Assembly (NCBI GenBank): GCA_945876185.1
Contig: CAMCMZ010000003.1
Location: 15,454 to 79,453, forward strand
DNA length: 64,000 nucleotides
Origin: Candidatus Kuenenia stuttgartensis
GTDB lineage: Bacteria > Planctomycetota > UBA11346
Direction: 5' to 3'
In this document: positions 1-64,000 of the stretch, piece by piece
How positions within the stretch are numbered: position 1 is the stretch's first letter
How the letters are laid out: each line of letters begins with the position of its first letter
Translations under genes and position numbers: made by a program
The notes under the pieces: model-generated
What the model saw: the letters and a program-made list of their open reading frames with translations, nothing else
What the model was told of the DNA's origin: nothing
Database searches by the model: none

Positions 1-13
1 CTGGAGTTTCCCC

Positions 14-982
14 ATGCGCCATCCGCGGTTCGCCTGTGTGCTGATCTTCTTCGCCCTGGCAGCCGCCGGCTGCATCTCCCACGATCGCAATTGGCGTCAG
101 ACCGCCATCGAGGAGGAAGGCTCAGGCTCGGCGCGCATCGCAGTGGTTGACATCAGTGGGCCGATTCGCTTCGGCGGTGGCCGCTTCAGCGAGGGCGGCG
201 GCATGGAGGAGGTCTGTCGTCAGTTGCGCATGGCCGAACAGGATGACGCGGTGAAAGCGGTGGTGGTGACGCTCGACACGCCCGGCGGCGACGTGGTGGC
301 GAGCGATGCCGTGCACGCCCGGCTGCTCGCCCTGCGCGCCAAAGGCAAACCGGTGGTCGCCCTGCAACGCAGCATCTGCGCCAGCGGCGGCTACTACATC
401 TCGTGTGCCGCCGACACCGTGCTCTGCGGCAAGGGCACCATGACCGGGTCGATCGGAGTCATTTTCATGAGCCCGGAAATCATGGGACTGGCGGCCAAGA
501 TCGGGGTCGGGATGAATGTCATCGCCAGCGGCCCACGCAAGGATATGGGCAGCATGTTCCGCCCGATGAAGGACGAGGAACGCGCCCTGATCCAGGCCAT
601 GACCGATCAGTTGTATGCCGAGTTCCTGACCGTGGTGGTGCAGGGCCGCAAAGGCCGGGGACCGGTACCGGCCGACGCCGCTGCCGCCGAAGCGAAACTG
701 CGCCCCCTCGCCGACGGCCGCGTTTACACCGGCGAACAGGCCCTGGCCCTCGGTCTGGTCGACGGTTTCGGCCACCTCCCCGAAGCCCTCGCCGAGGCCC
801 GCCGCCTGACCAAACTCAAGGAAGCCACGGTTTTCCGCTACGAGCGCAGCAGCATGGCCTTCGGCTTCATCGCCGACGCCCAGACCCACCCCCCGCAGGT
901 CGTCAACGGCCTCAACCTCAACGTCGGCGACCTGACCAAGTTTCTCCAACCCGGCATGGCGTTCCTTTGGACCGGTAACTGA
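14..982 (+). CDS. sppA: Signal peptide peptidase SppA (S49 family), lipoprotein-like N-terminus
   Basis: Motifs LDTPGG and CASGGYYISCAAD...TMTGSIGV, plus DGRVYTGEQALALGLVDGFG, typical of S49 peptidases; N-terminal AAAGC lipobox-like segment. Confidence 0.9.
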   Translation: MRHPRFACVLIFFALAAAGCISHDRNWRQTAIEEEGSGSARIAVVDISGPIRFGGGRFSEGGGMEEVCRQLRMAEQDDAVKAVVVTLDTPGGDVVASDAVHARLLALRAKGKPVVALQRSICASGGYYISCAADTVLCGKGTMTGSIGVIFMSPEIMGLAAKIGVGMNVIASGPRKDMGSMFRPMKDEERALIQAMTDQLYAEFLTVVVQGRKGRGPVPADAAAAEAKLRPLADGRVYTGEQALALGLVDGFGHLPEALAEARRLTKLKEATVFRYERSSMAFGFIADAQTHPPQVVNGLNLNVGDLTKFLQPGMAFLWTGN

Positions 983-1079
983 GGCCAACCACAAGGCCGC
1001 CTCACTCATCGGGTGATGCCATCTTGTAGATTCAGAGATTCTGATCCCCAGGAATCGACGTTGATCCCAAAGCGACGAC

Positions 1080-1629
1080 TTCAGCCGTCCCTACGGGACT
1101 GCAACCAAACAAATTCCGCGCAATCCGGGGTTGAAACCCCGGGCTAACATCTATCCGTCCCTACGGGACGGCCATTGACGGGATTACCACGGAAAAAACC
1201 AAAAGGGCGTCCCGTAGAGACGCTGCGAGGTTAGCCCGGAGTTGAAACCGGTTGAAACCTCGGGGTAACATCAATCCGTCCCTACGGGACGGCCATTGAC
1301 GGGATTACCACGGGGGAAACGAAAAGGGCGTCCCGTAGGGACGCTCTGGGGATTGGCCATTCGTACGGGGTGATCAGGCGAGCCGGCCAAGGCCAACCAT
1401 AATTATCCAGCAATTCATCATCTTTCCGGCCTTGGCCGGCTCGCCTCGCGGTCAGCGGCCGGTTGCAAACCGGCGGTCCCAGACGCAAGCGTTTTTGCAG
1501 GTTTTTGTAGTTTGACGACGCAAATGGCCAATCCCCAGGGCGTCCCGTAGGGACGCTGCGAGGTTAGCCCGGGGTTTAAACCCCGGGACCGGCAAGAAGT
1601 CAGAGGCAAGTCCCGTAGGGACGACTGAA
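1080..1629. repeat. REP-like palindrome cluster (GTCCCTACGGGAC / CCCGGGGTTNAAACCCCGGG), ~122-bp unit in tandem, interrupted by a MITE
   Basis: Repeated CGTCCCTACGGGAC and its reverse complement; two near-identical tandem units; outer inverted pair at 1082-1100 and 1609-1627. Confidence 0.85.
1346..1538 (+). mobile_element. 193-bp MITE, family A, copy 1
   Basis: Perfect 16-bp TIR CTGGGGATTGGCCATT; 19-bp flanking direct repeat GGCGTCCCGTAGGGACGCT (1327-1345 and 1539-1557); second copy at 49832-50024. Confidence 0.9.
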
Positions 1630-1720
1630 ATCTGGAACGAAGTCTGAACTCGAAATCCCGGCGGCGGTTAGGCAGTCTGGTAGCACCCCAGGAATCTCAT
1701 CGGAAAGGCGCCCCCACCCC

Positions 1721-1737
1721 CTGGCACGAGGTTCGCT
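1721..1737 (+). promoter_or_regulatory. Putative sigma54 (-24/-12) promoter of fliF
   Basis: CTGGCACGAGGTTCGCT fits TGGCACG-N-TTGC with GG-N10-GC spacing, 24 bp upstream of the fliF ATG; RBS GAGG at 1748-1753. Confidence 0.6.
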
Positions 1738-1760
1738 CCAGAGACAGGCGAGGTCCCGCC

Positions 1761-3434
1761 ATGTCGAAAATCTGGCAGCAGCTGGTGAGCATCTGGTCGC
1801 GGCTCGATGTGCCGCAGCGCGCCACCATCGTCCTGGTCGCCCTGGGGTGCGTCGCCCTGGTCGGGGTGCTTGCCTTCGGGGCGAGCCGGCCGGACTACCG
1901 CATGCTGGTCAGCGATGTGCCCAAGTCGCGCGTCGCCGAGATCGTGGCGTACCTCGAACAGAACAAGATCGCCTACCAGGTCACCGACCGTGAATCGGCC
2001 ATCCTCGTGCCCAGCAAGGAGTTGTACCGTCTGCGCAACGAGCTGGCGCAGCAGGACATGCTCGGCGACGGCTCGAAGGGCTTCGAGATCCTGTCCAAGG
2101 GCGGGATGTTCGATTCGACCTTCCGCGAGCACAAGACCTACGACCGCGCGGTGGCGGGCGAACTGGAACGCAGCTTCAAGGAGTTGCCCGGCGTCGCGTC
2201 GGTGCGCGTGCTCATCGATCGGCCGCAGCCCAGCCCGTTCGTTGACGACGACGCGGCCAAGCCCAAGGCCTCGGTGAAGCTGCACATGGGCGCCGGCAAG
2301 CGCCTGACCGAACGCCAGATCGCGGGCATCCTGCACTTGTGCGCCGGCGCGGTCGCCGGCCTGGTGCCGGAAAAAGTCGAGATCATGGACGACAGCGGCC
2401 TGCTGACGCCGGAAAAATCCGATCGCGGCGCGGCCCAGGCGCAGAATTCCCTTGATGCCGAGATGGCGCGCGAGACCTACCTCACCCGCAAGGCGCAGGA
2501 GGTGCTCGACGCCGTGGTCGGGCCCGGCCGCAGCCGGGTAAAGGTCAGCGTCAAGCTGGATTTTTCCAAGCGAGCCGAATCAACGACCGATCCCACCACG
2601 TCCAAGCCGTTGGAAGAGCAGACCACCACCACCGATGAGAAGACCCCGGTGGTCGCCAGCGGCGGCGTGGCGGGAACTGCGTCGAACGTCGAAGGTGAGA
2701 ACCGTGCGTCCGCGCCGCCGCCGGCGATGGGGTCGAAGACCAGCGAACAGGCCAACACCAAGTACGTGGTCGGCAAAAAGACCGTCACGACCGAGGACGA
2801 GATCGGCCGCACCAAGGGCATGAACGTCTCGATCCTGCTCGACTGGAAACCGATCAAGGTCGAGAAGAAGGACAAGGACGGCAAGCCGACCGGCGAATTC
2901 GAGGTCCAGCGCAAGGAATACGACGCGACCGAGCGCAAGCGCTTCGAGGAGCTGGTCTGCAACGCGATCGGCTTCAACGCCGCCAAGGACATCGCGGTGA
3001 AGCAGGAGGGCGTGGCCAACCTCGACGCGCGCTTCACGGCGTCGGTGCAGAGCATGGAACTGTTTCGCGAGGAGCCCGACAAGGTCGTTACCGCCGCGGT
3101 CGGCCTGCCCTTCGCTTCGCTGCCGTGGGCCGACTGGATGGGCTACATCGTCGCCGGCGTGGTCGGCCTGGCGCTGGTCATCGTCGCGCGCGGCCAGCTG
3201 AAGCGCAGCCACGCCGCCTGGGCCACCGCCGAGGAGCGGGTGCGCCAAGCCGAGCAGGAGGAGCAGGAGAAGAACAAGCCGGTGATCGAGGCCGGGGCGG
3301 CCGAAGAGGAGGACGAGGTCGCCAAGGCGCTGACCGTCCGCCGTAAAAGCCTGCGCGAGCAGGTGAAGAAGCGCATCGTCGATGATCCCAGCAACGCCGC
3401 TGCCATCGTCCGGCAGTGGCTTTACGAAAGTTGA
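1761..3434 (+). CDS. fliF: Flagellar MS-ring protein FliF
   Basis: Two TM segments; YscJ/FliF core (KGFEIL...RAVAGELERS...V.SVRVLI...SPF...PKASVKL); C-terminal DPSNAAAIVRQWLYE; directly upstream of fliG. Confidence 0.93.
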   Translation: MSKIWQQLVSIWSRLDVPQRATIVLVALGCVALVGVLAFGASRPDYRMLVSDVPKSRVAEIVAYLEQNKIAYQVTDRESAILVPSKELYRLRNELAQQDMLGDGSKGFEILSKGGMFDSTFREHKTYDRAVAGELERSFKELPGVASVRVLIDRPQPSPFVDDDAAKPKASVKLHMGAGKRLTERQIAGILHLCAGAVAGLVPEKVEIMDDSGLLTPEKSDRGAAQAQNSLDAEMARETYLTRKAQEVLDAVVGPGRSRVKVSVKLDFSKRAESTTDPTTSKPLEEQTTTTDEKTPVVASGGVAGTASNVEGENRASAPPPAMGSKTSEQANTKYVVGKKTVTTEDEIGRTKGMNVSILLDWKPIKVEKKDKDGKPTGEFEVQRKEYDATERKRFEELVCNAIGFNAAKDIAVKQEGVANLDARFTASVQSMELFREEPDKVVTAAVGLPFASLPWADWMGYIVAGVVGLALVIVARGQLKRSHAAWATAEERVRQAEQEEQEKNKPVIEAGAAEEEDEVAKALTVRRKSLREQVKKRIVDDPSNAAAIVRQWLYES

Positions 3435-3440
3435 ACCGCC

Positions 3441-4451
3441 ATGGCTGACGCGACCGATGACCTGCAGGGCCGCAGACGCGCCGCCGCGTTCATGCTCTCG
3501 CTCGACAGCGAGACCGCTGCGATGGTCTTGCAGCGCTTCAACGAGCGCGAGGTCGGCATGCTGTCCGAGGAGATGACCCGCCTGGGCGACATCTCTGGCG
3601 CGCAGATGGAGAAGATCCTCAAGGATTTCAACAAGATGGTCGGTGGCGACCGGGTCTCGGTCGAACCGATGATCCAGGCCATCCTCGAACGCGCCCTGGG
3701 CAAGGAGCGCGCCAAGGAGCTGCTCGACAAGATCCGCAAGCAGTCGCGCGAAAGCGAGCCGTTCCGCTCGCTCCTCGCCTTCGAGGCCAAGCAGGTCGCG
3801 ACGCTTTTGCGCGGCGAGCATCCGCAGGTGCTGGCGCTGGTGATCTCGCACCTTGAGGCCGGCGTGGCGTCGGAACTGCTCAAGGACATGGCCGAGGACC
3901 TGCGCTATGAAGTCGTCAAGCGCATCGCCAGCACCCAGGAACTGCCGGCCGAACTGGTGCGCCAGGTCGACGAAATCATGGAGGTACGCGCCTATTCCCT
4001 GTCGCGCAGCGCCACCGGCGACAGCGGCCAGAACCGCTTCAAGACCGTGGCCCAGATGCTCAACATCAGCGATCCGTCGCTGGCCAAATCGATCCTCGAC
4101 CGACTCAACCGCGAATCGCCGCAGCTCGCCAACGAGATCCAGGCCCTGATGTTCGTCTTCGAGGACCTGGTCAAGATCGCCGACAAGGACATGCAGAAGG
4201 TGCTGGGCGAAATCGACAAGGGCGACCTGGTGCTGTCGCTGCGCACCGCCCCGCCCGAGGTGGCGCAGAAGATCCTCGGCAACCTCTCGAACCGCGCTCG
4301 CGACAACATGAAGGAGGAGATGGAGCTGATGGGGCCCAAGCCGCTCGCCGAGATCGAGGAGGCGCAGAAGCGCGTGCTGCAGGCGGTGCGCGCGATGGAA
4401 GAACGCGGCGACATCCAGATCAGCCGCGGTGGCACGGACAAAATGGTATGA
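3441..4451 (+). CDS. fliG: Flagellar motor switch protein FliG
   Basis: RRAAAFMLSL N-terminus, EHPQVLALVISHL, MFVFEDL, charged torque residues in EIEEAQKRVL. Confidence 0.97.
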   Translation: MADATDDLQGRRRAAAFMLSLDSETAAMVLQRFNEREVGMLSEEMTRLGDISGAQMEKILKDFNKMVGGDRVSVEPMIQAILERALGKERAKELLDKIRKQSRESEPFRSLLAFEAKQVATLLRGEHPQVLALVISHLEAGVASELLKDMAEDLRYEVVKRIASTQELPAELVRQVDEIMEVRAYSLSRSATGDSGQNRFKTVAQMLNISDPSLAKSILDRLNRESPQLANEIQALMFVFEDLVKIADKDMQKVLGEIDKGDLVLSLRTAPPEVAQKILGNLSNRARDNMKEEMELMGPKPLAEIEEAQKRVLQAVRAMEERGDIQISRGGTDKMV

Positions 4452-4552
4452 AAATCGACCATAGCGCCCCGGCTGCGGCGTTGGTCCTCGGTCATGTGGC
4501 GCTGCCACACTCCCTCCTCCCGCCTTGCATCCGGGGTGCTCTGATCGATTTT
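4451..4552 (+). repeat. 102-bp structured repeat, family B (diverged copy), starting at the fliG stop codon
   Basis: Same layout as copies at 13665, 37518 and 59126: ~26-bp imperfect terminal inverted arms, inner hairpin TGTGGC-GCT-GCCACA, CCTCC-rich linker. Confidence 0.8.
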
Positions 4553-4764
4553 CTTCTGGTCACTCGCGGGGCTTGCGCCCCAGTTCGACTGCGCCGCTGC
4601 GCGGCATGCGAGCTGCGCCCGTCCCCGCGCGGGGATCGACCTGGGGCGACGGTGGCTGCGCCACCGCGTTCCGCTGCGCGGAACCAAGCCCGTCCCTGCT
4701 CGCTTACGCTCGGTGGGTTGTTCTTCGCGGGCGCTGCCCGCTACGCCCGCCAGGGGCTCTCGCC

Positions 4765-5028
4765 CAATGCTGTGAAGCTAAGGGGGCAACCTCCACCAGA
4801 GAACGTTACCTTAGCTTTTGGCAAACGTTTCGTGGGCCTGTGCCCGGGAGCGCCGAGCACCAGCTCGGCTTCGGATCGATTTCCTCAGGCAGGTGGCGAC
4901 GGGCTTCCCTTGAATCCATTCGATTTCTTTTGTTCCGAGATCGTTCGGCCGAGCTGGTGCTCGGCGCTCCCGGGGTCGGCGCTCACGATTCGCAGTGAAT
5001 CCTCAGGGTTCTTAGCGTCACAGCATTG
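4765..5028 (+). mobile_element. 264-bp MITE with IS4-like ends carrying a REP doublet (family C)
   Basis: 18-bp TIR CAATGCTGTGA(A/C)GCTAAG; 9-bp TSD GCTCTCGCC (4756-4764 and 5029-5037); internal inverted CCCGGGAGCGCCGAGCACCAGCTCGGC pair. Confidence 0.8.
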
Positions 5029-5136
5029 GCTCTCGCCCCTGGACCCGCACGGCCTTTTGCCGATTTCGAAACCGACCGCCTCGCAACGACCAACGATCCG
5101 TGAAAAGGGGGGCATCCGCCTCGCCGGGATCACGCC

Positions 5137-5889
5137 ATGACCATCATCCGCTCGCGGGCTCAGCCGGTTGCGGCGGCGGCGGCGACCTCTTCGGCGGGGG
5201 TCGCCAATCCGGAGGTCGAGGCGATCCTTGGCGAATGGCGGACCAAGCTTGAACGGGCGCATGCCGAGGGGCGTCAGGCCGGGCTGGCGGAGTCAGCGGC
5301 GCAGGTCGCGGCGGCGGGGAAACGGGCGAGCGAGGCCGAGGCGCAGGCCGAGGCCCGGCTAGCGGCCCGGCGCGCCGAACTGGAGGATCGCCTCGGGCGC
5401 ACCATCGCGGCGCTGGAACAGTCCAGTGCGCGGCTGGTCGATCTGGAAAAGCAACTCGTCGGCGCGGCCGAGCGCGAGGTCGTGCGCCTCGCCGGCGCGA
5501 TCGCCACCCGCATCTTACGGCGTGAAATCGAGACGGATCCGGGCTGGATGGAGCCGGTGCTTGCCGCCGCGCTTGCCCAGGTGCCGGATCGCCGTGGCGT
5601 GTCGGTGCGCATGCAGCCCGACGATGCGGCCGCCGCGCGCGCGGCGCAGGAGCGCATCACTGCCGGCATCACTGGGCTTGAGCGCCTCAACATCCAGGAT
5701 GATCCCGGCCTGGCGAAAGGCACGTGCCTGCTGCTCAGCCAGGGCACTCGCATCGACGCCTCGATCGCGTCGTCGTGGGAACGCGTGACCGCCACGCTGC
5801 TGGTGGCCGCGCCCGATCCGCCCATGGTCGTGCGCAATGATGGCGCGGTTCCCGAGGCGACGGCAGAGGCACCCTCGTCGCAGGCATGA
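5137..5889 (+). CDS. fliH: Flagellar assembly protein FliH
   Basis: AxxEGxxAG repeat, LAGAIATRILRREI, VRMQPDDA and DPGLAKGTCLLLSQGTRIDASI match the FliH/YscL C-terminal fold; follows fliG. Confidence 0.85.
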   Translation: MTIIRSRAQPVAAAAATSSAGVANPEVEAILGEWRTKLERAHAEGRQAGLAESAAQVAAAGKRASEAEAQAEARLAARRAELEDRLGRTIAALEQSSARLVDLEKQLVGAAEREVVRLAGAIATRILRREIETDPGWMEPVLAAALAQVPDRRGVSVRMQPDDAAAARAAQERITAGITGLERLNIQDDPGLAKGTCLLLSQGTRIDASIASSWERVTATLLVAAPDPPMVVRNDGAVPEATAEAPSSQA

Positions 5890-6041
5890 CGGTCCACTGA
5901 AACCCGCCAGCACGCAGGCGTCGCCGCCGGAAGGCCCCTGTCTGGAGGCCCGTTGCGGCCGCAGGACCGCCAGGTTCAACAACCATCTGCGCCGGCCGTG
6001 GCGCGATCGGACTTCCTGATCCATAATCGACGGCCCACGCC

Positions 6042-7808
6042 ATGCCGAACCTGATCGCATTCTTGTCCGGGACCGGATCGGTCCCCGTTTCCGACGCCCT
6101 CGTCCTCGGATTGGCCGGGGCGTTGGCTCTGCTGGCTATCGTCAGCATCGTCCTGGTTTTCCAGTGTCGTCGCCAATGCCGGCGCTTGGCCAGCGGTGAA
6201 CGCCAGGTCGATGCCGTCTTCGGCCTAGCCAAGGGATTCGTGTTGATGCGGCTGCATCGTGCGACCGATGGCGCGATCCGCATCGACCGTCTCAGTCCCT
6301 CGATCGAGGATCTGCTTGGCCGCCCGGCGGCCGAATACCGGCAGGATCCCACGTTGCTGTTCAGCCAGATTCTGAGTGACGATCGCGATCGAGTGCTCGC
6401 CGATCTCGCTGCGGGTCTCAGCGCGGGCCTGCGTATTGAGAGCCGGTTCCGCGTCGTCCATCGCCTCGAATCTGCTCCGCGCACCTGCCATCTCGTTGCC
6501 CAGCCGCATCCGGTTGCGGGTGGCCAGGCCTGTCTGGCGCTGGTCCTCGACCTCACCTCCGAGGCGAAAACCAAGGCGGACCATGATCTGCTGCAAGAGA
6601 AGGTCCAGGTCGCGCTGCGGCACGAGAGCCTGGGGTTCCTCGCCAGCGGCATCGCGCATGACTTCAACAACCTGCTCGCCGCCATCCGGGGCAACGCGGA
6701 GCTGCTGGGGTCGCTGGTCGCCGACGTGCCCACCGGCGCGCGTCGGCTGCAACGGGTGCTCGACGGCGTCGACCGCGCGAGCGGCCTGGTGCGCCAGATT
6801 CTCGCCTATGCCGGCAAATGTGCGGTGGTGGCGAAACCGTTGGATCTGGCCAAGGAATCAAACGAACTGCGCGCGCTGCTGCGGCACGGCCTGCCCAAGG
6901 GGGTGACGCTTGAGATCCAGGCCGAACCTGGGCTGCCGCTGATCACCTTCGATCCGGCCCAGTTCCAGCAGATCCTGGTCAACCTGGTGGTGAACGCGGC
7001 GGAGTCCTACAACGGCACGCCGGGCGTGGTCGAGGTAGGGCTGGCGCGCAATGGGACTGACCGCATCCGCATCACCATTCGCGATCAGGGTTGCGGCATG
7101 GACGACGCAGCACAGGCCAGCCTCTTCCGGCCCTACTTCACGACGAAGGTCAACGGCCACGGTCTCGGACTCGCCGCCGTGCACAGCATCATCGGGCAGA
7201 ATGGCGGTACGATCACCTGCGCCAGCCGATCCGGCCAAGGCACCACCTTCACCATCGACCTGCCGATTGGCAGTGCCGAGTCATCACCTGGCACCAGACG
7301 CCTGCAGGCCGGCAAGGGACGCCGGGCCCAGCTTATCCTGCTCGTCAGCGCCGACGCGGGAATGCGTACCGATCTCGCCGCGCTGCTCATCGAACTCGGC
7401 CACCTGAGCCAGGCTGCCGTTGGTGGCGATGCCGCGCTCACCTCGTTGGCCGCCAACCGGTTCAACGCCGTCATCCTGGATCATCGCCTGGCTGGCTTCC
7501 TGGACACCCTGCGGGCCGAGCATCCGGATCTGCCGGTTGTCCTGATAGGCGGAAATGTGGGCAGGCCCAGCGATGCCGATAGAAACGCAGCGCGGAGCGA
7601 ACCGACGCTGTGCCGCCGGCTCGCCCATCCCTGCACCCAGATGCAATTGTCGTTCGCCCTGCGCGAATTGGCGGTTGGCCTGCCCGGCAGCGATTCGGAC
7701 AGCACCAATTCAGCCAAGGTGCTCGCTGGCGTGATGCGGCACCAGTTGGTGCCGGGCGGCAGTCCACCGCTGCCGGCGGCGGACCGGGCCGAGATCGAAC
7801 GCGGGTGA
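6042..7808 (+). CDS. Hybrid sensor histidine kinase (TM, PAS-like, HisKA, HATPase, degenerate receiver)
   Basis: H-box GIAHDFNNLL, N-box NLVVNA, DQGCGM, FTTK, GHGLGL; C-terminal receiver-like ILLV...VILD. Confidence 0.9.
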   Translation: MPNLIAFLSGTGSVPVSDALVLGLAGALALLAIVSIVLVFQCRRQCRRLASGERQVDAVFGLAKGFVLMRLHRATDGAIRIDRLSPSIEDLLGRPAAEYRQDPTLLFSQILSDDRDRVLADLAAGLSAGLRIESRFRVVHRLESAPRTCHLVAQPHPVAGGQACLALVLDLTSEAKTKADHDLLQEKVQVALRHESLGFLASGIAHDFNNLLAAIRGNAELLGSLVADVPTGARRLQRVLDGVDRASGLVRQILAYAGKCAVVAKPLDLAKESNELRALLRHGLPKGVTLEIQAEPGLPLITFDPAQFQQILVNLVVNAAESYNGTPGVVEVGLARNGTDRIRITIRDQGCGMDDAAQASLFRPYFTTKVNGHGLGLAAVHSIIGQNGGTITCASRSGQGTTFTIDLPIGSAESSPGTRRLQAGKGRRAQLILLVSADAGMRTDLAALLIELGHLSQAAVGGDAALTSLAANRFNAVILDHRLAGFLDTLRAEHPDLPVVLIGGNVGRPSDADRNAARSEPTLCRRLAHPCTQMQLSFALRELAVGLPGSDSDSTNSAKVLAGVMRHQLVPGGSPPLPAADRAEIERG

Positions 7809-7810
7809 GC

Positions 7811-7893
7811 TTTCGTTTCGGGGCTCTGCCCCGGCCCCGCTTTCATTTCGGGGCTCTGCCCCGGGCCCCGCCAGGGCCTATGGGCCCTGGACC
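7811..7893. repeat. Short GGGGCTCTGCCCC palindrome tandem plus CCAGGG...CCCTGG hairpin
   Basis: 30-bp unit duplicated (7811-7840, 7841-7871), followed by CCAGGGCCTATGGGCCCTGGACCC, between convergent genes. Confidence 0.6.
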
Positions 7894-8035
7894 CGATTCT
7901 GCCCGGAAGGGCTGGTTTACCGCGTTCTTGCGCTGTAGGGCGTGATTGCCCGGATGGGCGAGGGGCGCTTCGCTGCCTCGCCTGCGGTCAATTGTCTGGA
8001 TGGGAGAGGGGTGCTGTCTGCGGGTTTGGCGTGGT

Positions 8036-8893
8036 TCACGGTTCCTGCGCTGCCAGCGTCCGCCAATGGCTCGGGGTCGATCCCGCCGCCGCCTTGAAGA
8101 CGCGGCTGAAGGTGGCCGGCTCGCGGTAGCCGATCCGGGCCGCCACGGTCGCCACCGGCAGGCCTTCGCGCAGCCAGCGGCGGGCGGCATCCAGGCGCAG
8201 ACGCTGCAGGTGCGCGTGCGGGCTCAGGCCGAGACAGGTGCGGAACGTCCGGCGGAACTGCGCCGCTGACCAGCCGCACGCCGCCGCCAGGGCGTCCATG
8301 CGCGGGGCCAGGTGGAGCTGGTCCTGCATCGCGGTCAGGGCCGGCAGCAGCCGGTGCAGGCCGGGCGCTGGCGTGGAGGGCGCAACCTGTGCCGGTAGCA
8401 GATCGGCCAGGACCTCGGCCATGAGCCCGTTCAGGGCAGCACGGGCCAGGGCGCCGCCGCGGGCGTGCCAGCGGCACATGGCGTGCAAGCGGGCGAACAG
8501 TGGCCCATCCAATGGATAGGTGCGGCTCGCTTCGAGCGGAAGCAGGGCCTGCAAGGGCAGTCCGGCGATCGCGGCTGAATAATGCAGGCAAAGCAATTCC
8601 ACCCCGGTTCTGCCGCACCCGGCGGCGTGGATCTGGCCGCGACCGATGTGGACCAGGCAGCCGGCGGACAGAGGGTGGCGCTCGCCCGCGACTTCGATCC
8701 AGCCCGTGCCGCCCAGGCCGGCCCACAGCATCTCATCGGCCACCGTGCGCCGGGGCACGTTCCACACCGGCCGGCAACGGTAGCGGATGGCGCTGACCCC
8801 GGAGATGGCGACGGACCAGGGCCAGGATTCGGCCGTTACCGGCGCGTAGTCGCGGTGCACTGACCATTCCGGACCATCCTGGGGCAGGGGCAT
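8036..8893 (-). CDS. AraC-family transcriptional regulator (cupin + HTH)
   Basis: C-terminal LAAACGWSAAQFRRTF...VAARIGYREPATFSRVFKAAAGSTPS. Confidence 0.92.
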   Translation of the reverse strand: MPLPQDGPEWSVHRDYAPVTAESWPWSVAISGVSAIRYRCRPVWNVPRRTVADEMLWAGLGGTGWIEVAGERHPLSAGCLVHIGRGQIHAAGCGRTGVELLCLHYSAAIAGLPLQALLPLEASRTYPLDGPLFARLHAMCRWHARGGALARAALNGLMAEVLADLLPAQVAPSTPAPGLHRLLPALTAMQDQLHLAPRMDALAAACGWSAAQFRRTFRTCLGLSPHAHLQRLRLDAARRWLREGLPVATVAARIGYREPATFSRVFKAAAGSTPSHWRTLAAQEP

Positions 8894-8970
8894 CGCGGCA
8901 GGCTGCGGCGATGCGCGTTTCCGACAAGCGGATGCGCGGCGCCGCCCGCTGACGCGGGTGACGGGATGAG

Positions 8971-9744
8971 ATGATCGCGGCCATGCTCACCACCGAACAA
9001 CGCACCGCCTATGACCGGGATGGCTACGTCGTCATCGACGGATTTCTCACCGCGAACTCGATCGCCGCCGCAAAGGCCGACATCGCCGCCCTGCTCGATC
9101 GCGTCCGTTCCCAGACCGTCGATCAGGGTGGCGTCAACCTGGAGAAGGTCGGCGATGCCAGCCTCGACTGGGGCGCTGCGGTCAAGCGCCCGGGCATGGT
9201 GCGCAAGGTCCAGGGCGCGGTCTTCGAACTGCCGGCGGTGCGCTCCATCCTGTGCGGTCCGCAGATGATCGCCGCTGCCGCCGCCTGCATCGGTCCGGTG
9301 GTCCACTACCACTCGTCCAAGGCCATGCTCAAGCCGGCGCGGGGTGGAGCGCCCAAACCCTGGCATCAGGACGCGGCCTATTGGCCCGACGATGCGACCG
9401 ATCAGGTCACCGCCTGGATCGCCCTCGACGACGCCGGGATCGACAACGGTTGCGTCTGGGCCATTCCGGGCAGCCACCAGCTCGGTCTGTTGCCGCACCA
9501 GGGCAAGGAACTGCAGATCGAGGCTGCGAAGATCGCCGCCGACCGAGCCGTGCCGGTGCCGGTCCGGCCGGGCGGCCTGCTGCTCTTCCACGCCCTGGTC
9601 CTGCACATGTCGCACCGCAATGACAGCGACCGTGATCGCTGGGCCCTGATCGGCGATTACGACCCGCGCCCGAACCCGGCCCTGGATGCCCAGGGCCGTC
9701 GGGTCGAAGGCATGGACGAACGCGGCGTCTGGCGGCTCGCATGA
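8971..9744 (+). CDS. Phytanoyl-CoA dioxygenase (PhyH) family Fe(II)/2OG dioxygenase
   Basis: WHQD, VTAWIALDDA..DNGC.WAIPGSH, distal His in VLHMSHRN, then RW. Confidence 0.9.
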   Translation: MIAAMLTTEQRTAYDRDGYVVIDGFLTANSIAAAKADIAALLDRVRSQTVDQGGVNLEKVGDASLDWGAAVKRPGMVRKVQGAVFELPAVRSILCGPQMIAAAAACIGPVVHYHSSKAMLKPARGGAPKPWHQDAAYWPDDATDQVTAWIALDDAGIDNGCVWAIPGSHQLGLLPHQGKELQIEAAKIAADRAVPVPVRPGGLLLFHALVLHMSHRNDSDRDRWALIGDYDPRPNPALDAQGRRVEGMDERGVWRLA

Positions 9745-10853
9745 CCCCGCGCGAGAACCTGCTCCGCACCTTGCGTGGCGAGGAACCGGCCTGGGTGCCG
9801 TTCGCCCCGAACATCTGGCAGTGGTTCGAGCACCATCGTGGGCGTGGTTCCCTGCCGGCCGAACTGGCCGGCTGCCGCGACCACGTTGATGCCCTGATGG
9901 CCATCGGCGCCGAGGTGTTCACCCGCAACCACGGCGGTGGGGTCGGAATGCGCGACACCACGATCCAGGTTGCGGTCGAGGAGACCGTCAACCACCTCGG
10001 CCGGCGTAGCCTCCGACGCTGGACGACGCCGCACGGCGAGTTGCGCGAGGTGATCCAGGAACAAGCCGCCCTGACCACCTACCACACCGAAGAATACCTG
10101 GTCAAAGACTGGTCCCGCGAGCGCGACGCGGTGTTCGCCTGGCAGGATCAGCGGCGCTGGGAATGGAACGAAGCTGCGTTCATGGAGCTGCACCAGCGGG
10201 TCGGCGAGCGCGGGGTGATCAACGTCCCGGTCGGTCATACCCCGCTCAAGATGCTGCACTGGCTGTTTGGCCTGGATGGATCCTGCCTCTTTGCCAATGA
10301 TTTTCTGGAAGATGCGCAAGCGCTCTGCGACCGCCACTGGGCCGGCCTGCGACCATGGTTTGTCCGCCTGGCCGCTGACGATCGCATCCAGAGCACCATC
10401 CTGATGGACAACGTCGACACCCCGTTCTACAGCCCGAACCTGGCCCGGCGTTTCTGGCTGCCCTATGTCGCCGACGCCAGCGCGATCATGGCGCAGGCCG
10501 GAAAATCCCTCTTCGTCCACGCCTGCGGCAAACTCGCCCGCCTGGCGCCGATTTTTGCCGAGGCCAAGGTCAGCGGCCTGGAGGGGATCTCGCATGCCCC
10601 GCTCGGGGATTGGAGCGCAGCCGCAGCCCAGCACTGCCACCCCGGCTTCGTCTTCGTCGGAGGTTTCAGCGCGCGCGAGCAGACCATGCTGGACGACGCC
10701 GGGGTCGATGACTTCTATCGCGACTACCTGGGTGCCAGCCAGCGCCGCCGCTTCATCTTTTCGGCCTCTTGCCAGACGGCCATCGATACGCCCTTCGCGC
10801 GCATCCTGCGGGTCCGGGACCTCTGCCGGGAATGGGGCGGGCGGCCGGGCTGA
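9741..10853 (+). CDS. URO-D / MtaA-like TIM-barrel protein
   Basis: PAWVPFAP N-terminus, HACG (His-x-Cys at 10518) and C-terminal SASCQ Cys; 4-bp overlap with PhyH. Confidence 0.75.
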   Translation: MTPRENLLRTLRGEEPAWVPFAPNIWQWFEHHRGRGSLPAELAGCRDHVDALMAIGAEVFTRNHGGGVGMRDTTIQVAVEETVNHLGRRSLRRWTTPHGELREVIQEQAALTTYHTEEYLVKDWSRERDAVFAWQDQRRWEWNEAAFMELHQRVGERGVINVPVGHTPLKMLHWLFGLDGSCLFANDFLEDAQALCDRHWAGLRPWFVRLAADDRIQSTILMDNVDTPFYSPNLARRFWLPYVADASAIMAQAGKSLFVHACGKLARLAPIFAEAKVSGLEGISHAPLGDWSAAAAQHCHPGFVFVGGFSAREQTMLDDAGVDDFYRDYLGASQRRRFIFSASCQTAIDTPFARILRVRDLCREWGGRPG

Positions 10854-10863
10854 CCGATAGGGG

Positions 10864-12180
10864 TCAACCCAGGCGCAAGCGTTTGGCGGCGGCGGCGAAG
10901 CGTTCGCCACGGTCTTCAAAGCCACGGAACATGTCGAACGAAGCGCAGGCCGGACTGAGCAGCACGGTGCCGCCGTCGGGCAGCAGGTCGACGGCGTGGG
11001 CGAGGGCGGCTTCCAGACTGGCGCGGATGTCCGCCACGACGCCGACCTCGGCCAGGCGGCTCTGGATTGCGGGGGCGGTCTGGCCGATCAGCACCGGGCG
11101 AGCGCCGCGAGCGGCGACGCAGCGCGCCAGATGCGCGAAGTCGGCGCCCTTGTCTGAGCCGCCGAGGATCACCGCGAGCGGACCGCTGATCGCGAGCAGT
11201 CCGGCCATCGCCGATTCGGGCGTGGTGGCGATCGAATCGTTGACGAAGCGCCAGCCGCCGCCGGCGTGGACCTCCTGCAGGCGGTGCGGTAGGCCGACGA
11301 CCTCGGCCAGGCGGCCCGGGATCGTGGTGGCTGGGATCTTCAGTTCCTGCGCCACCGCGAGCGCCAGGCACGCATTGCGCGCATTGTGGTCGCCGATGAG
11401 GCGCAGGTCGCGGCGCGCCGCGATCACCTGGCCATCGGGGTCATGGAAGGAGGTCTGATCGGCGGTGAACGCCGGCAGCGGCCGGCAGCCGGCGGGGACG
11501 TGCGCCAGAGCCTCGGCCGCCACCGCCGCGCACGGCACCCAGTCGAGCAGGGCGAGTTTGGCCGCGTGATAGTGCGCAATGTCGGGATGCCAGTCCAGAT
11601 GGTCGACGGCCAGGGTCGAGACCACCGCCGCTGCGAAAGCTGGGCGCTGCTCGCGCAGGTACCAGAGCTGGAAGCTCGACAGTTCGCAGACCAGCGGCAC
11701 CGCGTCGCCCTCGCGCGCGAGCACATCGAGCAGCGGTTCGTAGCTGTTGCCGCCGACCTTCCAGCCGAGCAGCGTCGCCAGGATGCGGGTGGTGGTGCTC
11801 TTGCCCTTGGTCCCGGTCACCGCGACGCGCGGGCCACGGTGGGCGCTGAAGAACAGGCCTTCCGGCGACGCCATGGGCGGGTGGACGGCCGGCCAGGCGC
11901 GCGGCGGGATGGCCGGCGAGGCGACCACCAGATCGGCGCGGTGGAAAGCGGGATGGCTGGCATCCCCGACGTGCCAGGCCCAGCCACGGGTGCGCGCCTG
12001 GTCAGCCTCGGGGCCGAATTCCCTGGCCGGACGCGCGTCGAGCACCGCGACCTCGGCCCCGCGTTCGGCGCAGAAACGCCCGGCGGCCATGCCGCCGCCG
12101 TGACGGCCGAAGCCCCACACCAGAACTTTGGCTCCGGTCAGCGGTGGCAGCGACATCGGCAGCAGCGGAGACGCGTTCAC
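10864..12180 (-). CDS. murD: UDP-N-acetylmuramoyl-L-alanine--D-glutamate ligase
   Basis: VWGFGRHG, VVASPAIP, VTGTKGKSTTT, ELSSFQL, DHLDWH, NDSIAT, ILGGSDKG, VLLSPACASFDMF. Confidence 0.95.
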   Translation of the reverse strand: MNASPLLPMSLPPLTGAKVLVWGFGRHGGGMAAGRFCAERGAEVAVLDARPAREFGPEADQARTRGWAWHVGDASHPAFHRADLVVASPAIPPRAWPAVHPPMASPEGLFFSAHRGPRVAVTGTKGKSTTTRILATLLGWKVGGNSYEPLLDVLAREGDAVPLVCELSSFQLWYLREQRPAFAAAVVSTLAVDHLDWHPDIAHYHAAKLALLDWVPCAAVAAEALAHVPAGCRPLPAFTADQTSFHDPDGQVIAARRDLRLIGDHNARNACLALAVAQELKIPATTIPGRLAEVVGLPHRLQEVHAGGGWRFVNDSIATTPESAMAGLLAISGPLAVILGGSDKGADFAHLARCVAARGARPVLIGQTAPAIQSRLAEVGVVADIRASLEAALAHAVDLLPDGGTVLLSPACASFDMFRGFEDRGERFAAAAKRLRLG

Positions 12181-13280
12181 GGCGCGTATGCGGGCTCTGT
12201 CGATAACGGTTCCGCTTTGGCTGGTTCCGCCGCCGGCGCGACGGCGTAGGCGGGCAGGCGGTCGCCCAGGAACAGTTCGGTCATGACCTCACCTTTGCCA
12301 GCAGGCAGAGAAAAACCTAGGATCGCCGCCGTGGTGGCAGACACATCGACCAGCCCGCGCCGGCGTCCGCCAGGAACGCCACGCTTGAAGTCTGGGCCGA
12401 GCGCCAGGCATGAGATCGAGCGGCAGCCCTCGCACTCGCAGCCGTGGTCGACGAAGCCGTTGGCGACGCCATCCAGGTGACGGCCATGGTCGTTGGTGAT
12501 GAGCAGCGCGGTGGCGTCGCGATACACGGGATCCGCCTGAAGCAGGTTCCAGAGATCAGCAGCGAACCCATCGCACGCGCTGATCGCCTTCCGGTAGCCG
12601 TCCCAGTCGTTCTTGTGGCCGGCCGAATCGGGGCCGAGCAAGTTCACCAGCACCAGGCGCGGGTGGTCCTTGGCCAGGATATCGCGGACACGGGCGAAGG
12701 TCTCGGCGTCGCTGCGGTAGCCGACCCGCTTGGCGGGTCCTTCCTTGCCACCAAGTCCGCCTTTGCCGCAGTCGATCGACGGCCGCCAGCGGCCCGTCCA
12801 CTGGGCCTGGCTGGTGTCCGACAGCGTCCACAGCTTGTCCTTGCTGGCGATCACCCAGGCGGCGCTGGCGGGCAGATCCCACGACGCGCGAAAACGCTGG
12901 AAGATGCTTTCCTTTTTCGGCAGTTCCTTGCCCCGGTTGTCCTTCACCTCGTAGACCCCGGTGACCATCGCGGTGTGGCCGGGCTCGGTGGTGGTCATGC
13001 CGTCGTTGCGGAAGTCGGTGTAGAGCACGCCCTGCGGCGCGAGGTCTTTCGCCATGCGCGGGATCAGTGCCCGCGCCGGATCGCTCCAGGTTTCGCTCAT
13101 GCGCGGCCCGTCGATGACCAGGATCACCACGTTGCGCGTTCTTGGTGCGGCCGCTGGAGTCGCCGTTTCTCCAGCAATGACCGACGCGACCTGCGGCGCG
13201 ATGACCAAGGCCCACAGCAACGTGCTGGCCAGAGCCAGGTACGGATGGCGGCGCGGAGTCAGGCTGGTTTCGATGGTCAT
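12177..13280 (-). CDS. Secreted alkaline-phosphatase-superfamily metalloenzyme (phosphodiesterase/sulfatase-like); start taken at MTIETS
   Basis: VVILVIDG, TTEPGH (Thr nucleophile position), DSAGH, ITNDHGRH metal ligands; signal peptide. Confidence 0.8.
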   Translation of the reverse strand: MTIETSLTPRRHPYLALASTLLWALVIAPQVASVIAGETATPAAAPRTRNVVILVIDGPRMSETWSDPARALIPRMAKDLAPQGVLYTDFRNDGMTTTEPGHTAMVTGVYEVKDNRGKELPKKESIFQRFRASWDLPASAAWVIASKDKLWTLSDTSQAQWTGRWRPSIDCGKGGLGGKEGPAKRVGYRSDAETFARVRDILAKDHPRLVLVNLLGPDSAGHKNDWDGYRKAISACDGFAADLWNLLQADPVYRDATALLITNDHGRHLDGVANGFVDHGCECEGCRSISCLALGPDFKRGVPGGRRRGLVDVSATTAAILGFSLPAGKGEVMTELFLGDRLPAYAVAPAAEPAKAEPLSTEPAYAP

Positions 13281-13407
13281 GGCGGGATGGTCAGTTCTGC
13301 CCGGCTTTGGTGCAAGCCCCAGGATCGATGGATTCCCACTGCCTTGAGACGAATTAGCACCCATCCCATCCGCCCAGCGGCGCGGATCGGCTGGATGCAT
13401 CAGCTAC

Positions 13408-13462
13408 GTGAGTCGGCTAGGTGAGTCGGCTGCGCGAGTCAGCTGCGTGAGTCAGCTGCGTG
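13408..13462. repeat. 13-bp tandem repeat x4 (GTGAGTCRGCTGC)
   Basis: Units at 13408, 13421, 13434 and 13447. Confidence 0.8.
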
Positions 13463-13664
13463 GAGTGGCCGGAGCTCAATCCGTCAGTGGATTCATCCTA
13501 AACAGCGCAACAGATCCTTGAATGTGTTCACGAGTGGCCTCGGAATGACGTTTTGAATAGACTTGCTCGGTCACCAAATGGGTGATGGGGTCGATAGGCC
13601 CAAACCTGCTTCGATTGCTGGCAGTGCCCCCGCCCTTAAAAACAGTCCACCCACGATTCTCTGT

Positions 13665-13768
13665 AAAAATCGCAAGTGCGCCCCAGATGCAAGGCGGGAG
13701 GAGGGAGTTTGGCAGCGCCAAATGACCGACGACCAACGCAGCAGATGGGGTGCAATTGCGATTTTAGG
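13665..13768 (-). repeat. 102-bp structured repeat, family B
   Basis: Reverse-complement copy that begins TGA-A-CCT after the stop of the DUF2934 gene; inner hairpin TTTGGC-GCT-GCCAAA. Confidence 0.9.
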
Positions 13769-13769
13769 T

Positions 13770-14033
13770 TCATTGTGCCTTGAGCTTCGCGTCGATCTGC
13801 TTCTCCGCCTCGGCCCAGTCGGTGATCTGGTTGCCAGGGGTGAACCCGCGCTTCTCGGCCAGATAGTACGCCGCCTCGGCGATCATGCGCTGGCGCTGGC
13901 CCGGATCGATCTTCGCCACGACCGACGCGGCAGCGATGACGGCCGGTTTCGCGGCGGGCGCAAGCGCGGCCTTCGCAATCGGTACGGGCTGGGTGGTCTT
14001 GGGGGTGGCGAGGGCGGGTTTGGCGATGGCCAT
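13770..14033 (-). CDS. DUF2934-domain protein with Ala/Lys/Pro-rich N-terminus
   Basis: IAEAAYYLAEKRGF.PG...DWAEAE signature; GGAG RBS before MAIAKP. Confidence 0.85.
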   Translation of the reverse strand: MAIAKPALATPKTTQPVPIAKAALAPAAKPAVIAAASVVAKIDPGQRQRMIAEAAYYLAEKRGFTPGNQITDWAEAEKQIDAKLKAQ

Positions 14034-14231
14034 GATGGCTCCTGGGCGGGGGTGGACGAAAGGCACCGGAATACCATGGGGGTCGTTGTCGCGCAATCCA
14101 GGATCAAAAGTTGATGGATAGCCTGTCGAATCGCCAAGGGTCAGAGAACCCTGGTTTCTTCGCGTGAAAATGGTTTGGCTGAGACCGTCAAATTTTCGCG
14201 CGGCTTGGCGCCATGCTGGCTCCTCCTGGTC

Positions 14232-15368
14232 CTACTCCGCCCAATGCCGGACCGCTTTGTCCGGCGGCAGTGGTTTGACCGTCGCCTCGGTCAAGGGTTT
14301 GCCGGCAAGAACGGCGGCGAGGGCGAGATCGTGCCAGGGTGAGCGCGCGGCCGGGGTGGTGCTGGTGCCAAGGGCGAGGTGCAGGCGACGTTCGGCGGGG
14401 ATGAAAACCATGGCCTGGGCGTTGAGGCGGGGCAGGTAGGTCGCGGCGGTGGCTTGGCGCAGCCAGGCGAGGTCTGGGGTGGCGGGGGCGTTGGATCCTG
14501 TCGCCAGGTTGTGCAGGAAGCGGCCGCGTTGGTCCTCGGGCCAGGTGCTTGCGTCGCGCAGGGGGCCGTTGGTGCAGGCCAGCCAACGGTCCTTGAGATC
14601 GCTGCGGTGCACGGTGGCACCGGCGCGCCAGACCACGGCCGCGCCTTTGGCGTCGGCGAGGAAGATGTAGTGGCCGGCGCTGGTCGGGTTGGCGCGGTAG
14701 ATGGCGACGGCCTGCTCGACATCGGTGGCGTCCTCAAGGATGGCGCGCAGGGCGAAGAACAGCGGCATGCCGCCAGCGACACCGTGGCTGTTGAATCGGA
14801 GCAGGCAGCAGGCGACGACCCCGGCGTCGTTCATGCCACTGACCACGGCGATCATGCCGGGCCAGCCGACGCTGACGAAGGCGTGCTTGTCCTTGGGGCG
14901 GATGATCTTCACCACGGTCTGCGGGCCGAGGAGGTCGGCGGGGGCGAAGTCCATGTTGCGGGCCACAGCGAGCGGGCCGGCGGCGGGACCACCTGGCGGA
15001 CGATGGGCGAGCGCGGTGCATTGCACCTCGGACGCCGAGTTAGCAGCAAGCAGCAGATCCGCGTCGACCTTGAGGCCGGCGGCAAGCGCGGTGGCCTCGC
15101 TCAGCCAGGTTGGGCGCAGGGTGCGGCGCACGGCGGCCAGCGCGGCCGGCTTGCGCATGGCAGCGACGGATGGATCCAACGAGCTGACCGCCAGCATCGC
15201 CACCGCGCGCGGGCCGAGTAGACGGACCTCCTGCGCGGCGAGTTCGGCCGGAGCGCCTTGTTCCAGCACGAGGGTCAGGCCGTCGATGACGCGGAGTTGG
15301 CCCGGAGCCTCGGCCGACCTCAGCGCGACAGACGCGCAAACCAGCACGATTAGGCAGCGGAGGGACAT
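14232..15368 (-). CDS. C45-family Ntn-hydrolase (acyl-CoA:6-APA acyltransferase-like), secreted
   Basis: Internal QC/TAL nucleophile Cys, ARNMDF, GWPG...SGMNDAGV; signal peptide. Confidence 0.8.
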   Translation of the reverse strand: MSLRCLIVLVCASVALRSAEAPGQLRVIDGLTLVLEQGAPAELAAQEVRLLGPRAVAMLAVSSLDPSVAAMRKPAALAAVRRTLRPTWLSEATALAAGLKVDADLLLAANSASEVQCTALAHRPPGGPAAGPLAVARNMDFAPADLLGPQTVVKIIRPKDKHAFVSVGWPGMIAVVSGMNDAGVVACCLLRFNSHGVAGGMPLFFALRAILEDATDVEQAVAIYRANPTSAGHYIFLADAKGAAVVWRAGATVHRSDLKDRWLACTNGPLRDASTWPEDQRGRFLHNLATGSNAPATPDLAWLRQATAATYLPRLNAQAMVFIPAERRLHLALGTSTTPAARSPWHDLALAAVLAGKPLTEATVKPLPPDKAVRHWAE

Positions 15369-15480
15369 AGCGGGACGGTCGTCGCGCCGGCGTTGGGATC
15401 AATTCTTGGCTGGCTGCCGACGGCGTGGTGTGCCGGTTGGCGCTATGCGATCTGCTCGGCAGGGATCTCACGATGTGCCT

Positions 15481-15506
15481 GCCGGTTGGAAACCGGCGGT
15501 CCCAGG
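15481..15506 (-). repeat. GGGA-tagged REP (CCTGGGACCGCCGGTTTCCAACCGGC)
   Basis: Near-identical copies at 44728, 46590 and 48605 and inside both family-A MITEs. Confidence 0.8.
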
Positions 15507-15592
15507 GGGCTGGCTGGCGCGGCGGCTGCGGGTGAAATGATGAAACACCGCCGACGCTGGCGACGTTATCCCCTATCACCCTGGAGCGACCC

Positions 15593-15904
15593 ATGACCAA
15601 GATCCTTTCTACCGTTCTCGCGCTGGCTGCCTTCACGGGCACCGCGCTTTCAGGCGAGGCGGCCGAGGCGGCCAAGCCGAAGCCGAAGCCCTACACCCTC
15701 GACACCTGCATCGTCTCGGGCGACAAGCTCGGCTCGATGGGCGAAGCCGTGGTATTCGTCCGGGAAAACCGCGAGCTCAAGGTCTGCTGCAAGGGCTGCA
15801 TCAAGGATTTCGACAAGGATCCCGCCAAGTTCCTCAAAAAGGTCGACGAAGCCGAGAAGGCCAAGGCCGACGCCAAACCGAAGGCTGCGGAAGCCGCCAA
15901 ATAA
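15593..15904 (+). CDS. Small secreted Cys-rich YHS/TRASH-like protein
   Basis: Signal peptide; YTLDTCIVSG...VCCKGCIKDFDKDPAKF; sits just upstream of the cus-type operon. Confidence 0.75.
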   Translation: MTKILSTVLALAAFTGTALSGEAAEAAKPKPKPYTLDTCIVSGDKLGSMGEAVVFVRENRELKVCCKGCIKDFDKDPAKFLKKVDEAEKAKADAKPKAAEAAK

Positions 15905-15911
15905 GCTGGGG

Positions 15912-16121
15912 CCCGGGAGCGCCGAGCACCAGCTCGGCCGGGCAATCCGGTACCAAGAGAAAGCGGATGGATTCAGGTGTAGCCTGACGCCACCTGCCAG
16001 AAGAGCTTCGATCCGAAGCCGAGCTGGGGCTCGGCGCTCCCGGGCACTGGCCCACGAAACGTTTGCGAATAGCTAAGGAAACGTTCTTTGATGGTGGTTG
16101 CCCCTTAGCTTCACAGCATTG
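15912..16121 (-). mobile_element. One-ended (truncated) copy of the IS4-like family-C MITE
   Basis: Reverse complement aligns to 4765-4973 (roughly 80% by eye); one CAATGCTGTGAAGCTAAG end at 16104-16121 plus the REP doublet; second TIR not seen. Confidence 0.75.
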
Positions 16122-16230
16122 GGCGCGGCCCCGCAGCATAAGGGGGTTTGGCCTTTCGTCGTTCTAACAGCCCTGCGCCGCGGAGCGGCGCGCTCCCAGG
16201 AACGGCCTGGAACAGGAGTCCACGTCCGCC

Positions 16231-17484
16231 ATGCGTACCGCCGTCCTCCTTCCGCTCTGCATGCTGACGTGGGCCGCTGATCCCGTGCCCGTGATCGCGC
16301 CCACGCCAGCAGACGTCAATGCGCCAGCGATGCCGGCCCAGGCGGCCTTTCTGCGCGCCGTGGCGGGCGCTCCGGCGATCCAGGCGGCGCAGGAACGCAT
16401 TTTCGCGGCGCGCCGGGCTGCTGGATCCGCCGGTCGCCTGGCCGATCCGATGCTGGGCGCCGGATATGCGCGCAAATCCACCGCGATGGACCGCTGGCCG
16501 ATGTATGACGTGCGCCTGGAACAAGCCCTGCCGCGCTGGGGCGAACGCGACGCCCGCCGCGCCAAGGCCCTGGCCGAAACCGCGATGACCGAAGCCGACC
16601 TGCGCGAGATCATCGGCGACACGGCGGCCGAGATCGCGGCCATGCTCGCCGAGGCCGAATCCGCGCGCGCCAAAGCCGAGCTGGCTCGGGCCCAGATCGC
16701 GCGCGCCACCGCGGTGCAGACGATCATCGTCGCCCGCGTGGCCTCCGGCACCGGCGGCAGCGCGGAGCAGTTGGAAGTGAATAGCCGGCTCGCCGCGCTC
16801 GCGGTCGAGCGCGACACCATGCTGCGCATGGCCGCCGATGCCGAGCAGGACGTGCGTGGCCGTCTCGGCCTGCCGCCCACCGCGCTGCTGCCGATATTCG
16901 CCGCGCCCGATCCCAAGTCGATCGCGATCGAACGCGTGCCCGGCATCGCCGCCGCGCAGGCGAAATCAGCCGAGGCCGACGCCATGTTCCAGGAAGCCCG
17001 CGCCAGCCGCTATCCGGAAACCGCGCTCGGCGTGCGTTACGAACGCGAGCTGGTTCCCGGCGACACGATGACCACGGTCGGCTTGGAGCTGCGCGTCTCG
17101 CTGCCGGTCTGGCAGTCGGCCTCGGGCGACCAGGAATTGGCCGCGCTGGCCCGTCGCCGGGCGGCCCAGCACGAAGCCGAAGCCTGGCAGTTCCGCGCCC
17201 GCGCCCTGCTCGGCCGCGCCGAACGGGCGACGGCGGTCGCAGTCACCGCGCGCTCCGCCGCCGAGGCCACCAAGGGCCGCATCTCCGCCGAATACGACGC
17301 GCTGGTCCAGGCCGCCACGACCCAGAGCGGCCCCGGCCTGACGGCGGTGCTCGGTGTGATCGACCGCCTGAGCGAGGCCGAGCGCCAAGTCATCGATGCC
17401 GAGGTCGCCGCCCGCCAGGCCGCTGCCGGGCTGTGGCGGCTCGCCCCGCCTGATCTTCCCACATCCGTGCGAGCCCAGCCATGA
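16231..17484 (+). CDS. TolC-family outer-membrane factor (CusC/CzcC-like)
   Basis: Signal peptide, OEP repeats (LADPML, EQALP.WG.RDAR; YPE...G...ELRVSLPVW); first gene of an RND operon. Confidence 0.85.
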   Translation: MRTAVLLPLCMLTWAADPVPVIAPTPADVNAPAMPAQAAFLRAVAGAPAIQAAQERIFAARRAAGSAGRLADPMLGAGYARKSTAMDRWPMYDVRLEQALPRWGERDARRAKALAETAMTEADLREIIGDTAAEIAAMLAEAESARAKAELARAQIARATAVQTIIVARVASGTGGSAEQLEVNSRLAALAVERDTMLRMAADAEQDVRGRLGLPPTALLPIFAAPDPKSIAIERVPGIAAAQAKSAEADAMFQEARASRYPETALGVRYERELVPGDTMTTVGLELRVSLPVWQSASGDQELAALARRRAAQHEAEAWQFRARALLGRAERATAVAVTARSAAEATKGRISAEYDALVQAATTQSGPGLTAVLGVIDRLSEAERQVIDAEVAARQAAAGLWRLAPPDLPTSVRAQP

Positions 17485-17852
17485 ACCGCCATATCATCAT
17501 CTTCCTCGTCACGTTCGCGGTCGGGGCCGTGTTCGCCGTGATCCTCCGCACGGCGTTGCACCGGCCGTACGCGGGCGAGAAGGGACCGCCGACCGTCCCC
17601 GCAGCCGCCATGCCAGCGCCCGCCCCGCACGATCACGGCGCTGCGACCATGACCCCGTCCGCACCTGCCACTGCTGCCGCGACGGTGAACAGCACCTGCG
17701 CCATCTGCGGCATGCCGGTCAATCCCGCTTTCGGCACCGCGCTCTACAAGGGAAAACTCGTCGGATTCGGGTGCAAGACCTGCCCGCCCAAGTTCAAGGC
17801 CGAACCGGAAAAGTACGGTGAGGCCGCGCTCACAAATCAGGTCGTGGAGTAG
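17481..17852 (+). CDS. Membrane-anchored YHS/TRASH-like Cys protein
   Basis: N-terminal TM, His-containing linker, NSTCAICGMPV...GCKTCPPKFKAEPEKY; overlaps the OMF stop. Confidence 0.75.
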   Translation: MNRHIIIFLVTFAVGAVFAVILRTALHRPYAGEKGPPTVPAAAMPAPAPHDHGAATMTPSAPATAAATVNSTCAICGMPVNPAFGTALYKGKLVGFGCKTCPPKFKAEPEKYGEAALTNQVVE

Positions 17853-17855
17853 GCC

Positions 17856-19190
17856 ATGAGCGAACCCTGCTGCACCGCCGCGAGCTGGTGGAAATCCTGG
17901 ATGACCGTCCTGGCCGGTCTGGTCCTGGGGATGGCCTCCATCTATGCCGTCCCCGGTCGCGTCTTCTTCGTGCCGGCGCAACTGCACGACGACGGCCCAA
18001 CCGGCGAGCGCTGGGCCTGCGCTATGATGGACTTCATCGGCACGAAACCGGGCACCTGCCCGGTCTGCGGCATGACGCTCAACCGGGTCACGGCGGGTGA
18101 GATCACCCGTGAGCAGGCCAAGCGCATGGGCGTGCAATTGGCGACCATCGCAGAAGGCCCGGCCCTGGTGACGGTGCGGGCGTCTGGCACCGCCGAGTAC
18201 GACCACCGCCTGACCAAGGTCGTGATTCCGCGTCTCGCCGGCCGCATCGTGCGCCGGCACCAGGCGACGGCGGGCTGCTGCCAGGAGGTCGCCGCCGGCG
18301 AACCGGTGATCGATCTCTACAGCCCGGAAGCTTTCCAGGCCCAGAACGAGCTTCAGGCCGCGTTGAAACTCGGGGATCAGCGCCTGATCACGTCCCTGAC
18401 CGATCGTTTTGCGCGCTGGAACCTCGCCCCGGTGGCGGCAGCGATTGTGGCGGGCAAACCGCCGACCGACGTCGTCACCATCACCACGCCCTTCGCTGGA
18501 CAGGTGCTATTGGAAGAATTCAAGATGGCCGACGAGGCGCTCATGGTCGGCAAGGAGGTCACCGCCGACATGCCGCTGCTGCGTCTGGTCGACCCCGACA
18601 AGCTCACCCTGGTCGTCCACGTCCCCGAGGCGCGCGCGGTCTTCCTGCGCGAAGGCCAGCCGGTGGCGCTGTCGAGCGATGATCGCGGGCTGCTTCCGAC
18701 CATCGCCGCGAAAGTCGGCCGGGTGGGAAACGAGATCAACCCGGAGATACGCACCGTCGAGGTGCGCATCCACCTGAGCGGGGCGCGCAAGCTGCTGCGA
18801 CCCGGTTCGCTGGTGATGGCCGAGATCCGCGCCGTGCTCAGCCCGGACTTCACGCCTGCCGATCCCGATAACAAGGACACCTGGGGCCACTTCCCGCTCG
18901 TGCCTGCCAGCGCCGTGCTGTCGACCGGCGTCCGCACCATCGCCTGGAAGGTCGACAAGGTCGAGGCCTCTGGTCAACAGCGATTCGCCATCGCCCCGCT
19001 CGCGCTCGGCCCGCGTCTGGAAGACGACAACGGCAACGACCGCTTCATCGTGCGTGCCGGACTCAAACCCGGCGACCAGGTCGCGGCCCAAGGCGCATTC
19101 CTGATCGACAGCCAGGCGCAATTGGCGGGCAGCGCGTCGTTGCTCTATCCGGTTGGTTCCGCTGCACCGGCCCCAGCCCACCAGCACTGA
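17856..19190 (+). CDS. cusB: RND periplasmic adaptor with N-terminal heavy-metal-binding domain (CusB-like)
   Basis: WACAMM...PGTCPVCGM domain, biotinyl/barrel-sandwich LYSPE..AQNE, GAFLIDS C-terminus. Confidence 0.85.
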   Translation: MSEPCCTAASWWKSWMTVLAGLVLGMASIYAVPGRVFFVPAQLHDDGPTGERWACAMMDFIGTKPGTCPVCGMTLNRVTAGEITREQAKRMGVQLATIAEGPALVTVRASGTAEYDHRLTKVVIPRLAGRIVRRHQATAGCCQEVAAGEPVIDLYSPEAFQAQNELQAALKLGDQRLITSLTDRFARWNLAPVAAAIVAGKPPTDVVTITTPFAGQVLLEEFKMADEALMVGKEVTADMPLLRLVDPDKLTLVVHVPEARAVFLREGQPVALSSDDRGLLPTIAAKVGRVGNEINPEIRTVEVRIHLSGARKLLRPGSLVMAEIRAVLSPDFTPADPDNKDTWGHFPLVPASAVLSTGVRTIAWKVDKVEASGQQRFAIAPLALGPRLEDDNGNDRFIVRAGLKPGDQVAAQGAFLIDSQAQLAGSASLLYPVGSAAPAPAHQH

Positions 19191-19191
19191 C

Positions 19192-22100
19192 ATGATCGCC
19201 TCCGCCATCCGCAATCCGCTCATCACCCTGGCGATCAGCCTCGCCCTGGTGATCGCCGGCATCTGGGCGTGGAAGCATGTCCCGGTCGACGCCATTCCCG
19301 ACCTGTCAGACAATCAGGTCATCGTCTGGGCCGAATGGCCGGGCAAGAGCGCCGAGGACGTGGACCTGCAAATAACCAGCCGCCTGGCGCGCGAACTCCA
19401 GGGCCTGCCCGGGGTGACGACCGTACGCGGGATGTCCCTATACGGTGCCAGCTACGTCTACGTCATCTTCGACGAGCGCCGCGACCTCTACGACTGCCGC
19501 ACCCGCACCCTCGAACGCCTGTCGCAGGTGCAGGCGTTGATGCCGGCGGGGGTGCAGGCGCGCCTCGGTCCTGATGCCACGGCGATGGGCCAGGTCTACG
19601 CCTTCACCTTGCAGGGGCGCCGCGACACCGAGTCGAAACGCTACGTGCTCGACCAGGTGGTGGTGCCGGCGCTCAAGGGCGTCCCCGGCGTGGCCGAGGT
19701 CGCCCCGGTCGGCGGGGTGGTGCGCGAATACCAGATCGACGTCGATCCGGTGCGGTTGGAAGAACAGGGCCTGACCGTCGACATGCTGATGGAGGCAGTC
19801 CAGAAATCCGGTCGCGATGTCGGCGCGATGAGCGTCGAGAAAAGCGGCGTTGAGACGATGATCCGCGGACTTGGGTTCATCCGCAGCCTGAAAGACGTGG
19901 AAAACATCGTCATCCGCAGCAACAAGGCGCGCAGCGCCGGTCTGCGGCTGAAGGACGTCGCCCACGTCCACCTCGGCGGCGCGGTGCGCCAGGGGATCCT
20001 CGCGGACGCCGGACAGGAGCAGGTCGGCGCCATCGTCGCGATGCGGGTGCGCGAAGATCCCAAGGCGGTCATCCAGGCCGTGAAGCTGCGCCTGGCCGGG
20101 CTCGCGCCGGCGCTAGGCAAAGAGGAACTCACTGCGGTCCCGTTCTACGACCGATCCCAGCTCATCCTCGAAACCAACACCACTCTCGCCCACACCCTGA
20201 TCGAGGAGCTGATCGTCACGGTCCTGGTGATCGTGGTGTTCCTGCTCCACGCCCGCGCCAGCCTGGTGGTGGCGATCAGCCTCCCGTTGGGGGTGCTGAC
20301 CACCTTTCTCGCCATGCACCTCATGGGCGTCAGCGCCAACATCATGTCGCTCGCCGGCATCGCCATCGCGATCGGGGTGATGGTCGATTTCGGCATCGTG
20401 ATGACCGAGAACATCACGCAGCACCTGGTCGAGCTGCAGGAACGACGGGTGAAAGCCGGTCTTGAGCCGCCGCGATCACCGTTCGATCCCGACGTCATCG
20501 CCGCCGTCACGACCGGAGCGCAGGAGGTCAGCCGCGCCCTGCTGACCGCCGCCGCCACCACCATCATCGGCTTCCTGCCCATCTTCGTCCTCACCGATCA
20601 GGCCGGGCGGCTGTTCATCCCGCTCGCGATCACCAAGACCCTGGCGATCGGTGGGGCGGTGTTGTTCGGCATGCTGCTGGTGCCGCTGCTGTGCCGCCTG
20701 CTGCTGCCGCCGTGGCAGGTGCGCAAACCGGTCATCCTCGGTCTCGCCGGTCTGGCCGGCGGCGCGGTATTCGGCTGGTTCGTGGTGCATGGTTTCACGC
20801 TCGCCTTTGACCATGAGCGTTGGGCAATCACCATCCCCGGCTTCGTGGTCGGACCGGTGCTGGGGGCGCTCGCTGCCTATGTAGTCTGGCGGCTGGGGCG
20901 CGAACGGCTGGTCTCGTATGAGGAAAACCCGGTCAGCCACGCCATTCACGTCGGCTACGATTGGGCCTACACCCGCATCCAGCGGCATCGACTTGCGTTC
21001 ACCGGCACCATCACCGCCATCGCGCTGACCGGCTGGCTGCTCGGGGTCGGCTGGCAGACCTTGAGCTGGCCGCTGCGCCAGGGCGTCGCTGCGGTCGGCG
21101 GTGATCTTGCCACCACCACCATCGATCGCGCCCTGACCCGCGTTTTCCCCGGCATTGGGGCGAGCTTCCTGCCACCGCTCGACGAAGGCTCGCTCCTGTT
21201 CATGCCGTCGATCCCGGCCCACGGCGGCCTGGGCGAGACCCTGCGCGTGCTGAAGACCCAGAACCAGCTCATCGCCAGCGTGCCCGAGGTCGCCCAGGTG
21301 ATGGGCAAAATGGGGCGGGCTGAAACCGCGCTCGATCCCGCTCCGATCGGGATGATCGAGACCGTGGTGCTGCTGAAACCGTATGCCGAATGGCCGCTGC
21401 ACGAGATCTCTCGCCCTGACGGCAGCAGCGAACGCCGTCCGCGCACCCTGGCCGAAGTGCGCCAGGCGCTGGGGGCGATCAGCGACATCCCCGGCGTCGC
21501 GCCTTCCTGGCTGCAACCGATCGAGACCAGGGTGGTCATGCTGTCGACCGGCATCAAGTCGAAGATCGCCTTGCAGATCCTCGGCGACGACAACGAGGCC
21601 ATGGAGCGCTTTGCCGAACAGGCGGAAAAGATCATCCAGATGGTGCCCGGCGCGGTCGACGTGCAGATGCAGCGTGAGGGCGGCAAGCCGTATGGTGAGA
21701 TCCGCCTCGACCAGGAGCGCATGGCGCGTTTCGGCATCACCACCGAACAGGTCATGCAGACGGTGGAGACCGCGCTCGGCGGCATGCCGATCGTGTTCTC
21801 GGTCGAGGGCACCCAGCGTTACGGCGTGCGCATCCGTTACAGCCGCGAGCGCCGCGACGACTTCGACGAGATGGGCCTGCTGCAGGTGCCGATCGGCCCT
21901 GGCCAGCATGGTGCCATCGCCCTGCAAAGCCTGGTCGCCGCGACGGTGGTCCACACCGTCGCCCTCGACGGCCTCACCGCCGCCGACTGGCTGGCGGCGC
22001 AGTCGCTGACCATCCAGCGCAACACGGTCGTCCTCGCGCCTGACCGCATCGAGGTCACCCTGCGCCCCGGCGACGACCTGTTCCGTTCCATCGTCAGACC

Positions 22101-22926
22101 TGCGCACGGCACGCTGCGCGAGTTGTCGCGCGCGCCGTCGCCCACCGCGCTGACTTACACCATCGGCCCGATGGCGATCCGCAGCGAGGGCGGCAAACGC
22201 ACGCAGTACGTGCTGCTCAACGCCCGTGGCCGGGCCGAGGTCGAGGTGGTGCACGACGCCCAGCGGCGCCTGGATGCGGCCATCGCCGCCGGAGCCGTGA
22301 TCCTGCCCAAGGGTTCGCCGCCGCCGCGCTGGGTCGGCAGCTACGAACAGAAACAGAAGGCCGACGAAACCATGACCTGGGTGATCGCCGCATCGATGGC
22401 GGTGATGCTGGTGCTGATCTACCTCGGCACGCGATCGCTGCTGACCACCTCGATCATCATCACCTGCAACGTCACCGTCACCACCGCCGGCGGCTTTATC
22501 GCGGTGTGGTTGTCCGGGGTCGAGATGACCACTGCGGTCATTGTCGGCTTCCTCGTCCTGCTCGGTGTGATGTTCAACGACGGCATCCTGCTCGGCACGT
22601 ATCTGCACGACCAGTTCCGCATCCCACCCCGGAACCTGGAGGAGATGCACCATCGCATCTTCACCGCCGGCTTGCGCCGCCGCCGCCCCGCCCTGATGAC
22701 CAACCTGACCACCCTGCTGGCGCTGGTGCCGATCCTCTGGAGCGAAGGCCGCGGCGCCGAGGTCATGCGCCCGATGGTGCTTCCGGTCATCGGCGGGATG
22801 ATCGCGGATCTGATCAGCCTGTTCTCTGTGCCGGTCTTCTATGCCTGGTGGTGGGAGCGGAAACTGGCTCGGCCTGATCGCGACCAGTCGAACCTCCCGG
22901 AAGCACCAGAGACACCTCGGCCCTGA
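19192..22926 (+). CDS. cusA: Cu(I)/Ag(I) heavy-metal RND transporter CusA
   Basis: DAIPDLSDNQV, MSLAGIAIAIG; Met triad equivalents in LFMPS (21202), IGMIET (21352) and VMLSTG (21538); RRRPALMT. Confidence 0.92.
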   Translation: MIASAIRNPLITLAISLALVIAGIWAWKHVPVDAIPDLSDNQVIVWAEWPGKSAEDVDLQITSRLARELQGLPGVTTVRGMSLYGASYVYVIFDERRDLYDCRTRTLERLSQVQALMPAGVQARLGPDATAMGQVYAFTLQGRRDTESKRYVLDQVVVPALKGVPGVAEVAPVGGVVREYQIDVDPVRLEEQGLTVDMLMEAVQKSGRDVGAMSVEKSGVETMIRGLGFIRSLKDVENIVIRSNKARSAGLRLKDVAHVHLGGAVRQGILADAGQEQVGAIVAMRVREDPKAVIQAVKLRLAGLAPALGKEELTAVPFYDRSQLILETNTTLAHTLIEELIVTVLVIVVFLLHARASLVVAISLPLGVLTTFLAMHLMGVSANIMSLAGIAIAIGVMVDFGIVMTENITQHLVELQERRVKAGLEPPRSPFDPDVIAAVTTGAQEVSRALLTAAATTIIGFLPIFVLTDQAGRLFIPLAITKTLAIGGAVLFGMLLVPLLCRLLLPPWQVRKPVILGLAGLAGGAVFGWFVVHGFTLAFDHERWAITIPGFVVGPVLGALAAYVVWRLGRERLVSYEENPVSHAIHVGYDWAYTRIQRHRLAFTGTITAIALTGWLLGVGWQTLSWPLRQGVAAVGGDLATTTIDRALTRVFPGIGASFLPPLDEGSLLFMPSIPAHGGLGETLRVLKTQNQLIASVPEVAQVMGKMGRAETALDPAPIGMIETVVLLKPYAEWPLHEISRPDGSSERRPRTLAEVRQALGAISDIPGVAPSWLQPIETRVVMLSTGIKSKIALQILGDDNEAMERFAEQAEKIIQMVPGAVDVQMQREGGKPYGEIRLDQERMARFGITTEQVMQTVETALGGMPIVFSVEGTQRYGVRIRYSRERRDDFDEMGLLQVPIGPGQHGAIALQSLVAATVVHTVALDGLTAADWLAAQSLTIQRNTVVLAPDRIEVTLRPGDDLFRSIVRPAHGTLRELSRAPSPTALTYTIGPMAIRSEGGKRTQYVLLNARGRAEVEVVHDAQRRLDAAIAAGAVILPKGSPPPRWVGSYEQKQKADETMTWVIAASMAVMLVLIYLGTRSLLTTSIIITCNVTVTTAGGFIAVWLSGVEMTTAVIVGFLVLLGVMFNDGILLGTYLHDQFRIPPRNLEEMHHRIFTAGLRRRRPALMTNLTTLLALVPILWSEGRGAEVMRPMVLPVIGGMIADLISLFSVPVFYAWWWERKLARPDRDQSNLPEAPETPRP

Positions 22927-22961
22927 CGCGCCACCGCCGGGGCGCCGGCGATCCCAGGAAG

Positions 22962-23672
22962 TTACTTCCCTGCAATCCCAACCGGGCGAGCCAGGGCGAA
23001 CGCCTGCTCACGAAAAACGGAACGCCGGTTGATCTGCACCGCTTCCGCGCCGCCGTCGGCCCGGGTGCGCAGGCGGATCGTGCCGCGGCCCAGGCCGTCA
23101 CCGTCTTTGCGGGTGTCGTCGTCGTGGGGGATCGAGGTCGCGTCGATCACGGTGATCTGGTAGCGGTCGGGGCCATCCGGTCGGGCCTCGCTGTCGATGA
23201 TCACGACGTGCCCGGTCGGCCCGCCCGGCTTGGGGGCCGCGTACCGCCAGGCCACGACATCTCCGGGCCGCAGGCCTTTCACCTGGCCGACCGCCTGCCA
23301 CCCTTTGGCGCCGGCGGCGAAGGCCTGCTGGTAGTCCGCCGCCAACGGGCGGCGATGCCCCGCGCTGGGGGGAATGAACGCCAGGTGGTCGGGCAGTTCG
23401 TTTTTCAGGAGCCAGGTCAGCAGTCCAGAGCAGTCCGTCGTGACCGTACCTGATTGCAGGTCGATCGCGGTCTGGTGCGCGTAGCGGGTCGTCGTTGTAC
23501 CCGCGAGCAACCGGCGGGCGGCAGCGGAAAGGCGTTGCGCCGGTTCCATCGCCACGGCGGCAGGCCCGGTGGTGGCCGGCCCGGCAGCGGCCTGCGTCGT
23601 TGCCTGCTCAGCGGCGGATCGGTCGCCGGTGCAGGCCCACACCAGGCAACCGATGATGATGAGCTTTCGCAT
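22962..23672 (-). CDS. Secreted NlpC/P60-like cysteine amidase/peptidase
   Basis: DCSG, LRPGDVVAW and TGHVVI motifs; signal peptide from MRKLII. Confidence 0.65.
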   Translation of the reverse strand: MRKLIIIGCLVWACTGDRSAAEQATTQAAAGPATTGPAAVAMEPAQRLSAAARRLLAGTTTTRYAHQTAIDLQSGTVTTDCSGLLTWLLKNELPDHLAFIPPSAGHRRPLAADYQQAFAAGAKGWQAVGQVKGLRPGDVVAWRYAAPKPGGPTGHVVIIDSEARPDGPDRYQITVIDATSIPHDDDTRKDGDGLGRGTIRLRTRADGGAEAVQINRRSVFREQAFALARPVGIAGK

Positions 23673-23863
23673 CGTCGTTCTCGCTTTCGCCTTCGCTTTC
23701 GCCTTCGCCATCTCTGATTTTTCTCCGGCACGGGGCTGCGCTTCCCGGTGGTTTCGCACCGTGACGCCTTGGCCGGGGTTGGCAATGTGGGCGAACCCCT
23801 CAGGGGTTGGGCCGACGCGACGGACGGTGGCGGGACGGGTTCGCCGCGCAAAACTCCCCTGCC

Positions 23864-24694
23864 ATGGCCGACCCCACCGCCGCCCTCCGGCTCCGCCAGG
23901 TGTTCTACCGCGAAGCGGATCCGGGTTGGCAGGTCGATCGCCACCATCATGACGTGCACCAATGGTACGCCTGCCTGCGTGGCTGCTTGCGCGTGCGCCT
24001 GGGCGAACGGATCATCGAACTGGGCGCCGAACGATCGCTGATCGTGCCGCCGATGCAGGACCGGGAACTTCTCCAGGCGGGACGCTCGCTGGCCTACGTG
24101 GTGGCGATCTTCCACCCGGGGGGCATCGACCTGGAGCAGATCGCCGGCCGTGTCCTCGCGCTGCCTCCGGGTTTGCGCGCCGACTTCCACGCTTTGGTCG
24201 AGGAAATGCACCAGCCCGGGGTGGACAGCTCCTTCCTGGTTCAGGCGCTGCTTGGGCGCCTGCTCATCGGACTCAAGCGGGCGCTGGTCGCCCGGGGGGA
24301 TCCCTCTCCGGTGCTGTCGCCCTTGAACGCGGGGAGTCACGCCGAGGTGGTGCGTGCGGTCGACGCCTTTCTGGCCGCGCATCTGGCGCAACCGATCCAC
24401 CGAGCCGAGATCGCCGCCGCTGTGCGCTTGTCCGCCGCGCACCTCGCCCGGATCTACCGGGCTGCGGCCGGCCGTACGATCCTGGATCAGTTGACCGCCT
24501 TGCGGATCGCGCGGGCCAAAGCGCTCCTGCTCGAAAGCACGTTGTCGGTGACCCAGATCGCGGGTGCGGTCGGCATCGTATCGTTCAGCCATTTCGCCCG
24601 CACCTTCCGGTGTCAGGTCGGGATCAGCCCGTCCGACTACCGCCGCACCGGCGGACTGACCTGGGTCGGGCAGAACCGCCGCAGCAAGGATTAG
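23864..24694 (+). CDS. AraC-family transcriptional regulator
   Basis: Cupin HHHDVHQW; HTH IAAAVRLSAAHLARIY...IAGAVGIVSFSHFARTFRCQVGISPSDYR. Confidence 0.9.
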   Translation: MADPTAALRLRQVFYREADPGWQVDRHHHDVHQWYACLRGCLRVRLGERIIELGAERSLIVPPMQDRELLQAGRSLAYVVAIFHPGGIDLEQIAGRVLALPPGLRADFHALVEEMHQPGVDSSFLVQALLGRLLIGLKRALVARGDPSPVLSPLNAGSHAEVVRAVDAFLAAHLAQPIHRAEIAAAVRLSAAHLARIYRAAAGRTILDQLTALRIARAKALLLESTLSVTQIAGAVGIVSFSHFARTFRCQVGISPSDYRRTGGLTWVGQNRRSKD

Positions 24695-25590
24695 GCGCCG
24701 CCAGCGCGCCGGTATCGACCCGGGGACAGCGCGAATTCACGCCGGAAAACGCGGGAAAAATAGCGCCAGTCGGCGAAGCCCAGGCGCTCGGCGATGCGTG
24801 CGACGGGTTGATCGCCGGTGCGCAGGAGCACGGCGGCCCGCCGCAGCAGGATCCGGTTGCGGAAGCGCATCGGCGGCTCACCGAAGCGTGCGGTAAAGGC
24901 CCGACTGAGATGCTTGGGTGAGATCCCGGCTTCGCGCGCCACCGCCGCGAGGTCGATGGGATCCTCTGCGAAACGCTCGATGAAAGAGCGCGCGGTTTCG
25001 AGGCGGTCCGGCGGCGCGGCGGGTTCGCGGTCGGCGATGAGATGCCGATACACCACAAACAGCAGCTCGCTCAGCAATCCTTGCAGCAGCACTGGGGCGT
25101 GCGGATGGTCATCGCTGATGACGGCGACCATCCGCGTCGCCACCCCCGCCACATCGGCGGCGCAGGCGGTGGAACACGTTCTCTGGGCCGGGACCGAGCA
25201 GGGCGCACCGGACCAACCCGCCAGCAAATCGCCCCAATTCAGGGCCTTGAGGATGCGTGGCGGCTTCCCCCTGGGATCAGGGGCGAAGGTCACTTCGCTA
25301 TAGACCGTGGAATCCCCGGCCAGGCGGCAGAAGGAATGCGGTACGCCCGGCGACACGAGCACCAGATGCGGAACCTCGACCTGCACCGTCGCGTCACCCA
25401 GGAGGAAACTGCCTTGGCCAGCGGTGTAGATGACGCAATGCCAGAGCAGGTGGGCGTGCGGCCGGCGCCCCTCTTGCGCCGGCTCGCAATCGTCGCGGGT
25501 GGCGTGCAGCAACCGCAGTCCACCCAGCCCGGGGAGGTTCAGGATGGCGCTCTCTGCCGGGGCGTTGGCCGATTCGCCCGGGATGCACAT
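24691..25590 (-). CDS. AraC-family transcriptional regulator (start approximate)
   Basis: HAHLLWH cupin; VAREAGISPKHLSRAF...IAERLGFADWRYFSRVFRREFALSPGRYR. Confidence 0.9.
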   Translation of the reverse strand: MCIPGESANAPAESAILNLPGLGGLRLLHATRDDCEPAQEGRRPHAHLLWHCVIYTAGQGSFLLGDATVQVEVPHLVLVSPGVPHSFCRLAGDSTVYSEVTFAPDPRGKPPRILKALNWGDLLAGWSGAPCSVPAQRTCSTACAADVAGVATRMVAVISDDHPHAPVLLQGLLSELLFVVYRHLIADREPAAPPDRLETARSFIERFAEDPIDLAAVAREAGISPKHLSRAFTARFGEPPMRFRNRILLRRAAVLLRTGDQPVARIAERLGFADWRYFSRVFRREFALSPGRYRRAGGA

Positions 25591-25676
25591 GCGGCGGCGC
25601 ACAAGCGAATATTGTCCACCTGCGGCGGTTTGCCAACCCTGCCACCTTCCACCGTCTCCTGGCACGCTTCGTGCCC

Positions 25677-26573
25677 ATGCCCAGCTCCAACGGATCCCTC
25701 ACCCCCGATCAGGTCGCCACCTTCCAACGTGACGGCTTCATCGTCGCACGGGTCTTCCAACCAGACGATTTCCTGCCGGTACAGGCCGAAATATCAGCGC
25801 ACATCGATGCGCGGGCGAAGGAACTGGCGGCGCGCGGCCAGCTCCAGGAGTTGCACCCCGAGGCACCGTTCGCGACCCGGTTCGGCTTGCTCGCCACCCA
25901 GTGCGGCCGCATGCACGAACGCTTCGACATCGTCGACCTCCTGGGGGATGAACTCTTCCGCCTGATGCGCCACCCCCGCATCCTCGCGGCGATCGCATCG
26001 CTGGTTGGACCCGAGATCACCCTCAATCCGATCCAGCACCTGCGCGCCAAGCCGCCGGCGGAAAGCGGTCGTCGTCTCGGCTATTACGAAGTCCCCTGGC
26101 ATCAGGACAGCGGCGTGACCACCCCGGACAGCGATGCCGCCCTGCTGGTGACGGCCTGGATCCCGCTCCTGGGTGCAAGCGAAGAGATGGGCTGCATGCG
26201 CCTGATCCCTGGTTTCCACCGGCAGGGCCATGCTCGCCACATCAGCGATCCGACCTACGGCACTACCATCGACCCGGTGCTCATCCCCGCCGACGGCCAG
26301 GTGGTCGCTGCCTGCCGTCCCGGCGAGGTCGTGCTGATGGGGCAGTTCACCCCGCATTGCAGCACCCCGAACCGGTCGCGGATCTGTCGCTGGTCTTTGG
26401 ATCTGCGCTATCAGGCCACGGGAACACCGAGCGGTCGAGCGAACCACCCCAGCGTCGTGCTGCAATCCCCGTCGGAACCCAAACGTGAGGTGCATGACCC
26501 GGCGGTGTGGCGCCAAGCCTGGATCGAAGCCAAAGCCCAACCCGGAAACGGTATCCGCCATCGGCTCGGCTGA
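25677..26573 (+). CDS. PhyH-family Fe(II)/2OG dioxygenase
   Basis: WHQDSG, VTAWIPL...EMGCMRLIPGFH, TPHCSTPN, RWSLDLRY. Confidence 0.9.
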   Translation: MPSSNGSLTPDQVATFQRDGFIVARVFQPDDFLPVQAEISAHIDARAKELAARGQLQELHPEAPFATRFGLLATQCGRMHERFDIVDLLGDELFRLMRHPRILAAIASLVGPEITLNPIQHLRAKPPAESGRRLGYYEVPWHQDSGVTTPDSDAALLVTAWIPLLGASEEMGCMRLIPGFHRQGHARHISDPTYGTTIDPVLIPADGQVVAACRPGEVVLMGQFTPHCSTPNRSRICRWSLDLRYQATGTPSGRANHPSVVLQSPSEPKREVHDPAVWRQAWIEAKAQPGNGIRHRLG

Positions 26574-26591
26574 GGTCGCGAGTCGCCCGTC

Positions 26592-27713
26592 TCAACCGCC
26601 GTAGCGCGTCTCCGTCCGCACGCATTCCATCAGCCAGCGCAGTCGGCCGATGCCGGTCCCGGCCGGGATCGAACCGGCGGTGGCGATGACCAAGCGGCCG
26701 CCCGCGCCGACCTTGGTAAAATCGCTGCGTACCCGGGCGCGAATCTCCTCCGGACTGCCATTGCGCAGCAGAAATGGCGGGATGTGGCCATTGATCACGG
26801 CATCCGGTATGCGCGCGCGGATCAGGGCCGGATCGATGGTGGGACCGTAATTGACCGAATCGATGCCGAGTTCGCGTTGGGCATCGAGATGGTGCGCCAT
26901 CGCCGAATCGCTGTGCTGGTAGCGGCGGCCGCCTGGCAACGGGGCGAACTCATCGAGCACGGCGCGCAGCACGGGCATACAGAAACGCCGGTATTGCTTC
27001 GCATTGAACAGGCAGCAGTTGTCGTCGGTGATCCACCAAGCCGTTCCGGAAAATCCAGAAAAAGCGCGCAATCGGCGGTTGAGGCGCAGGTAGCCCTGGG
27101 TGAGGATGCGGGCGAACCGGTCCATGAGGTCGGGTTCGTCATAGCACCACAGCAGCGCCACCTGGGGGTCGAGCACCGAGGTGATCACCGTGGCCGGGCC
27201 ACGACTGCCGCCACCCAGTTTGGGCAGCGGTTTGCCGGTGGCGCGGCGGGCGTCCCATTCGGCAAGGAAGGGTTCGGGCAGCGCCCACGCATCGATGTCG
27301 ATGGATTCAACTCGGTCGAGGATGCGCGCGAATTCCAGCGGATCATCGCCTACCGGGACGAACCATGGGGTGCCGCCCTCATGATAGGCGAATTCGCAGC
27401 CGAACAGGTTTTCGATGCGCTTGGGCGCATTTTCCCAGGTGTCTTCGTCATGGGGCCGCACGCGCAGGTGCTCCCACATCAGGTCGTTGGTCTGGCGATG
27501 CAGGTCATCGCGGTAGGACTTGTCGCGGTAGTAGCGCAAGGTGCTGGGCACCTGCATGAATTCAAAGATCCAGTGATCATCGCTGCCGACCCCGCCCAGG
27601 GCGCAGCGCGGCTTGGCCTCATCCAGACGAGAGCAGTGCCGGTTCTCGGCCCAGAAGGCCTCTGGGTCTAGGTCGCGGGTAAGAGTCATGAATTCGGGTT
27701 CGATGAGCGGCAT
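26592..27713 (-). CDS. URO-D-family protein (no HxC/Cys zinc ligands)
   Basis: ITDDNCCLF...MPVLRAV, YQHSDS, GHIPPFLLRNGSPEEI, IATAGSIPAGT; start MPLIEP. Confidence 0.75.
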   Translation of the reverse strand: MPLIEPEFMTLTRDLDPEAFWAENRHCSRLDEAKPRCALGGVGSDDHWIFEFMQVPSTLRYYRDKSYRDDLHRQTNDLMWEHLRVRPHDEDTWENAPKRIENLFGCEFAYHEGGTPWFVPVGDDPLEFARILDRVESIDIDAWALPEPFLAEWDARRATGKPLPKLGGGSRGPATVITSVLDPQVALLWCYDEPDLMDRFARILTQGYLRLNRRLRAFSGFSGTAWWITDDNCCLFNAKQYRRFCMPVLRAVLDEFAPLPGGRRYQHSDSAMAHHLDAQRELGIDSVNYGPTIDPALIRARIPDAVINGHIPPFLLRNGSPEEIRARVRSDFTKVGAGGRLVIATAGSIPAGTGIGRLRWLMECVRTETRYGG

Positions 27714-27896
27714 GGTGGCTACCTCGATGGTTGGCAGCCTGTCGAGAGGGCATGATCCCACCAAGATGGCATAAGTCGCCTCAGGTGGACCAAAGACGCA
27801 TGGGCTGGGAATCGCCTGGCATACCTGCTCGGATTCAGCACCAACTCGCTCATCCAGGACTAGGCGGGCGGCGTCCGACTGGTTATCGTCAGCCCA

Positions 27897-28976
27897 ATGA
27901 TCCAGGTCGCCATCATCGGCTGCGGTGTCATCGGCCAGGTCCATGCGGCAGCGGTCGCTGCGGTGGGCGGGGCTTCCCTGCGTTGGGCCTGCGATCTGGT
28001 TCCGGCCCGCTGCGCCCGAATCCAGGCTGAGCGCCGCACGTTGGATGCCGCCGAGGTCCTGGCCGACCCTGACGTCGATCTGGTCTGTATCGGCACACCG
28101 CATCCCACCCATGCCGAGCTGGTGGTCGCTGCCCTGGCTGCCGGCAAGCACGTCTGGTGTGAAAAGCCGCTGGCGTCACATCCGACTGACCTGGATCGGA
28201 TCCTAGCTGCTGCTGCCGCGCAGCCGCAACTCGTCGCCAGCGGCGTCTTCCAGCATCGTTTCAGTCCGCTGGCGCGCCGCTTGCGCGAGTTGATCGCCGC
28301 TGGCGGCTTCGGCCGTATCAACGCGCTGGACATCGAATTCGCCTGCACCCGCGATGCGGCCTACTACGCCAGCGCGGATTGGCGCGGATCCTGGCGCGGC
28401 GAAGGCGGTGGGGTCGCACTCAACCAGGCGATCCACACTCTCGACCTTGGGTTGTGGCTGACTGAAGCGAAGCCGATCCAGGTCACCACTCAGGCCATGC
28501 GCCGGCGGTTGGCGTGCATCGAAGTCGAAACCAGGCTCCTGGCCAGCATCGCCTGCCAGGATGGATTGATCGCCACTTTCAGGGCTGACAACGATAGCGT
28601 CACCGCCTGGCATCAGCGCATCGTCCTCACCGGCACGCTCGGACGCGTGGTGCTCGGTGATCAGCATCATCTGGAAACTATCGAACATTCCGATTCGGCA
28701 CTGCGGGCTGATCTGCGGGCTCTGGCGGGACAGTCGCCTGATGGCCGGCCGCTGGGCGGCGGCAAGATCGAGTACGGCGATCAGCACACGGCGCAGTTGG
28801 CGGATGTGCTGGCCGCCATCCGTGGCGGGCGTCCGCCCTTGGTCAGCGTGGCCGACGCGGCACTTTCCAACGCGGTCGTCCTGGCCTGCTACCAGTCCCA
28901 GGCGACGGGATCACCCATCGACCTGCCGATCGACCCGCGTCTCTACTGCACCCCGCAACTACCCCTGGAGTCCTGA
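27897..28976 (+). CDS. Gfo/Idh/MocA-family oxidoreductase
   Basis: IIGCGVIG, TPHPTH, KHVWCEKP, GGGVALNQAIHTLD. Confidence 0.92.
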   Translation: MIQVAIIGCGVIGQVHAAAVAAVGGASLRWACDLVPARCARIQAERRTLDAAEVLADPDVDLVCIGTPHPTHAELVVAALAAGKHVWCEKPLASHPTDLDRILAAAAAQPQLVASGVFQHRFSPLARRLRELIAAGGFGRINALDIEFACTRDAAYYASADWRGSWRGEGGGVALNQAIHTLDLGLWLTEAKPIQVTTQAMRRRLACIEVETRLLASIACQDGLIATFRADNDSVTAWHQRIVLTGTLGRVVLGDQHHLETIEHSDSALRADLRALAGQSPDGRPLGGGKIEYGDQHTAQLADVLAAIRGGRPPLVSVADAALSNAVVLACYQSQATGSPIDLPIDPRLYCTPQLPLES

Positions 28977-28977
28977 G

Positions 28978-30153
28978 ATGAATGCGAAATCCGTCGTGCG
29001 CCTTGGCATCGTCGGTGTCGGCAACATGGGCAGCGCCCACGCCAACGCCATTCTCGAACGCAAGGTCCCGCGCCTGGAATTGGCTGCGGTCTGCGATCGC
29101 GATCCGGCCCGGCTGGCACGATTCGCGGCGATACCGGGTTTTGCGTCCCACCTCGAGATGCTCGCGAGCGGTCTGGTCGATGCAGTGCTGATCGCCACCC
29201 CGCACTACGATCATACCGGCATCGGCCTCGACGTCCTGGCTGCCGGCAAGCACCTGCTGGTCGAAAAGCCGTTATCGGTACACAAGGCCGACTGCGAACG
29301 GCTGATCCGGGCCTGGCAGAAGCACCCGGAACCACGACCGGTGTTCGCCGAGATGTTCAACCAGCGCACGGATCCGCGTTATGCCAAGCTGCGCCAGCTC
29401 ATCCAGACTGGCGAACTCGGGGCGATCCGTCGGATCAACTGGATCATCACCGACTGGTTCCGCACCGAGGCCTATTATGCCTCGGGCGGGTGGCGGGCGA
29501 CCTGGGCCGGCGAGGGCGGCGGCGTGCTGATGAACCAATGCCCACATCAGCTCGATCTCTGGCAATGGCTGTTCGGCCTGCCAGCGAAGGTGCGGGCGCA
29601 CTGCCAGTTCGGCAGATTCCACGCCATCGAGGTCGAGGACGCCTGCACGGCGTACCTGGAATACGCTGACGGTGCGACCGGGGTCTTCATCACCACCACC
29701 GGCGAATCGCCCGGCACCAACCGGTTGGAGGTCGCGGGCGAGCGCGGCCGCATCGTGATCGAAGGTCCCGGCCCGCTGACCTGGATCCGCAACCAGGTGC
29801 CGATGAGCGAGTTCAGCCAGACGACGAAAGCCGCGTTCGACCGCCCCGAGGCCTGGAAGGTCGAAGTCCCCTGCCCAGGCGCAAACGGCCAACACCTCGA
29901 GATCCTGCGCAATTTCGCCGATGCCATCCTGGCTGGCGCACCGCTCATCGGTCCCGCTCCGGAAGGCGTCCACGGGGTCGAACTTGGCAACGCGATGCTG
30001 ATGTCGGCGCTGTGGGATCGCACGGTGGCGTTGCCGCTCGACGCGGCGGCGGTCGCCGTCGAATACCAACGCCTGATCGCCTCCAGCCGGCACAAACCCG
30101 AGCCGGCGGCCAGCGCCATCGCGAGCGACTTTGCCGCTTCGCATCGACGCTGA
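28978..30153 (+). CDS. Gfo/Idh/MocA-family oxidoreductase
   Basis: GIVGVGNMG, ATPHYDH, HLLVEKP, GGGVLMNQCPHQLD. Confidence 0.93.
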   Translation: MNAKSVVRLGIVGVGNMGSAHANAILERKVPRLELAAVCDRDPARLARFAAIPGFASHLEMLASGLVDAVLIATPHYDHTGIGLDVLAAGKHLLVEKPLSVHKADCERLIRAWQKHPEPRPVFAEMFNQRTDPRYAKLRQLIQTGELGAIRRINWIITDWFRTEAYYASGGWRATWAGEGGGVLMNQCPHQLDLWQWLFGLPAKVRAHCQFGRFHAIEVEDACTAYLEYADGATGVFITTTGESPGTNRLEVAGERGRIVIEGPGPLTWIRNQVPMSEFSQTTKAAFDRPEAWKVEVPCPGANGQHLEILRNFADAILAGAPLIGPAPEGVHGVELGNAMLMSALWDRTVALPLDAAAVAVEYQRLIASSRHKPEPAASAIASDFAASHRR

Positions 30154-30223
30154 GCTGACTCGCTCTATCCACCACATAACTTTCATCCACACAACTAGCC
30201 ACCTCACAACTAGCAGGAATCCC

Positions 30224-31003
30224 ATGCTCATCTCCCAGGTCGCGGCGCAGCTCTTCACCGTGCGCGAGTTCTGCAAAACCGCTGAGACCTTCGCCGAGTC
30301 GATGCGCAAGGTCCGCGCCATCGGCTACCAGGCGGTGCAGATCTCCGGCGTCGGGCCGATCCCGCCGGCCGAGATCCGGCGGATCTGCGCCGACCATGGG
30401 CTGACGATCTGCGCCACCCATGAACCCGGCAAGCTGATCTGCGACGAACCGCAGGCGGTGATCGACCGTCTGGCGGCGCTCGGGACCCGGTACACCGCCT
30501 ATCCTTTTCCCCACCTCCCGCTGACCTGCCTCGACGAGGTCAAGGCGTTGGCTGAAAACCTCGACCGTTCCGGTGCGGCGCTGCGTCAGGCCGGGCAGGT
30601 GCTGTGCTACCACAACCACCACCACGAATTCCGGCGTTTCGCCGGGAAGACCGCGCTGCAATGGATCTACGATCTGGCCGATCCCCACAACCTGCAGGGC
30701 GAACCCGACACCTATTGGGTCCAGACTGGCGGCGGCGATCCGGTAGAATGGTGCACCCGCCTGCACGGCCGGCTTCCGCTGCTGCACCTGAAGGACTACG
30801 CGATCAGCGCCGAGCCGAAGCCGATCATGGCCGAGATCGGCAACGGCAACCTCAACTGGCGCGCCATCGTCGCCGCCGCCGAAACCAGCGGTTGCGCCTG
30901 GTACATCGTCGAGCAGGACACCTGCCCCGGCGATCCGTTCGAATCGCTGCGGCAGTCTTTCGCCTACCTCAGCACGCACCTTGCGGCCCGCCCGCCGGCC
31001 TGA
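30224..31003 (+). CDS. Sugar phosphate isomerase/epimerase (xylose-isomerase-like TIM barrel)
   Basis: YHNHHHEF, EPDTYW, LHLKD, EIGNG, IVEQD. Confidence 0.9.
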   Translation: MLISQVAAQLFTVREFCKTAETFAESMRKVRAIGYQAVQISGVGPIPPAEIRRICADHGLTICATHEPGKLICDEPQAVIDRLAALGTRYTAYPFPHLPLTCLDEVKALAENLDRSGAALRQAGQVLCYHNHHHEFRRFAGKTALQWIYDLADPHNLQGEPDTYWVQTGGGDPVEWCTRLHGRLPLLHLKDYAISAEPKPIMAEIGNGNLNWRAIVAAAETSGCAWYIVEQDTCPGDPFESLRQSFAYLSTHLAARPPA

Positions 31004-31098
31004 GGGCCTGAGGGCCTGAGGGCATGTAGGCCTGTGAGCCTGCGAGCCCGCCGGGCTGAGCTAGAGCAGAAACAAACCACCCCAACCGCGAGGACATC

Positions 31099-32022
31099 AT
31101 GTATTTCACCGGTTTCGCCGACGAGGCTGCCAAGGACCTGGCGGGACAGATCGCCGCCACCCAGGAGCTCGGCTGGTCGAACATCGAAGCGCGCAACATC
31201 GATGGCCGCAATCTGCACGATCTCGATGACGCCGCCTTCGATCGGGTCTGCGAGCAGCTCGCCGCCACGGGCGTGCGGATCAACTGCTTCGGCTCGGCGA
31301 TCGCCAACTGGGCCAAGTCCATCGACCAGCCGTTCGACACCTCGCTCGCTGAGGCCCGACGCGCAATCCCGCGCATGCAGCGCCTGGGAACACAGCTCAT
31401 CCGCATCATGTCCTTCGCCGTGCGCAAGGATGCGGACGGTCGGGTCGCAGACGACCAGGCCGAGGCGGAGCGCTTCCGCCGCCTGCGCGAGCTCCTGCGT
31501 CTGTTCAGCGACGCCGGCCTGACCCCGGTGCATGAAAACTGCATGAATTACGGCGGCATGGGCTGGACCTTCACCTTGCGGCTGCTGGAAAACGTTCCTG
31601 GGCTGAAGCTCGTCTTCGACACCGGCAATCCGACCATGAGCGAGGATTTCAGCGTCGCGCCCGACCCGGATGGACGCCGGCCGCAGCAGTCCTCGTGGGA
31701 GTTCTACCGCCAGGTGCGCGACCACGTGGCCTACATCCACATCAAGGACGGTCGCATCGGGACTGACGGCAAACACGTCCACACCATGCCGGGCGCGGGC
31801 GACGGCGATGTCCGCCAGGTCCTGACGGACCTCCTGGTCCGGGGTTACGACGGCGGGATCTCGATCGAACCCCACCTCGCCTCGGTCTACCACGATCCAT
31901 CGTTGTCCAACCCCGCAGAAGTGATGCGTGCCTGTTACCGCGAGTACGGGCGCCAGGTGATCGCCCTGGTCGCTGACATCTCAAGGCAGCTCCCTCAGGC
32001 CGGACGCCTCAAGATCAGGTAG
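31099..32022 (+). CDS. Sugar phosphate isomerase/epimerase (xylose-isomerase-like TIM barrel)
   Basis: TGFADE, VHENC, VFDTGN, HIKDG, ISIEPH. Confidence 0.9.
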   Translation: MYFTGFADEAAKDLAGQIAATQELGWSNIEARNIDGRNLHDLDDAAFDRVCEQLAATGVRINCFGSAIANWAKSIDQPFDTSLAEARRAIPRMQRLGTQLIRIMSFAVRKDADGRVADDQAEAERFRRLRELLRLFSDAGLTPVHENCMNYGGMGWTFTLRLLENVPGLKLVFDTGNPTMSEDFSVAPDPDGRRPQQSSWEFYRQVRDHVAYIHIKDGRIGTDGKHVHTMPGAGDGDVRQVLTDLLVRGYDGGISIEPHLASVYHDPSLSNPAEVMRACYREYGRQVIALVADISRQLPQAGRLKIR

Positions 32023-32090
32023 TTCGCCTGCCCAGCGGTGGCGCCCCCTGGGGTTGGGCCAGCCTGGGTTGCTGCTAGGCTGCGGGCCTC

Positions 32091-32645
32091 ATGGCGACCG
32101 CTCCCAAAGCATCTTCCCAAGGGAAGCCGACTGGCGGCGGCAAACCGGGTCCAGGCAAGTCCAGCGCCAAGGCGCGGCCTGAGATCGAAGAGATCCTCTA
32201 CAACCGCAAGCTCCGCCATGACTACGCGGTGCTGGATACCTGGGAGGCCGGCCTGGTGCTCATGGGCAGCGAGGTCAAATCGCTACGCAGCAAGGACGTG
32301 CAATGGGGCGACGCGCACGCGCGCCTGCATGACGATGGTCAATTGTGGCTCTACGGGATGCACATCGGTGAGTGGCGCTTCGCCAACGCCTTCGGGCATC
32401 AGCCCCGGCAACCACGCAAACTGCTGCTGCACCGACGTGAAATCGACCGCATCGCGGGCAAGATCAAGGGCAAGGGTCTGGCCTTGGTGCCAGAGAAGCT
32501 CTTCTTTCGCAAGGGCTGGGCGAAGATCGCTATCTGCCTGTGCGAGGGGAAGACGCGCGGCGACAAGCGGGCGGATCTGGTCCAGAAGGCCCAGAACCGC
32601 GATGTCGAGCGTGAAATGGCGCGACGGATGAAGCGTGGGGGTTGA
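32091..32645 (+). CDS. smpB: SsrA-binding protein SmpB
   Basis: NRKLRHDY...EAGLVLMGSEVKSLR, RKLLLHRREI, GKTRGDKR. Confidence 0.97.
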   Translation: MATAPKASSQGKPTGGGKPGPGKSSAKARPEIEEILYNRKLRHDYAVLDTWEAGLVLMGSEVKSLRSKDVQWGDAHARLHDDGQLWLYGMHIGEWRFANAFGHQPRQPRKLLLHRREIDRIAGKIKGKGLALVPEKLFFRKGWAKIAICLCEGKTRGDKRADLVQKAQNRDVEREMARRMKRGG

Positions 32646-32868
32646 CCTGCTACGTAGCGTTTAGGTTGCGCTCTTGTCGGTCATCGACGCCTCGGCGTTG
32701 CACACAATCTCGTTAGCTCAGCGGCGGGCTGCTGCCACAGCTCTGTCCTTCTTGTTCTCTCTTCCAAATCGATTTGGCCGGATGCCCTGTCCTACCGTAG
32801 GCACCCTTCGTCTCGTCGTCGTTGGTTCTGGCTCCGGCCTGCGGTTGACTGGGCTGACCCCCCCCTAG

Positions 32869-32884
32869 AGTTCCACGTGGAACG
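32869..32884. promoter_or_regulatory. parS: parS centromere site 1
   Basis: aGTTCCACGTGGAACg: perfect 14-bp palindromic core of the chromosomal parS consensus, upstream of parA. Confidence 0.9.
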
Positions 32885-32922
32885 CCCGACCGCCCGGTGG
32901 CTCTCCTGGCCGCCTGCCTTCG

Positions 32923-32938
32923 CGTTCCACGTGGAACC
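32923..32938. promoter_or_regulatory. parS: parS centromere site 2
   Basis: cGTTCCACGTGGAACc, ending 1 bp before the parA ATG (32940). Confidence 0.9.
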
Positions 32939-32939
32939 C

Positions 32940-33674
32940 ATGGGATCAGTCATCGCGGTATCGAACCAGAAAGGCGGCGTGGGAAAGACCACGTCGGTGG
33001 TGAACTTGGCTGGCCTGTGCGCCTTGGCAGGCAAGCGGGTCCTGGTCATCGATTCCGATCCACAGGGGAATGCCACCAGTGTGTTGGCCCCTGGCCACAC
33101 CGGAGACTCGATCTACGCGCGCGGCAAACCCGTTGCCTCTACCATTGCTGGTGTGGACTGCTGTCCATCAGGTTCGGATCTGATCGACCAGGAACGTGCC
33201 TTGCATCGGGATGGCGACGGTCATTTTCGCCTCAGACAGTTGATGGATCCGTATAGACCCGTCTATGATGTGGTCTTCGTCGACTGTCCACCCAACTTGT
33301 CCTTTCTGCCGACCAATGCGTTGCTGGCCTCGGATTGGTTGTTGGTGCCTCTGCAGTGCGAGTACTACGCCCTGGAGGGCCTCAGCCAGTTGCTGGCCTA
33401 CATCGAGCACCTGCGCGAGACGGCCGGGGCGAAGATCGAGCTGGCCGGCGTGCTGCTGACCATGCATCAGCCAGAGTCACCCTTGGCGCGGCAGGTGGTA
33501 GATGAGATCCACCGTCACTTCCCCGACAACCCCTTCCGGCATCCCATTCCGCGCGACCTCGCTCTGGCCGCAGCCCCAAGCCACAGCGCCGCTGGCTATC
33601 TTTATGATCCGCTCAGCCCGGGTGCGGTGGCGTACCTCGCAGCCGCCAAGGAGCTTCTCCATGTCATTGGGTGA
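32940..33674 (+). CDS. parA: Chromosome partitioning ATPase ParA/Soj
   Basis: Deviant Walker A NQKGGVGKTT, DSDPQGNA, DCPP, PLQCEYYALEGL. Confidence 0.96.
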   Translation: MGSVIAVSNQKGGVGKTTSVVNLAGLCALAGKRVLVIDSDPQGNATSVLAPGHTGDSIYARGKPVASTIAGVDCCPSGSDLIDQERALHRDGDGHFRLRQLMDPYRPVYDVVFVDCPPNLSFLPTNALLASDWLLVPLQCEYYALEGLSQLLAYIEHLRETAGAKIELAGVLLTMHQPESPLARQVVDEIHRHFPDNPFRHPIPRDLALAAAPSHSAAGYLYDPLSPGAVAYLAAAKELLHVIG

Positions 33675-34650
33675 TAATTCTTTGGGTCGCAGCCTCAGCC
33701 AGGTCTTCGCCAAGACCCAGCGGCGCGAGCCGACCAAGGGCTATCTGGAGGTCGACCTCGGCCTCATCCGGCCGCCTGGCGCAAACCCGCGCACCGATTT
33801 CGACCAGTCGGCTCTGCAGGAGTTGGTCGCGAGCATCCGTCAGCATGGGATCCTCCAGCCTATCGTGGTGCTCAAGCGCGATCCCGGTTACGAGATCCTG
33901 TCCGGCGAACGGCGTTGGCGCGCCGCCAAGCTGGTCGGACTGGCCAAGGTGCCGGTGGTGGTGCGCGATGAGGAGGACCCCCGCCACGTCGCCGAGCTGC
34001 GGCTGGTCGAAAACGTCCAGCGTGCTGACCTCAACCCGCTTGAACTCGCCCGGGCCTATCAGGCGCTGATCGATGAACACGGCCTGTCGCACGACCAGGT
34101 TGCTGACCGCGTAGGCAAGGAGCGCTCCAGCATCACCAACGCACTGCGCCTGCTCGCTTTGCCACGTGCGATCCAGGATCTGGTCGCCGGTGGTGGCCTG
34201 AGCGCCGGCCACGCCAAGGCGCTCATGGGCATCACCGATCCTGTCTGGCAGACCGCCCTGGCCGAGCAGATCCAGGCCGAGGGCCTGTCGGTGCGCGAGG
34301 CTGAATCCTTGGCGAAGAACGGTCCGGTGCCATCTGTGGGCGAGCGCATCGCCGCCGCCCGCGCCGCCAAGGCGCCGCACCTGCGCGAGCTCGAGACCAA
34401 CCTCTACCACCTGTTCGGTAGCCGAGTCGCAATCCGGGAAAAAGCCGCTGGAAAGGGCGCGCTCACCATCCATTTCGACAGTCGTGAGCAGTTCCAGCGC
34501 GTGGTGGCGATCATGGATCGCTTCATCAAGCAGTCGAACCTGCGCTCGCCTGCCCCACCTGCCTCGACCCCGCCGAACTCGGCTACCCAAGGTCCGCTCG
34601 CACCAGCGCCGGTTGTCCCGGTACCTCCCCCGCCTGCTGCTACCGGTTGA
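33661..34650 (+). CDS. parB: Chromosome partitioning CTPase ParB/Spo0J
   Basis: LGRSL N-terminus, NPRTDF, GILQPIVV, GERRWRAA, ENVQRADLNPLE, HTH ERSSITN. Confidence 0.96.
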   Translation: MSLGDNSLGRSLSQVFAKTQRREPTKGYLEVDLGLIRPPGANPRTDFDQSALQELVASIRQHGILQPIVVLKRDPGYEILSGERRWRAAKLVGLAKVPVVVRDEEDPRHVAELRLVENVQRADLNPLELARAYQALIDEHGLSHDQVADRVGKERSSITNALRLLALPRAIQDLVAGGGLSAGHAKALMGITDPVWQTALAEQIQAEGLSVREAESLAKNGPVPSVGERIAAARAAKAPHLRELETNLYHLFGSRVAIREKAAGKGALTIHFDSREQFQRVVAIMDRFIKQSNLRSPAPPASTPPNSATQGPLAPAPVVPVPPPPAATG

Positions 34651-34704
34651 GCTGACTCCGTATCGCGTCTCGACTGTCCAACCAAGTTTCTAGGATGCCC
34701 GCCG

Positions 34705-35199
34705 ATGGAATGGGAAGGCAAAGTCTCGCTCGCGTCGCACCGCTGCACCGGATCCGGCGAGGCCATTCCTCCTGGCTCCTGGTGCTGGTCCGCCCTGGTG
34801 CTGGTGCACGGCACCTTCGTCCGGCGCGATCATGCTGCGGCGGCCTGGGCTGCGGCGGATCGCTCCGCCATCCTCAGCTGGTGGAAAGTCATGGTGCCGG
34901 AACCAGCCAAGGTCCGGCCTAAACTTCGCCTCGAGGCCACCGTGTTGCGGCGGATCTTCACCGACCTCAAGGACGCCCCGGCCCGGCCGCAGCGCTGCTT
35001 CGCCTATGTGGTGGCGTTGTGCCTCGTCCGCATCCGGGCCTTCCGCATTCTTGACATCAGCCGCATCGACGGCGCGGCGGTCATCCTGTTCGAAGATCGT
35101 TCCGGCAAGATCGCCCACCGCCTGCCCGATCCAGGGATGACTCCGGAAGAGGAGGCCGCGATGCACGAAAACCTGCTCAACGTCGTCGCTGTTGGGTGA
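34705..35199 (+). CDS. Conserved hypothetical protein, planctomycete-type
   Basis: Coherent codon usage, co-directional with parAB; motif pattern RC..SG....PG...SAL...R.D...W...WWK recalled as typical of planctomycete hypotheticals (not database-checked). Confidence 0.6.
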   Translation: MEWEGKVSLASHRCTGSGEAIPPGSWCWSALVLVHGTFVRRDHAAAAWAAADRSAILSWWKVMVPEPAKVRPKLRLEATVLRRIFTDLKDAPARPQRCFAYVVALCLVRIRAFRILDISRIDGAAVILFEDRSGKIAHRLPDPGMTPEEEAAMHENLLNVVAVG

Positions 35200-35210
35200 T
35201 CTTGCTCCGG

Positions 35211-35798
35211 TTATCGATCCAAGCGAATTGGTTGTATATCCACGTACGGTATTTCGGGCCGCAGCTGGGGTGCGGATCTGGCGCCAGTACTTAAGCCGTC
35301 TTGGCGATCACCCAGCGCCAAACGGTCGCCTTTGGCCTTTGGCTTTTTCCCGAGGATATCCACCTCTTGCGTGGATGGCAGACGCATCCGACGCAGGGCG
35401 GCGGGTTCCGTCTGCTCGTCGAACCAGAGACGCGAATCCCATTCGCGATCACGGCTCGCATCGGCAAAGGCGCTCGCCGGCCGCTTCGGTGCTTTCGGGG
35501 TCATTGCCCGGGCTTCGGAGATAGCTTGTTGCAGACGCAGGATCTCCGGTCCGTTGCTGGTCGAGCTACCGTTCGCGATGTTACTGAGATCCTGGATGGA
35601 CTGACCCGCATCCAACACCTCGGCAACCGGGGCACCTGCTGTGCTCGCCTTGCCCAGGGCTGTGCCAGCGGCTCCGGTCAACGCGTCCGCTGCGACCCCT
35701 TGGGGCGCTGTAACCGCTTGGATGGCCTGACCGATACAGCCAGACAAGGGCAAGCCGACTGCCCCGAGCATCAGCGCGATGAGAGCTCGCGAACGCAT
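35211..35798 (-). CDS. Hypothetical lipoprotein
   Basis: MRSR + hydrophobic stretch + LSGC lipobox. Confidence 0.55.
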   Translation of the reverse strand: MRSRALIALMLGAVGLPLSGCIGQAIQAVTAPQGVAADALTGAAGTALGKASTAGAPVAEVLDAGQSIQDLSNIANGSSTSNGPEILRLQQAISEARAMTPKAPKRPASAFADASRDREWDSRLWFDEQTEPAALRRMRLPSTQEVDILGKKPKAKGDRLALGDRQDGLSTGARSAPQLRPEIPYVDIQPIRLDR

Positions 35799-35889
35799 AT
35801 GGTCGAAAGCGTCGGAAACCCCCTCACCCTGCCAAGCCCCTGCTTCTGCTTCCCGCGTCCTGCTTGCGCTTCTGTGTACTATTGCGTCC

Positions 35890-36380
35890 GGCTGCTTTTC
35901 GACGCGACAGGGTGTTAAATTTTCTGCGACTCCAGCCGTTTCCGGACGAAAGCTCCTGGTTTCCACCACCCATGCGGTACCTGATCACGGATCCGGTCGG
36001 ACACGGGTCATATATTGGTTCTTTCCGACGCCAGCGTTTCTCCTATATCTAATTGTAGTAACTATACTTAAATGGTTTCCGACGATTTCAACATAGCAGA
36101 GGGAGAAGAAGTATTTATATATCTGACCTTACCATAAGAAACCTCTCCCCTGAACCGCTCACAGTCGTACTGACCTCCAGATCAGCACCCGGTAAACCCT
36201 ACCAGCACACTACCAGCACCCGGCCATGATCTGACCATCGCATCACCAACCTGTCTGGATCATCATCATCCCGGATCGCACGGGCGTGCTCCACCGTGCT
36301 CCACCCTCCTTCCTCGCTGCAATTCCCATCCGACCCACCATAACGGCACCAACGCCAAACCGCTTTTATCTCCTCTGGAA
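35890..36380. other. Candidate replication origin / AT-rich unwinding element upstream of dnaN
   Basis: 36041-36140 is 68% AT by count in a GC-rich window; repeated TTTCCGACG-like boxes; 3 kb from parS-parA-parB; immediately 5' of dnaN; no canonical DnaA box seen. Confidence 0.5.
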
Positions 36381-36385
36381 CCGCC

Positions 36386-37513
36386 ATGCATCTCCTCTGC
36401 CAGCGCGACATCCTCCTGGCCGCCATCCAGGCGGCCGACGCCATCGTTCCGACCAACTCGACCAAACCGATCTTGAGCAACCTCCTCATCGAGGCGCTGG
36501 AAGACCGCGTCGAGATCGTGGCCACCGACACCCAGGTCGGCCTGCGCGCCGTGGTACGCCGGATTGAGGTCCGTGCCCCCGGCCAGGCGGTCGTCAACGC
36601 ACGGCAGATCTCGGCGATCCTGAAGGAGTCGCAGTCGAGCACGGTGAACATCCACCTGGAAACCGGCACCGACCGCCACCTCATGAAGGTCGAACTGTCC
36701 GATGGTCTGTACCAAGTGCCCGCGCTCGTCGGTGAAAGCCTGCCGCCGATATCGCCGTTCCCGACCAGCCACGAGACCGTGCGCCTGATGGCCAGCCGCC
36801 TCGATGAGATGCTCAACCAGACCGCATTCGCGATGGATAAAGACCGCACCAGCGCCGTGCTGTCCGGTCTCAGCCTGTCCTACGGCAACAGCGAATTCAT
36901 CCTAGCTGCGACCGATGGCAAGGTGCTGTGCGAGGCCGTCGAGCGCGCCGACATCTTCAATGTCAAAGATCGCGTCAACGTGGTCGTACCTGCCGGCACC
37001 GTGGGTCACCTGCAGCGCATCATGTCGGCGGCGCGTCCTGATACGGTGGAGATCACCATCGCGGGCAAACTCGCCTTCCTGCGTCTGGTCACCCTCACCG
37101 GACTCCATATCGAATTGTCGAGCCGGCTCGTTGAAGGAACGTTCCCCTCCTACCGCGCCGCACTGCCCAGCGCAGGCGGCAGCGCACGCGTGACCTTCCC
37201 TACCGCCGATCTCGCGGCCGCTGTGCGTCGTGTCGCGCTCATGGTCAGCCAGACCAGTCGCGGCGTGGTCATGCAGCTTGAACCCGGCCAGGCGACCTTC
37301 ACCAACCTGAACTACACCAACGGCAGCGCGCGCATTCCGGTGCCCTGCGAATACGCCGGCGCGCCGGTCAAACTCGGCGTCGACGTGAAGTACCTCGGTG
37401 ACGTGTTGCGCGTCTATCGCAGTGATCACATCGGCATCGACCTCGGTCGCGGCTTGGTCATGCGCGAGCCCGACGCGACCTACCTGATCATGCCGATCAG
37501 CCTGCCGAACTGA
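36386..37513 (+). CDS. dnaN: DNA polymerase III beta sliding clamp
   Basis: STKPILSNLLI, ATDTQV, AMDKDRTSAVLSG, ATDGKVL, SRLVEGTFPSY, YLIMP. Confidence 0.95.
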   Translation: MHLLCQRDILLAAIQAADAIVPTNSTKPILSNLLIEALEDRVEIVATDTQVGLRAVVRRIEVRAPGQAVVNARQISAILKESQSSTVNIHLETGTDRHLMKVELSDGLYQVPALVGESLPPISPFPTSHETVRLMASRLDEMLNQTAFAMDKDRTSAVLSGLSLSYGNSEFILAATDGKVLCEAVERADIFNVKDRVNVVVPAGTVGHLQRIMSAARPDTVEITIAGKLAFLRLVTLTGLHIELSSRLVEGTFPSYRAALPSAGGSARVTFPTADLAAAVRRVALMVSQTSRGVVMQLEPGQATFTNLNYTNGSARIPVPCEYAGAPVKLGVDVKYLGDVLRVYRSDHIGIDLGRGLVMREPDATYLIMPISLPN

Positions 37514-37514
37514 A

Positions 37515-37619
37515 CCTAAAAATCGCAATTGCACCCCATCTGCTGCGTTGGTCGTCAGTCATTGGGCGCTGCCCAACTCCTTCCTCCCGCCTAGCATCTG
37601 GGGCGCACTTGCGATTTTT
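37515..37619 (+). repeat. 102-bp structured repeat, family B
   Basis: TGA-A-CCT-AAAAATCGCAATTGCACCCCA...TGGGGCGCACTTGCGATTTTT directly after the dnaN stop. Confidence 0.92.
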
Positions 37620-37707
37620 CCACGAACCATTTGGGGATGAGAAGATAGGCCAGCAAAGTCTGCACATGAAGGCGAGGGTGCATTGAGATGTTTAGGCTGA
37701 ACGAAAC

Positions 37708-38943
37708 ATGAGTGGCACACCACGCACCGTGCCGGTGGGCCCGCCGCCAGAGGAACCCGCCTGGACCACGGCGGCTACCGCGATCGCCACCCTGCGCGCC
37801 GCCGGTCACGAGGCCTGGGCGGTCGGCGGCTGCGTGCGCGATCATCTGCTCGGACGCACGGCGAAGGACGTTGACGTCGCGACCTCGGCCCGGCCGGAAC
37901 AGGTCGAAACCCTATTCGCCCACACCATCCCGGTGGGCAAGGCTTTCGGCGTGATGATCGTCGTGCTCGACGGCCACAACCTGGAAGTTGCGACATTTCG
38001 TTCCGACGGCTGCTACATCGACGGCCGCCGGCCCGATGCGGTGACCTTCGCAACCGCCGCCGAGGACGTGCACCGCCGCGATTTCACCATCAACGCACTG
38101 CTCATGGATGTGACCACGGCGCAGGTCGTCGACCACGTCGGCGGCCTCGACGACCTCGCGGCGCGGCGCCTGCGCGCGGTGGGCGATGCGGCGGCGCGTC
38201 TGCGGGAAGACCGCCTGCGCGTGCTGCGCGGCCTGCGCTTCGCGGCGCACCTGGATCTCAGCATCGAACCGGCAACCTGGGCCGCGATCACCACAACCAG
38301 CCTGACCGGACTGTCGTCCGAGCGGTTGGTGCAGGAACTCGACAAGGGCCTCGCCGCACCGCGACACCGCTCCCGCTGGCTGGGTCTGCTGCGCACCAGC
38401 GGCGCTTTGACCGGATTGTGTCCGCCTGTGGCGGAACTCCCTGGCCCGGTCCTCGATGAACTTGGCAGCGTGCTCAAGCGCCTTGCGAGTGACGATCCTG
38501 ATTCCCTTCTTGCGGCCTGGTTGCGTCCGGCACCGGGTTGGGGGATCTGGTTGGAAGCGCAGCCGATCTCGCGCCAGCGCCAGCGCCGCGTCAGTTGGTT
38601 TATCGAACAGCTTCGTCCGCCCGCAGACCTCGTCGCCCTCCCCGTCGCCCAGCGCCGCCGGCTCCTGCAGCAGACCGACGCCGCCGCGCTGGTTGCGCTC
38701 GCTCGCGCGCATTGGCCGGACCACGCCGCGCTGGCGGAGCTTGACCACGTCCTCGCGGCAGAGACCGCCGCCGGACCGTTCCATCCGTTGGTGCGTTCTG
38801 ACGACCTGAAAACGCTGGGGTTCGTTCCCGGAAAAGGTTTCGGCGAGACGCTCAAGTGGCTGGAGGACAGGCAATTAGAGGGTGCCTTCACGACGCACGA
38901 CGCCGGCCTCGCGTTGGCTCGGACCCGTTTGGCCAGGCCGTGA
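37708..38943 (+). CDS. cca: Class II CCA-adding tRNA nucleotidyltransferase
   Basis: VGGCVRD...DVDVAT, RRDFTINAL, EDRLRVLRGLRF; the poly(A)-polymerase G[RK][RK]F signature is absent. Confidence 0.85.
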   Translation: MSGTPRTVPVGPPPEEPAWTTAATAIATLRAAGHEAWAVGGCVRDHLLGRTAKDVDVATSARPEQVETLFAHTIPVGKAFGVMIVVLDGHNLEVATFRSDGCYIDGRRPDAVTFATAAEDVHRRDFTINALLMDVTTAQVVDHVGGLDDLAARRLRAVGDAAARLREDRLRVLRGLRFAAHLDLSIEPATWAAITTTSLTGLSSERLVQELDKGLAAPRHRSRWLGLLRTSGALTGLCPPVAELPGPVLDELGSVLKRLASDDPDSLLAAWLRPAPGWGIWLEAQPISRQRQRRVSWFIEQLRPPADLVALPVAQRRRLLQQTDAAALVALARAHWPDHAALAELDHVLAAETAAGPFHPLVRSDDLKTLGFVPGKGFGETLKWLEDRQLEGAFTTHDAGLALARTRLARP

Positions 38944-39230
38944 ACGAGGCCCGTCGACGCAAAACGGTCACCGGAAAGCGGAGGAATTCCCATGCAGCGA
39001 CTGAGCGGTCCGCGTGCCCGGGGATGAACGCGTTGACGCTGGAGCGCGGCGTCTAGGCTGCGCGTCCTGCGATCGTTCCCAGCTGGCGGAACCATTTCGC
39101 CATCCAACGCCGCGCACTTTCAACCTCTACCCTGCCACTACCCCGCCACTACCCCGCCACCGCCCGGCAAAAACCCTTCATCCCTTCAGCCAACCTCACC
39201 TCAGACCAACCAACCTCAGGAGCCTCCATC

Positions 39231-42113
<2,883 letters not shown>

Positions 42114-42143
42114 GTTCCCCGTAGGACGGTGAACGGTAAGCAC

Positions 42144-42190
42144 ATGAGGGCAGGTGGCCGCTTCGCAGCGTACACCTGCCCTCATTTTCT
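42144..42190 (+). terminator. Putative intrinsic terminator of ppdK
   Basis: 13-bp stem ATGAGGGCAGGTG/CACCTGCCCTCAT followed by TTTCT; a second GC hairpin at 42231-42257. Confidence 0.55.
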
Positions 42191-42377
42191 GTCGCAAAGC
42201 AGTCCAGATGGCGCAGCCACCGTCACCGCCGCTTGTCCCCGCGCAGCGGGGACAAGCGCAGCACGCAAGCAGCAAAGCGGCGCCATCGGCCTGGGGTGAA
42301 ACCCTGCGCGGTGGAGTCCAGCCGCAGGGCTGAGTTACCCCGGCGATTGCCGCGTTCAGCCAGCGGCATCCGGCCCC

Positions 42378-44660
42378 TTATTCCGGCGCCTCGATCTGGA
42401 GTGCCAGCGGCAGGTGGACCTCGCTCGCTGGCCCTGCGAGGTTCAGCGCCAGGGTGTAGTCGCCGGGCAGCAGTTCCGGCAGCGGGAAGGAGCGCAGGTA
42501 GCGGCCGTTGAGGTAGACGCTGTTACTTGATTCCAACCGCACCGTCGCACCGCCTGGCGCGCTGAGGCTGTGGCGGACCGGGTTCTGATTCACGCTCGGT
42601 GAGAACAGCAGGCAGGGTGACGACGGCAGACCGAGATCCTCGGCCTGCGCCGCTGTGAGCAGCGCGGCGGACACCGGCAGTCCGGCGAGATCCCGGGTCG
42701 CCCATGACCCGGCGCTCAACCGCAGCTCGACCCGCGCCTGTTGCCGCAGTGCCACCGTCGCCTGGCCATTGAGACGCAGCGATTGCCGCCCCGGCGGCAG
42801 GCGATCGACGCGCGTCAGCGCCTGATCGGGGTGGCCGTCGCCATCCTCGTCCGTCTGGACGATCACTCGGGGCAAACGATTCTGGCGCGAAAACGGGATC
42901 GGCGTCGTCGGGCCATTGCCGAAGATGGGCAGGTTTCCGCCATCGGGCAGGGTCGCGCTGGCCCAGCTCAGGGCGACTCCGCCGAGGCGCTCCGGGTCGA
43001 TGCGCGGCTCGACCCGCAGGACGCAGCCGACCAGCAGGCTGCGCCCGCCGCCATCCGGCCCGCGCCGCAACTCGATCGCGGTCTGCGTCACCTCGACCAG
43101 CAATGGTCCACAGGCGAAAACCGGGGCCGTGCCCGGCCGGTCTGCTCCGGCAGCAGCCAAGTGGGCTGGGGCGGCGGCCAGGTGGACAGGCCCACTCACC
43201 ACTTTGCCCATGGCCTCGCCAGCCGGCGGATTGGCGGGAAGCACCACCAGGTCGTAGGCACGGCAGAGGGTGAGCACCGCCTCCCACCAGGTGCCGTCGA
43301 AGGCCGCCAGCGTCGCCCGGCGCTGGTCGTCGATCCCGAACGAGAGCAGCACTGACTGGCCGTCGGCACAGAGCCGGCCGACGGACTCGGCCAGGGTGGC
43401 CGCACCGGCGGCCCAGCGCACCCGGGCCGGCTCCAGGGGAAGACGGGTCGCTAGCACGGGCGCGGCGGCGAGGTCCAGCGGGAAGTGCAGGGGCAGGCTG
43501 ACGCTGGCGAAGGCGACGAAGCCCTTCACCCGGGCGACATGGGCGCCGTCCTGCGCCGCTGTGAACACCCGGGTCAGCGATCGCTGGCCCTTGCCGGCCT
43601 CCTGCCCGCGCGACATGCCGCGATTCGCCAGGGCTGCGCCGTCGCGCAGCAGGATGAGCACCGGATCGCCGGCCAGGGCGGCCTTCGGCCAGGTCAAACT
43701 GAGCGCGAGCTTCGCGTCCTGGTCGGCGAGCTTGAGCAGCAGGCGGTTGTCGCCCGGGGTCGCTTCGCTGGCTGGCGCCTGTCCGGTCGGTGGACCAGCC
43801 GGTGGACCGAGGACGATCCGGGCCTGGTCGCCCACCGCGAGCGGAACGTCAGCTGACCAGGGTTCGATCAGGGAAACCAGGAGATCGCCGGCAACGTCGG
43901 CCCCGGCGGGCGTGGCGTTCGGACTATGCGGGAGTGGGGCATCTAAGGCTTCCAACCGCAAGGCATTGGTTCCGCTCGCCGGATCGCTGGAACGCCCAAC
44001 GATTCGCAAGCCGGCACCCTTTGTCTCGGTGATCGCATTCCAGGTCACCCGGCAGGTGCCCAGACGGCCGAGATCGGTGCGCGGTTCGAGCCGGAGCGAG
44101 AATCGGCCCTGGATCCAGGGCTTGAGAGGACCCGCGCTGCCGATCAGCGTGCGCGGCTGGTGCAGGATGGCTTCGCGCACAGACACCAGCGCGGCGCCGC
44201 ACGGGATGAGCCGTTGCGGGGCTCCCGCGTCGGCCGGTGCGAGCTCGACCGGCCCAACCCGGATCTGCACCGCGTCCTTGTCGCTGGTGTCCGACCGCAC
44301 CAGCGGCAGATGCACCATGCCGGGCAGCGGCGCGAGGCTGAACCGTTCCCCCACCCAGGCCACCGCCTGCCAATACGTGCCCTGGAATCCTGCGGTTTCA
44401 GCGCGTTGACCGCCCTCTACGCCGGGCGCGAGGCGGGTCGGATTCCCGCCGGCAGCGAGCGCAGCGACGGCCTCGGCCAAGGTGAGCGGCCCGGCCGGGA
44501 TCGCGACCGCCGTGGCGGTGAAGGCCTGATCCGTCAGACGCTTCCGTTCTGCCGCCGGCAACGCAAGCGCCGGGCGGTCGACTACCACCTCAAGTTCCTT
44601 CGCCGCCACCTCACCGGCAAGTGCGACCAGGAATCCGGTGCAAAGCGCGGGTCGCCACAT
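42378..44660 (-). CDS. Large secreted hypothetical protein with an internal duplication
   Basis: Signal peptide MWRPALC...; two homologous blocks (TLAE.V..L...F.GT.W.AV...GPV.LA...CG..LV.V...R.EPR.D). Confidence 0.7.
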   Translation of the reverse strand: MWRPALCTGFLVALAGEVAAKELEVVVDRPALALPAAERKRLTDQAFTATAVAIPAGPLTLAEAVAALAAGGNPTRLAPGVEGGQRAETAGFQGTYWQAVAWVGERFSLAPLPGMVHLPLVRSDTSDKDAVQIRVGPVELAPADAGAPQRLIPCGAALVSVREAILHQPRTLIGSAGPLKPWIQGRFSLRLEPRTDLGRLGTCRVTWNAITETKGAGLRIVGRSSDPASGTNALRLEALDAPLPHSPNATPAGADVAGDLLVSLIEPWSADVPLAVGDQARIVLGPPAGPPTGQAPASEATPGDNRLLLKLADQDAKLALSLTWPKAALAGDPVLILLRDGAALANRGMSRGQEAGKGQRSLTRVFTAAQDGAHVARVKGFVAFASVSLPLHFPLDLAAAPVLATRLPLEPARVRWAAGAATLAESVGRLCADGQSVLLSFGIDDQRRATLAAFDGTWWEAVLTLCRAYDLVVLPANPPAGEAMGKVVSGPVHLAAAPAHLAAAGADRPGTAPVFACGPLLVEVTQTAIELRRGPDGGGRSLLVGCVLRVEPRIDPERLGGVALSWASATLPDGGNLPIFGNGPTTPIPFSRQNRLPRVIVQTDEDGDGHPDQALTRVDRLPPGRQSLRLNGQATVALRQQARVELRLSAGSWATRDLAGLPVSAALLTAAQAEDLGLPSSPCLLFSPSVNQNPVRHSLSAPGGATVRLESSNSVYLNGRYLRSFPLPELLPGDYTLALNLAGPASEVHLPLALQIEAPE

Positions 44661-44727
44661 GCCGGCCGAGTCTGCGCCCACGCCCCACCAGGGTCAACGC
44701 ATGGGTCGGCCGATTGAAGTCGGGTGT

Positions 44728-44754
44728 CCTGGGACCGCCGGTTTTCAACCGGCC
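44728..44754 (+). repeat. GGGA-tagged REP
   Basis: CCTGGGACCGCCGGTTTTCAACCGGCC, identical to 46590-46616. Confidence 0.85.
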
Positions 44755-44904
44755 GCGAGAAAGGCCACCCGACCCCCGGCCACGGAATCGTCGCACAGAC
44801 GCCTGCGCCAGGGAGGGTCGTGCGTCGGTAGGCATCGGGTGTTCCGGAAGGTTCCGGCTCGCCGTTCTCGTTGCCTCCCCTGTTGACCGTCCGAACATCC
44901 CGCC

Positions 44905-45783
44905 ATGCGCGTCCCCTTCACCAAGATGCACGGCTGCGGCAACGATTACGTCTACCTGGATGCGATCGGCGGCAAAGTTCCGCCGCCGCGCTCGTGGTCG
45001 GCGCTGGCGCGCGCGATGAGCGACCGCCACACCGGCATCGGTGCTGACGGCCTGATCGTGCTCGCGCCCTCGCGCCGCGCCGACGTGCGCATGGCGATGT
45101 ACAACGCCGACGGCAGCCCCAGCGAGATGTGCGGAAACGGCATCCGCTGCCTGGCCAAACTCGCCGCTGACCACGGCCATGTGCGTGGAGGGTCGCTCAC
45201 GGTCGAGACCGGCGCCGGGGTGCTGGGCGTCGAACTCGTGCGCCGGGGCCGCGTCGTGGTGGGCGCCAGCGTCGCGATGGGCCGGCCGCGCCTGACGCCG
45301 GCCGGGATCCCGGCCCTCCACCCCGGTCCCGGACCGCTCCTGACGCTCGCCCTGACCGCAGCGGGAATCGACGTGGATCTGGTCCTGGTCGGCATGGGCA
45401 ATCCGCACGCAGTGGTCTTCGTGCCCGAGCCCGACAACTTCCCGGTCGAGTCAGTCGGCCCGAACATCGAACGCGATCCCGTCTTCCCCCGCCGCACCAA
45501 CGTCGAGTTCGCCGCCGTGATCCAGGGCGCGCGGCCTTTCACCCGCCAGATACCGATCCTGCGGCAAAGAACCTGGGAACGCGGCAGCGGCGAGACCCTG
45601 GCCTGCGGCACCGGCGCCTGCGCCGTCACCGTGGCCGCAATCCTCACCGGCCGCATCACCGGCCGCCGCGCCAAGGTCCGCCTGACCGGTGGCGACCTCG
45701 ACATCGCCTGGCCAGCCGACGACGCCGAAGTGCGCATGACCGGCCCGGCCGCGACGGTGTTCGACGGCGTGTGGCCGGGCTGA
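44905..45783 (+). CDS. dapF: Diaminopimelate epimerase
   Basis: FTKMHGCGNDY, GIGADG, YNADGSPSEMCGNG, MGNPH, WERGSGETLACGTG. Confidence 0.97.
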   Translation: MRVPFTKMHGCGNDYVYLDAIGGKVPPPRSWSALARAMSDRHTGIGADGLIVLAPSRRADVRMAMYNADGSPSEMCGNGIRCLAKLAADHGHVRGGSLTVETGAGVLGVELVRRGRVVVGASVAMGRPRLTPAGIPALHPGPGPLLTLALTAAGIDVDLVLVGMGNPHAVVFVPEPDNFPVESVGPNIERDPVFPRRTNVEFAAVIQGARPFTRQIPILRQRTWERGSGETLACGTGACAVTVAAILTGRITGRRAKVRLTGGDLDIAWPADDAEVRMTGPAATVFDGVWPG

Positions 45784-45817
45784 AGGTGAAACGAGATGGC
45801 CACACCGACGCCAACCT

Positions 45818-45918
45818 GGATGGCCACAAAGAGCACAAAGAGCACAGAATATTCCGTGTAGCTGAACGAATCTAGCTCCCACCACTCTTTGTGACCTTTG
45901 TGCTCTCTGTGGCCATCC
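45818..45918. repeat. Long intergenic hairpin GGATGGCCACAAAGAGCACAAAG...CTTTGTGCTCTCTGTGGCCATCC
   Basis: ~23-bp imperfect inverted arms with an internal 9-10-bp tandem, between dapF and mntP. Confidence 0.7.
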
Positions 45919-45945
45919 CTGGTTTTCCCCACGATTTCCCCGCCC

Positions 45946-46506
45946 ATGACCCTCACCGCCTTCACCACCGTCTTCATCACCGCCCTCGGCCTGTCGATGG
46001 ACGCCGTCGCGGTGTCGATCGCTGCCGGGATGTCGTCAGCCCGCGTCAGTTGGCGTCAGGCTGCGGCGATGGCCGCGACCTTCGGCTTCTTCCAGGCTGT
46101 CATGCCGGCGCTCGGCTGGGCCCTGGGCAGCGTCGGTCGGCAATGGATGTCCGCCTGGAGCCACTGGATCGCGTTCGTCCTGCTCGCGGCGATCGGCGGC
46201 AAGATGGTCTGGGACGCGCTGCGCCCCGCTGAAGCGGAAGACACACCTGCCCGCGATCCCTTCGCCCTGCGCCGGCTGTTCCTCCTCGGCGTGGCTACTT
46301 CGATCGACGCGCTCGCCGTCGGCGTCGGGTTCTCACTCGTCGAGATCCCGCTGTTCGCCACCGTCGCCATCATCGGTGTCACCACCGCCGCGCTCTGCCT
46401 GCCCGCAGTGCTGCTCGGCCGCCGCCTCGGTGAACGCTTCGCCCACCGTGCGGGTCTGATCGGCGGCCTCGTCCTCATCGCGATCGGAGTGAAACTGCTG
46501 GTCTGA
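45946..46506 (+). CDS. mntP: Manganese efflux pump MntP (DUF204)
   Basis: ALGLSMDAVAVSI, FGFFQAVMP, HWIAFVLL..IGGKM, ATSIDALAVG, GGLVLI.IG. Confidence 0.93.
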   Translation: MTLTAFTTVFITALGLSMDAVAVSIAAGMSSARVSWRQAAAMAATFGFFQAVMPALGWALGSVGRQWMSAWSHWIAFVLLAAIGGKMVWDALRPAEAEDTPARDPFALRRLFLLGVATSIDALAVGVGFSLVEIPLFATVAIIGVTTAALCLPAVLLGRRLGERFAHRAGLIGGLVLIAIGVKLLV

Positions 46507-46507
46507 C

Positions 46508-46616
46508 CCCGGGATCGCGGCCGTCTCGGCCGCACGTGGATTTTGCCAGGTGCGCCGGCAAGCCACCAAAGCCAACACAAACGCTTGCGCCTGGGACCGC
46601 CGGTTTTCAACCGGCC
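46508..46616 (+). repeat. Two GGGA-tagged REP variants (CCCGGGATCGCGGCCGTCTCGGCCGC; CCTGGGACCGCC...)
   Basis: Located between convergent mntP and YkgJ genes; the second is preceded by AAACGCTTGCG as in MITE A. Confidence 0.7.
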
Positions 46617-46632
46617 GTCGGCGACGGACGCT

Positions 46633-47658
46633 TCACCCTCCAGCCAGCACCCCCTCCGCCTTCGCGATCCAACGCCGCGCCGCATCCGCCGGATCGCCGC
46701 CGCACGATTGCAGCAGGTGCAGAGCCAGACGAAGGCAGATAGCGGAGGCCTCAGCCAGCGCCCGCGCGTCGCCGCCGTGGCCGAACTCGTCCTGCAACCG
46801 CGCTTGCAGCAATTCCCGATGCTGGTGCGCGAACGCGGCCCCGCCCAGGGCTGGATCAAGTCCGGGATCAAGGAGCAGCCGGAAGAGCCGAGTCGGGATG
46901 GCGGCGCTGCGGGCGGCCGGATCCTCACCGATCGTTTCGCGCCAGCGCTCAAGGAACCCCTGGTCGCGCGCCGCCAGACCGCTGTCGAAGACGAGCACGA
47001 ACGCAGCCTCTGCCAGATCCTGCGCGACTTCCAGATAGGCGTCTTGCGCCTCGGCCGCCGCCGCGACGCCCTGCGCCGCGAGGTAGTCACCGACGCTGAC
47101 CTGGGGCAACGACCGCACCTCGGGACATCCCGCCAGGCACGGGAAGGTCCGGCCTTCATGGACGAACCGGAGTTTACCGCCATTTCCTGCCCCGCCCTGC
47201 CGCACCCGCCCGAGCGGATACAGCCGGCAGGCCAGCGGCCGCCCGGCATGGGCGAGGCAGCCGCGCGTCGTGGACTCGTACTGCGAACAGGCCGGCAACC
47301 CGTGCGCGTCGGGTTCACCAGCGAACCGCAAGCGGATCCCGCCACCGGTCGTGCAGGCCGCGATGAACGCGTGGACCGCCAAGCCGCGCGCCGCCGCCAA
47401 CCCGGCCAATTCCCACGGATTCAGCCACACCACCTTGCCGAAGCAGCAGGTTCCCGCCCGGGTGCAGGTCAACGGCAGACGGTCGGCGGCGGTGAGGTTG
47501 GTCAGACGAGTGAGACGAGTGAGCACGGCAGGGAGGCTGGTCCAACGCCTACGCGGGCAAGTCCGGGCACGGTTCCCAGCCATCGCCCCATTCCGCCCGC
47601 CGCGCGGCGGCGAAGCGCGGATCGCTGCGGCGGATGCGTTCGCCACCGGCCGTCGCAT
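46633..47658 (-). CDS. YkgJ-family cysteine-cluster (CxxCxxCC-like) protein; true start probably near 47530
   Basis: TCTRAGTCC, ACSQY, CLAHAGRPLACRLYP, CLAGCP. Confidence 0.8.
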   Translation of the reverse strand: MRRPVANASAAAIRASPPRGGRNGAMAGNRARTCPRRRWTSLPAVLTRLTRLTNLTAADRLPLTCTRAGTCCFGKVVWLNPWELAGLAAARGLAVHAFIAACTTGGGIRLRFAGEPDAHGLPACSQYESTTRGCLAHAGRPLACRLYPLGRVRQGGAGNGGKLRFVHEGRTFPCLAGCPEVRSLPQVSVGDYLAAQGVAAAAEAQDAYLEVAQDLAEAAFVLVFDSGLAARDQGFLERWRETIGEDPAARSAAIPTRLFRLLLDPGLDPALGGAAFAHQHRELLQARLQDEFGHGGDARALAEASAICLRLALHLLQSCGGDPADAARRWIAKAEGVLAGG

Positions 47659-48565
47659 CCGCCCGGCAGAGCACCAGATCGATGCCGGGATTCCCGCGCT
47701 GCGGCGGGGCGAGGATCCGCGCGGGTACCGGCGCGACCGGTCGGCGCGTGACGACCAGATAGCAATACGGCTCGTCTTCGTACCCGAGTTTGCCGTCCTT
47801 GATCATCCGGTGCAGGCGCGAACGCGGCAGGCGCACCGACATATGGCACCAGCCGGGCAGCGCACGGGAACGCGGCGTCGCGGCAACGGCCGGGGCATCC
47901 GCCGGTGCGGCGAGCGGACACGCCAGCGCGTGCGGACACGGGGCGGCGATCGACGCTCCGCCCGCGATCAGGCGGCCGCGCACCGCCGCAATCGTCGCCG
48001 CACCGCGCGGGGTGCCGGGTTCGACGATCGCGAACCAGCCAGTGCAGCGGGCCCAGGCCGCATCCACCACCGCATCGCGCGCCTCGGGAGCGAGTTCGCC
48101 CAGGCAGTAGCCGGCGGTGATGAGGTCGTGGCTCTTCGGCGTGGCGACCTTCGCCCAGATCGCGAGATCGCTGCCGTTCCACGTGGTTGATTCGAGGTCC
48201 GTGCCGGCGGCCAGGCGTTGCGCCAACGTCGTCAGGCCGGGGTCGCGCTCGATGGCGCTAAATCGTGCTCCGAGGCAACTCCGTTCGCGTGCTGCCCACA
48301 GCGCCGCCCCAGTGCCGGCCCCCAAATCGAGCACGTCGGCCACGTTGGTGACGCCCGCCGCGCGCAACGCCGCCGCCATTGCGGCGGCCGTCGCCGGCAT
48401 GCGGGTCAGGGCATAGGCCAAGCGATCGCGCGCATCCGTGAAGACGCTCCCTGCCGTGCCGCCATCCACACGGTAACGCGCCGACATCCGCGCGGCGGCC
48501 TCGGCGAGACCAGGCGGCGGATCGATGGCAGCGAGAACCTCAGCAAGACCAGCGGGAAGCACCAC
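47549..48565 (-). CDS. Rsm22-family SAM-dependent methyltransferase
   Basis: YALTRMPATAAA, VLDLGAGTG, YCLGEL, VEPGTPRG, APCPH...CP, WCH...R, EDEPYCY. Confidence 0.85.
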   Translation of the reverse strand: MVLPAGLAEVLAAIDPPPGLAEAAARMSARYRVDGGTAGSVFTDARDRLAYALTRMPATAAAMAAALRAAGVTNVADVLDLGAGTGAALWAARERSCLGARFSAIERDPGLTTLAQRLAAGTDLESTTWNGSDLAIWAKVATPKSHDLITAGYCLGELAPEARDAVVDAAWARCTGWFAIVEPGTPRGAATIAAVRGRLIAGGASIAAPCPHALACPLAAPADAPAVAATPRSRALPGWCHMSVRLPRSRLHRMIKDGKLGYEDEPYCYLVVTRRPVAPVPARILAPPQRGNPGIDLVLCRADATAGGERIRRSDPRFAAARRAEWGDGWEPCPDLPA

Positions 48566-48604
48566 CGCACGATGCCCCCGCCGGCGTCGCAGCAAGTGCC
48601 CGCG

Positions 48605-48713
48605 CCTGGGACCGCCGGTTTCCAACCGGCCGCTGGCCCTGTGGCGATCCGGCCAAGGCCAAAATGACCAGGGAATAGCAGATAAAAACGTGATCGGCCT
48701 TGGCCGGATCGCC
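48605..48713 (-). repeat. TIR-less relative of the MITE-A interior (REP + long hairpin)
   Basis: REP followed by GGCGATCCGGCCAAGGCC...GGCCTTGGCCGGATCGCC; same order as the MITE-A reverse complement, with a compensatory G>T/C>A change. Confidence 0.75.
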
Positions 48714-48891
48714 AGTCCACCTTGTACCCACACCCAACCCCAGCGCCGGCGTCCACGCCGGCCAGGACAACCGCACCAGTCGGAGGTCCACCCCATGGAT
48801 GTGGCCGCCTGACGCCAAACCAAACCCTTGACCCGCATCAAGGCCAGCGGTCGATCGCGTGACACCCTGCACGCCATCACCGGGGGCCGCC

Positions 48892-49719
48892 ATGCTACGC
48901 ACCATCATCACCATCGACGAAGCCGCCTGCGACGGTTGTGGCCAGTGCGTGGGCGGCTGCCACGAAGGCGCGATCGCCCTCGTTGACGGCAAGGCCAAGC
49001 TGGTGTCCGCAACCTACTGCGACGGCCTGGGCGCGTGCCTGGCGACCTGCCCGCGCGGGGCCATCCACACGCACCAGCGCGAGGCCGACGCCTACGATCC
49101 GCACGCCACCGCCGCCCACCTGCAACGCCTCGGCCGCCCGCTACCGCCGGAACTCGCCGCGCACGCGGTAACGCGAGTTGCCCCACCCTGGGACCGCCAG
49201 GCTCCAGCCTGGCCGCACCCGGCAAACACCACGTTGGCGCCCGCCTCAAGCCCCGCCCCCGCCGGCCATGGCGGCTGCCCCGGTGCCAGCGAACGCACCC
49301 TGGCCCCGCCGCCGTCGCCCAAGGCCCCGGCCGCATCGGTCGACCAGCCCAGCCAACTCCGTTCCTGGCCGGTCCAGCTCGCCCTGGTCAATCCCGCCGC
49401 GCCCTTCCTGCGTGGCGCGCACCTGCTGATTTGCGCCGACTGCGTGCCGTTCGCCGTGCCAGGCTTCCACCGCGACCACCTCGCCGGCAAGATCGCGCTG
49501 ATCGGTTGCCCCAAGCTCGACAACCTGCCGGCCTACACCGAAAAACTCACCGCCATCTTCGCCCAGGCGCAACCGGCCTCCGTGACCGTGATGCGGATGG
49601 AGGTCCCCTGCTGCGGCGGTCTCGCCCACGCCGTTCAGCAGGCCGCCACCAGCGTGGAACCCGCCCCGCCGGTCACCGTCCTCATCACCGCGATCAGCGG
49701 CCAGGTGATGGAGCCGTAG
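48892..49719 (+). CDS. 4Fe-4S dicluster ferredoxin-domain protein
   Basis: CDGCGQCVGGC, CDGLGACLATCP, GCPG, WPVQL, ADC, GCPKLD, MEVPCCGG. Confidence 0.9.
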   Translation: MLRTIITIDEAACDGCGQCVGGCHEGAIALVDGKAKLVSATYCDGLGACLATCPRGAIHTHQREADAYDPHATAAHLQRLGRPLPPELAAHAVTRVAPPWDRQAPAWPHPANTTLAPASSPAPAGHGGCPGASERTLAPPPSPKAPAASVDQPSQLRSWPVQLALVNPAAPFLRGAHLLICADCVPFAVPGFHRDHLAGKIALIGCPKLDNLPAYTEKLTAIFAQAQPASVTVMRMEVPCCGGLAHAVQQAATSVEPAPPVTVLITAISGQVMEP

Positions 49720-49831
49720 CAGGTGCAGGTGCGGCAGGCGATAGCCCTGGCGGCCCGGGGCGCCGCAAAAGTCGGCCTTCCTGGGAGCGCCGGCGTCTCG
49801 CCGGCTGGAAAAGCAGCATCCGAAGGATGCC

Positions 49832-50024
49832 CTGGGGATTGGCCATTCGTACGGGGTGATCAGGCGAGCCGGCCAAGGCCGACCAAAATTATCCGGCAAT
49901 TCACCATCTTTCCGGCCTTGACCGGCTCGCCTAGCGGTCAGCGGCCGGTTGCAAACCGGCGGTCCCAGACGCAAGCGTTTTTGCTGGTTTTTGTAGTTTG
50001 AAGACGCAAATGGCCAATCCCCAG
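49832..50024 (+). mobile_element. 193-bp MITE, family A, copy 2
   Basis: Same 16-bp TIR; 8 substitutions vs copy 1; 17-bp flanking repeat AGCATC(C/T)GAAGGATGCC at 49815-49831 and 50025-50041. Confidence 0.9.
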
Positions 50025-50225
50025 AGCATCTGAAGGATGCCACCAACCGACTTATGAGATGGCCTGCCTGGCGGCCCACGCCGGCCGCTGCAGGCGCCAC
50101 GGGGCGTTGGCAGACCCGTGCGGAATGCCCTCGATTGAGCGGATTTCCTCAAGATAGCGGCCCAGCGCCCAGCGAACCAGCAGGCCAGCGGAATGAGAGT
50201 TGCACCGAGTCGCAGGCCTCCACGA

Positions 50226-50253
50226 TTGACACCCCACAGGCCGGGGCTACCTT
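50226..50253 (+). promoter_or_regulatory. Possible sigma70 promoter of the pilin cassette
   Basis: TTGACA-N16-TACCTT about 100 bp upstream of the first pilin gene. Confidence 0.3.
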
Positions 50254-50351
50254 ACGGCCACTCTCTGTCTTCTTTCCCCGGCACCCACCGGCCTTCTTTT
50301 ATGACATACGACGCACAGCCTGTATTAGTCCTAGGGCAAGGCCCGGTCCGG

Positions 50352-51107
50352 ATGGTTTCGGACACAAGGCAGCGTCGTAGCCGCCGTGCATCCGGGTTCA
50401 CGTTGTTGGAAGTGATGATCGCGGTGGCGATCCTGACCATAACCACGGGTGCGGTCATGGCTGGGTTTGCCGGTCTGGTCGGCGTCCGGCGCGAATCCAA
50501 CGACGTCAATACGATCAATGCCCTGCTCAGGGACCTCGACAACCGTATTCAGGGCGCCTCGCCGGAAGACATTCTCAGCGCAAACACCTGGCTGCGGCCC
50601 CGGCCGGCGCTCGCCGCCGACAACACCATCGCCACGATTGACAGCAACAATGGTCCGCTTGACGACAGTTCCCTGATCGCGCTGGGTCTGCTTGACGGTG
50701 AAGGGTCGGGGATCAACGGCTTGGCCGTGTATATCGAGTATTATCGCGGCCTGCGGACGATATCCGACCCGGTCTCGGGCCGGGAATCGTTGGATACCCT
50801 CCCACCCTATGCCCAGATGTTGTCCAATCCCGCCTTCGACTGGCAGCGGACCCTTCGGACACCGCACAATGCCTTAACGACAACGGCCTTTGCCAAACCA
50901 CCGTCCCCGACGGCCTATGATTTCCTGATTCCGAGCCTTAATCCAGTCCCGGCCGTCTACCCGGCGCTCAACAGCCTCAATCGGGACTCGGATTGGCACC
51001 TGGTCATCCGCCTCATCGTCGTGTGGAAGAGCCAAAGCGGACAGGCCATCAACGGGTTTCGCTCCAAAGAACTGATCACCGGTCGTCGCATTCCACGGAT
51101 CGACTAA
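50352..51107 (+). CDS. Type IV prepilin-like minor pilin/pseudopilin (PilV-like position)
   Basis: Class III signal RRSRRASG/FTLLEVMIAVAIL with E5. Confidence 0.85.
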   Translation: MVSDTRQRRSRRASGFTLLEVMIAVAILTITTGAVMAGFAGLVGVRRESNDVNTINALLRDLDNRIQGASPEDILSANTWLRPRPALAADNTIATIDSNNGPLDDSSLIALGLLDGEGSGINGLAVYIEYYRGLRTISDPVSGRESLDTLPPYAQMLSNPAFDWQRTLRTPHNALTTTAFAKPPSPTAYDFLIPSLNPVPAVYPALNSLNRDSDWHLVIRLIVVWKSQSGQAINGFRSKELITGRRIPRID

Positions 51108-51111
51108 TCCT

Positions 51112-52593
51112 ATGGGCACTCACGGCATCAGAATGCATGGCGCGTACACCCTGGTCGAGGTGACCATCGCCGTGCTCATCCTCGCTGTGGCCGCCGCCAT
51201 GTCGGTTGAAGCATCGCTCGCGTCGGCGCGCCACGCGGCCCTGGCCTCGGCCCAGGACACCATCACGGATGATGGCCATGAGATCCTACGCACCATCTGC
51301 GAGGATCTCGGGGCCAGCGCCTGGCAGTTTGCCGATGACCAGACGACCTATTCGGTGGAAGAAGGCTGGCGACGGGATGGAAGCAGTGATGGCGGTATCC
51401 TACCCTCAGGAGTGAACTTTGCGACGGACCGTGGACTGCGCTACTACCCTTTCGTGCTCCAGCAGACCAGCGACGGAACCCTCAACACGGAAGGATTGCC
51501 CCAGGGCAGCAGCCCCAAGGTTCCCATGACCTGGTTCAAGCGTGCTGGGGACCAACTGACTACACCCACATGGCCGGACGTAGGGCAACCGTTCGCGCGC
51601 GGCATCCATTGGCCATTGAACCTTCCGGGCAAGCCGACCGACCGCGACACCGTTTTCAGCAACCCCACCCGGAATGCCGCGCAGTATAAACTGTATATCG
51701 ATAGCTTCTTCGCCCGATCCCAGGAACTCGTGTTCCTCAAAACCACTGCCGGCGGGTGGCCCCGGCCCATCCAGATTGGCACACAATGCGTCTTGCAGCG
51801 GGGGGAACCAGCGACCGGCATCCGGGGTTCCGTCGCCGACTGGCAGGCGGCCCAGGCCCAGATCGGTACCGCGAATGACACCCTGGCCTGGCGGCAGGGG
51901 CTCGGAGTCTCCTATGCTTCCCCTTGGCGGCGCCTGACGGCGAATGCCACCGCTTTCGATTATGTCGATCCCACCCTGCCGGCACCATGGGATCCCCTGG
52001 TTTCAGCCCCGCAATTGTATGGGCGGGAACTGTCAGCCGCGCGGGTCAACGCCAATGCTTCGGGCAATCTCAACGTGCAACTCAACTGGGAAACCATGCG
52101 GGACACCTCGCTGGCACCCCAGAATGGCCCCCTGCCGCAGGGGTTCGCCAACAATCTGCGCGAATACACCTATGCCGTGATCCCGTGTCCTGGCAACGTC
52201 GGCCAATTGGGCCGTCTGGTGCGGGCCTACCGCGACGATCCCGGGTTCATCCCATCGGCGGATCAGTACATCGCCAGTGGTACCGTCCTCGTTACCACCA
52301 CGGCCGGCGCCGCTTCCGTGCCGACGGTGACGACCTCGAAAACCGTATATGTCATCATCGATCGGGTGCTGTCGGATTCGGTTGTGCGGGTGGTCTTCGA
52401 CACCGCGCGAACCGATCCCAACCTGCGCATCAACCAGGTGCGCATCCGGTTGTACCTGGCCAGGCGGGTCGAAGGTTCCGACATGGGGGTCTTCCGTCGG
52501 CTTGAATGCCTGGCCACCCTCAATTCCCGTAGCAGCAATCCCGACATGACCAATGACCTCTCTGCGCTGGGTTCGGTCCCGTTCCCATACTGA
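51112..52593 (+). CDS. Type IV prepilin-like minor pilin (PilW/GspJ-like position)
   Basis: MHGA/YTLVEVTIAVLIL hydrophobic N-terminal helix with E5. Confidence 0.8.
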   Translation: MGTHGIRMHGAYTLVEVTIAVLILAVAAAMSVEASLASARHAALASAQDTITDDGHEILRTICEDLGASAWQFADDQTTYSVEEGWRRDGSSDGGILPSGVNFATDRGLRYYPFVLQQTSDGTLNTEGLPQGSSPKVPMTWFKRAGDQLTTPTWPDVGQPFARGIHWPLNLPGKPTDRDTVFSNPTRNAAQYKLYIDSFFARSQELVFLKTTAGGWPRPIQIGTQCVLQRGEPATGIRGSVADWQAAQAQIGTANDTLAWRQGLGVSYASPWRRLTANATAFDYVDPTLPAPWDPLVSAPQLYGRELSAARVNANASGNLNVQLNWETMRDTSLAPQNGPLPQGFANNLREYTYAVIPCPGNVGQLGRLVRAYRDDPGFIPSADQYIASGTVLVTTTAGAASVPTVTTSKTVYVIIDRVLSDSVVRVVFDTARTDPNLRINQVRIRLYLARRVEGSDMGVFRRLECLATLNSRSSNPDMTNDLSALGSVPFPY

Positions 52594-52622
52594 CCGCGTC
52601 TACCGTTCTTTTGGAGTCCACC

Positions 52623-55600
52623 ATGCAACTCACCGCCCGTTCCAACCCAAAACCGACGCCGCGCAGCGGCAACGCCATCGTCCTTAGCTTGGCCCTGGTC
52701 GTCGTGATCGGTTCGCTCCTCGCGACCACCACCACCAGTTCCGTGGCGACTTTGCAGTGGGCGGTCCGTGAGTCGGATCGGCAGACGGCTCTCTCAGCGG
52801 TCAACATGGTCATATCGCGCCGGGAACTGAGGGTGGTCCAGTTGGGCCAGACCGGCGACCCCGAATCATTTGTCGATTATCAGGACAATTTCGGTGTCGA
52901 CCAGGTCGGATCCTGCACCGTGCAGTGGAAGGTGAGCCCAGTCCACACCCCCCCAAAAAATGCGCTTGGCCAGGTGCAGGACTACATCGCCAATCCACCG
53001 CCCCAGGAACCCACGGGAACCGTCGACTCGCACCAGTTGCCCAATGATACGGTCTACCTCTATGAAGTTGCGGCCAAAGCCACGATCACCAATGGCGATC
53101 AGATTCTCGCTTCTGCCCAGGGCGTGCGTTACACGTCGGTGCTCAAGACGCCGTTGTTCCAATACGTGATCTTCTACGCCCAACGCGGGCCCAAGGGCGA
53201 TCTCGAACTCAGCCATGGCGATAATTTGAATATCAAGGGCAGCGTTCACACCAATGGGGCCTTGTACATTGGCGCGCAAACCAAGGTCAATGACTGGGCG
53301 ACCCTGGCCGGACCTGGCTCGTATACCCGTATTGGTCCGGCGACCCGGGGTAGCGATACCAATGTGCCGGTGAAGGTGATCGGGGTGGATGGCATTTTCT
53401 GCCTGTCGAAACCCCTGTTATATGGAATGATGAATAAATTGCCGCTGGGGTCCCCCGCGTTGCAGCGGGTGGGGGCGGAAACGCTGACGAACTACTATGA
53501 CACCAGCACTGCGGACTCTTATCCCCGAGATGCGGAGGCCATTCAGGCGTTGTACCGAATGACCAGCGATCCGGCCACGCTCGCCGCCCATACGGGCCCG
53601 CTGATCACGACCAACCTGGGCGCAGTGGGTTCGACCAATGCCGTTGATTACATCAATCCCTACCGGGTACGGAACTACACCACCGGGTCATTGGCAACCA
53701 GGAACAGCGGTTTTAGCGGATCCCAGACGGATCAATTGACGGCGCGCACCATCAATCGGGTGAGTCCGGGTGGCCTAGGCATCCCTATCCTTGGCGCGGA
53801 CATCGGCACCACCCAGGCCAATGATTCCCGCGATGGTGCCACGGCCAATACCCAAGGGCGATGGCGGCAGTTGTCCACCGGCCCAGGGACCAGCAATCCG
53901 GCGGGATTCAATGGCCATGTGCGGACTTCGCTCACCGGAGGGTCGGTCAAGCAGTTGCCCACCAACCTGATCGGGGTCGAAGGCGCCGCCCTGCGCCCGC
54001 TGGAACCGCAGGCACTGCGGTATGTCACCAGCAACCCGCTCGTGGGCGGTGGGTTGCCGTACGACAGTGACCCGACCACGGATGACCATGAATGGGCGAC
54101 CCCCCTGTTCCGGACGGATGCGATTGGCACCACCACGACCGATCCTGGCGCATTCTGGGATACCAATGGGGTCCTGCTTGAAGAGCCCGGTAAATACCTG
54201 CGTCACGCCCTCGGTGATGGCCGGTTTCTCGCCCGGCGTCCGGAAACCCATGCAAAACCGGGAACTGGGTGGGATGTATACAGCTTCGCCTCGGGTGCCC
54301 CGGCTGCCATCACGGCCAGTGCGGCACCACTGGGCAAAGTGGGCCTGATCATCCGGGAACGCCCGGTTCCCAACACCGACATCTGGCCGGGCACGGTCAG
54401 CGTCCCACCATTACCACGGTCGGATCCGAATTCCTTGCCCTTCGCCTACGGCAAGGCCTTCCGGCCAGGTCGGCCAAAGATCACCCCAATCGATGTTGAC
54501 CATGGCACTTGGGCCGGTGCTGATTATGGGGCGTGGTTTGGGGCGTTTGGCTGGCAGGTGGGATCAACCAGGGCCAAAATCAACGAAACGACAGGGGGGC
54601 CGGCGCAGCCGGACCGATCCTTCGAACTGACCGTAGATGGAACTCTGACCGTCAGATCCAAGGCGTCTCCTGGGGTGTATTTCCCCAAGGGCACGGGAAC
54701 GAACCCAAGTTCGACGGAAATTAGGAGCGGTGTCATGGATCGTGAACGCCTGGGCAATACCGACCGCTATACCTATTTCTACAATGACAGTTGGCGCTTT
54801 TTCCATCTCAAGCAGCCGAACGCAGCCGTTCCCCAGCCAGGGGGGGTCACTTGGCGCACCTTCGACGATGGTTTCCCGAAAAGCCAGGCGGGGGCGGGGC
54901 GCTATTGGGGTAACAATATCAACAACCAATACTTACAGAGTTGGGGAAACACCCGCAATGGGGCCGAAAATGTTTATGACTGCGTCACCGGATCCGCTTT
55001 GCTCACCGGCAAACCGTTTTCGGTCGGTTCCAGCGGAACCGCGCCGACGAACTTGCCCCCGCACGTAAATTCACCGCTAGGGGGCGAATACTTCAGCTAC
55101 CGCCTGGAGGGCTTCCTGGTCCCGGAATTCAGCGAAAGCTATTTCATCGGTGCCGTCCATGACGATGGCGTCAAGATCTGGTTTGACGGCAAGCTGCTGT
55201 CAGAGACCAACCGATGGAGTTTCACGGGTCAAGGTGAGGCCTATGGTGGTTACACCGAGCGGCTGACCGCCGGCCAAGCCTATCCGATCGTGGTGGAATA
55301 TTTTTTCCAGGGCGGTAACGGTAGAGGCCTCACGACCAAATGGTCGAGCGCAACCCGAACCATTGAGGAGATTCCCATCGCCAGCTCCAACACCGGGGTT
55401 GGTTGGCACCAGACCGATCCCAATTATGGTTTCAAGAAACCAGGTGGAACGACGAGCGCTCCTACCGGTTTCAAGTCCATCCAAGGCCGCATCAAAGTCC
55501 CATCCTTATCACTGTTTCCCAGTGGGCAGCGGTTGAATGATCGATCCTTAGCAGACAACACCCTTCACAAGGTTGGGCTCATGTTGCGTGACGGGGCAGC

Positions 55601-58600
55601 TGGTCTTTCCCCCTGGCTCAGCGGTCGCGATGCCTATGTGATGATCGGTTATAACCGAATACGCGGAGTGTTCGTGCAGCAGCGTCGGGTAGCGGCGGAA
55701 ACGTGGTACAGCGAGGCCAGGGTGCCGAAGTGGTTCGTCGGGGCAGGGGCAAGCTTCAAAGAAGAAGATCAAAGCGGAAACATCAGGTTACCAACCAGCG
55801 ATAGTGCTGGGGAAGTCGATTCGTACCTCAAGCCTCTGGTCACCACTTCGGGCCAGACCGAGCCCTACAGCTTCAACAATAAGCGTTTCGAATATTCTAA
55901 TTATGTGTTGGCGGCTACGATGGAAAAATATCGTGAAGTCCTTCCTGTCCCCACCCCAACGGTTACCCAAACACCTGTCGACGTCGCCAATAATTCCCTG
56001 CGCTGCGAACCGCAGGAAATAATAGAGGAAGGTAGGAGGCATTCCGTGACTGTCCGGCGTACAGGCGGAGTGATCTCTCGTACCGTGAAACCCAGGAAAA
56101 CGATCTACCCCTACTGGAATCAGACGATCTACCTGCGTCTGAACAGCGCCTTGCCACCGTTACAGTCTGGCGATGATGGTAAGACGTTGACGCTGTATAA
56201 CCTCATTTCACCCTTTGGACAGAGGTGGTCTGGAAAGGTGTCCGTAACCCCCCCCACCGAAATCAAAATCGTAGAAGGGGACCCGAATTTCGATACCTAT
56301 TCCACAGATGGTTCAGATATCACGAGCCCCATCGCGACCCGTGCGGATCGGACCTACGAGAACAACGTGGTCTTCGTCAGAGACGGTCAGATCAATGGCA
56401 AGACAGCGGAATACATCAAAAATTCAATGAATTCCAATTCGGCCGGTGGTTGCATAACCTGGATCCTGCCGTCATCCGGCAATGCATGGCCGGACTCAAA
56501 TGGATTTCTCAAGGCACCGCGCCCAACAATTACGCAGGCCCATTATGATGCAGTCACTGATCCGACGATCCCGCCTGGCACCGTGGGCCGCTATCGCATA
56601 AACATCCCGAACGGAAATTACTATTTCGCCATCGACCGGGGTTGGAGCAACCGTGACGTCTACCAGGATATTAACAGTTGGGTGAGTCGTACGGGAGTGT
56701 GGAACGCAACGCCTGTGCCACAGGTTGTACCCTGGACCACCGCATGGAATCTGCCTGGGGTCGAGCGGGTGAAGACCTATAGCCATCGGCCGGATCTCTG
56801 GGGATCAACCAACGTCGCCTCTGTCAGCGGGGATGTTTTCAATACCTACCAGGCCCTAAATGCGGGCGCGGGCTTGGTTCCGATCATTCCGGACGGCGTG
56901 ACCAATCCTAGCGCTCGAACCCCATGGTATCTCACCGACGACATCCCGACGCCACCGTCCACCGCTTCATCGCCACCCTGGTCGGATGAGCAGAAACTGA
57001 TCTGGGATCCCAACCTGGAATCCGTGTGGTTGCGCATCGAACAGGATCCGGATCAACCCAAAATGGTCCGATTCGCCTGGTCGCCGAAGTCGACGCAGCC
57101 GCTGGATTCCGAATGGCAGTATGTTACCAAAGACTCCGGCACGACTTCGGTGCAGGGCAGAGACAACGCCAATGCGAGTCCTGACATTCTGCGGATCGAT
57201 CTGTCCCCGTCTGACACGCGCAGTATTTGGGGTGGCCAAACGGACCCGACGGCGCCCAATGATCAGATCCTGGCCGGGCCGTGCTTCCAGAACGCGGGAT
57301 TCACCTCCACCGGCAACGGGACCTCAGCCGCTTTCACCGCGACGATGAGCGACCTGAAAGTCGTGGTGGCAGGCGACTCCGCCGATGTCAATGGAGATGG
57401 CGTCATCGACACGAGCGACTGGTTCTCGCCCACGACGGGCAGCTCTGCGTCTCCAGAATCGGCCTACCTTGCCAGCCAATACCAGGTACTTTGGGGCCCT
57501 TACGACATCACCGAGGATTTCTTCACCTGGCAAGAGACCCAGGGCAATGCCGGGCGCACCGCCTGGGAGGACTGGATGTACAGTCCGCGCGAGTTCTGGA
57601 GCCAGTCCCGATACTGGTACAATGCAGCCGTCAACGATACGTTCACCGATGCAAGGCATGTTGACAAGGAAAAGGATCCTGGCGGCCACAGCAACCTCGC
57701 CAATCGCCTGGCCCTGGCCCAGACCACCCTGCTCACCCTGAATATGGGCCGTTACGACGCCATCAACCAGACCGGTATCCAGGGCTACCTGCGCAACCGC
57801 CGTTTGGTTGATGCGGTGCAGAATCGCCCCTTCACCGATTCGCAGAATAGGAACCCCCCAGCGGTGTATCTCGGGGACCAGGGCCTGCTTCTCAAGGATT
57901 CATTCAATGGCCTGATCTATGCAGCGCGCACCAACCGCTATCCCTGGAACCCAACGATTCCCAACGGTAGCACATATGCCGGAATGAATCTGGCTGCCGC
58001 CTGGGATCTTGGTGCCAACCTGTTCCCGAATACGACCCCAAATCTGTCCGGCACGAACCCCCTGGCGGATGTCGTCATCGCCAACCGTGCGAATCTCAAT
58101 GGATTGACCGCATCGCGCTCGGCCAATCGCATCGACCCGGCCACGAGAATTGTGTACCACCGGCTCCAGTCCTATACGGATCTGCTGGGTGCCCCTGCGA
58201 CCAAACCCCAGGATTTCCACCATGGGGTCCGGGTGGTCAATGCCTCCGACATCCACTGGGGTTTTCCCAATCCCACAGGTGCAACCGCAGGGACATTTGG
58301 CGAGAGCAAGACGTCAATCGTCACCCCAAACCAACTCTACCTGTGCGGCGACGTCAATACCATTGACTATCCACTGACGACGCGCAATGCGCAGACCCCG
58401 GTTCGCCATACCGCCCCGTTGGCGGTGATGGGCGATGTCATCCACCTGCTGTCCAACGCGTTTTCTCCGTACAATCCGGCCAACCCGGTCAGGAGTTATG
58501 CCATCCCTTCCATCTACAAGGACAAGTCGATCACCCCCCCCCCCGCCCCCGACCCCGACCGTGCCCCCGACCCCGCCCCCGATCCAGGCCTCGATCACCG

Positions 58601-59121
58601 GGTCCGGCATCCTGGTCAATCCCACCCAGTACCCGGCCACGACGACCACCTACAACACCTGCATCCTGACCCACAATCAACCCACCACCCGGGCCACCGT
58701 TCTGGAAGGTCAGGGGGCGGCGTTCGTCGACACCATGCAGTTCATGGAGAACTGGAATGGTGCCAGCATGTATTTCAAGGGAAGTCTGGTGGTCATGGAT
58801 ACGCGTCGCTACACCCAGGCCTTTCTGCTCGATTTGGAAAAGCGGTATGGCCGCACCGTCTTCGGCACCACGGTTGCGAATGGTAGTCGGGTAGGGGGCA
58901 GACTCGAAGCCGCCCCGTTGACCGGGACAGAGGTGGCCGGGTGGCAAACCATCTACACGGGTCTGGGCCTGAACCAACAATGGGATGGATTTATTCCCCA
59001 GGCCTATGGCGTACCTTCCCGCATCTATTCCTTCAACAACGACCTTCTGACCCCGGAAGGCACCCCACCGTTCACGCCCTTCGGTGTGACCACCAGCGGC
59101 ATCGGCGGCTGGCTGCGTTGA
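52623..59121 (+). CDS. Giant PilX/GspK-like tip adhesin (~2165 aa if intact) with a PA14 domain; frameshifted at C11 tract 58534-58544
   Basis: RSG/NAIVLSLALVV N-terminus lacking E5; PA14 (FSYRLEG.L.P...HDDG..IWFDG...L.AG..YPIVVEY); DVNGDGVIDTSD loop; the conserved-looking C-terminus (MENW..FKGSLV..P.R.YSF..D....TPP.TP) lies in the +1 frame (ORF 58435-59121). Confidence 0.8.
58534..58544 (+). repeat. C11 homopolymer at the frameshift point
   Basis: ATCA-C11-GCC; C10 or C13 would join the two reading frames. Confidence 0.9.
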
Positions 59122-59122
59122 G

Positions 59123-59227
59123 CCTAAAAATCGCAATTGCACCCCAGCTGCGGCGTTGGTCGTCAGTCATTGGGCGCTGCCCAACTCCTTCCTCCCGCCT
59201 TGCATCTGGGGCGCACTTGCGATTTTT
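59123..59227 (+). repeat. 102-bp structured repeat, family B
   Basis: TGA-G-CCT-AAAAATCGCAATTGC... directly after the stop (59119-59121) of the +1-frame adhesin C-terminus. Confidence 0.92.
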
Positions 59228-59339
59228 AATGGAAATTGTTGGTGCGGCGGTTTCGACGATGGTGGAAAAGGTGAGGGCGGGAAATTCAAGTCGCCGTCGG
59301 TGTGCTTGAGTCCGATCCGCGCAGTCTAGCGTCGCGCGC

Positions 59340-61220
59340 ATGAAGCTCGCCGACTACGATGCGCTGATTGGGCGCCTGGAACGCCTGGCGCAGGATTCAC
59401 CCGCGGCCTATCGGTCGCGGGTGTACCTGTTCACGGCCCTGGGCTATAGCGTGGTGGGGTTGACCCTGCTTGCCGGCGTGCTGCTGCTGCTGGCGGGTGC
59501 GTTGGTGATCTGGTTTGGCGCCGGCAGCAAGGCCGGCGCAGGCGCGGTGAAACTGGGGCTGGTCATCGCGGGCACCGGCGGCTGGCTGGTGTGGGCGGTG
59601 CTGCGCGGGGTCTGGGTGCGTTTCCCGCCGCCCGATGGCGTACGCCTGACGCGCGCCGAGGCGCCGGAATTGCACGATGAGATCGACCGTACGTGTCAGT
59701 CTCTGGGCATTGCGCGCATCCACGCGATCGTGATCGACCAGTCCTACAATGCGGCGTTGGCGCAATTGCCCCGCCTGGGCGTGTTCGGCTGGTACCGCAA
59801 CGTGCTGGTCCTGGGTCTGCCGCTGCTGCGCCACTTGACGCCGGAGCAGGCGCGCGGGGTGATCGCGCATGAACTCGGCCATTTGCAAGGTCACCATGGG
59901 CGGGTCGCCACCTGGATCGTGCGCCTGCGCGCGACCTGGGCCGCGATCGCCGCGCGCTCGGCCAACGCCTTCGCGCGCGCCTTCCTGCGCTGGTACGCGC
60001 CGCGCTTCGACGCCTACACCTTTGTCCTGGCGCGGGCGCATGAACGCGAGGCCGACCGGGCCTCGATGCAGTTGGTCGGCGGTGAGTGCGCCGGCATCGC
60101 CTTGGCGCGCACCGCAGTGGGCGGGCGCCAGGCGGGGCGGTTTCTTGGCGGACTCAACCGGCTGGCCGTGCGCCAGGCGGAACCGCCACCTGACCTGCCC
60201 GACCGGATCGCGCGCGATCTCACCGTGCCCGCGCCGGAATCAACGCGTTGGCTCGATGAGGAACTGCATCGCAGCAACAACCGTAGCGATCCGCATCCCT
60301 GCCTGCGTGAACGCCTGGAATTGATGACTGCCGCCCCGGCAGCACGTTCACCGATGGTGCTGGGGGTGGTGCCCGCGACCGCCAGCGCCGCCGCGATGTG
60401 GTTGCGCAGCCAGGAAAAAACCTGCGCCGAGCGCCTGGGCGCTGAATGGGCCACCGGGGTTGCGGCGCAGTGGCACGACCGCCATCGCCACGCCCAGGAA
60501 CTGCGTCGCCGACTGGAGGAGCTGGATACCGAGGTCGCCACCGGCGCGGCAGACGACAAGCAGCTCTGGCAGCGCGCCGCGATCCGGCACGACCTCGATG
60601 GCCCCGCCGCCGCCCGGCCAGCGATTGAGGACGTGCTCAAACGCAACCCGCACCACGCCCCGGCGCTGTTCCAACTTGGCCAGGACCTGCTCGAGGTGTC
60701 GGATCCGCGCGGGGTGCCGCTCATCGAACGAGCGATGGAACTCGACGACGACGCCACTGGGCCGGGCTGCGATCTGCTGCGCGACTTCGCCGATCGCCAG
60801 GGCAGGCCGGAACTGATCGCCCGCGCCGAGAGCCGCGGCGAGGCCCGGGCCGAACTGGAAACGAAAGCCGCCGAGGAGCGCAACCGCCTGCCGCGCCCCC
60901 GCGATCTGCTGCCGCACGGCCTCACTGACGCTGAACTGAAACCGCTGCGCGCCGTCCTGGCCGAACAGCCCGACCTTGCCCACGCCGACCTCGCCCGGGT
61001 TGCGGTCAAGCACCTGCCGGAGCGGCCGTTCTTCACCCTCGTCGTTCGCATCAAGCGGCCGTGGTGGAAGTTCCAGTCGGCCGAAAAGGACCAGCCGGTG
61101 CTGGATGCCGTCGCGCAGGCCAACGTTCTGCCGGGAACCTACCTGGTCATCAACGGCCGGGAAAAAACCGCCGCCCTGGCCAAGGCGGTGGCGAAGCAGT
61201 CGGGCGCGCGGATTTTCTAG
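59340..61220 (+). CDS. M48-family membrane zinc metalloprotease with TPR-like C-terminus
   Basis: Two N-terminal TMs, YNAAL, IAHELGH (HExxH), HEREADR, DPHPCLRER. Confidence 0.9.
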   Translation: MKLADYDALIGRLERLAQDSPAAYRSRVYLFTALGYSVVGLTLLAGVLLLLAGALVIWFGAGSKAGAGAVKLGLVIAGTGGWLVWAVLRGVWVRFPPPDGVRLTRAEAPELHDEIDRTCQSLGIARIHAIVIDQSYNAALAQLPRLGVFGWYRNVLVLGLPLLRHLTPEQARGVIAHELGHLQGHHGRVATWIVRLRATWAAIAARSANAFARAFLRWYAPRFDAYTFVLARAHEREADRASMQLVGGECAGIALARTAVGGRQAGRFLGGLNRLAVRQAEPPPDLPDRIARDLTVPAPESTRWLDEELHRSNNRSDPHPCLRERLELMTAAPAARSPMVLGVVPATASAAAMWLRSQEKTCAERLGAEWATGVAAQWHDRHRHAQELRRRLEELDTEVATGAADDKQLWQRAAIRHDLDGPAAARPAIEDVLKRNPHHAPALFQLGQDLLEVSDPRGVPLIERAMELDDDATGPGCDLLRDFADRQGRPELIARAESRGEARAELETKAAEERNRLPRPRDLLPHGLTDAELKPLRAVLAEQPDLAHADLARVAVKHLPERPFFTLVVRIKRPWWKFQSAEKDQPVLDAVAQANVLPGTYLVINGREKTAALAKAVAKQSGARIF

Positions 61221-61234
61221 CAGGACTCGCGCGA

Positions 61235-61635
61235 GGAGCGTCGATGTCCACATCGACGAAGGACTTGGACATCCACGGCGATGTGGACATCGCCGCTCCG
61301 GTGGCGCCTCGTAGGAGCGTCGATGTCCACATCGACGAATGACTTGGACACCACGGCGATGTGGACATCGCCGCTCCTTTGGCGAGTGGCGTCTCGAATG
61401 GAGCGTCGATGTCCACATCGACGAAGGACTTGGACACCACGGCGATGTGGACATCGCCGCTCCTTTGGCGAGTGGCGTCTCGTAGGAGCGTCGATGTCCA
61501 CATCGACGAATGGCTTGGACACCACGGCGATGTGGACATCGCCGCTCCTTTGGCGAGTGGCGTTTCGAATGGAGCGTCGATGTCCACATCGACGAATGGT
61601 TTGAACACCGACGGCGATGTGGACATCGCCGCTCC
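61235..61635. repeat. BIME-like tandem array of 5 inverted REP doublets
   Basis: Units start at 61235, 61314, 61400, 61485 and 61571; each is GGAGCGTCGATGTCCACATCGACG, a 16-17-nt linker, then CGGCGATGTGGACATCGCCGCTCC. Confidence 0.9.
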
Positions 61636-61766
61636 TGACGGCCGCCACTCGTCCAAACGGTGAGACGCCAAGGTTCCCGGGAAAGCAGGACACCGCCACG
61701 CAAGCGCCGCCTGCAGATCGGGCTTGCTACTGGTGGCAGGGGGGCGGGAGCGTAGATCCAGGTCTC

Positions 61767-63650
61767 ATGCTCAGCGCCCTGCATCCGCTGCTGCTCTGGG
61801 GACTTGGTGCCGTCGCGGTACCGATCCTCATCCACCTGCTGCTGCGCCAACGCCCTCGGCCGCGACCGTGGGCGGCGATGCGCTGGCTGCTTGCGGCGGC
61901 GCAGGCGGCGCAGCGGCGTTACCGCCTGACCAACCTGCTCCTGCTGCTCTTGCGCTGCCTGATCCTGGCGCTCATCGCGCTCGCCCTGACCCGGCCCGGC
62001 CTGGCCGGCTTCGGCGGCGGCGACCGCCTGGTGGTGGTGCTCGACCAGAGCGCCTCGATGGGCGCGCGGGGTGACGATCCCGGACCTTTGGCCCAAGCAA
62101 AGGCTGCGTTTTCCCAGGCGCAACCGCATTGGCGGCGGGTGACCGTGGTCACGGTGGCGGGCGGGGCGGTGAACGTGCTCGCTGACGGCGACCCGGCGGC
62201 GGCGCGCCGGGCGATCAGCGCGGCCGAGGCCGGCGAACTGCCGGGTGGACTCGACGACGCGGCCCAGAACGGCGCGGTGGATGCGCTGCTGGCCGCCGTG
62301 GGCGATGGCGCCGACGCGGTGCTGGTCTCGGATTTCCAGCAGGACGACGGAGCGCGCATCGTCGCCGCCCTGCAGCCGCGCTGCCGTCAGGTTGCGCGCT
62401 GGGCGGTGGGTCGGCCGGCCGGCAACGCCCTGGTGACCGGGATCGTGCATCTGGGCGACCTCGTGCCGGGCCAGCCCGGTGAATTGGTAGTGGCGGTCGC
62501 GGGCACGCCGGCTGGCGCCACCCTGGCGATCGACGACGGCCCTGCCCTGGCGGTCCAGGCGACGATTTCCACCACGGCTGCCACCACTGCCACCACGGCC
62601 TCCTCCAACGGCAGCCTGCGCGTGCTGCTGCCGCCGCTCGCGGCCGGCGCACACCGCCTGCGTCTGCGCCTGGAGGACCGCGGTCTGGCCTACGACAACG
62701 CCCTCGATCTGCCGGTGCAGGTGCGCGGCGCGGTGCCGGCGTTGACGGTCGACGATCGCGTCGGCTGGATCGATGCGGCCTGGCGAGCGGCCGGCACCGA
62801 ACTGGAATCAATTCGCGTCTCGCCCACCGCCGTCGCCGGCAGCCTGCCCGGTCGTAAGCTCGTCGCGCTGCGCCGGCCGATCGCCGATGGCGCGGCGCTG
62901 GCTGATTGGGTGCGCGCCGGCGGGGTGCTCTGGGCCCCGCTGTCGGTGTTGGCCAACGATCCGGCCCTGCGCGGACTGATCGCCGGGATCAACGTCGGCG
63001 ACGCGGTTTCCGGCGGGCCGCTGACGACCGGCTCCGGCGAGCCCGGTCGCAGCGACGACCAGGAGGACGTCGACGCCGGCATGCGTCTGGTTGCGATCGA
63101 CCGCCTGCCGCGACTCGGCGTCCCGGCGGGCGGCGACATCCTGCTGCGCGCCGGCAAGGAACCGGCCGTGCTGACGCTCAGCGCCGGCAATGGCCAGGTC
63201 GTGGTGGAGGCCGTCGACCTGGGCGAGGTCGCAAATTTCGCCTCGATCCCGACCTTGCCGCTGTGGGCGGTGCGCAGCGCGCGCCGGATCAGCGCGCTCA
63301 GCGATCGCACTCGTCTCCTTACCGCTGGCCGCCCGGCGACCATCGACGCGACGCTCAGTCGCGGCGCGGCGAGCGTGCGCCTGGGCAAGGGCGCGACGAT
63401 CCTCGCCGCGCCGGGCGCGTGGCAGCTTGACACCGGCGACGGCCGGCCGCGCCCGGTGGTGCTGCTGCCCTCGCCCGAGGAAGGCCGCACCGATCGCGCC
63501 GCACCGGTCGGGGTCGCTGCCACCCTTGATGCCGCCCTGCCGGTGCGCACCGGCACTGATCTTGCTCTGCCGCTGCTGATCGCCGCGCTGCTGGTGGCGC
63601 TTGCTGAAGGACTGCTCGCCGCCTGGGCCGGGAGGGCCTATGGCCGCTGA
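61767..63650 (+). CDS. BatA (N-terminal double-TM) + vWA domain protein
   Basis: PILIHLL.R..PR...WAAM..L...LRCL..ALIALAL.RP; VLDQSASM MIDAS; VSDFQ; C-terminal TM. Confidence 0.88.
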   Translation: MLSALHPLLLWGLGAVAVPILIHLLLRQRPRPRPWAAMRWLLAAAQAAQRRYRLTNLLLLLLRCLILALIALALTRPGLAGFGGGDRLVVVLDQSASMGARGDDPGPLAQAKAAFSQAQPHWRRVTVVTVAGGAVNVLADGDPAAARRAISAAEAGELPGGLDDAAQNGAVDALLAAVGDGADAVLVSDFQQDDGARIVAALQPRCRQVARWAVGRPAGNALVTGIVHLGDLVPGQPGELVVAVAGTPAGATLAIDDGPALAVQATISTTAATTATTASSNGSLRVLLPPLAAGAHRLRLRLEDRGLAYDNALDLPVQVRGAVPALTVDDRVGWIDAAWRAAGTELESIRVSPTAVAGSLPGRKLVALRRPIADGAALADWVRAGGVLWAPLSVLANDPALRGLIAGINVGDAVSGGPLTTGSGEPGRSDDQEDVDAGMRLVAIDRLPRLGVPAGGDILLRAGKEPAVLTLSAGNGQVVVEAVDLGEVANFASIPTLPLWAVRSARRISALSDRTRLLTAGRPATIDATLSRGAASVRLGKGATILAAPGAWQLDTGDGRPRPVVLLPSPEEGRTDRAAPVGVAATLDAALPVRTGTDLALPLLIAALLVALAEGLLAAWAGRAYGR

Positions 63651-64000
63651 CGCCTGGATCCGCTGCGCGATCATCGTGCTGGTCGCTGGGGTTGCCGGCG
63701 CTGCCGACGTCGAGGTCGTCGACCGCTTCGCCTGGGAACATGTCAGTGCGCCGTGGCACCTGCTGCTGTGGGCCGGCGCGGCGGCGGCGGCCGGCTGGTG
63801 GGCCTGGCGCCGCTATGGCCCGACGCCGCCCGGTTGGCGCGGCCCGGTCGCGCGCACCGCCCGCGTCCTTGGTCTGATTCTGCTCATCGCCGCGATCGCC
63901 GGTCCAAGCTGGCAGCGCACCACCACCACCTGGCTGCCCGGGCGGATGGTGATCGCGGTCGACCGGTCCTCGTCGATGGCGCGCGACGATGGCGAGGGCG
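63640..64000 (+). CDS. vWA-domain membrane protein, runs off the window
   Basis: ATG at 63640 overlaps the previous stop; my translation gives TM helices, AIAGPSW and VIAVDRSSSM MIDAS; open to the edge (not listed in the ORF track). Confidence 0.75.
   Translation, partial: MAADAWIRCAIIVLVAGVAGAADVEVVDRFAWEHVSAPWHLLLWAGAAAAAGWWAWRRYGPTPPGWRGPVARTARVLGLILLIAAIAGPSWQRTTTTWLPGRMVIAVDRSSSMARDDGEG

Follow-up and report, generated by a model that had tools for sequence, protein, structure and literature searches.

MITE-A in the window

The window (the whole stretch of DNA that was analyzed, 64,000 nucleotides) corresponds to C3:15454-79453 of a MAG of 3.8 Mb (G000; 123 contigs, 66% G+C, 82% complete). 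It contains two copies of an element designated MITE-A, both flanked by direct repeats that form hairpins, together with a relic, a fragment and an uninterrupted paralogue of the first target:

1206-1224, no strand: uninterrupted paralogue of the copy 1 target (GGCGTCCCGTAGAGACGCT then GCGAGGTTAGCCCGG); one hairpin, no element
1327-1345, no strand: left target duplication of copy 1, GGCGTCCCGTAGGGACGCT; 19 bp, a complete hairpin with a 7-bp stem, a GTA loop and 1 nt on each side
1346-1538, forward strand: MITE-A copy 1, 193 bp; TIRs at 1346-1361 and 1523-1538
1539-1557, no strand: right target duplication of copy 1, GGCGTCCCGTAGGGACGCT; 19 bp, identical to the left one
46542-46617, reverse strand: MITE-A-like fragment, 82% identity over element positions 111-186
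48602-48760, reverse strand: decayed MITE-A-like relic, 77% identity over element positions 18-141; degenerate TIR CTGGGGTTGGGTGTGG, with the hairpin GCCGGCGTGGACGCCGGCG before the TIR
49771-49814, forward strand: PRE repeat hosting copy 2, left part
49815-49831, no strand: left target duplication of copy 2, AGCATCCGAAGGATGCC; a 17-bp hairpin
49832-50024, forward strand: MITE-A copy 2, 193 bp; TIRs at 49832-49847 and 50009-50024
50025-50041, no strand: right target duplication of copy 2, AGCATCTGAAGGATGCC; a 17-bp hairpin with 1 mismatch to the left one
50042-50066, forward strand: PRE repeat hosting copy 2, right part

The two copies are separated by 8 substitutions (95.9% identity), and their 16-bp TIRs (CTGGGGATTGGCCATT / AATGGCCAATCCCCAG) are perfect. 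Copies, TIRs and the 19- and 17-bp hairpin flanks were found exactly where a preliminary description of this DNA had placed them. The interior of the element features a 19-bp inverted repeat (element positions 31-49 / 83-101) and a REP-type hairpin (113-131), and these internal inverted repeats are the sole source of its strong fold. The MITE-A consensus has no ORF of useful length, and no Rfam match to it was returned when the whole window was scanned; at 193 bp and without an ORF, the element is non-coding and non-autonomous, as had been supposed. BLAST located ca. 27 copies in the MAG at 87% identity or more and ca. 29 diverged copies or fragments. MITE-A thus has the characteristics of a MITE: it is short and non-coding, it possesses TIRs and target duplications, and it occurs in many dispersed copies.

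In the intergenic region around copy 1 (983-1667), REP-type hairpins of at least three families (GTCCCTACGGGAC, CCCGGGGTTGAAACCCCGGG, GCGTCCCGTAGGGACGC) are densely clustered and build a composite unit of ca. 200 bp that recurs in the sister species (G001). Copy 2 is nested in a PRE repeat of ca. 100 bp (49771-50066) directly after a gene.

Whole-hairpin target duplications

In both flank repeats in the window, the loop is 3 nt long and a single unpaired base lies on either side. Folded as single-stranded DNA, the flanks of copies 1 and 2 yielded -8.2 and -5.1 kcal/mol, and none of 200 shuffles was as good. For the census of the MAG, a perfect hairpin with a stem of at least 6 bp was required no more than 2 nt from the TIR end, and 20,000 random positions served as controls. 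Such a hairpin adjoins 55 of the 84 TIR ends, compared to 136 of the 20,000 random positions (0.68%); the adjacency is therefore far beyond chance. The pattern first noticed in the window recurs when the flanks are tabulated genome-wide: hairpin direct repeats of 13-23 bp, reaching 0-1 nt past the stem, flank 27 of the 35 TIR-bounded copies (e.g. ACCAGGAACCCGTGGTTCCTGGT, 23 bp; GCCAGGGCCAATGGCCCTGGA, 21 bp; GCCCGGCCTCGCGGCCGGGC, 20 bp). The other eight have no recognizable duplication, and most of them show differing hairpins on the left and right.

The targets in this genome comprise 28 distinct hairpins, many of them in unique sequence; the stems are 6-10 bp long and the loops 3-4 nt. The two hairpins of one MITE-A copy are identical, and the hairpins vary from copy to copy. 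Because 28 distinct hairpins were used and the length of the duplication tracks that of the hairpin, the target is recognized by structure, not by sequence, which upholds the original proposal. REP and PRE hairpins are the commonest targets, with 9-10 copies of MITE-A in one PRE repeat and ca. 7 in one REP family; both orientations occur. The earlier statement that the element parasitizes REP hairpins holds to that extent, but one insertion was into a palindrome located within a small ORF.

Empty sites and footprints

The sister species was used for the empty-site comparison. At G001:C9, a single copy of the hairpin (ACCTGGAACCCCTGGTACCTGGT) lies in surroundings that are 92-93% identical to those of C35:20074-20266 in the source MAG, where the element is found with two copies. 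The composite REP unit that hosts copy 1 is intact and has one hairpin in G001:C17 and C7. Elsewhere in the source MAG, ca. 40 PRE copies are without the MITE and have one hairpin each, and 9-10 PRE copies carry the MITE and two hairpins. The empty alleles, orthologous and paralogous, had been named as the place where two pre-existing hairpins should be sought; one was found in each of these cases, and the hairpin is retained and duplicated at every informative site. At the locus orthologous to copy 2 (G001:C51:7367-7426), neither PRE nor MITE is present; because copy 2 is nested in its PRE, this locus indicates that the PRE was inserted before MITE-A.

These sites bear on the notion that the flanking hairpins pre-exist as a tandem pair or travel inside a larger composite unit. 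The recurrence of MITE-A in one PRE repeat (9-10 copies) and in one REP family (ca. 7) would agree with it, as would a PRE (C86:11963) that has a tandem hairpin without an element. The notion is contradicted by the single hairpin of the ca. 40 PRE copies, of the REP units in both genomes and of the orthologous G001:C9 site. It is further contradicted by the 28 unrelated hairpins, many in unique sequence; by their identity within a copy and difference between copies; by the two insertion orientations within one repeat family; and by the equal pattern of full-length ISs in unrelated metagenomes (see below). The probability left to this notion is negligible, and duplication of the target hairpin upon insertion is preferred.

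Two sites have tandem hairpins of a different kind. In the PRE at C86:11963-11996, a 17-bp hairpin is present in tandem with no element, and C8:43046-43290 comprises two tandem hairpins, a MITE-like element and a third hairpin. They are candidate excision footprints or repeated insertions. The earlier claim that the element multiplies hairpins stands insofar as the number of copies rises by one with each insertion, but the element-free tandem footprints found were limited to one or two.

The C35 target is a perfect 23-bp palindrome inside a putative membrane ORF of ca. 66 aa that is conserved in G001 (92-93% nucleotide identity). The insertion adds 216 nt and introduces stop codons into the ORF. 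The G001 counterpart of this palindrome is imperfect.

Search for an autonomous partner

IS1182 transposases are characterized by PF13751 (DDE_Tnp_1_6) with a DUF772 partner domain. A partner of this family had been suggested in the preliminary description, and the family sample of 48 MAGs (the source MAG and 47 others) was examined for it. PF13751 transposases are present in 14 of the 48 genomes, which would favor the suggestion, as would the hairpin targets, varied in sequence, of the IS1182-family elements IS1272 and TnSha1 (PMC5678879, PMC4923244). However, no PF13751 match was obtained in the source MAG, and the MITE-A TIR is absent from all PF13751 loci in the family. A search for the TIR pattern at the order level added nothing; the order comprises the same genomes as the family.

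Several other candidates were rejected. The sole DDE_Tnp_1 match in the source MAG (C95) is the end of another multi-copy IS with unrelated ends. Solo TIRs at the ends of contigs C20, C43, C49, C10 and C14 belong to truncated MITEs or to copies split by another repeat, not to a full IS. The exact MITE-A TIR also ends unrelated small elements in two other family genera, one of them 661 bp long with a hairpin duplication of 20-21 bp. In G024 and G033, the loci with the TIR are either non-autonomous elements of other kinds or solo ends beside ordinary genes.

An exact scan for the 16-mer TIR was carried out over 185,579 species genomes; among the matches listed, most were due to chance, and one was a complete element, L093:1-1840. 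It has the TIRs CTGGGGATTGGCCGTT / AATGGCCAATCCCCAG, a 123-aa ORF that overlaps a 468-aa transposase, and a right flank that is a hairpin (ACCTAGGGCGTTGCCCTAGGT). MITE-A therefore has, in addition to its other MITE characteristics, ends in common with an autonomous IS, as the TIR is identical. This 16-bp TIR is all that MITE-A and the full IS have in common. A T-variant of the TIR is found on L140-L151 with the same type of duplication.

The exact TIR thus sits on IS701-like elements with equal hairpin duplications (see the next section), and the transposase of the parent element has no PF13751 match. Furthermore, IS1272 deletes its hairpin and makes no duplication. An IS1182-family transposase acting as it does for IS1272 is consequently a highly improbable partner; the TIR belongs to an IS701-like clade of two-gene elements. 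As had been noted, the window has no transposase with these ends, and the same is true of the source MAG: the IS701-like transposase of the L093 clade is absent from it and from the 47 other family MAGs. Because it is missing from all 48, MITE-A is an orphan as far as the bins show. This absence speaks against mobilization in trans in this organism; that multi-copy ISs of 1.9 kb are usually lost from bins might account for it, but is no argument for a partner.

The full-length elements

The full elements are 1.84-1.9 kb long and encode OrfA (ca. 111-130 aa), which overlaps the start of a DDE transposase of 459-468 aa. The best NCBIfam match of the L093 transposase is IS701_3 (NF049999; E 2.5e-41) at 142 bits, below the 170-bit cut-off, and it matches Pfam DDE_5 at 35.1 bits, above the cut-off of 27; PF13751 is not matched. 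Homologues of the transposase number more than 3,500, mostly on metagenome contigs of ca. 1.9 kb, and in metagenomes from soil, sediment and freshwater the members of the clade run into the thousands. In the transposase alignment, D98, Y356, E363 and K370 are invariant and R359 is the consensus residue, which constitutes a full Y-2-R-3-E-6-K motif.

On long contigs, the duplications of L149 (TTCCCCGCACACGCGGGGAT, 20 bp) and L151 (ACGGGGACAGGATGTCCCCGC, 21 bp) are both whole hairpins. In 80 further loci (46-66% identity), the clean duplications are 18-29 bp long and are all hairpins, that of L176 being 29 bp with a 13-bp stem. A perfect hairpin adjoins 87 of the 112 full-IS ends versus 10 of 1221 control positions (0.8%). 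Among the 28 full elements with hairpins at both ends, the left and right hairpins are unrelated in 17; unrelated pairs are frequent on short contigs. At least two of the 28 have inverted flanking hairpins (three by eye: L160, L222 and L235), i.e. the stem is the same and the loop is inverted. Unrelated and inverted flanks are provisionally attributed to chimeric contigs or to recombination between copies. For L160, L222 and L235, chimeric assembly across copies of opposite orientation in one REP family is likely, with a real inverted duplication as the less favored alternative.

OrfA is present in nearly all full copies examined. It matches HARE-HTH (PF05066, E 3e-6), and its model (pLDDT 86) features a long N-terminal helix followed by a winged helix. 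A fold search returned generic winged-helix matches only, all with E > 0.001.

When plasmids were searched with the clade transposase at the protein level, only distant canonical IS701 relatives (20-25% identity) were found, and cluster look-ups returned no name. Two of these plasmid relatives, L240:378-1958 (Rhizobium leguminosarum plasmid NZ_CP018234) and L241:742-2216 (Microvirga plasmid pMVF16-1), have a single ORF, no OrfA and 5-bp duplications (CTAAG/CTTAG). They have a TIR core in common with the hairpin clade: CT(G/C)GA(C/G)TTTGGCCA compared to CTGG(G/A)G(A/T)TTGGCCA. Because L240 and L241 combine this core with 5-bp duplications and lack OrfA, the sequences point to the hairpin habit as a derived trait that coincides with OrfA. 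If this is correct, the clade is an evolutionary test case, in which the acquisition of a small winged-helix gene and the change from 5-bp to whole-hairpin duplications coincide.

Comparison with known systems

The hairpin clade resembles the IS701 family in its IS4-superfamily DDE transposase (the IS701_3 match, although below cut-off, and the DDE_5 match) and in the TIR core of L240 and L241. Canonical IS701 elements have been described as having a single ORF, a length of 1.4-1.55 kb, a duplication of exactly 4 bp and, for the most part, no YREK motif (PMC2266710). With canonical members taken as 1.4-1.6 kb long with one ORF and 4-5-bp duplications, the hairpin clade differs in its length (1.84-1.9 kb), its gene content (OrfA and the transposase) and its duplications (13-29 bp); it also has the full Y-2-R-3-E-6-K motif, which is mostly missing from canonical IS701. 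The TIRs are therefore of the IS701 type, whereas duplication length, ORF number and size, and the presence of YREK depart from it. No description of whole-hairpin duplication by IS701-type elements was found in the searched literature.

The nearest known case is IS1272 (IS1182 family), which targets hairpins with deletion. IS1272 and TnSha1 of staphylococci are "stem-loop replacing": all or part of the hairpin is lost without any duplication, the targets are inverted repeats of varied length and sequence that are often terminators, and attack at the 3' feet or blunt cuts have been proposed (PMC5678879, PMC4923244). They resemble MITE-A and the IS clade in that recognition is by structure and insertion occurs in both orientations; they differ in that the transposase is of another family and the hairpin is lost, while MITE-A and the IS clade keep and duplicate it. 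Duplication of a whole stem-loop appears in that work only as a hypothetical possibility (Fig. 13, pathway b; PMC5678879, PMC4923244). The assertion in the preliminary description that such duplication is known for some IS1182-family elements could not be confirmed; IS1272 and TnSha1 are described as deleting the hairpin (PMC5678879, PMC4923244).

The ISs that target REPs, i.e. IS1397, ISKpn1 and ISPsy8 (IS3), ISPa11, ISPpu9/10 and IS621 (IS110), and ISRm22, each use one REP family, with a fixed internal break (often the loop or symmetry axis) and duplications of 0-6 bp (PMC1525189). They also insert into extragenic palindromic repeats with high selectivity; in contrast to the present elements, they are sequence-specific and never duplicate the whole hairpin. 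MITE-A is like other bacterial MITEs (MITEPye1, Correia, RUP, Nezha) in being small, non-coding and multi-copy, with TIRs and a strong internal fold, and in having a TIR in common with an autonomous IS, from which mobilization in trans is presumed; MITEPye1 with ISPye18 is an example (PMC11578231). These MITEs have fixed short duplications (2-10 bp), whereas those of MITE-A are variable, long hairpins. In REP/REPIN systems (RAYT, a Y1 transposase), the hairpin itself is mobile and there is no TIR with a duplication; MITE-A has both, and its hairpins are derived from the target. In spacer integration by Cas1-Cas2, strand transfers occur at both borders of a partly palindromic CRISPR repeat, and gap repair duplicates the repeat. 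The resemblance may be taken as an analogy only, as that enzyme is unrelated, specific for the leader-repeat sequence and not part of a transposon.

Proposed integration at the feet of hairpins

It is considered likely that MITE-A derives, as a non-autonomous element, from a branch of IS701 with two genes, the transposase of which acts in trans at the 5' feet of hairpins. This enzyme, a DDE transposase of the IS4 superfamily, would be supplied by an element of that branch. The target would be a short, perfect palindrome with a stem of 6-14 bp and a loop of 3-4 nt, and its two 5' feet, 0-1 nt beyond the stem, would each receive one 3' end of the mobile element. When the gaps are repaired, the palindrome would be copied in full, so that a direct copy of the hairpin flanks the element on either side, and the duplication (13-29 bp) would be as long as the hairpin. 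The attack is placed at the feet because a direct duplication implies strand transfer, on both strands, at the 5' end of the duplicated segment, here the two 5' feet of the palindrome.

With DDE transposases, the cuts in the two strands of the target are normally a short, fixed distance apart, and for that reason the length of the duplication characterizes a family. A stagger of 13-29 bp that matches the hairpin length is difficult to account for other than by recognition of DNA shape by the enzyme, a cruciform being the simplest case, and it seems that shape rather than sequence sets the position of the cut. Because the stagger varies with stem length and the targets have no common sequence, an extruded cruciform would be the most likely form of the target. 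In B-DNA, 13-29 bp would separate the 5' feet, and their helical phase would vary; in a cruciform they would lie together at the four-way junction, neighbors whatever the stem length. Strand transfer at the 5' feet of a cruciform has been drawn as a hypothetical pathway (PMC5678879). The loop sequence showed no significant bias with respect to insertion orientation, which, together with the occurrence of both orientations in one repeat family, fits a symmetric target.

The extrusion of a 17-23-bp palindrome as a cruciform has a high energetic cost in vivo, and two other forms of the target were considered. In the first, the target is cut as ordinary duplex: the transposase or a dimer of OrfA would bind GC-rich palindromes and cut with an unusually long stagger without extrusion. 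Dimeric DNA-binding proteins commonly read palindromes, OrfA has a probable dimerizing helix and a winged helix in its model, and short palindromes rarely extrude in vivo. Yet the targets have no common sequence (28 hairpins in the source MAG and dozens more in metagenomes), and a protein that reads duplex could not detect palindromy without sequence. In addition, stems of 6-14 bp and duplications of 13-29 bp always end 0-1 nt outside the stem, and a fixed transpososome could not span 13-29 bp at changing helical phase. Cutting of ordinary duplex is thus regarded as quite unlikely.

In the second, the substrate is a hairpin in single-stranded DNA, on the lagging-strand template or during transcription, and the second strand is joined after replication. 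This idea is doubtful but carries somewhat more weight than the duplex one. Such a hairpin forms far more readily than a cruciform, and a weak excess of GNA triloops was observed on the sense strand of the transposase (14 vs. 5). The loop-orientation bias is not significant, however, and complementary 4-nt loops are balanced (TGAA 6, TTCA 5); MITE copies occur in both orientations within one REP or PRE family; and a DDE element, both ends of which are double-stranded, can generate a direct duplication only with two target strands. A cruciform attacked at both 5' feet therefore remains the preferred substrate.

A more specific proposal is put forward tentatively and is held to be somewhat less probable than its opposite: the DDE transposase of the clade may capture four-way junctions and integrate at the foot whatever the sequence, with the HARE-HTH protein OrfA as the structure sensor that converted an ordinary IS701 element making 4-5-bp duplications into a structure-guided one. 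Its action would resemble that of RuvC, a related resolvase with the RNase-H fold that cuts junctions. If junction capture is correct, each insertion would mark a palindrome that had been extruded naturally in vivo, and the enzyme would amount to an integrase that is addressed by shape and independent of sequence. Recognition of the hairpin as a structure, if true, would furnish a tractable system for studying how an integrase recognizes a four-way junction or hairpin, and would constitute a mechanism by which copies of REP and terminator hairpins are spread around genomes. In annotation, the long palindromic direct repeats of this clade can be mistaken for parts of the element or for REP pairs.

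Other repeats

The internal hairpin of MITE-A (window 1458-1476; GCCGGTTGCAAACCGGC, then GGTCCCAG) is a REP that is multi-copy in other genera of the family (G005, G024 and G034; loci L004-L006 and L011-L013). The REP copies that match it are often closely spaced and alternate in orientation.

The C95 fragment (L001; G000 C95:9899-10054) is located at a contig end, and its terminal sequence (...CCGTCATCCGATGGATGC...) is found at no fewer than 15 contig ends. Seven contig ends of G000 share a repeat (GAAAATGCATAGCGTTGCTTCAAGCCGCGGCG...) with a long hairpin of its own: C10:71360-71506, C43:1-147, C70:1-148, C26:1-148, C36, C89 and C123. The repeat probably represents a further multi-copy element at which the assembly is interrupted. 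It adjoins a truncated MITE-A-like end at 32 nt (C43) and 42 nt (C10) from the tip of the TIR.

Follow-up and report, generated by a model that had tools for sequence, protein, structure and literature searches.

The 102-base 'RNA motif' noticed behind stop codons in a planctomycete genome is, with high confidence, the hairpin front end of a non-coding mobile element of the MITE type. On comparison of its ends and target sites, we consider it probable that the repeats originate from an IS1380-like insertion sequence (IS), as non-autonomous DNA transposons (MITEs) that its transposase mobilises. Copies pile up at stop codons in sense orientation, which could reflect retention of the element there, targeting, or a host function of the RNA. 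The window examined is the whole 64,000-nucleotide stretch C3:15454-79453 of the draft genome G000, a 3.8-Mb MAG of 66% GC in 123 contigs.

Four hairpin copies are present in the window at the coordinates given by an earlier sequence-only reading, and can be aligned over about 105 nt. All are sense-oriented and begin 0-4 nt past a TGA. The copy alignment also displays the three inner stems that had been described around a GCT loop (TGTGGC/GCCACA, TTTGGC/GCCAAA and TTGGGC/GCCCAA), and it bears out the concerted change of both arms in the fliG copy. Pfam matches identify three of the named upstream genes as FliG, DnaN and a DUF2934 protein; the supposed adhesin tail has no Pfam match, and the frame that ends at its TGA has a weak coding score by codon log-odds. 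Two statements of the sequence-only reading are incorrect, namely the size of 102 bp and the lack of a target-site duplication (TSD). The element behind dnaN measures 182 bp and that behind the DUF2934 gene 272 bp; both are closed by an inverted copy of the left terminus, and they are flanked by the 5-bp TSDs CTGAA and ATGAA, respectively.

The dnaN element (37515..37696, plus strand) consists of a hairpin module (37515-37619), an internally deleted second module termed 'family C' and a right terminal inverted repeat (TIR) ending in ...GAGATGTTTAGG. Its left TSD copy (37510..37514) contains the dnaN stop codon, TGA at 37511-37513, and its right copy (37697..37701) lies 6 nt before the ATG of the next gene. 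The DUF2934 element is a complete composite MITE on the minus strand (13497..13768), with the hairpin module at 13664-13768, a 'family B' second module and a right TIR ending in ...GCGCTGTTTAGG. On the same strand, the left TSD copy (13769..13773) includes the TGA (13772-13770) that ends the DUF2934 gene, and the right copy lies at 13492..13496.

The other two copies, both on the plus strand, are less complete. Behind fliG (ORF 3441-4448, with FliG_N, FliG_M and FliG_C domains) stands an old, eroded solo hairpin (4450..4553) whose arms are GAAAATCGACCATAGCGCCCCGG and CCGGGGTGCTCTGATCGATTTTC. It has no CCT terminus, second module or TSD, and the G and A of the fliG stop codon (TGA, 4449..4451) pair within the base of the hairpin. 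The same copy is found at the orthologous stop (L120) in the congener G001, and it is absent from the corresponding locus (L122) of genome G010. The fourth hairpin module (59123..59227) follows the TGA (59119-59121) of the adhesin-like ORF and continues into a truncated 'family A' second module (59228..59288) that lacks a right TIR. A TTGAG about 183 nt into this element is a candidate TSD only and may be a chance occurrence.

The anatomy of the window elements recurs throughout the genome. A full element begins with the left terminus CCTAAAAATCGCAAT..., continues with either the 105-nt hairpin module or a 202-nt form of it and then with a variable second module of ~170 nt, and ends in ...TTGCGAnnTTTAGG, the inverse of the left terminus (CCTAAAAATCGCAA), giving terminal inverted repeats CCTAAA...TTTAGG. 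In the long form (~202 nt), the inner hairpin is replaced by a domain of ~100 nt that has its own covarying stem (GTCAGGACGGGTG...CACCCGTCCTGAC). The hairpin is the left module of a 143-370-bp element in about 57 copies, with a commonest size of about 270 bp. Family A second modules were recorded at 32 loci, family B modules at 12 and family C modules at 13, and they almost never occur without the hairpin. No ORF that outlasts the indels between copies was seen when the module-2 alignment was read by eye. A sigma-70 promoter scan of the dnaN and DUF2934 elements found none, and an outward promoter in the second module is therefore unsupported.

The 5 nt immediately outside both termini are the same within a copy and different between copies. 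Perfect 5-bp TSDs flank 29 copies, with TGA (20 copies), TAA (3), TCA (5) or TTA (1) at the centre. The duplicated target thus follows the pattern N-T-N-A-N, in which a stop codon can occupy the central positions. TIRs, a fixed-length TSD with single-copy empty sites, small size, absence of coding capacity and at least 132 copies together identify the family as a MITE. The sequence-only reading had named a match to a known MITE with TSDs as evidence against its proposal. A MITE with TSDs is what was found, and the literature yielded no description of this family or of any stop-codon-centred IS1380 MITE.

Because empty sites exist in the congener G001, insertion is proven. G001 carries a single CTGAA at the dnaN site, where the joined flanks match contiguously at 86%. 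At the sites of three G001 insertions (TSDs ATGAC, TTGAA and CTGAA), G000 in turn has the pentamer only once, and about 15 of the 25 mapped G001 copies are absent from G000. No copies were found in G002, the third species of the genus.

A profile search of the G000 contigs with nhmmer recovered 95 full short copies and 30 long copies, in addition to partial ones. Genes were called with a self-trained codon log-odds model, which is crude, and the genomes are draft MAGs. By these calls, the 3' end of a same-strand gene lies directly upstream of 80 of the 95 short copies in G000, 45 of them at one exact offset, and no short copy lies inside a gene. A copy was counted as residing at a real stop if an ORF with at least 60 open codons and a log-odds score above 15 ended on the same strand no more than 14 nt upstream. 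This is true of 104 of the 132 G000 copies that have a left end (79%), compared with an expected 10.8% (P ~4e-74), the expectation being the proportion of non-coding N-T-N-A-N sites that are real stops. No gene precedes about 20% of copies. The stops at the 104 loci are TGA (79), TAA (18) and TAG (7), which roughly parallels the stop usage of the genome itself. The seven TAG stops lie at the same offset although TAG does not fit T-N-A. The bias in orientation and distance to stop, which the sequence-only reading had proposed to examine, is thus genome-wide in G000, and it is present in other genera as well.

A covariance model of the hairpin was used to examine 48 genomes of the order. The hairpin occurs in 22 of these genomes and in 11 of the 18 genera, all within one family. 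In G001, 26 of 32 copies reside at coding stops. The copies in G010 have different arms (TCCCTCCGGCG...) and form tandem arrays whose first units follow stops. In a further genus (g3), the core is divergent and the stem includes the stop codon (CTGAAAAG...CTTTTCAG, or TAAAAA...); 16 of 29 copies are at stops by the strict test, and up to 22 of 29 if borderline scores are included. No TSD was seen in genus g3 or in G010, and the termini there are not CCTAAA; the association with stops persists in both.

A putative source of the transposase resides in the same genome. The truncated transposase at the end of contig C95 (G000) has IS1380 as its best family match (NF033539, E 1e-13, 50.6 bits, C-terminal third only). 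The element end on this contig, CCTAAACGTCTCAATAGACCC, is flanked by GTAAA and shares 21 of 25 positions with the right end of the dnaN MITE. A complete relative (L073) is 1707 bp long, has the ends CCTAAA.../...TTTAGG, and encodes a 523-aa protein whose alignment with NF033539 covers essentially the whole model, at 161.7 bits and E 2e-47 (positions 10-418 of 419). This score is below the cut-off of 180 for that model and far above those for all other IS families. On this protein comparison, the transposase is classed as IS1380-like, short of a certified IS1380 member, and its clade is divergent from the family.

Other members of the clade have similar ends. Planctomycete relatives of the IS (64-74% identical) end in ...TTTAGG beside ATGAT, ATCAA and GTTAA. 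About 12 gammaproteobacterial copies have CCTAGAAAAATC...TTTTTAGG ends and 5-bp WTNAN duplications. In the ISfinder description of the IS1380 family, inverted repeats start with CC and 4-5 bp of target are duplicated. The CCTAAA/CCTAGA ends and 5-bp TSDs shared by the MITE, the planctomycete IS and the gammaproteobacterial IS fit this description. The left ~50 nt of the hairpin module also resemble the subterminal region of the IS.

The assemblies of G000 and G001 contain no full-length IS, and in 25 relatives this IS is either missing or present as fragments. Searches of G000, G001, G010 and G008 with NF033539 returned sub-threshold fragments only, and a transposase fragment in G010 (L119) is a relic without an element end. 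Stretches of 1-3.5 kb between inverted MITE ends in G000 were considered as candidates for a full-length IS; on reading, they contain ordinary host ORFs and no transposase-like ORF. One of these stretches carries a clear pair of genes for a two-component histidine kinase and response regulator.

The MITE resembles the IS1380 elements ISEcp1 and ISPme1 in its CCTA ends, its 5-bp duplication and the NF033539 model as the best match for its transposase. IR-like sequences allow IS1380 members to mobilise variable DNA that lies next to them (PMC9330008), and the constant left and variable right modules of the MITE fit this use of downstream IR-like sequences. The 'transposable modules' (TMo) that arise by IR misrecognition have a comparable arrangement, in which a constant left end is joined to variable DNA closed by an IR on the right (PMC9330008). 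However, the MITE differs from IS1380 elements in that it is non-coding, spans 143-370 bp, folds its left end as a long hairpin and reaches more than 130 copies per genome. We found no report in the literature of a one-orientation association of IS1380 elements with stop codons.

These observations suggest how the element might have come to reside at stop codons. The element enters N-T-N-A-N and duplicates those 5 bp, with transposase probably supplied in trans. Both TGA and TAA fit T-N-A, and an insertion centred on a stop codon restores the stop on its left side. At ATGA or GTGA overlaps, insertion also restores the start of the next gene on its right side, leaving both genes intact. Such overlaps host at least 4 of the 16 verified stop insertions, and the right TSD copy there is the start of the next gene. 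Several copies are situated within operons between overlapping genes, and dnaN and the gene 8 nt downstream are split by an element.

The excess in sense orientation at stops would then result mainly from which insertions survive. A stop codon may be the one T-N-A site where insertion interrupts no gene and no downstream signal. A strong hairpin in sense orientation would meet a terminating ribosome that is able to unwind it. In antisense orientation, the transcript would instead hold a GGAGG-rich segment and a different 3' context. We moderately favor survival as the explanation for the stop excess; a preference of the transposition machinery for gene ends is a distinct possibility that we judge somewhat less than even.

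Among the 29 TSD-verified copies, 16 are in sense orientation at a stop, 1 is antisense at a stop, and 12 occupy non-stop T-N-A sites. Three comparisons argue for survival over pure targeting. None of five IS copies from this clade, whether full-length or partial, lies at a real stop. Orientation is 7:5 at the 12 non-stop sites as opposed to 16:1 at stops. Finally, the share of copies at stops is higher without an intact TSD (87/103) than with a perfect one (17/29). Counting against the survival model, the orientation bias appears to persist where the next gene is convergent: there are 5 sense and 1 antisense TSD-verified copies, and tables read by eye contain roughly 35 sense-at-stop copies versus a handful of possible antisense ones. 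The TAG stops, the stop association in genus g3 and G010 and the lack of an assembled full-length IS also weigh against the preferred explanation. Two simpler causes were rejected. Insertion sites have no clear asymmetry in flank composition that could set orientation, and a preference for AT-rich pentamers lowers the expected stop share.

Under active targeting, the complex of transposase and element would be led to gene ends and oriented there, such that the bias would precede selection. The cue might be a DNA feature of gene ends or the machinery that terminates transcription or translation. Perfect-TSD copies and G001-specific copies are already at stops in 55-80% of cases. Selection, if it is the cause, must therefore act fast, and intrinsic targeting is a serious alternative. 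Active targeting would likewise account for the 16:1 orientation and for a stop usage that mirrors that of the genome, including TAG. However, it does not predict the IS copies away from stops, or the 12 of 29 verified insertions at other T-N-A sites in random orientation. No target motif wider than the 5 bp is visible around the insertion sites, and no DNA transposase known to us recognizes reading frames. We therefore hold active targeting as a tentative explanation that is rather unlikely.

A similar degree of doubt attaches to the proposal closest to that of the sequence-only reading, namely that the hairpin has been exapted as a cis-acting RNA at mRNA 3' ends. Under this hypothesis, transposition would serve as delivery only, and host function would keep the hairpin behind stops. 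The RNA could be a 3'-end shield against exonucleases, or a ribosome-sensitive switch that is opened at the left arm. We regard this, on the sequence data at hand, as possible and yet somewhat improbable.

Folding energies are -46.4 kcal/mol (z = -6.8) for the dnaN copy and -88.4 kcal/mol (z = -4.95) for a long form. Covariation was assessed with 50 diverse copies from 4 genomes aligned by MAFFT only. In this set, 91.5% of stem cells are paired, 19 of 30 pairs have changed on both sides, and none of 500 shuffles equals the result; slid registers of the alignment do not approach the pairing of the true register. Many arms that occur in a single copy are individually complementary, for example AAAACGGCCAT/CTGGCCGTTTT and AAAATCGACCAT/CTGATCGATTTT, and such old arms still pair through compensatory changes. 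Two near-invariant G.U pairs are compatible with the sense strand only. In genus g3, one copy has a compensated stem change (CTGTAAAG/CTTTACAG) with the stop codon paired. Moreover, an alternative pairing that uses G.U pairs is available between the right arm and the start of module 2, before a T-run. In two genomes, 79-81% of copies are in sense orientation, and this orientation recurs in other genera with differing arms. The claim of a structured repeat with compensatory stem changes in sense orientation behind stops is thus upheld, both across the genome and in other genera.

Conservation at orthologous loci is also high. The hairpin module is 100% identical at two insertions shared by G000 and G001 (~205 nt in total), compared with species differences of 8-12% in upstream coding sequence and 10-15% in downstream DNA at the same loci. 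Module 2 differs there by 5-6% and by a 24-nt indel. Such identity counts against an explanation by transposition and survival to the extent that it is also expected from selection on the RNA by the host. At two other orthologous loci, the two species share arms that are specific to the locus, the form being short in G001 and long in G000. This exchange indicates that copies convert each other. A simple deletion that generates the short form from the long form was rejected, because the junctions do not fit at orthologous loci and gene conversion fits better.

Conservation can therefore reflect cis-acting transposition sequences, gene conversion or a host RNA function, and TIR symmetry, transposase-binding sequences and gene conversion can each explain covariation and conservation without an RNA function. 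In the transposition and survival model that we prefer, the arms and core would be conserved as cis-acting ends and subterminal transposition sequences, and gene conversion would homogenize them. Old immobile copies, such as that of fliG, retain the hairpin. Several other observations do not favor the RNA proposal. An Rfam search, one of the checks that had been suggested, produced no match at gathering thresholds within the window, and the matches for 8 long-form loci at E <= 1 are at chance level (E >= 0.16). The A/U tracts that look terminator-like in G000 are missing from G010, and no strong terminator is possible for copies inside operons between overlapping genes. The fifth of copies that lie away from gene ends also fit poorly.

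An intermediate arrangement would be a transposon-borne RNA module whose function or insertion is tied to the end of translation, with an IS1380-like system that homes to this position or is selected there. For example, a terminating ribosome might melt the left arm and thereby set 3'-end formation or decay. We think this arrangement unlikely.

More doubtful still is a plain intrinsic, perhaps bidirectional, transcription terminator that has spread as a repeat. The stem in G000 does lie between an A-tract and a T-tract (AAAAATCGC...GCGATTTTT) and after stop codons. However, a stem-loop of 105-202 nt is far from the usual size of a terminator, the tracts are absent from G010 copies, and a scan of the dnaN and DUF2934 elements gave no consensus terminator for the main hairpin. 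The sole match in that scan is a terminator-like alternative hairpin in the family B copy behind the DUF2934 gene (13678-13648), which is secondary. Because the element splits dnaN from its operon neighbor, it cannot be a strong terminator everywhere; at this site and at the ATGA overlaps, a terminator would require read-through or a new promoter. We therefore consider this explanation very unlikely.

The sequence-only reading had also suggested a strand-specific repeat moved by an HUH (Y1) transposase, akin to REP/REPIN hairpins, which would insert 3' of a short target without a TSD. REP, BIME and REPIN sequences are extragenic palindromes, many of them beside or overlapping stop codons (PMC3733652), and their termini can supply stop codons to flanking ORFs (PMC3733652), which is a partial precedent for the placement described here. 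The hairpin shape, high copy number, extragenic sites by gene ends and strand bias are shared, as are compensatory stem evolution and possible effects at mRNA 3' ends. Old copies and those of other genera likewise have no visible TSD. However, REPs are 20-40 bp long, carry a GTAG/CGTC tag, produce no TSD and are moved by HUH (RAYT) proteins. The present family has perfect, variable 5-bp duplications with single-copy empty sites in a congener, TIRs that match those of a DDE IS1380-like element, and no conserved 5' tetranucleotide tag. The combination of TIRs, TSDs, empty sites and IS1380-like ends leads us to reject an HUH origin for CCTAAA-type copies, and we assign the idea as a whole very little credence. 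Integron attC sites (RYYYAAC...GTTRRRY, in cassette arrays, without TSD) were dismissed on the basis of the CCTAAA/TTTAGG ends, the TSDs and the dispersal of copies behind housekeeping genes.

The Correia/NEMIS repeats of Neisseria, ERIC and RUP are hairpin MITEs of 100-300 bp that have TIRs and TSDs and are transcribed with neighboring genes. Like the present MITE, they exist in short and long forms, are intergenic near gene ends and form long RNA hairpins. However, they duplicate TA or other targets and are not known for a comparable fixation on stop codons, whereas the target here is N-T-N-A-N centred on the stop; 79% of copies reside at stops, and sense orientation prevails there by 16:1 among TSD-verified copies. 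Mycobacterial MIRUs are tandem minisatellites with small ORFs, oriented and situated at stop/start junctions of operons. They resemble this MITE in preserving both adjacent ORFs, but they are not transposons with TIRs and TSDs and do not form long hairpins.

The family provides a data-rich natural case in which the 5-bp duplication made by a transposon has a stop codon at its centre, so that insertion spares the upstream gene and, at ATGA overlaps, the downstream gene as well. More than 75% of surviving copies are at stops, in one orientation, in several genera. Many of the contig breaks in these MAGs, and many of their intergenic repeats, are also explained by the family, which should be masked ahead of any search for intergenic 'conserved RNA motifs'. 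If the bias is intrinsic to transposition, it would represent a new kind of target choice by a DDE transposase. If a transposon-borne RNA module linked to translation termination proved to be correct, these elements would constitute a mobile plug-in '3'-end cassette' common to more than 100 unrelated genes in at least 11 genera of one planctomycete family. If the bias is instead selective, the hairpin would be a candidate portable 3'-UTR module in a phylum whose post-transcriptional control is almost unstudied.

The element occurs in a short form, a 105-nt hairpin module, and in a long form of ~202 nt. The long form is represented by 30 copies, each of which carries an additional domain of ~100 nt inside the hairpin; examples (loci L061-L068) include those at C54:23676, C53:18966 and C2:93227, where C-numbers denote contigs of the window's genome. 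No long-form copy is present in the window. The inner domain has its own covarying stem, GTCAGGACGGGTG / CACCCGTCCTGAC plus variants, as well as the conserved motifs GAACGAT and CCAAGCGACCGTGCGGCC, and it is never present except within the hairpin.

Two orthologous loci differ between species in the form of the element, short in one species and long in the other (C58:~1561 in the window's genome versus L001:~1989 in the congener, and C70:~5122 versus L011:~4267). Because the locus-specific arms and the flanks are identical between species at both loci, this difference points to exchange of the element's centre among copies by ectopic gene conversion. The congener, MAG CAZZJC01, is titled "uncultured Candidatus Kuenenia sp." in the records from which its element-bearing loci were taken (L001-L030). 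Kuenenia has a GC content of ~41%, whereas the window's genome, which is flagellated and with which CAZZJC01 is placed in the same genus, has ~66%. The label therefore looks doubtful.

Hairpin units are also found in tandem, with two to four per array, a period of ~125-150 nt and identical spacers. Such arrays occur in the window's genome (C67:11946-12306 and C65:8069-8417) and in the related genome G010 (L041, L042, L047 and L052), and appear to have arisen by tandem duplication, not by repeated insertion. The intergenic DNA of G010 also contains a second short palindromic repeat, CCCTGGGACCGCGGGCCTCCAGGCCCGC, which is scattered, REP-like and unrelated to the hairpin element (L053, L054 and L057).

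In copies from the related genus g3 (genomes G004 and G021; L130-L159), the stem includes the stop codon, CTGAAAAGCGC...GCGCTTTTCAG, and no TSD was seen. The stem of one of these, L156, carries a compensated change, CTGTAAAG / CTTTACAG, that also replaces the TGA stop by a TAA stop in a different frame.

The element behind the DUF2934 gene contains a candidate alternative hairpin (13648-13678, minus strand), in which the right arm of the hairpin would pair with the start of module 2, the variable right-hand part (CACTTGCGATT / AATCGTGGGTG). This pairing relies on G.U pairs, which exist only on the sense strand, and is followed by a T-run. A terminator-like alternative fold is thus possible.

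The adhesin-like ORF upstream of the 59123 copy (58435-59121), in the frame ending at the TGA, has a weak codon score (3.1 over 80 codons), and a codon-based gene caller ends the gene 237 nt earlier. Both observations are compatible with a frameshift or a slippage tract.

Many element copies have TSDs of type ATGAN or GTGAN, and these are inserted on a stop/start overlap or immediately ahead of the next start (C47:13022, C36:31943, C37:36573 and C13:27436; 37697-37712 in the window). Among the ORFs downstream of such insertions, two (those following C47:13022 and C2:13752) have N-termini that resemble lipoprotein-type signal peptides. At ATGAN and GTGAN insertions, the start codon of the downstream gene comes from the right TSD copy; therefore, the element separates translationally coupled operon genes while leaving both ORFs unbroken.

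Follow-up and report, generated by a model that had tools for sequence, protein, structure and literature searches.

A probable chromosomal replication origin before dnaN in a planctomycete, with a standard layout and putative lineage-specific DnaA boxes

Introduction

A chromosomal origin does not need to lie beside the initiator gene; in Escherichia coli oriC is found at gidA-mioC, and in Caulobacter the origin Cori is found at hemE, both of them apart from dnaA. The DnaA box can also be particular to a lineage, and the cyanobacterial DnaA box is TTTTCCACA. Thermotoga maritima has a lineage-specific DnaA box that is a 12-mer (PMC10316083; noted in PMC7561715). The rule for the basal unwinding system (BUS) of bacterial origins asks for a box, a spacer of at most 16 bp and at least three NAN triplets, and it allows divergent, species-specific box motifs (PMC8287927). 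In the commonest form of BUS, the boxes stand in tandem with the stronger one upstream, and spacers most often measure about 13 bp (PMC8287927); the consensus of the trio is 3'-GAT-5' (PMC10721633). The incC of Bacillus subtilis, which lies between dnaA and dnaN, is composed of DnaA-boxes 6 and 7, DnaA-trios and an AT-rich 27-mer (PMC6669920, PMC8287927, PMC10721633). On the protein side, the residues of DnaA that contact bases are R399, P423, D433, H434, T435 and H439 (PMC2533591, PMC7561715); of the box, TTA is read by Arg399 and TnCACA by the helix 434-451 (PMC5742627).

Here we analyse the region before dnaN in a planctomycete genome, where the original prediction had placed a non-canonical oriC that would use either divergent initiator boxes or a different initiator. 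The window, that is, the whole stretch of 64,000 nucleotides that was analysed, covers positions 15454-79453 of contig C3 in a metagenome-assembled genome of 3.8 Mb in 123 contigs, which is 82% complete and has a GC content of ~66%. The closest homologues of the DnaA of this genome all come from metagenome-assembled genomes labelled Planctomycetes or Planctomycetota.

Results

Gene neighbourhood of the gap before dnaN

The gene order in this part of the window is smpB, two parS-like palindromes, parA, parB, a 164-aa open reading frame, a divergent small gene, a gap of 585 bp and dnaN, and downstream of dnaN the gene of a CCA-adding enzyme is followed by ppdK. Marker genes of an origin surround the gap, with dnaN directly adjacent and with parA, parB and the palindromes 1.1-3.2 kb to the left. 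The features are as follows.

32870..32883, no strand: parS-like palindrome GTTCCACGTGGAAC, copy 1; one of two copies in the genome; agrees with the canonical TGTTTCACGTGAAACA at 12 of 16 positions
32924..32937, no strand: parS-like palindrome GTTCCACGTGGAAC, copy 2; ends 2 nt before the ATG of parA
32940..33674, plus strand: parA; start taken as the ATG at 32940 (MGSVIAVSNQKGGVGKTT); AAA_31 and CbiA/ParA-type ATPase, E 2e-43
33664..34650, plus strand: parB; ParB_N, HTH_ParB and ParB_C domains; exact start uncertain
35211..35798, minus strand: divergent small gene; lipoprotein-type signal (…LSGC); left bound of the origin region
36386..37513, plus strand: dnaN (DNA polymerase III beta clamp); all three beta-clamp domains

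The parS that had been named before parA is there as a pair of palindromes, and not as the canonical 16-mer, which has no match in the whole genome at up to three mismatches; the variant GTTCCACGTGGAAC stands in its place. This variant is a perfect 14-bp palindrome, and both of its copies in the 3.8-Mb assembly lie directly before parA, ~3 kb from the origin gap. We regard the pair as a candidate variant parS with putative ParB sites.

The divergent small gene matches no Pfam family, and in most relatives of the family, as read from their sequences, a gene occupies the same position and orientation upstream of dnaN. Domain annotation of the neighbouring genes gave no candidate for an alternative initiator beside the locus. 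A sigma-70-type promoter consensus was not found in 35600-36500, and a scan for a terminator consensus and an Rfam search of the intergenic region before dnaN returned nothing relevant.

Boxes, triplets and AT-rich DNA in the gap

Within the gap we list the following elements; the bit scores of the boxes come from a weight matrix trained without the genus of this genome, and G001 is a sister genome whose DnaN is 95% identical.

35801..35809, minus strand: box CTTTCGACC; second of a minus-strand tandem pair; directly adjoins the divergent gene at its start codon; 12.7 bits; 100% conserved in G001
35810..35818, minus strand: box TTTCCGACG; first of the minus-strand tandem pair; 11.4 bits
35896..35904, plus strand: box TTTTCGACG; fits the family consensus perfectly; 12.8 bits; conserved in G001
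35944..35952, minus strand: weak box CTTTCGTCC; 8.7 bits; overlaps TTTCCGGACG (35939-35948); partly conserved in G001
36022..36030, plus strand: box TTTCCGACG; TTTCCGAC conserved in G001
36066..36075, plus strand: ACTTA-N5 element; directly before module box 1; found by eye
36076..36084, plus strand: module box 1, TTTCCGACG; the stronger, upstream box; 12.4 bits
36085..36093, plus strand: module box 2, ATTTCAACA; degenerate, abuts box 1; 9.3 bits
36094..36102, plus strand: spacer TAGCAGAGG; 5 nt in the alignment with G001, 9 nt when measured up to the uninterrupted triplet run
36103..36114, plus strand: DnaA-trio-like run GAG AAG AAG TAT; four consecutive NAN triplets without C
36112..36140, no strand: AT-rich stretch (TATTTATATATC…), candidate DNA-unwinding element; ATTTATATATC identical in G001
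36184..36305, plus strand: local duplications CAGCACCCGG, CTACCAGCAC and GTGCTCCACC, each twice; absent or single-copy in G001 (indel there)

All strings flagged in the original prediction are read at their positions, including TTTCCGACG at 36022 and 36076 and TTTTCGACG at 35896. The variant flagged at 35939, TTTCCGGACG, is present as a string and is better taken as the minus-strand box CTTTCGTCC at 35944-35952. The AT content of 68% given for 36041-36140 was confirmed, a value that only 17 regions of the assembly reach over 100 bp, and 36113-36124 has 92% AT. Three elements had been missed, namely the minus-strand pair at 35801-35818, the degenerate box at 36085-36093 and the triplet run after that box. 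The minus-strand pair is a 19-nt inverted copy of 36074-36092. Read through, the module at 36076-36123 is TTTCCGACG-ATTTCAACA-TAGCAGAGG-GAG AAG AAG TAT-TTATATATC.

The 9-mer TTTCCGACG has 26 copies in the assembly, counting both strands, and three of them fall within 270 bp at this locus, where ~0.002 would be expected. A box of the form TT(A/T)TNCACA had been reported as absent, and indeed there is none on the whole contig; a cluster of canonical DnaA boxes is found nowhere in this genome, and TTATCCACA has only three copies, which are dispersed. TTTCCGACG differs from TTATCCACA at positions 3, 4, 6 and 9, and it thus exceeds the two mismatches to the E. coli consensus that the BUS criterion allows. 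When the matrix from other genera is applied to this genome, the gap before dnaN is the top box cluster at thresholds of both 8 and 10 bits, by a margin that is not wide, and clusters of similar density occur elsewhere, for example at C18:7424-7742 and C1:430-782. The clusters on C18, C7 and C1 were rejected as DnaA loci: the DNA around them is coding or AT-rich, and nothing there points to DnaA.

The repeats on the dnaN side, CAGCACCCGG, CTACCAGCAC and GTGCTCCACC, are present as described, each of them twice. As they are not conserved in the sister genome, we rejected them as functional elements; they are lineage-specific duplications, probably without function.

A module conserved across the family

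The dnaN locus was taken from 40 relatives, and for 23 family genomes k-mers were compared over the 330 nt that precede dnaN. The most enriched words were TTTCGAC, GTTTTCG and TTCGACG, plus GAAGAAG, and an iterated weight matrix gave (A/G)G-TTTTCGAC-(A/G), which remained unchanged when our genus was left out. The family consensus TTTTCGACA is TTWTNCACA with the C at position 6 changed to G, and the two match at eight of nine positions. When the boxes of this genome are compared to the family consensus TTTTCGAC(A/G), box 1 has one mismatch and box 2 has two; in the genus the box is often TTTCCGACG. As a control on position 6, the regions before dnaN in the family contain the G form, TTNTNGAC, 39 times, versus 4 with C, 1 with A and 3 with T. 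The outgroup Planctomycetota have C in 6 cases and G in 2. Before dnaA, variant boxes showed no enrichment, neither at the genes of this genome nor in 25 family genomes.

The order of a strong box, an abutting weaker box, 4-5 nt that are often G-rich, C-free NAG/NAT triplets and AT-rich DNA is seen in about 18 of the 21 relatives from other genera, and the abutting arrangement of the boxes in 15-18 relatives. For example, the locus L023 reads TTTTCGACG-TTATCGACG-cggg-TAG AAG TAG TAG TAG TAC, and L018 reads AATTTGACA-gggtt-GAT GAT GAT GAT. In the family alignment an A occupies every third column in 11-13 of 16 sequences, with G after the A and with C nearly absent. In the sister genome G001 the gap has diverged, while the boxes and the block 'GAAGA.G.ATTTATATATC' are kept. 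A 'CTTA N3-5 GG' string, identified by eye, precedes the first box in G001, L010, L012, L013, L020, L024, L025, L027 and L028. The distance from the module to dnaN is no more than 50-100 nt in many relatives.

The outgroup genome G036, which has a canonical DnaA, reads TTGTCCAC-TTATCCACC-gcccc-TAC TAG GGC TAT GAA GGA TTTATATAC at ~70 nt before dnaN; this is the module again, at the homologous place, with boxes of the canonical type. In most outgroup Planctomycetota dnaA is next to dnaN, and throughout the family genomes they are found far from each other or on separate contigs.

Specificity of the module

A profile of the module was built from 16 relatives of other genera, with the genus of this genome excluded. 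In an nhmmer search with this profile, positions 36075-36113 on the plus strand rank first in this genome, with a weak E of 1.3. A sequence-only Infernal model, applied to the window only, has the same site as its best match (10.7 bits, E 0.056), followed by the inverted pair at 35801-35819; in a multi-genome Infernal search with stricter filters, this genome gave no match at E up to 1. The 48 family genomes that were searched in full gave mostly one match each. dnaN is directly beside the match in 27 of the 30 loci that were fetched, and it accompanies the top match in 11 of 13 genomes outside the training set. A rule of a box plus at least four NAN triplets finds ~65 sites in this genome by chance, mostly in coding DNA; the generic BUS rule was thus rejected as a genome-wide locator, being too unspecific here.

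GC skew and the place where replication starts

In this genome GC skew, which had been suggested as a check, is noise, both on the contig of the window and on all large contigs; on the former, values are ~0 left of the locus and negative on its right side, with no origin-type switch. The skew of the high-GC (67%) relatives G002 and G018 is noise too. G015, a family member with 43% GC, is the one relative with a strong and usable skew and has its cumulative GC-skew minimum at C1:7462, within dnaN (6655-7794, minus strand), and the module is just beyond 7794. The skew on that contig is negative over the first 7 kb, which are also low in GC and are all there is on that side, and positive over the next 165 kb. 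The dnaA of G015, at 741 kb of the 1.56-Mb contig C11, lies in a stretch of uniformly negative skew (620-960 kb) with no switch, and the only switch near dnaA, at ~570-620 kb, has the polarity of a terminus. G015 has an origin-type switch at dnaN, within ~0.5-5 kb of the 5' end of the gene, and not at dnaA. The boxes of G015 look further diverged (GTTTCTTTCA).

DnaA proteins and their recognition residues

The absence of dnaA that had been noted at the locus holds for the window and not for the genome, which encodes two homologues, a complete protein of 501 aa (P0001) on contig C10 and a paralogue of 401 aa (P0002) on contig C42. Both are above the Pfam cut-offs for Bac_DnaA and Bac_DnaA_C, P0001 with 159.8 and 67.5 bits and P0002 with 99.3 and 77.3 bits. 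Its sequence and its alignment to B. subtilis DnaA give P0001 a standard Walker A, Walker B, arginine finger and sensor II. In P0002 the Walker A is weakened (GKS) and the sensor-II arginine is missing, and the motif GGRDHATV is kept. Every family genome encodes a complete DnaA with intact ATPase motifs, and every one also has a second homologue like P0002.

It had been suggested to locate dnaA and to examine its domain IV; the gene on C10 encodes altered recognition residues, with Ser at 433. In a gapless comparison of P0001 to domain IV of E. coli DnaA (1J1V), R399, H434 and H439 are retained, P423 and D433 are both S, and T435 is A. P0002 has R, I, D, H, A and H at these places, so that the canonical six are found in neither protein. 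Across 121 homologues of the clade, position 433 is Ser in 83, Gly in 17 and Asn in 17, and it is never Asp; Arg399 and His434 are invariant, and His439 is mostly Tyr. The recognition motif is mostly KSH(S/A)SV in the orthologues of the family and GGRDH(T/S)TV in outgroup planctomycetes. The altered part of the box is the part that is read by the altered residues, because the helix 434-451 reads TnCACA and the conserved Arg399 reads the T-rich 5' part. We consider it somewhat probable that the change of Asp433 underlies the preference for G at position 6 (the G6 box).

Discussion

The layout before dnaN agrees with BUS in several respects. The boxes of the module are within two mismatches of the species-specific motif, which is itself a putative DnaA box. 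At least three NAN triplets are found within 16 bp, the run of this genome beginning 9 bp after box 2, and this rule alone is unspecific here. The stronger box is upstream, with 12.4 versus 9.3 bits, and the triplets begin 14 bp after the end of box 1 in the frame of G001, or 18 bp after it if the uninterrupted run is taken, in keeping with the tandem form (stronger box upstream, ~10-13 bp to the trios). The resemblance to B. subtilis incC extends to boxes in tandem and in the same orientation, a short spacer, NAN triplets on the same strand that are rich in NAG/TAG and thus like 3'-GAT-5', and AT-rich DNA after them; as in incC, the module is directly upstream of dnaN, points towards it and has its stronger box upstream. 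Unlike incC, the module, which is known here from sequence, has a G6 box that often carries C at position 4 in the genus, its boxes abut each other, dnaA is distant and there are only four triplets.

The closest parallels for the box are the boxes of Thermotoga and cyanobacteria, which go with an altered domain IV of DnaA; they set a precedent for joint divergence of box and base-contact residues across a lineage, with the logic of the origin kept. In contrast to these cases, the box here is still a 9-mer and differs from TTWTNCACA at position 6 only, and in DnaA Arg399 and His434 are kept while Asp433, Thr435 and His439 change. As in E. coli and Caulobacter, the initiator gene is not adjacent to the origin; unlike in these, the origin here would have remained at the ancestral dnaN side, and it is dnaA that would have moved.

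We propose that 35801-36140 is the chromosomal oriC of this organism, with the standard layout and lineage-specific DnaA boxes, and we give this reading a probability of about three in four. The option of divergent initiator boxes in the original prediction is favoured by a box type that is family-wide, by the conserved module before dnaN and by the skew switch of G015 at dnaN. The flagged 9-mers are best read as lineage-specific DnaA boxes, which DnaA is predicted to bind, and unwinding is likewise predicted at this site. In the process that we propose, DnaA produced from the distant contig C10 would bind the seven 9-bp boxes, whose consensus is TTTTCGAC(A/G). The abutting pair at 36076-36093 would position an ATP-DnaA filament on the triplet run at 36103-36114, and the filament would then open the AT-rich stretch to ~36140, as in BUS. 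The changed box would be paired with a changed domain IV of DnaA, in which Asp433 is replaced by Ser, Thr435 by Ala and Pro423 by Ser, with Arg399 and His434 kept. As for the position of the genes, dnaA may have left its ancestral place next to dnaN, and the origin would have stayed before dnaN, beside the conserved divergent small gene; relocation of dnaA away from dnaN is the simplest account.

Other readings of the locus need to be weighed. For this genome in particular, the boxes may instead serve in regulation at the dnaN promoter and at the divergent gene, bound by DnaA or by another protein, with the origin elsewhere, perhaps in the unassembled 18%; completeness is 82%, and the absent portion could hold another box cluster. 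DnaA boxes regulate genes as well as origins, the left box pair directly adjoins the divergent gene at its start codon, and in many relatives the module is so near to dnaN (50-100 nt) that a promoter and 5' UTR have to share this space; the lack of a skew switch on the contig of the window also fits this reading. We nevertheless consider it unlikely, given that the origin-type switch of G015 is ~0.5-5 kb from the 5' end of dnaN with none at dnaA, that the module is complete, ordered, rightly oriented and essentially single-copy per genome, that 35600-36500 contains no sigma-70-type promoter consensus, and that neither dnaA gene has a cluster of canonical or variant boxes near it. In a different version, the 9-mers would bind a transcription factor unrelated to DnaA, and the AT tract would be a divergent promoter only. 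The boxes do depart from TTWTNCACA at a base that hardly varies elsewhere; however, TTTTCGACA fits that consensus at eight of nine positions, an outgroup has canonical boxes at the homologous place, the DnaA of the clade is altered in exactly the helix that reads this part of the box, and a simple operator leaves the C-free run with a period of 3 nt after the boxes unexplained. Such a factor is quite improbable to us.

The option of a different initiator, which the original prediction had kept beside that of divergent boxes, draws on the position of dnaA outside the locus and on the absence of canonical boxes. It finds no support: the DnaA of this genome is complete, and the changes in its DNA-reading residues are in keeping with the changed box. 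A complete DnaA with intact ATPase motifs is moreover present in every family genome, the boxes are like DnaA boxes and stand in a DnaA-dependent BUS layout, and there is no candidate initiator next to the locus; we thus regard an origin fired by a non-DnaA initiator as highly improbable. Within a DnaA-dependent origin, it may also be the paralogue P0002 that binds these boxes. Our reading of the locus remains that of an oriC served by lineage-specific DnaA boxes, and it is not a new kind of system; the layout is the standard one, combined with a box particular to the lineage and a corresponding change in the initiator.

We lean slightly towards a re-coding, across the whole clade, of the otherwise near-universal recognition of the box by DnaA: the box would have acquired G at position 6, and in DnaA Ser, Asn or Gly would have taken the place of Asp433 and Thr435 and His439 would mostly have changed, with Arg399, His434 and the BUS layout kept. 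In such a re-coding, dnaA would be far from the origin, and the P0002-type paralogue, with its Asp-His and its degenerate ATPase, could regulate on canonical boxes. A full-text search of a literature collection with few subscription journals brought up neither a described planctomycete oriC nor a G6 box.

Origin-prediction tools that depend on E. coli-type boxes and on dnaA would miss or misplace oriC in this large, uncultured family. The family box motif, together with dnaN as an anchor, offers a usable rule for oriC in these genomes. The natural pairing of C6 to G in the box and of Asp433 to Ser, Asn or Gly in the protein lends itself directly to testing how the box is read by DnaA. The findings also extend the evidence for an ancestral layout of a box pair, trios and AT-rich DNA, including lineages in which the box has drifted.

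Elements flanking the proposed origin

Four features surround the origin module of the window:

Window 32870-32883 and 32924-32937: a perfect palindrome, GTTCCACGTGGAAC, present twice at a distance of 54 bp, immediately upstream of parA.
Window 35211-35818: small divergent gene and box pair; the gene carries a signal of the lipoprotein type and matches no Pfam family.
Window 36066-36075: ACTTA plus 5 nt, a short conserved element; box 1 of the unwinding module follows it directly.
Window 36184-36305: three local duplications, tandem or nearly so (CAGCACCCGG, CTACCAGCAC and GTGCTCCACC), between the module and dnaN.

The whole assembly holds just these two copies of GTTCCACGTGGAAC, and the canonical parS sequence TGTTTCACGTGAAACA is absent from the genome at up to two mismatches. 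That the palindromes are confined to the front of parA in a genome devoid of canonical parS suggests that the pair is a lineage-specific parS variant. The small divergent gene next to the origin is retained in most family members; in our genus, its start codon is abutted by the tandem box pair, and thus DnaA occupancy of the boxes may repress the gene. The ACTTA element also occurs at the homologous positions in nine fetched loci (L009, L010, L012, L013, L020, L024, L025, L027 and L028), and it has no counterpart in the published description consulted for the basal unwinding system (BUS) of bacterial origins (PMC8287927). On the dnaN side, the module lies about 270 nt from dnaN in our genus, as against 50-100 nt in most relatives, a distance that is attributable to the three duplications; the sister genome does not carry them. 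Our genus is placed within a family of high-GC Planctomycetota MAGs, and Kuenenia genomes are generally low in GC; the public title of the sister-genome record CAZZJC010000037.1 (DnaN 95% identical), "uncultured Candidatus Kuenenia sp.", is probably wrong.

dnaA surroundings and the second DnaA paralogue

On contig C11 of the low-GC relative G015 (loci L094-L113), dnaA is at 741 kb and the GC skew switches with terminus polarity at about 570-620 kb, only about 150 kb away, which is an unusual place for an initiator gene. Elsewhere in our own genome, contig C7:22400-24200 (about 1.9 kb) is richer in AT and carries several strong matches to the box matrix; ORFs with high third-position GC are absent from it, and it may represent a mobile element or non-coding DNA.

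A second DnaA paralogue is present in all of the family genomes searched; in ours it is the following:

Contig C42:13001-14206 (8002-9207 of the fetched locus L006): DnaA paralogue, 401 aa.

This protein lacks domain I and has a degenerate ATPase, with GKS as Walker A and the sensor-II arginine missing; the canonical DNA-binding signature, GGRDH(A)TV, is retained. G012 is a family member with the Ser433 signature in its DnaA; the sequence upstream of its dnaA (L046) contains two boxes of canonical type, GGTTTTCCACA, at 216 and 99 nt from the gene, and no equivalent was seen upstream of our own dnaA. It is possible that the G012 boxes are targets of the canonical-signature paralogue, which may play a regulatory role by binding canonical boxes.

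Follow-up and report, generated by a model that had tools for sequence, protein, structure and literature searches.

Three tightly linked genes (g1, g2 and g3) at positions 50352-59121 of a 64,000-nucleotide stretch of DNA from Candidatus Kuenenia stuttgartensis (the whole analysed stretch, hereafter the window) raise the question of what kind of prepilin-based structure they encode, and whether that structure can be exchanged or switched. The initial annotation had described a prepilin cassette of lower GC in which a multi-lectin adhesin is fused to a PilX pilin, with repeat elements on both sides and the character of a swappable tip module. Gene calls and motifs agreed with the layout, namely two prepilin genes with Glu5 tightly linked to a PilX/GspK-type gene without this residue, and the GC content of the cassette was below that of its flanks (0.59-0.63 versus 0.70-0.74). 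Paralogous cassettes had also been expected, and we found a second one (cassette 2) in the genome.

Two minor pilins and a giant third protein

The first gene, g1 (50352-51107, plus strand), encodes a 251-residue prepilin-type minor pilin with Glu5 and the N-terminus RRASG|FTLLE. It scored above the cut-offs of two models for the prepilin-type (class III) signal, Pfam N_methyl (PF07963; 30.6 bits, cut-off 21.2) and TIGR02532 (22.3, cut-off 16.3). In addition, g1 had weak matches to GspH, GspI and PilV models, and its orthologue in L012 matched TIGR02523 PilV at 1.4e-6, under the cut-off. We infer a PilV/GspI-like role for g1. After a spacing of 4 nt, g2 (51112-52593, plus strand) encodes a 493-residue prepilin-type minor pilin with the N-terminus HGA|YTLVE, and its Glu5 is kept in every orthologue read (L002 and L004) and in the paralogue. 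The N_methyl match of g2 was borderline: it scored 17.5 bits in hmmscan and passed the cut-off, with 22.2 bits, in a six-frame search. Forty homologues are of similar size, some of them with the JGI names PulG or PulJ, and the size and position of g2 point to a PilW/GspJ-like role. The cassette lacks a gene for an adapter pilin of the FimU/GspH type.

The third gene, g3 (52623-59121, plus strand), encodes a giant PilX-type cap protein whose frame is broken in this assembly. Its start is at 52611 (TTG) or 52623 (ATG). As assembled, the ORF enters the wrong frame and stops at 58886, and reaching 59121 requires a frame change at a run of 11 cytosines (C11; 58534-58544). With ten cytosines (C10) the product has 2165 residues, and all 35 homologues can be aligned with this read-through product up to its end. 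The N-terminus of g3, RSG|NAIVLSLALVVVIG, lacks Glu5, and the conserved motif there is R-x-G|N-A-L-V followed by hydrophobic residues. The N-terminal module (52623-53150, plus strand) consists of this class-III-like signal without Glu5 and a predicted long helix and four strands. In an AF2 model of residues 1-1150, the helix spans residues 18-76 (59 residues), the four strands fall within residues 90-174, and pLDDT is mostly 70-90. The head is followed by runs of short strands, and the mean pLDDT of the model is 62. The g3 head is predicted, by a model of moderate confidence, to have a pilin-like fold.

Searches with this head gave few matches. The window's g3 did not match PilX_N (PF14341, cut-off 25.5 bits) even at E ≤ 10, and its homologues stayed below threshold with 11-17 bits, in alignments that began at G|NALV and covered model positions 1-50 in full. 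For GspK (NF037980), g3 had no match and one homologue reached 11.4 bits (E = 0.17). A PDB profile search with the N-terminal 300 residues found nothing, and in a Foldseek search with residues 1-1150 the best 50 matches were solely to PA14 domains, which filled the list and left no separate match for the pilin head. No sequence or fold match of g3 to GspK, PilX or ComZ was obtained. We conclude that the g3 family resembles PilX_N without being a member of it.

A PA14 domain of the carbohydrate-binding type lies at 55083-55373 (plus strand; residues 821-917) and contains a DDG motif that is kept in the window's g3 and lost in the paralogue. The domain exceeds the Pfam cut-off (PF07691; 1.9e-11, about 44 bits against 24 bits) and matches the RsgI3 PA14 at 4.7e-42 in PDB profiles. 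By Foldseek it retrieves RsgI PA14 chains, the PA14 carbohydrate-binding domain of Marinomonas primoryensis (MpAFP) and Epa/Flo adhesins (E down to 4.8e-7, probability 1.0). Some g3 homologues have CBM5/12 inserts in place of PA14. These similarities suggest that g3 may bind glycans. The expectation of a multi-lectin protein did not hold, as g3 has one PA14 domain alone and the remaining ~1150 residues gave no fold match. Foldseek with residues 1001-2165 against the PDB and viral models (BFVD) returned nothing under E = 0.005, a PDB profile search with the whole g3 family found PA14 alone, and most of the ~2000 extra residues of g3 matched no known domain. A conserved C-terminal module (57261-59121, plus strand; residues 1547-2165), to which no fold was assigned, had 117 related cluster representatives among 1.84 billion, and in these relatives it is nearly always the C-terminus of proteins of 1700-2600 residues. 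The conserved N- and C-terminal parts of g3 enclose a variable middle.

Taken together, we conclude that g3 belongs to a rare Planctomycetota family with a pilin-like head and solenoid-like parts (both predicted), one PA14 domain and a C-terminal module that is conserved. The same order of three genes is found in L002, L004-L006, L012, L013 and L014. All 36 of the 36 relatives from the first search are unnamed or annotated as "hypothetical", "PA14 domain-containing" or, once, "PilX", and a search of GTDB genomes with peptide patterns confirmed no relatives. Planctomycetota relatives of 1050-1370 residues share the first ~270 and last ~300 residues of g3. Five of the eight shorter relatives scanned matched the C-terminal part of the HpsA model NF038301 (3.6e-14 to 4e-4) at model positions ~1323-1447 (~981-1009 in one), all far below the 400-bit cut-off. 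The protein scan gave no match of g3 itself to HpsA (NF038301, IPR049774), of which it is not a member, and a six-frame HpsA search of the whole genome gave a single candidate, the YVIFYA...SHG motif of g3, at 8.8 bits. The g3 family appears to be remotely linked to cyanobacterial HpsA/PilX-EPS.

Probable exchange of versions at a fixed locus

We compared the window with the same locus in a sister species (L002). The flank proteins are 91% and 79% identical between the species, whereas the three cassette proteins are 52%, 49% and 52% identical, and the cassette is thus far from an invariant core. The leader region and the first ~27 codons of g1 (50284-50433, plus strand) are conserved, with a nucleotide identity of 0.90, and form the left edge of a divergent block in which identity falls to 0.68 and then to 0.55-0.6 downstream. 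The edges of the block, at ~50434 and ~58973, are sharp. Synonymous sites of the cassette are near saturation relative to the sister species: at four-fold sites, g2 and g3 have an identity of 0.34-0.42 and g1 of 0.60, compared with values of 0.73-0.75 for the flanks and 0.61-0.74 for cassette 2. The window's cassette has a GC3 of 0.70-0.75, the flanks 0.84-0.87 and cassette 2 0.82-0.85, and the deficit of ~14 points relative to the flanks is present in both species. We rejected a purely amino-acid effect as the source of the low GC, because the paralogue with the same amino-acid bias has normal GC3.

These results support a model in which the locus has been exchanged between related species by recombination, version for version at a fixed site. 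The low identity could also be explained by fast diversifying selection in place, driven for example by phages or grazers, rather than by recombinational replacement. Consistent with this alternative, the window's and the sister version remain mutual closest relatives among database sequences (51% identity, with the next matches at 35-37%), and a patch of change within g2 in a third sample contains 15 non-synonymous and 13 synonymous codon differences. We consider selection in place unlikely, because selection at the protein level leaves the near-saturated four-fold sites, the GC3 deficit in both species and the sharp block edges unexplained.

Recombinational replacement also defines the sense in which the cassette is swappable: versions appear to be exchanged at a fixed locus (49-52% identity in the cassette versus 79-91% in the flanks), and the cassette is not a mobile module bordered by repeats. 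Repeats are indeed present on both sides, as the initial annotation had observed, and both fit the description of MITE-like repeats, which are short, non-coding and multi-copy with inverted ends or a hairpin. Element A (49825-50030) lies between the upstream Fer4 gene and g1, outside the cassette proper; its 40 near-full copies are spread over 30 contigs and have a mean identity of 88%. The spacer between the Fer4 gene and g1 is 632 nt here, with element A, and 203 nt in the sister species, without it. Element B (59119-59263), a palindromic hairpin directly after the g3 stop codon, has 96 near-full copies on 51 contigs, folds into a long hairpin (-63.6 kcal/mol, z = -3.0) and is absent from the sister locus. 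We rejected A and B as borders of a mobile cassette because they are common intergenic repeats, abundant throughout the genome, and are missing at the sister locus. A third genome of the same genus (G002) carries one cassette, of a further type and at a different locus. It could not be demonstrated to hold an empty site, since its M48 homologue is 43-44% identical and the neighbourhood is non-syntenic with the Fer4-M48 locus.

A poly-C run near the 3' end of g3

The C11 run that breaks g3 (58534-58544, plus strand) is a candidate on/off switch and opens an imperfect (CCCCCG)8 array (58534-58581). C11 is found in the window's assembly and in Logan ERR5863101 (L009), and C10 in ENA ERZ27280257 and Logan ERR3719150 (L007 and L008; same strain), where g3 is intact with 2165 residues (P0043). 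The tract aside, the C10 and C11 assemblies have 0 mismatches over 9179 nt, and a comparison of near-identical strains over 18.9 kb gave 4 mismatches and the tract as the sole indel. The g3 gene has two features of a contingency locus: a frame-shifting repeat inside the ORF, with C10 restoring a 2165-residue ORF that is collinear with all homologues, and a length polymorphism (C10 and C11) among otherwise identical genomes. The C10/C11 difference suggests phase variation of g3, which would amount to reversible on/off switching. Out of frame, g3 is missing its final ~190 residues, and 19 of the 55 invariant columns in residues 1001-2165 lie past the C run. A point against the switch is that a truncated g3, with the pilin head and PA14 retained, would still be produced.

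An alternative is that C11 is no biological switch at all, and is either a homopolymer miscall or a single fixed inactivating mutation that has made g3 a young pseudogene. We regard this alternative as a serious one, if not the one we would choose. Within each data set, two different assemblers gave the same tract length, which argues against it, although the two tract lengths were seen in two assemblies each, perhaps derived from the same two data sets. A gapped DNA pattern, matched against GTDB genomes and JGI metagenomes, gave no further tract-length variants, as would be expected without switching, and the position of the run at 91% of g3 also fits this alternative, because in most phase-variable genes the repeat tract is near the 5' end. 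It accounts less well for the lack of any other indel across the 18.9 kb compared between near-identical strains, and for homopolymers of at least 10 bases being almost purged from the genome (2 in 3.8 Mb, versus ~80 expected under a simple composition model). Further, the Pro-rich, C-rich insert encoded at the tract was gained in this lineage alone and lies in a variable loop, which again favors a switch.

A putative pilus tip complex and its known counterparts

The window encodes no pilus machinery, as had been noted initially, and neither cassette of this genome adjoins any. T2SSE ATPases, T2SSF platform proteins, secretins and a prepilin peptidase are all on other contigs of the assembly. 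The T2SSE family has 8 matches, 3 in open frames of ~590 residues (PilB/GspE-sized) and 5 in frames of 372-483 residues; T2SSF domains occur in two open frames, and the genome also has five secretins, one prepilin peptidase and 13 N_methyl ORFs. Neither of the findings named beforehand as contrary to a tip module, a genome lacking type IV pilus or type II secretion machinery or a prepilin peptidase, or an invariant core cassette, was encountered. In two distant relatives (L012 and L014) the gene after the cassette encodes a PilT/PilU ATPase (TIGR01420; 436 and 442 bits, cut-off 319), and this gene neighbourhood supports a tie of the cassette to type IV pili, whose machinery probably serves it.

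We consider it fairly likely that the cassette encodes a type IV pilus tip complex with a giant g3 cap that is version-exchanged and poly-C-switched. The products of g1, g2 and g3 would form the tip (priming) complex, with g1 in a PilV-like role, g2 in a PilW-like role and g3, through its PilX-type head, as the terminal cap; since g3 lacks Glu5, nothing could be added above it. The g3 body would be a ~230-kDa stalk with one PA14 lectin-type domain and the strongly conserved C-terminal module at its end. Pilus machinery encoded elsewhere in the genome would assemble the complex, and g3, presumably at the pilus tip, would serve as the adhesin and replace a separate PilY1. Of the two cassettes, the window's would be the variable one, its version having entered the fixed site through crossovers in two conserved stretches, the start of g1 and the end of g3. 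The length of the poly-C run would set production of full g3, with C10 in frame (on) and C11 out of frame (off). The idea of an adhesin fused to PilX in place of PilY1 is upheld as far as an adhesin-like body on a PilX-type head is concerned. The absence of PilY1 is weak support for the other half: PilY1/PilC (PF05567) was found neither in g3 nor in the genome, which is 82% complete, and control genomes were silent too.

The cassette could also belong to a type II secretion-like pseudopilus or an hps-type EPS filament, with g3 exporting or organizing polysaccharide instead of acting as an adhesin. The weak GspH/GspI matches of g1, the PulG and PulJ names of g2 homologues, the several PilB/GspE-sized ATPases and five secretins in the genome, and the distant relationship to HpsA, a protein required for polysaccharide secretion by hormogonia (PMC13759059), are all consistent with this possibility. 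It is nevertheless improbable, given that no glycosyltransferase or polysaccharide-export genes lie beside the cassette in any locus read and that a 230-kDa lectin-bearing tip would be hard to fit on a periplasmic pseudopilus. The PilT/PilU gene after the cassette in two distant loci is a further point against it, as we know of no type II secretion system with a retraction ATPase.

With a type IV pilus tip as the preferred reading, we propose, tentatively and as a possibility that we do not press, that a free-living planctomycete has a true pilus-tip contingency locus, in which a swapped, poly-C-switched cap pilin exists beside a stable paralogue. If so, a population could vary pilus binding or escape phages that land on the tip while leaving the shared machine untouched, and phase variation of pilus tip adhesins, known from host-associated pathogens, would reach PVC bacteria of the environment. 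Planctomycetes are known to attach to algae and to particles rich in polysaccharide, and to our knowledge their pilus tip proteins are essentially unannotated; the locus is a concrete candidate for such an adhesive tip. It also allows a conserved cassette to be compared with an exchanged, switchable one within a single genome, which could reveal by what means bacteria in the environment diversify surface recognition or escape pilus-using phages. The PA14 part is small enough for expression and glycan arrays.

Several known systems share parts of this design. Verru_Chthon cassettes A-D (TIGR02596-02600) are small prepilin-type cassettes of PVC bacteria with one long protein. Their layout is like that of g1-g3, but the kinship that had been suggested was not borne out, as TIGR02596-02600 did not match g1, g2, g3, intact g3, the paralogue or the orthologue at E ≤ 1. 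The GspK-GspI-GspJ and PilX-PilV-PilW tips likewise combine two Glu5 minor pilins with a large terminal subunit without Glu5, and Thermus thermophilus ComZ places a beta-solenoid on a pilin fold (PMC8179133, PMC13759059); g3 differs from GspK, PilX and ComZ about five- to ten-fold in size. In modular type IV pilins such as PilB and PilC of Streptococcus sanguinis, a functional module is grafted on a pilin for display at the tip, and a survey of these proteins lists pilin-plus-PA14 architectures, including one Planctomycetes example (PMC8179133, PMC9934059). Unlike the cap-type g3 without Glu5, modular pilins have a canonical N_methyl segment with Glu5, and the largest in the survey has 860 residues. 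Neisseria pilC, like g3, is a gene for a pilus-tip-associated adhesin with an in-ORF G/C run (at least 9 bases) whose length changes shift the frame (PMC5953494). However, PilC belongs to the PilY1 family rather than to the pilins, it comes from a pathogen that faces immune selection, and its switching is proven, whereas that of g3 is deduced from two assemblies.

HpsA was recently assigned to the PilX-EPS subfamily of cap pilins, which have a solenoid and grafted domains: the solenoid interrupts the pilin fold, the grafted domains are distal, and the last strand returns to the pilin sheet, with PilV and PilW as partners (PMC13759059). For g3, the model of residues 1-1150 predicts an N-terminal helix, four strands and runs of short strands, and a similar architecture is possible. 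The cyanobacterial loci (Synechocystis pilA9-12 and the Nostoc punctiforme hps locus) resemble our cassette in that, within one operon, Glu5 minor pilins, PilV-EPS and PilW, come before a very large cap without Glu5 (PMC13759059). In contrast, g3 is from another phylum, has 2165 residues compared with 799 in PilA12 and ~1500 in HpsA, and contains PA14; its cassette has no FimT-type gene and no hps glycosyltransferases nearby, and allele replacement and a poly-C run have not been described for the cyanobacterial genes. The two groups share an expanded cap body with lineage-specific grafted domains and a proposed replacement of PilY1 as both cap and adhesin. If our reading is correct, g3 would represent a branch of the HpsA/PilX-EPS superfamily in the Planctomycetota, and the recent idea that an enlarged PilX can stand in for PilY1 would be carried beyond cyanobacteria.

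A three-gene minor-pilin cassette and its machinery

Cassette 1 (50352-59121) consists of three plus-strand genes separated by gaps of 4 and 17-29 nt. The first gene, g1 (50352-51107, + strand, 251 aa), encodes a prepilin-type protein whose N-terminus, MVSDTRQRRSRRASG|FTLLEVMIAVAIL, shows the canonical prepilin signal, Glu5 included; it scored 30.6 bits with Pfam N_methyl and exceeded the TIGR02532 cut-off. The second prepilin-type gene, g2 (51112-52593, + strand, 493 aa), encodes the N-terminus ...MHGA|YTLVEVTIAVLIL. Its N_methyl match was borderline in hmmscan (17.5 bits) and over the cut-off in a six-frame search (22.2 bits), and Glu5 was present in all g2 orthologues read (IQG|HTLIE, ATA|FTLME, QSG|MTLVE). 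The giant protein encoded by g3 begins ...PRSG|NAIVLSLALVVVIGSLL and is without Glu5; throughout the g3 family, R-x-G|N-A-L-V and the hydrophobic stretch after it are conserved. The gaps and motifs confirm the initial annotation of three tightly linked genes, two with Glu5 and a PilX/GspK-like third without it. The lower GC content described there was also borne out, at 0.59-0.63 for cassette 1 compared with 0.70-0.74 for the flanking genes.

The order g1-g2-g3 was found again at seven loci of other assemblies. At two distant loci (L012 and L014), the next gene after the cassette encodes a PilT/PilU ATPase that scored far over the curated cut-off, and this adjacency favours a retractile type IVa pilus rather than type II secretion. 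The initial annotation had seen no assembly ATPase, platform or secretin in the window and had relied on T4P/T2SS machinery and a prepilin peptidase elsewhere in the genome. Both points held, as every match to an ATPase, platform protein, secretin or peptidase was found away from the window's contig. The T2SSE ATPase family is matched eight times in this genome, by three open frames of ~590 aa (PilB/GspE-sized) and five shorter ones of 372-483 aa. Two proteins, each in an open frame of its own, contain T2SSF platform domains, and the genome further encodes five secretins, a single prepilin peptidase and 13 N_methyl ORFs. PilY1 gave no match in this genome, and control genomes were equally silent.

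The predicted giant cap pilin and its remote kinship with HpsA

Pfam detected a single domain in g3, a PA14 domain at residues 821-917. When a g3 family profile was compared with PDB sequences, PA14 chains were the sole matches (RsgI3, 4.7e-42), and a Foldseek search with a model of residues 1-1150 returned PA14 folds (RsgI PA14 chains, the Marinomonas primoryensis PA14 domain and Epa/Flo adhesins). A model of residues 1001-2165 had no Foldseek match in PDB or BFVD. Because the Pfam, PDB-profile and structure searches show PA14 alone, the earlier description of g3 as a multi-lectin adhesin is unsupported. The g3 PA14 domain keeps the DDG motif, which corresponds to the calcium- and sugar-binding Asp pair of PA14 lectins, and this motif has been lost from many relatives; some relatives have CBM5/12 inserts instead. 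The homologues P0020 and P0023 carry CBM5/12 chitin/cellulose-binding modules at residues ~254-290, directly after the pilin-like head, and PF17829 is recorded for the short relative P0142.

In an AF2 model of g3 (mean pLDDT 62), a 59-residue helix (18-76) is followed by four strands (90-174), a predicted head with the layout of a type IV pilin. After this head the model contains a series of 3-4-residue strands that looks solenoid-like, and a short-strand series modelled with good confidence also lies close to the C-terminus. Across the g3 family, conservation is seen in the N-terminal ~620-1050 residues and in the final ~620, with a variable middle between them. Out of 1.84 billion proteins, the C-terminal module retrieved 117 cluster representatives, and nearly always it forms the end of a protein of 1700-2600 aa.

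A second tier of Planctomycetota proteins of 1050-1370 aa shares the first ~270 and last ~300 residues of g3 (BLASTP E of 1e-13 to 1e-24 at each end). Five of the eight second-tier proteins scanned match the C-terminal part of the HpsA model (NCBIfam NF038301; 3.6e-14 to 4e-4), four at model positions ~1323-1447 of 1503 and one at ~981-1009. One g3-type protein matched the same C-terminal part with E = 0.07, and the single genome-wide candidate for the HpsA model was the YVIFYA...SHG motif of g3 (8.8 bits). Since g3 itself fell short of the HpsA, PilX_N and GspK models, we file it as a remote relative of HpsA/PilX-EPS and not as a member. The Verru_Chthon models gave no match to g3, and the kinship with Verru_Chthon cassettes proposed initially was not upheld.

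HpsA was assigned in October 2026 to the PilX-EPS subfamily of cyanobacterial cap pilins, in which a beta-solenoid interrupts the pilin fold between the penultimate and last strands, the far end carries lineage-specific domains, and FimT, PilV, PilW and PilX are encoded together; PilX-EPS was proposed to be a pilus cap and adhesin that replaces PilY1 (PMC13759059). Cassette 1 resembles this system in its gene order, its Glu5 pattern and its layout of conserved ends. Our reading of cassette 1 is that it encodes the minor pilins of a predicted pilus tip, with a giant protein remotely related to HpsA/PilX-EPS and carrying a single PA14 domain as the predicted cap pilin.

Probable exchange at a fixed locus

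The same genome has an intact paralogue, cassette 2 (C46:19297-26831; L001 5130-13132), with the permuted order g2-like, g3-like (1961 aa), g1-like, 28-33% identity to cassette 1, and a PA14 domain without the DDG motif. Cassette 2 is 83-90% identical to its counterpart in the sister species, as are its flanks.

In the sister species (L002, GCA_964654285.1), a cassette occupies the site of cassette 1, with the Fer4 and M48 peptidase genes on either side. The flanking proteins are 79% and 91% identical, whereas g1, g2 and g3 are 52%, 49% and 52% identical, so cassette 1 is not the invariant core that would have spoken against a variable module. Within g1, at about 50434, nucleotide identity drops from 0.90 to roughly 0.6, and it is back at 0.82 over the final 50 codons of g3. 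For four-fold sites, the identity values are 0.34-0.42 (g2 and g3), 0.60 (g1), 0.73-0.75 (flanks) and 0.61-0.74 (cassette 2). GC3 is lower in cassette 1 (0.70-0.75) than in the flanks (0.84-0.87) or cassette 2 (0.82-0.85); despite this gap, amino-acid bias is similar in the two cassettes, and the sister locus shows the same GC dip. The identity, edge, four-fold and GC3 data argue at the sequence level that the alleles of cassette 1 are much older than the species split and sit in a fixed site. Fast protein evolution alone does not fit such a pattern, which is consistent with replacement by recombination or with long-maintained allele classes.

A variant from a third sample (ERZ19568958, L016) is 98.4% identical, with 31 differences clustered in g2. 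Eighteen of these lie within 360 nt of g2 (51472-51829), the first 309 nt of g3 contain none, and the g2 stretch looks like a small recombination patch. A third genome of the genus has a third cassette type at a different locus. The gene was found in 7 of the 17 genera of the family, with a maximum of about three copies in a genome; the 12 genomes drawn from the phylum's other families all lacked it. In our reading, recombination probably exchanges cassette 1 at a conserved site.

The repeats said to bracket the cassette, element A (49825-50030) and element B (59119-59263), are indeed present on both sides. As borders of a mobile unit they are ruled out by their 40 and 96 genome copies and their absence from the sister locus. 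Thus, the swappable module of the initial annotation stands as allele replacement at a fixed site and not as a repeat-bordered mobile unit. The Fer4-g1 spacer measures 632 nt in the window and 203 nt in the sister species, and a 52-nt repeat unit with many copies on other contigs lies just upstream of element A (49780-49831). The ferredoxin-like protein of the upstream Fer4 gene (48859-49719) is highly conserved relative to the sister species except for a ~50-residue Pro/Ala-rich mid-protein linker, which is replaced.

A C run and a frame break in g3

In the window assembly, the g3 frame is lost at a C11 run (58534-58544), after which ~113 wrong-frame codons lead to a stop at 58886; coherent sequence continues in the +1 frame past the run up to 59121. 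Deleting one C, for analysis only, gave a product of 2169 residues with a TTG start, to which 35 of 35 homologues align up to their own last residues. In the C46 paralogue, the counterparts of both g3 parts share one frame. Of the 55 invariant columns in the C-terminal half, 19 fall among the residues missing from the C11 form. By analogy with PilX-EPS, the invariant g3 tail (...EGTPPFTPFGV...) may rejoin the pilin sheet, in which case losing the frame 190 residues from the end would be of great consequence.

An exact-sequence look-up identified an intact form, P0043 (2165 aa), as the second member of g3's 90% cluster. It is encoded by ENA assembly ERZ27280257 (L007) and by a Logan contig from run ERR3719150 (L008), both with C10; the broken form (2087 aa) comes from a Logan contig of ERR5863101 (L009), which has C11 like the window. 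L008 differs from the window over 9179 nt only by the C-run base, and L007 over 18.9 kb by the C-run indel and four substitutions. Two of the four (61324 and 61329) fall in an 86-nt palindromic unit repeated in 3.9 tandem copies (61301-61636) between the M48 peptidase gene and the next gene.

Homopolymers of at least 10 bases occur twice in 3.8 Mb, as the C11 run and as a G13 run. The C run heads an imperfect (CCCCCG)8 array encoding a Pro/Thr-rich insert that is found in no other homologue. The G13 run (C58:17480) is at or just beyond a gene end and is followed by a CACAAAG-rich repeat. The two tract lengths could possibly reflect a run-specific homopolymer error or a single fixed mutation; the probable explanation is that the C10/C11 run is a slipped-strand on/off switch for g3. 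With this reading, cassette 1 is probably switched by its poly-C run.

Modular pilins (PMC8179133), PilX-EPS (PMC13759059) and pilC phase variation (PMC5953494) are known kinds, and the new features relative to them are the phylum and the size, the presence of a stable cassette alongside a variable one, and the probable switch.

Follow-up and report, generated by a model that had tools for sequence, protein, structure and literature searches.

A poly-C tract separating in-frame and out-of-frame alleles of a giant pilin-cassette gene in Candidatus Kuenenia stuttgartensis: probable slipped-strand length variation

Introduction

In the stretch of Candidatus Kuenenia stuttgartensis DNA analysed here (the window, 64,000 nucleotides), a very long open reading frame of a pilin cassette runs through eleven consecutive C into atypical sequence, and a coherent protein domain continues in the +1 frame. 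This raises the question of whether the tract changes length in nature and thereby switches the C-terminus of a surface protein on and off, or whether it marks a lost gene or an error of assembly. The first-pass annotation of this locus proposed slipped-strand phase variation of a tip adhesin, and held a homopolymer error to be equally possible. The genome surveyed is a metagenome-assembled genome (MAG) of 3.8 Mb and 66% GC, 82% complete and in 123 contigs.

Results and Discussion

Reading frames around the tract

The gene is described by the following features of the window.

52623..58886, + strand: truncated (OFF) reading frame, 2087 aa from ATG 52623 or 2091 aa from TTG 52611
58534..58544, + strand: C11 homopolymer and frameshift site, C10 in two other public assemblies
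58545..59121, + strand: +1-frame continuation with the remaining linker and the conserved C-terminal domain, contiguous with the long frame in C10 only

The sequence ATCA-C11-G is present in the window, with the C run at 58534-58544. Past the tract, the long frame (starting at TTG 52611 or at the called ATG 52623) reads KDKSITPPPAPDPDRAP and reaches its stop codon at 58884-58886; the last 114 residues of the 2087-aa product are an out-of-frame tail that includes PAPDPDRAPDPAPDPGLDHR. The +1 frame reads PPPPPPTPTVPPTPPPIQASITGSGILVNPTQYPATTTTYNTCILTHNQPTTR, ends with GTPPFTPFGVTTSGIGGWLR and has its stop codon at 59119-59121. Tract position and translation thus bear out the first reading of the locus, in which the long frame breaks at ATCA-C11-G and stops at 58886, while the +1 frame encodes a Pro/Thr linker and a coherent domain ending at 59121. 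An exact sequence look-up of the 228-aa ORF of the +1 frame returned no record. The tract lies at 91% of the ORF, far from the 5' end and about 580 nt before the end of the gene. An OFF state produced so late in the ORF is wasteful, which counts against a switch.

The domain of the +1 frame, of about 175 aa, is conserved in homologues. It stands in frame in the paralogue of the same genome (an open frame of 2023 aa) and in 15 further homologous genes, with open frames of about 1500-2600 aa each. It is also carried by 134 library representatives (of 1.84 billion), and forms the extreme C-terminus in the full-length ones that were checked. Judged by this conservation, the +1-frame domain is the true C-terminus of the long protein. 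Short library matches (212-343 aa) were considered as other genes split by a frameshift, and this was rejected, given that those read are in-frame fragments of the upstream domain. A comparison of tract length among homologues had been proposed as a check on the switch, and it found the tract absent from all 16 examined, the genome's own paralogue included, none of which reaches a run length of 7 at the site.

Two tract lengths in near-identical assemblies

Both tract lengths occur among public assemblies of one and the same strain. The window sequence with C11 is found in the Logan contig of ERR5863101 (9179 bp). The Logan contig of ERR3719150 (9178 bp) has C10, and differs from the former by a single gap over 9179 bp, with 0 mismatches. 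Likewise, ENA assembly ERZ27280287 carries C11 and ERZ27280257 carries C10, the latter with 4 SNPs in 20.4 kb. These alleles are assembly consensus calls, and the four assemblies perhaps derive from two read sets only. The C10 allele is an intact gene of 2165 aa, the C11 allele encodes 2087 aa without the conserved C-terminus, and the protein cluster contains these two forms alone. The expectation that C10 or C13 would restore a protein of about 2165 aa is therefore realized by the C10 allele, C13 not being seen in the public assemblies. Few SNPs separate the two read sets, and a single fixed indel would also fit, which counts against a switch. A scan of JGI metagenomes with the tract and its flanks gave 0 matches, look-ups of PPDK and DAP epimerase to widen the comparison over 56-kb contigs gave nothing or a 1.1-kb contig, and the papers of the library searched do not mention the run and assembly accessions.

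These alleles have to be weighed against an artefact of sequencing or assembly, in which the true length is always C10 and a homopolymer miscall put C11 into the MAG, the MEGAHIT contig and the Logan contig of a single read set. Homopolymers of 10-11 nt are a classic site of indel errors. Furthermore, the source genome is an incomplete, fragmented MAG, the C11 assemblies are 100% identical and could share one run (ERR5863101), and some of the ERR3719150 Logan contigs are short (1.1 kb), a hint of modest depth. Nonetheless, up to three pipelines returned C11, namely the MAG assembly, Logan and a k141 MEGAHIT-type contig, although a single read set may lie behind all of them, and two pipelines returned C10 from the other read set. 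An assembler would therefore need the wrong length in most of the reads; short-read indel error at runs of 10-11 nt amounts to a few percent, not over 50%. The control runs C7 (52948), G7 (54840) and C8 (56248-56255) of the same gene also show no length difference between the datasets. Given that C10 and C11 occur in otherwise identical assemblies, as slipped-strand variation predicts, pure error is less likely than the equal standing that it was first given, and we consider it unlikely.

Origin of the tract in a hexamer-repeat linker

The tract is part of a repeat that is itself part of an insert.

58534..58581, + strand: degenerate hexamer array (CCCCCG)x8 detected with TRF, encoding the Pro/Thr linker PPPPPTPTVPPTPPP in the C10 frame
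58527..58599, + strand: lineage-specific linker insert, between 9-bp direct repeats TCGATCACC

The long C run corresponds to the first two hexamer units without the intervening G. The direct repeats are found at 58527-58535 and 58591-58599, and they stand 64 nt apart in the C11 allele but 63 nt (21 codons) apart in the C10 allele. None of the 16 homologues examined has the insert, and the tract looks like a recent by-product of the hexamer repeat, not an old switch. In AF2 models, the linker region has a pLDDT below 50, and it is therefore probably a flexible loop that tolerates changes in length.

Runs of G or C in the 3.8-Mb genome number 19 of length 8, six of length 9, none of length 10, one of length 11 and one of length 13. 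By our own extrapolation, in which run counts fall 3-4-fold per extra base, C11 is only a mild chance outlier. However, among the 483 Pro runs of the genome, 23 contain at least two consecutive CCC codons, against about 70 expected, and 2 contain at least three, against about 12; consecutive CCC codons are clearly avoided. A genome-wide set of phase-variable tracts was also considered and rejected, since just two runs in the 3.8 Mb reach a length of 10. The other long tract, a G13 on contig C58, was examined as a candidate in a surface gene and rejected, as it occupies the final codons of a 360-aa ORF that is unrelated.

A one-off inactivating frameshift would explain the two lengths by loss of the gene in the population of the window, that is, early pseudogenisation with no meaningful switching back. 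With 2 SNPs between them outside repeats in 20 kb, the datasets are not an identical clone, and a single fixed indel would therefore be enough; the paralogous cassette on contig C46 could compensate for the loss, and the tract would be a recent accident of the repeat linker. However, the 9.2 kb show no other change, and the C-terminal domain is intact although out of frame, which means that the frameshift would have to be very recent. In addition, a C10/C11 run keeps slipping at a high rate, as known from contingency loci, and reversal is therefore mechanistically expected, which makes a permanent loss improbable. It is less probable still that the C11 allele yields full-length protein by +1 ribosomal slippage on CCC-C (poly-proline stalling) or by RNA-polymerase slippage. 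The frames need precisely a +1 shift, CCC-C is known to be prone to +1 shifts, and ribosomes stall at consecutive Pro codons. Programmed frameshift sites, however, are normally conserved and fixed, whereas all homologues are in frame and lack both a C run and a frameshift at the site, and an in-frame allele of the same gene exists.

The giant protein and its cassette

The genomic setting and the recognised domain of the protein are as follows.

50352..51107, + strand: prepilin-like gene 1 of the cassette, 251 aa, N-terminal methylation motif
51112..52593, + strand: prepilin-like gene 2 of the cassette, 493 aa, weak N_methyl match
55083..55373, + strand: PA14 domain, residues 825-921 counted from TTG 52611, sole recognised domain (Pfam)

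The two genes upstream of the giant protein match N_methyl/TIGR02532 (Pfam, NCBIfam), which places the giant gene in a prepilin cassette, and the paralogous cassette on contig C46 is likewise flanked by N_methyl genes. The N-terminus of the giant protein has a PilX/GspK-like hydrophobic segment, RSGNAIVLSLALVVVIGSLL, and the motif RSG-NAIVLSLALVVVIGSLL; inspection by eye shows R-x-G, with a hydrophobic helix after it, to be conserved among 20 family members. It is without E5, and the N-terminal region has no match in Pfam or NCBIfam, the N_methyl, GspK and PilX models included. The C-terminal domain has no match in Pfam, NCBIfam or PDB sequences, PA14 alone being found in the protein. The AF2 model of the last 330 aa (29 sequences) is moderate, with a pLDDT of 63 and no Foldseek match in the PDB, and that of the last 660 aa is poor, with a pLDDT of 49. 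Gene order, the PilX/GspK-like N-terminus and PA14 together point to a putative tip adhesin.

Slipped-strand length variation as the best explanation

Taken with the two alleles, these features are probably explained by real slipped-strand length variation at the tract, with the window carrying the OFF allele. The gene product would be a 2165-aa pilus-associated surface protein with a PilX/GspK-like pilin helix, a PA14 carbohydrate-binding domain and the family-defining C-terminal domain. In this lineage, about eight CCCCCG/ACCCCG hexamers, encoding the Pro/Thr linker, would have been inserted directly before the C-terminal domain, and with no G between the first two units a C10 run would have resulted. 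This run may lose or gain one C through slipped-strand mispairing at replication: C10 would give the intact protein, and the C11 of the window would shift the frame, replacing the C-terminal domain by the 114-residue nonsense tail. The C11 allele most likely abolishes or alters the function of the protein. We infer that slippage is the cause of the variation, that it is reversible, that the OFF state loses function, and that the protein acts at the pilus tip.

The proposal of slipped-strand phase variation gains from the in-frame and out-of-frame alleles in near-identical assemblies, and loses from the absence of the tract in the 16 homologues and its position at 91% of the gene. The site looks like a recent, possibly accidental, hypermutable one rather than an anciently selected contingency locus. 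That the poly-C is a true contingency switch, toggling the C-terminal module alone and giving two protein forms with no silencing, is doubtful. If true, it would serve for bet-hedging, with attachment against the avoidance of phage or grazers as one example, and would carry classical phase variation beyond host-associated pathogens into environmental PVC bacteria. Provided that the length variation is real, the tract shows how a homopolymer on/off site is born from a Pro/Thr hexamer-repeat linker, and that such a site can arise in an uncultured, free-living freshwater planctomycete. The family affected is one of large, uncharacterised, pilus-linked PA14 proteins. The mechanism is textbook, and the gain concerns its distribution and origin, with no new principle. 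In the MAG, a single 2165-aa gene containing a variable tract should replace the 'truncated' gene and the separate 228-aa ORF in the annotation.

Relation to known systems

The site is most likely of the familiar slippage on/off kind and represents no new mechanism; it resembles Neisseria pilC and Chlamydia PmpG. In Neisseria gonorrhoeae and N. meningitidis, slipped-strand frameshifting at a G/C homopolymer in pilC1/pilC2 likewise switches a large pilus-associated adhesin. The pilC tract lies at the 5' end, in the signal-peptide region, and its OFF state makes almost no protein, whereas the tract described here lies at 91% of the ORF. PilC/PilY1 also differ in having a C-terminal beta-propeller and no pilin-like N-terminus; in the giant protein the propeller has no Pfam match, and Foldseek found nothing in the PDB to match the C-terminal model.

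The first-pass annotation knew of no such switching in pilin cassettes of the PVC superphylum, but frameshifting of adhesins at poly-G/C is already described in PVC bacteria, as the PmpG adhesins of Chlamydia have hot spots of frameshifting at poly-G/poly-C tracts ahead of their C-terminal domain (PMC6740158). Both cases concern a large surface protein family with paralogues, an in-ORF G/C homopolymer before a conserved C-terminal domain (the poly-C at about 510 nt from the gene end in PmpG, and about 580 nt here), and frameshifted and intact alleles among near-identical genomes. In contrast, Pmps are type V autotransporters of obligate intracellular pathogens, and no Pfam match to a C-terminal autotransporter beta-barrel was obtained with the 2165-aa protein or a 191-aa C-terminal query. 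Chlamydia tracts also occur in many paralogues and species with many lengths, whereas here there is one gene with two lengths and none in relatives. A literature search found no paper on phase variation in free-living Planctomycetes.

With its putative pilin-like helix joined to bulky adhesive modules, a gene adjoining other prepilin genes, and presumed display at the filament tip, the giant protein resembles modular type IV minor pilins and GspK/PilX tip pseudopilins, such as S. sanguinis PilB (PMC8179133). The described examples are far smaller than 2165 aa and phase variation is not their feature, while the giant protein differs from them in having no E5, no match to the N_methyl, GspK or PilX HMMs, and a C-terminal fold unmatched in the PDB.

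A palindromic repeat downstream of the gene

A repeat element follows the stop codon of the +1 frame.

59126..59227, strand not assigned: 102-bp palindromic repeat (REP/MITE-like), beginning 5 nt past the true stop at 59121

It had been noted that this element follows 59121 exactly as it follows real stops. A second 102-bp copy (37518-37619) does begin 5 nt past the stop of an ORF ending at 37513, but a third (13665-13766) is intergenic and comes after no long-ORF stop. Both Logan contigs terminate within the 102-bp repeat, at window position 59150.

Reading frames at the tract and proposed identity of the gene

For the long frame the start codon is TTG 52611, or ATG 52623 if public gene callers are followed, and a run of C interrupts it at 58534-58544, a position at 91% of the ORF. 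The sequence of the window at this point is ...AAG TCG ATC A-C11-G CCCCCGACCCC... Through the tract the long frame continues as ...KDKSITPPPAPDPDRAPDPAPDPGLDHRVRH... to a stop at 58886. The translation of the +1 frame is ...PPPPPPTPTVPPTPPPIQASITGSGILVNPTQYPATTTTYNTCILTHNQPTTRATVLEGQGAAFVDTMQFMENWNG...GTPPFTPFGVTTSGIGGWLR, with its stop at 59121. The coordinates on which the first-pass annotation had based a candidate phase-variable adhesin were all found correct on re-reading of the window sequence and of the frame translations. Two genes precede the long gene:

50352-51107, prepilin-like gene upstream of the long gene, N_methyl/TIGR02532 match
51112-52593, prepilin-like gene upstream of the long gene, N_methyl/TIGR02532 match

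In the N-terminus of the long gene, RSG-NAIVLSLALVVVIGSLL, a hydrophobic helix without Glu5 comes after a Gly, a pattern also found in 20 family members. It resembles the N-terminus of GspK/PilX-type tip pseudopilins, a likeness without HMM support, and the only recognised domain is a PA14 at residues 825-921. It is reasonable to infer that the long gene encodes a putative pilus-tip adhesin belonging to the modular pilins (PMC8179133).

A second cassette is found on contig C46 of the same genome (G000:C46:20336-26407; 5523-11408 of homologous locus L040), in which two prepilin-like genes enclose the gene for an intact 1961-aa PA14 protein with the same C-terminal domain. The C46 paralogue is likewise flanked by N_methyl genes, and no homopolymer tract is present in the approximately 2 kb checked at the 3' end of the cassette.

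The conserved C-terminal domain

The 191-aa segment in the +1 frame matches the C46 paralogue, in which a 2023-aa open frame closes with this domain in frame. Of 40 related genomes, 18 also have homologues of the segment. All strong matches carry the domain as the last part of an open frame of approximately 1500-2600 aa; among these matches, a frame of 230 aa around it occurs only in the copy of the window. The +1 segment is, as first proposed, the real C-terminus of the long protein. When 11 homologues are aligned together with the C10 allele, the domain proves strongly conserved, with blocks that include HNxPTTR and GSLVVxDxRRY and a C-terminal end GTPPFxPFG...W.R, and five further homologues from named Planctomycetota MAGs, mostly of freshwater-lake samples, agree with it. 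Of 1.84 billion representatives searched with a profile, only 134 proteins have the domain (69 below 1e-30), and in full-length hits at most a few residues separate its end from the C-terminus.

The domain (approximately 175 aa, GTPPFxPFG..G.GxW.R end; window 58545-59121, and loci L002-L012, L022 and L030-L038) defines a rare family, whose full-length carriers are mostly of 1700-2600 aa, with a distant branch in proteins of 900-1500 aa. The idea that the short profile hits are split genes was rejected, since those inspected are in-frame fragments at contig edges. The domain has no sequence match in Pfam, NCBIfam or PDB. The AF2 model of the last 660 aa was of poor quality (pLDDT 49) and that of the last 330 aa of moderate quality (pLDDT 63), with the linker region below 50 in both; the model of the last 330 aa has no matching fold in PDB.

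Tract length across public assemblies

Four public contigs were recovered by exact-protein look-up of the neighbouring genes, and the tract lengths are those of the assembled contigs.

Tract length and differences from the window in four public contigs
Logan ERR5863101; 9179 bp compared; C11; 2087 aa; no other differences
ENA ERZ27280287; 5168 bp compared; C11; 2087 aa; no other differences
Logan ERR3719150; 9178 bp compared; C10; 2165 aa; no other differences (0 mismatches)
ENA ERZ27280257; 20.4 kb compared; C10; 2165 aa; 4 SNPs (two within a tandem repeat close to the end of the contig)

The prediction that C10 would restore a 2165-aa protein is borne out in ERR3719150 and ERZ27280257, and the 90% protein cluster holds just these two forms, of 2087 and 2165 aa. 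The comparison of the four contigs means that at least two read sets differ in majority length and that each length is found in more than one assembly. The next-longest runs in the shared 20 kb, all within the tract-bearing gene (C8 at 56248, C7 at 52948 and G7 at 54840), are identical between datasets. Comparison of tract length among homologues and other assemblies, which the first-pass annotation had proposed, thus found both C10 and C11 and, at the level of assembled sequence, favours real variation rather than an artefact. The JGI metagenomes scanned for the tract gave no match, and no paper naming these run or assembly accessions was found among those searched.

Slipped-strand mispairing at the C10/C11 run is the probable source of real length variation, with the window carrying the OFF allele. 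Slippage would switch the gene from the intact 2165-aa protein to a form without the most conserved module of the family, and back. The phase variation originally suggested is supported in part: its site, both alleles and the conservation of the domain stand as observations, while we infer slippage, reversibility and loss of function. That C11 is a homopolymer error is a less likely explanation, which draws on the fact that the MAG is 82% complete and that a single set of reads may underlie the C11 assemblies. A one-off inactivating indel without meaningful reversal is more doubtful still. Recoding by +1 ribosomal or transcriptional slippage is very improbable, given that the tract site is not conserved and that an in-frame allele exists. 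The 2087-aa and 228-aa ORFs should be annotated as one gene with a variable tract.

Probable origin of the tract in a repeat linker

At the site of the tract none of the homologues has a Pro-rich segment or repeats one base seven or more times in a row. In the closest orthologue, from the same genus and 71% identical over the domain, the sequence is ...NKDLTVTASGTSASVSGTNILVQPTQ..., and the window in the C10 frame reads ...KDKSIT-PPPPPTPTVPPTPPPIQA-SITGSGILVNPTQ... On either side of the linker insert stands a 9-bp direct repeat, TCGATCACC, coding Ser-Ile-Thr (58527-58535 and 58591-58599); the spacing is 64 nt with C11 and 63 nt (21 codons) with C10. Recombination between the two repeats would delete linker and tract in frame only from the C10 allele. 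Tandem Repeats Finder reports CCCCCG x8 at 58534-58581, and the codons in the C10 frame are ACC CCC / CCC CCG / CCC CCG / ACC CCG / ACC GTG / CCC CCG / ACC CCG / CCC CCG. From this layout, the long C run corresponds to two adjacent hexamer units with a C in place of the separating G, a synonymous CCG-to-CCC difference. The sequence of the linker points to a hypermutable site that was probably born recently, possibly by accident, within a young repeat.

Runs of G or C in the genome number 19 at 8 nt, six at 9 nt, none at 10 nt, one at 11 nt (the tract) and one at 13 nt; the tract is unusual genome-wide, yet is not part of a system. Besides the tract, the genome has a single homopolymer that reaches 10 nt, the G13 run (G000:C58:17480-17492). 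It falls in the final codons (...PGSSGGGGEMATK...) of a 360-aa ORF that is unrelated, with a spacer richer in AT behind it. Where three or more Pro residues stand together (483 such runs in the genome), there is strong avoidance of CCC next to CCC: overall Pro codon use predicts approximately 70 cases of at least two CCC in a row and 23 are observed, and for at least three the values are approximately 12 and 2. The shortage is suggestive of selection against runs of C in coding sequence.

Comparison with known switches

Neisseria pilC is controlled by a poly-G switch, and the tract site would work alike. The same likeness holds for the PmpG adhesins of Chlamydia, also of the PVC superphylum, where poly-G and poly-C frameshift hot spots lie upstream of a conserved C-terminal domain, one poly-C tract being approximately 510 nt from the gene end (PMC6740158). 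The long protein falls outside the pilC and PmpG families because Pfam finds neither a beta-propeller nor an autotransporter domain in it. The reading of the tract as a selected contingency locus is countered by its being unique to this gene copy, by its position at 91% of the ORF, and by a genome without a repertoire of such tracts. Homopolymer slippage is a standard and already known mechanism; what is notable is that the host is a planctomycete living free in fresh water, that the target belongs to a rare family of giant pilus-linked proteins, and that a repeat linker is visible as the source of the tract.

Repeats near the gene end

A 102-bp palindromic repeat (REP/MITE-like), with terminal arms AAAAATCGCAA(T/G)TGC(A/G)CCCCAG, has three copies in the window:

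13665-13766, 102-bp repeat
37518-37619, 102-bp repeat
59126-59227, 102-bp repeat

Two of the copies start 5 nt past a stop, at 59121 and at 37513, which supports the earlier assignment of 59121 as the true gene end. The repeat copy at 59115-59240 folds with -52.6 kcal/mol (z = -4.3), and both Logan contigs end within the copy at 59126. A tandem array with an 86-bp unit (approximately 4 copies, 94% matches, internal inverted repeats in each unit) occupies 61235-61636, in the stretch that separates the M48 peptidase gene from the one after it. This array is where both ENA contigs end, and two of the four inter-dataset SNPs (61324 and 61329) are located there.
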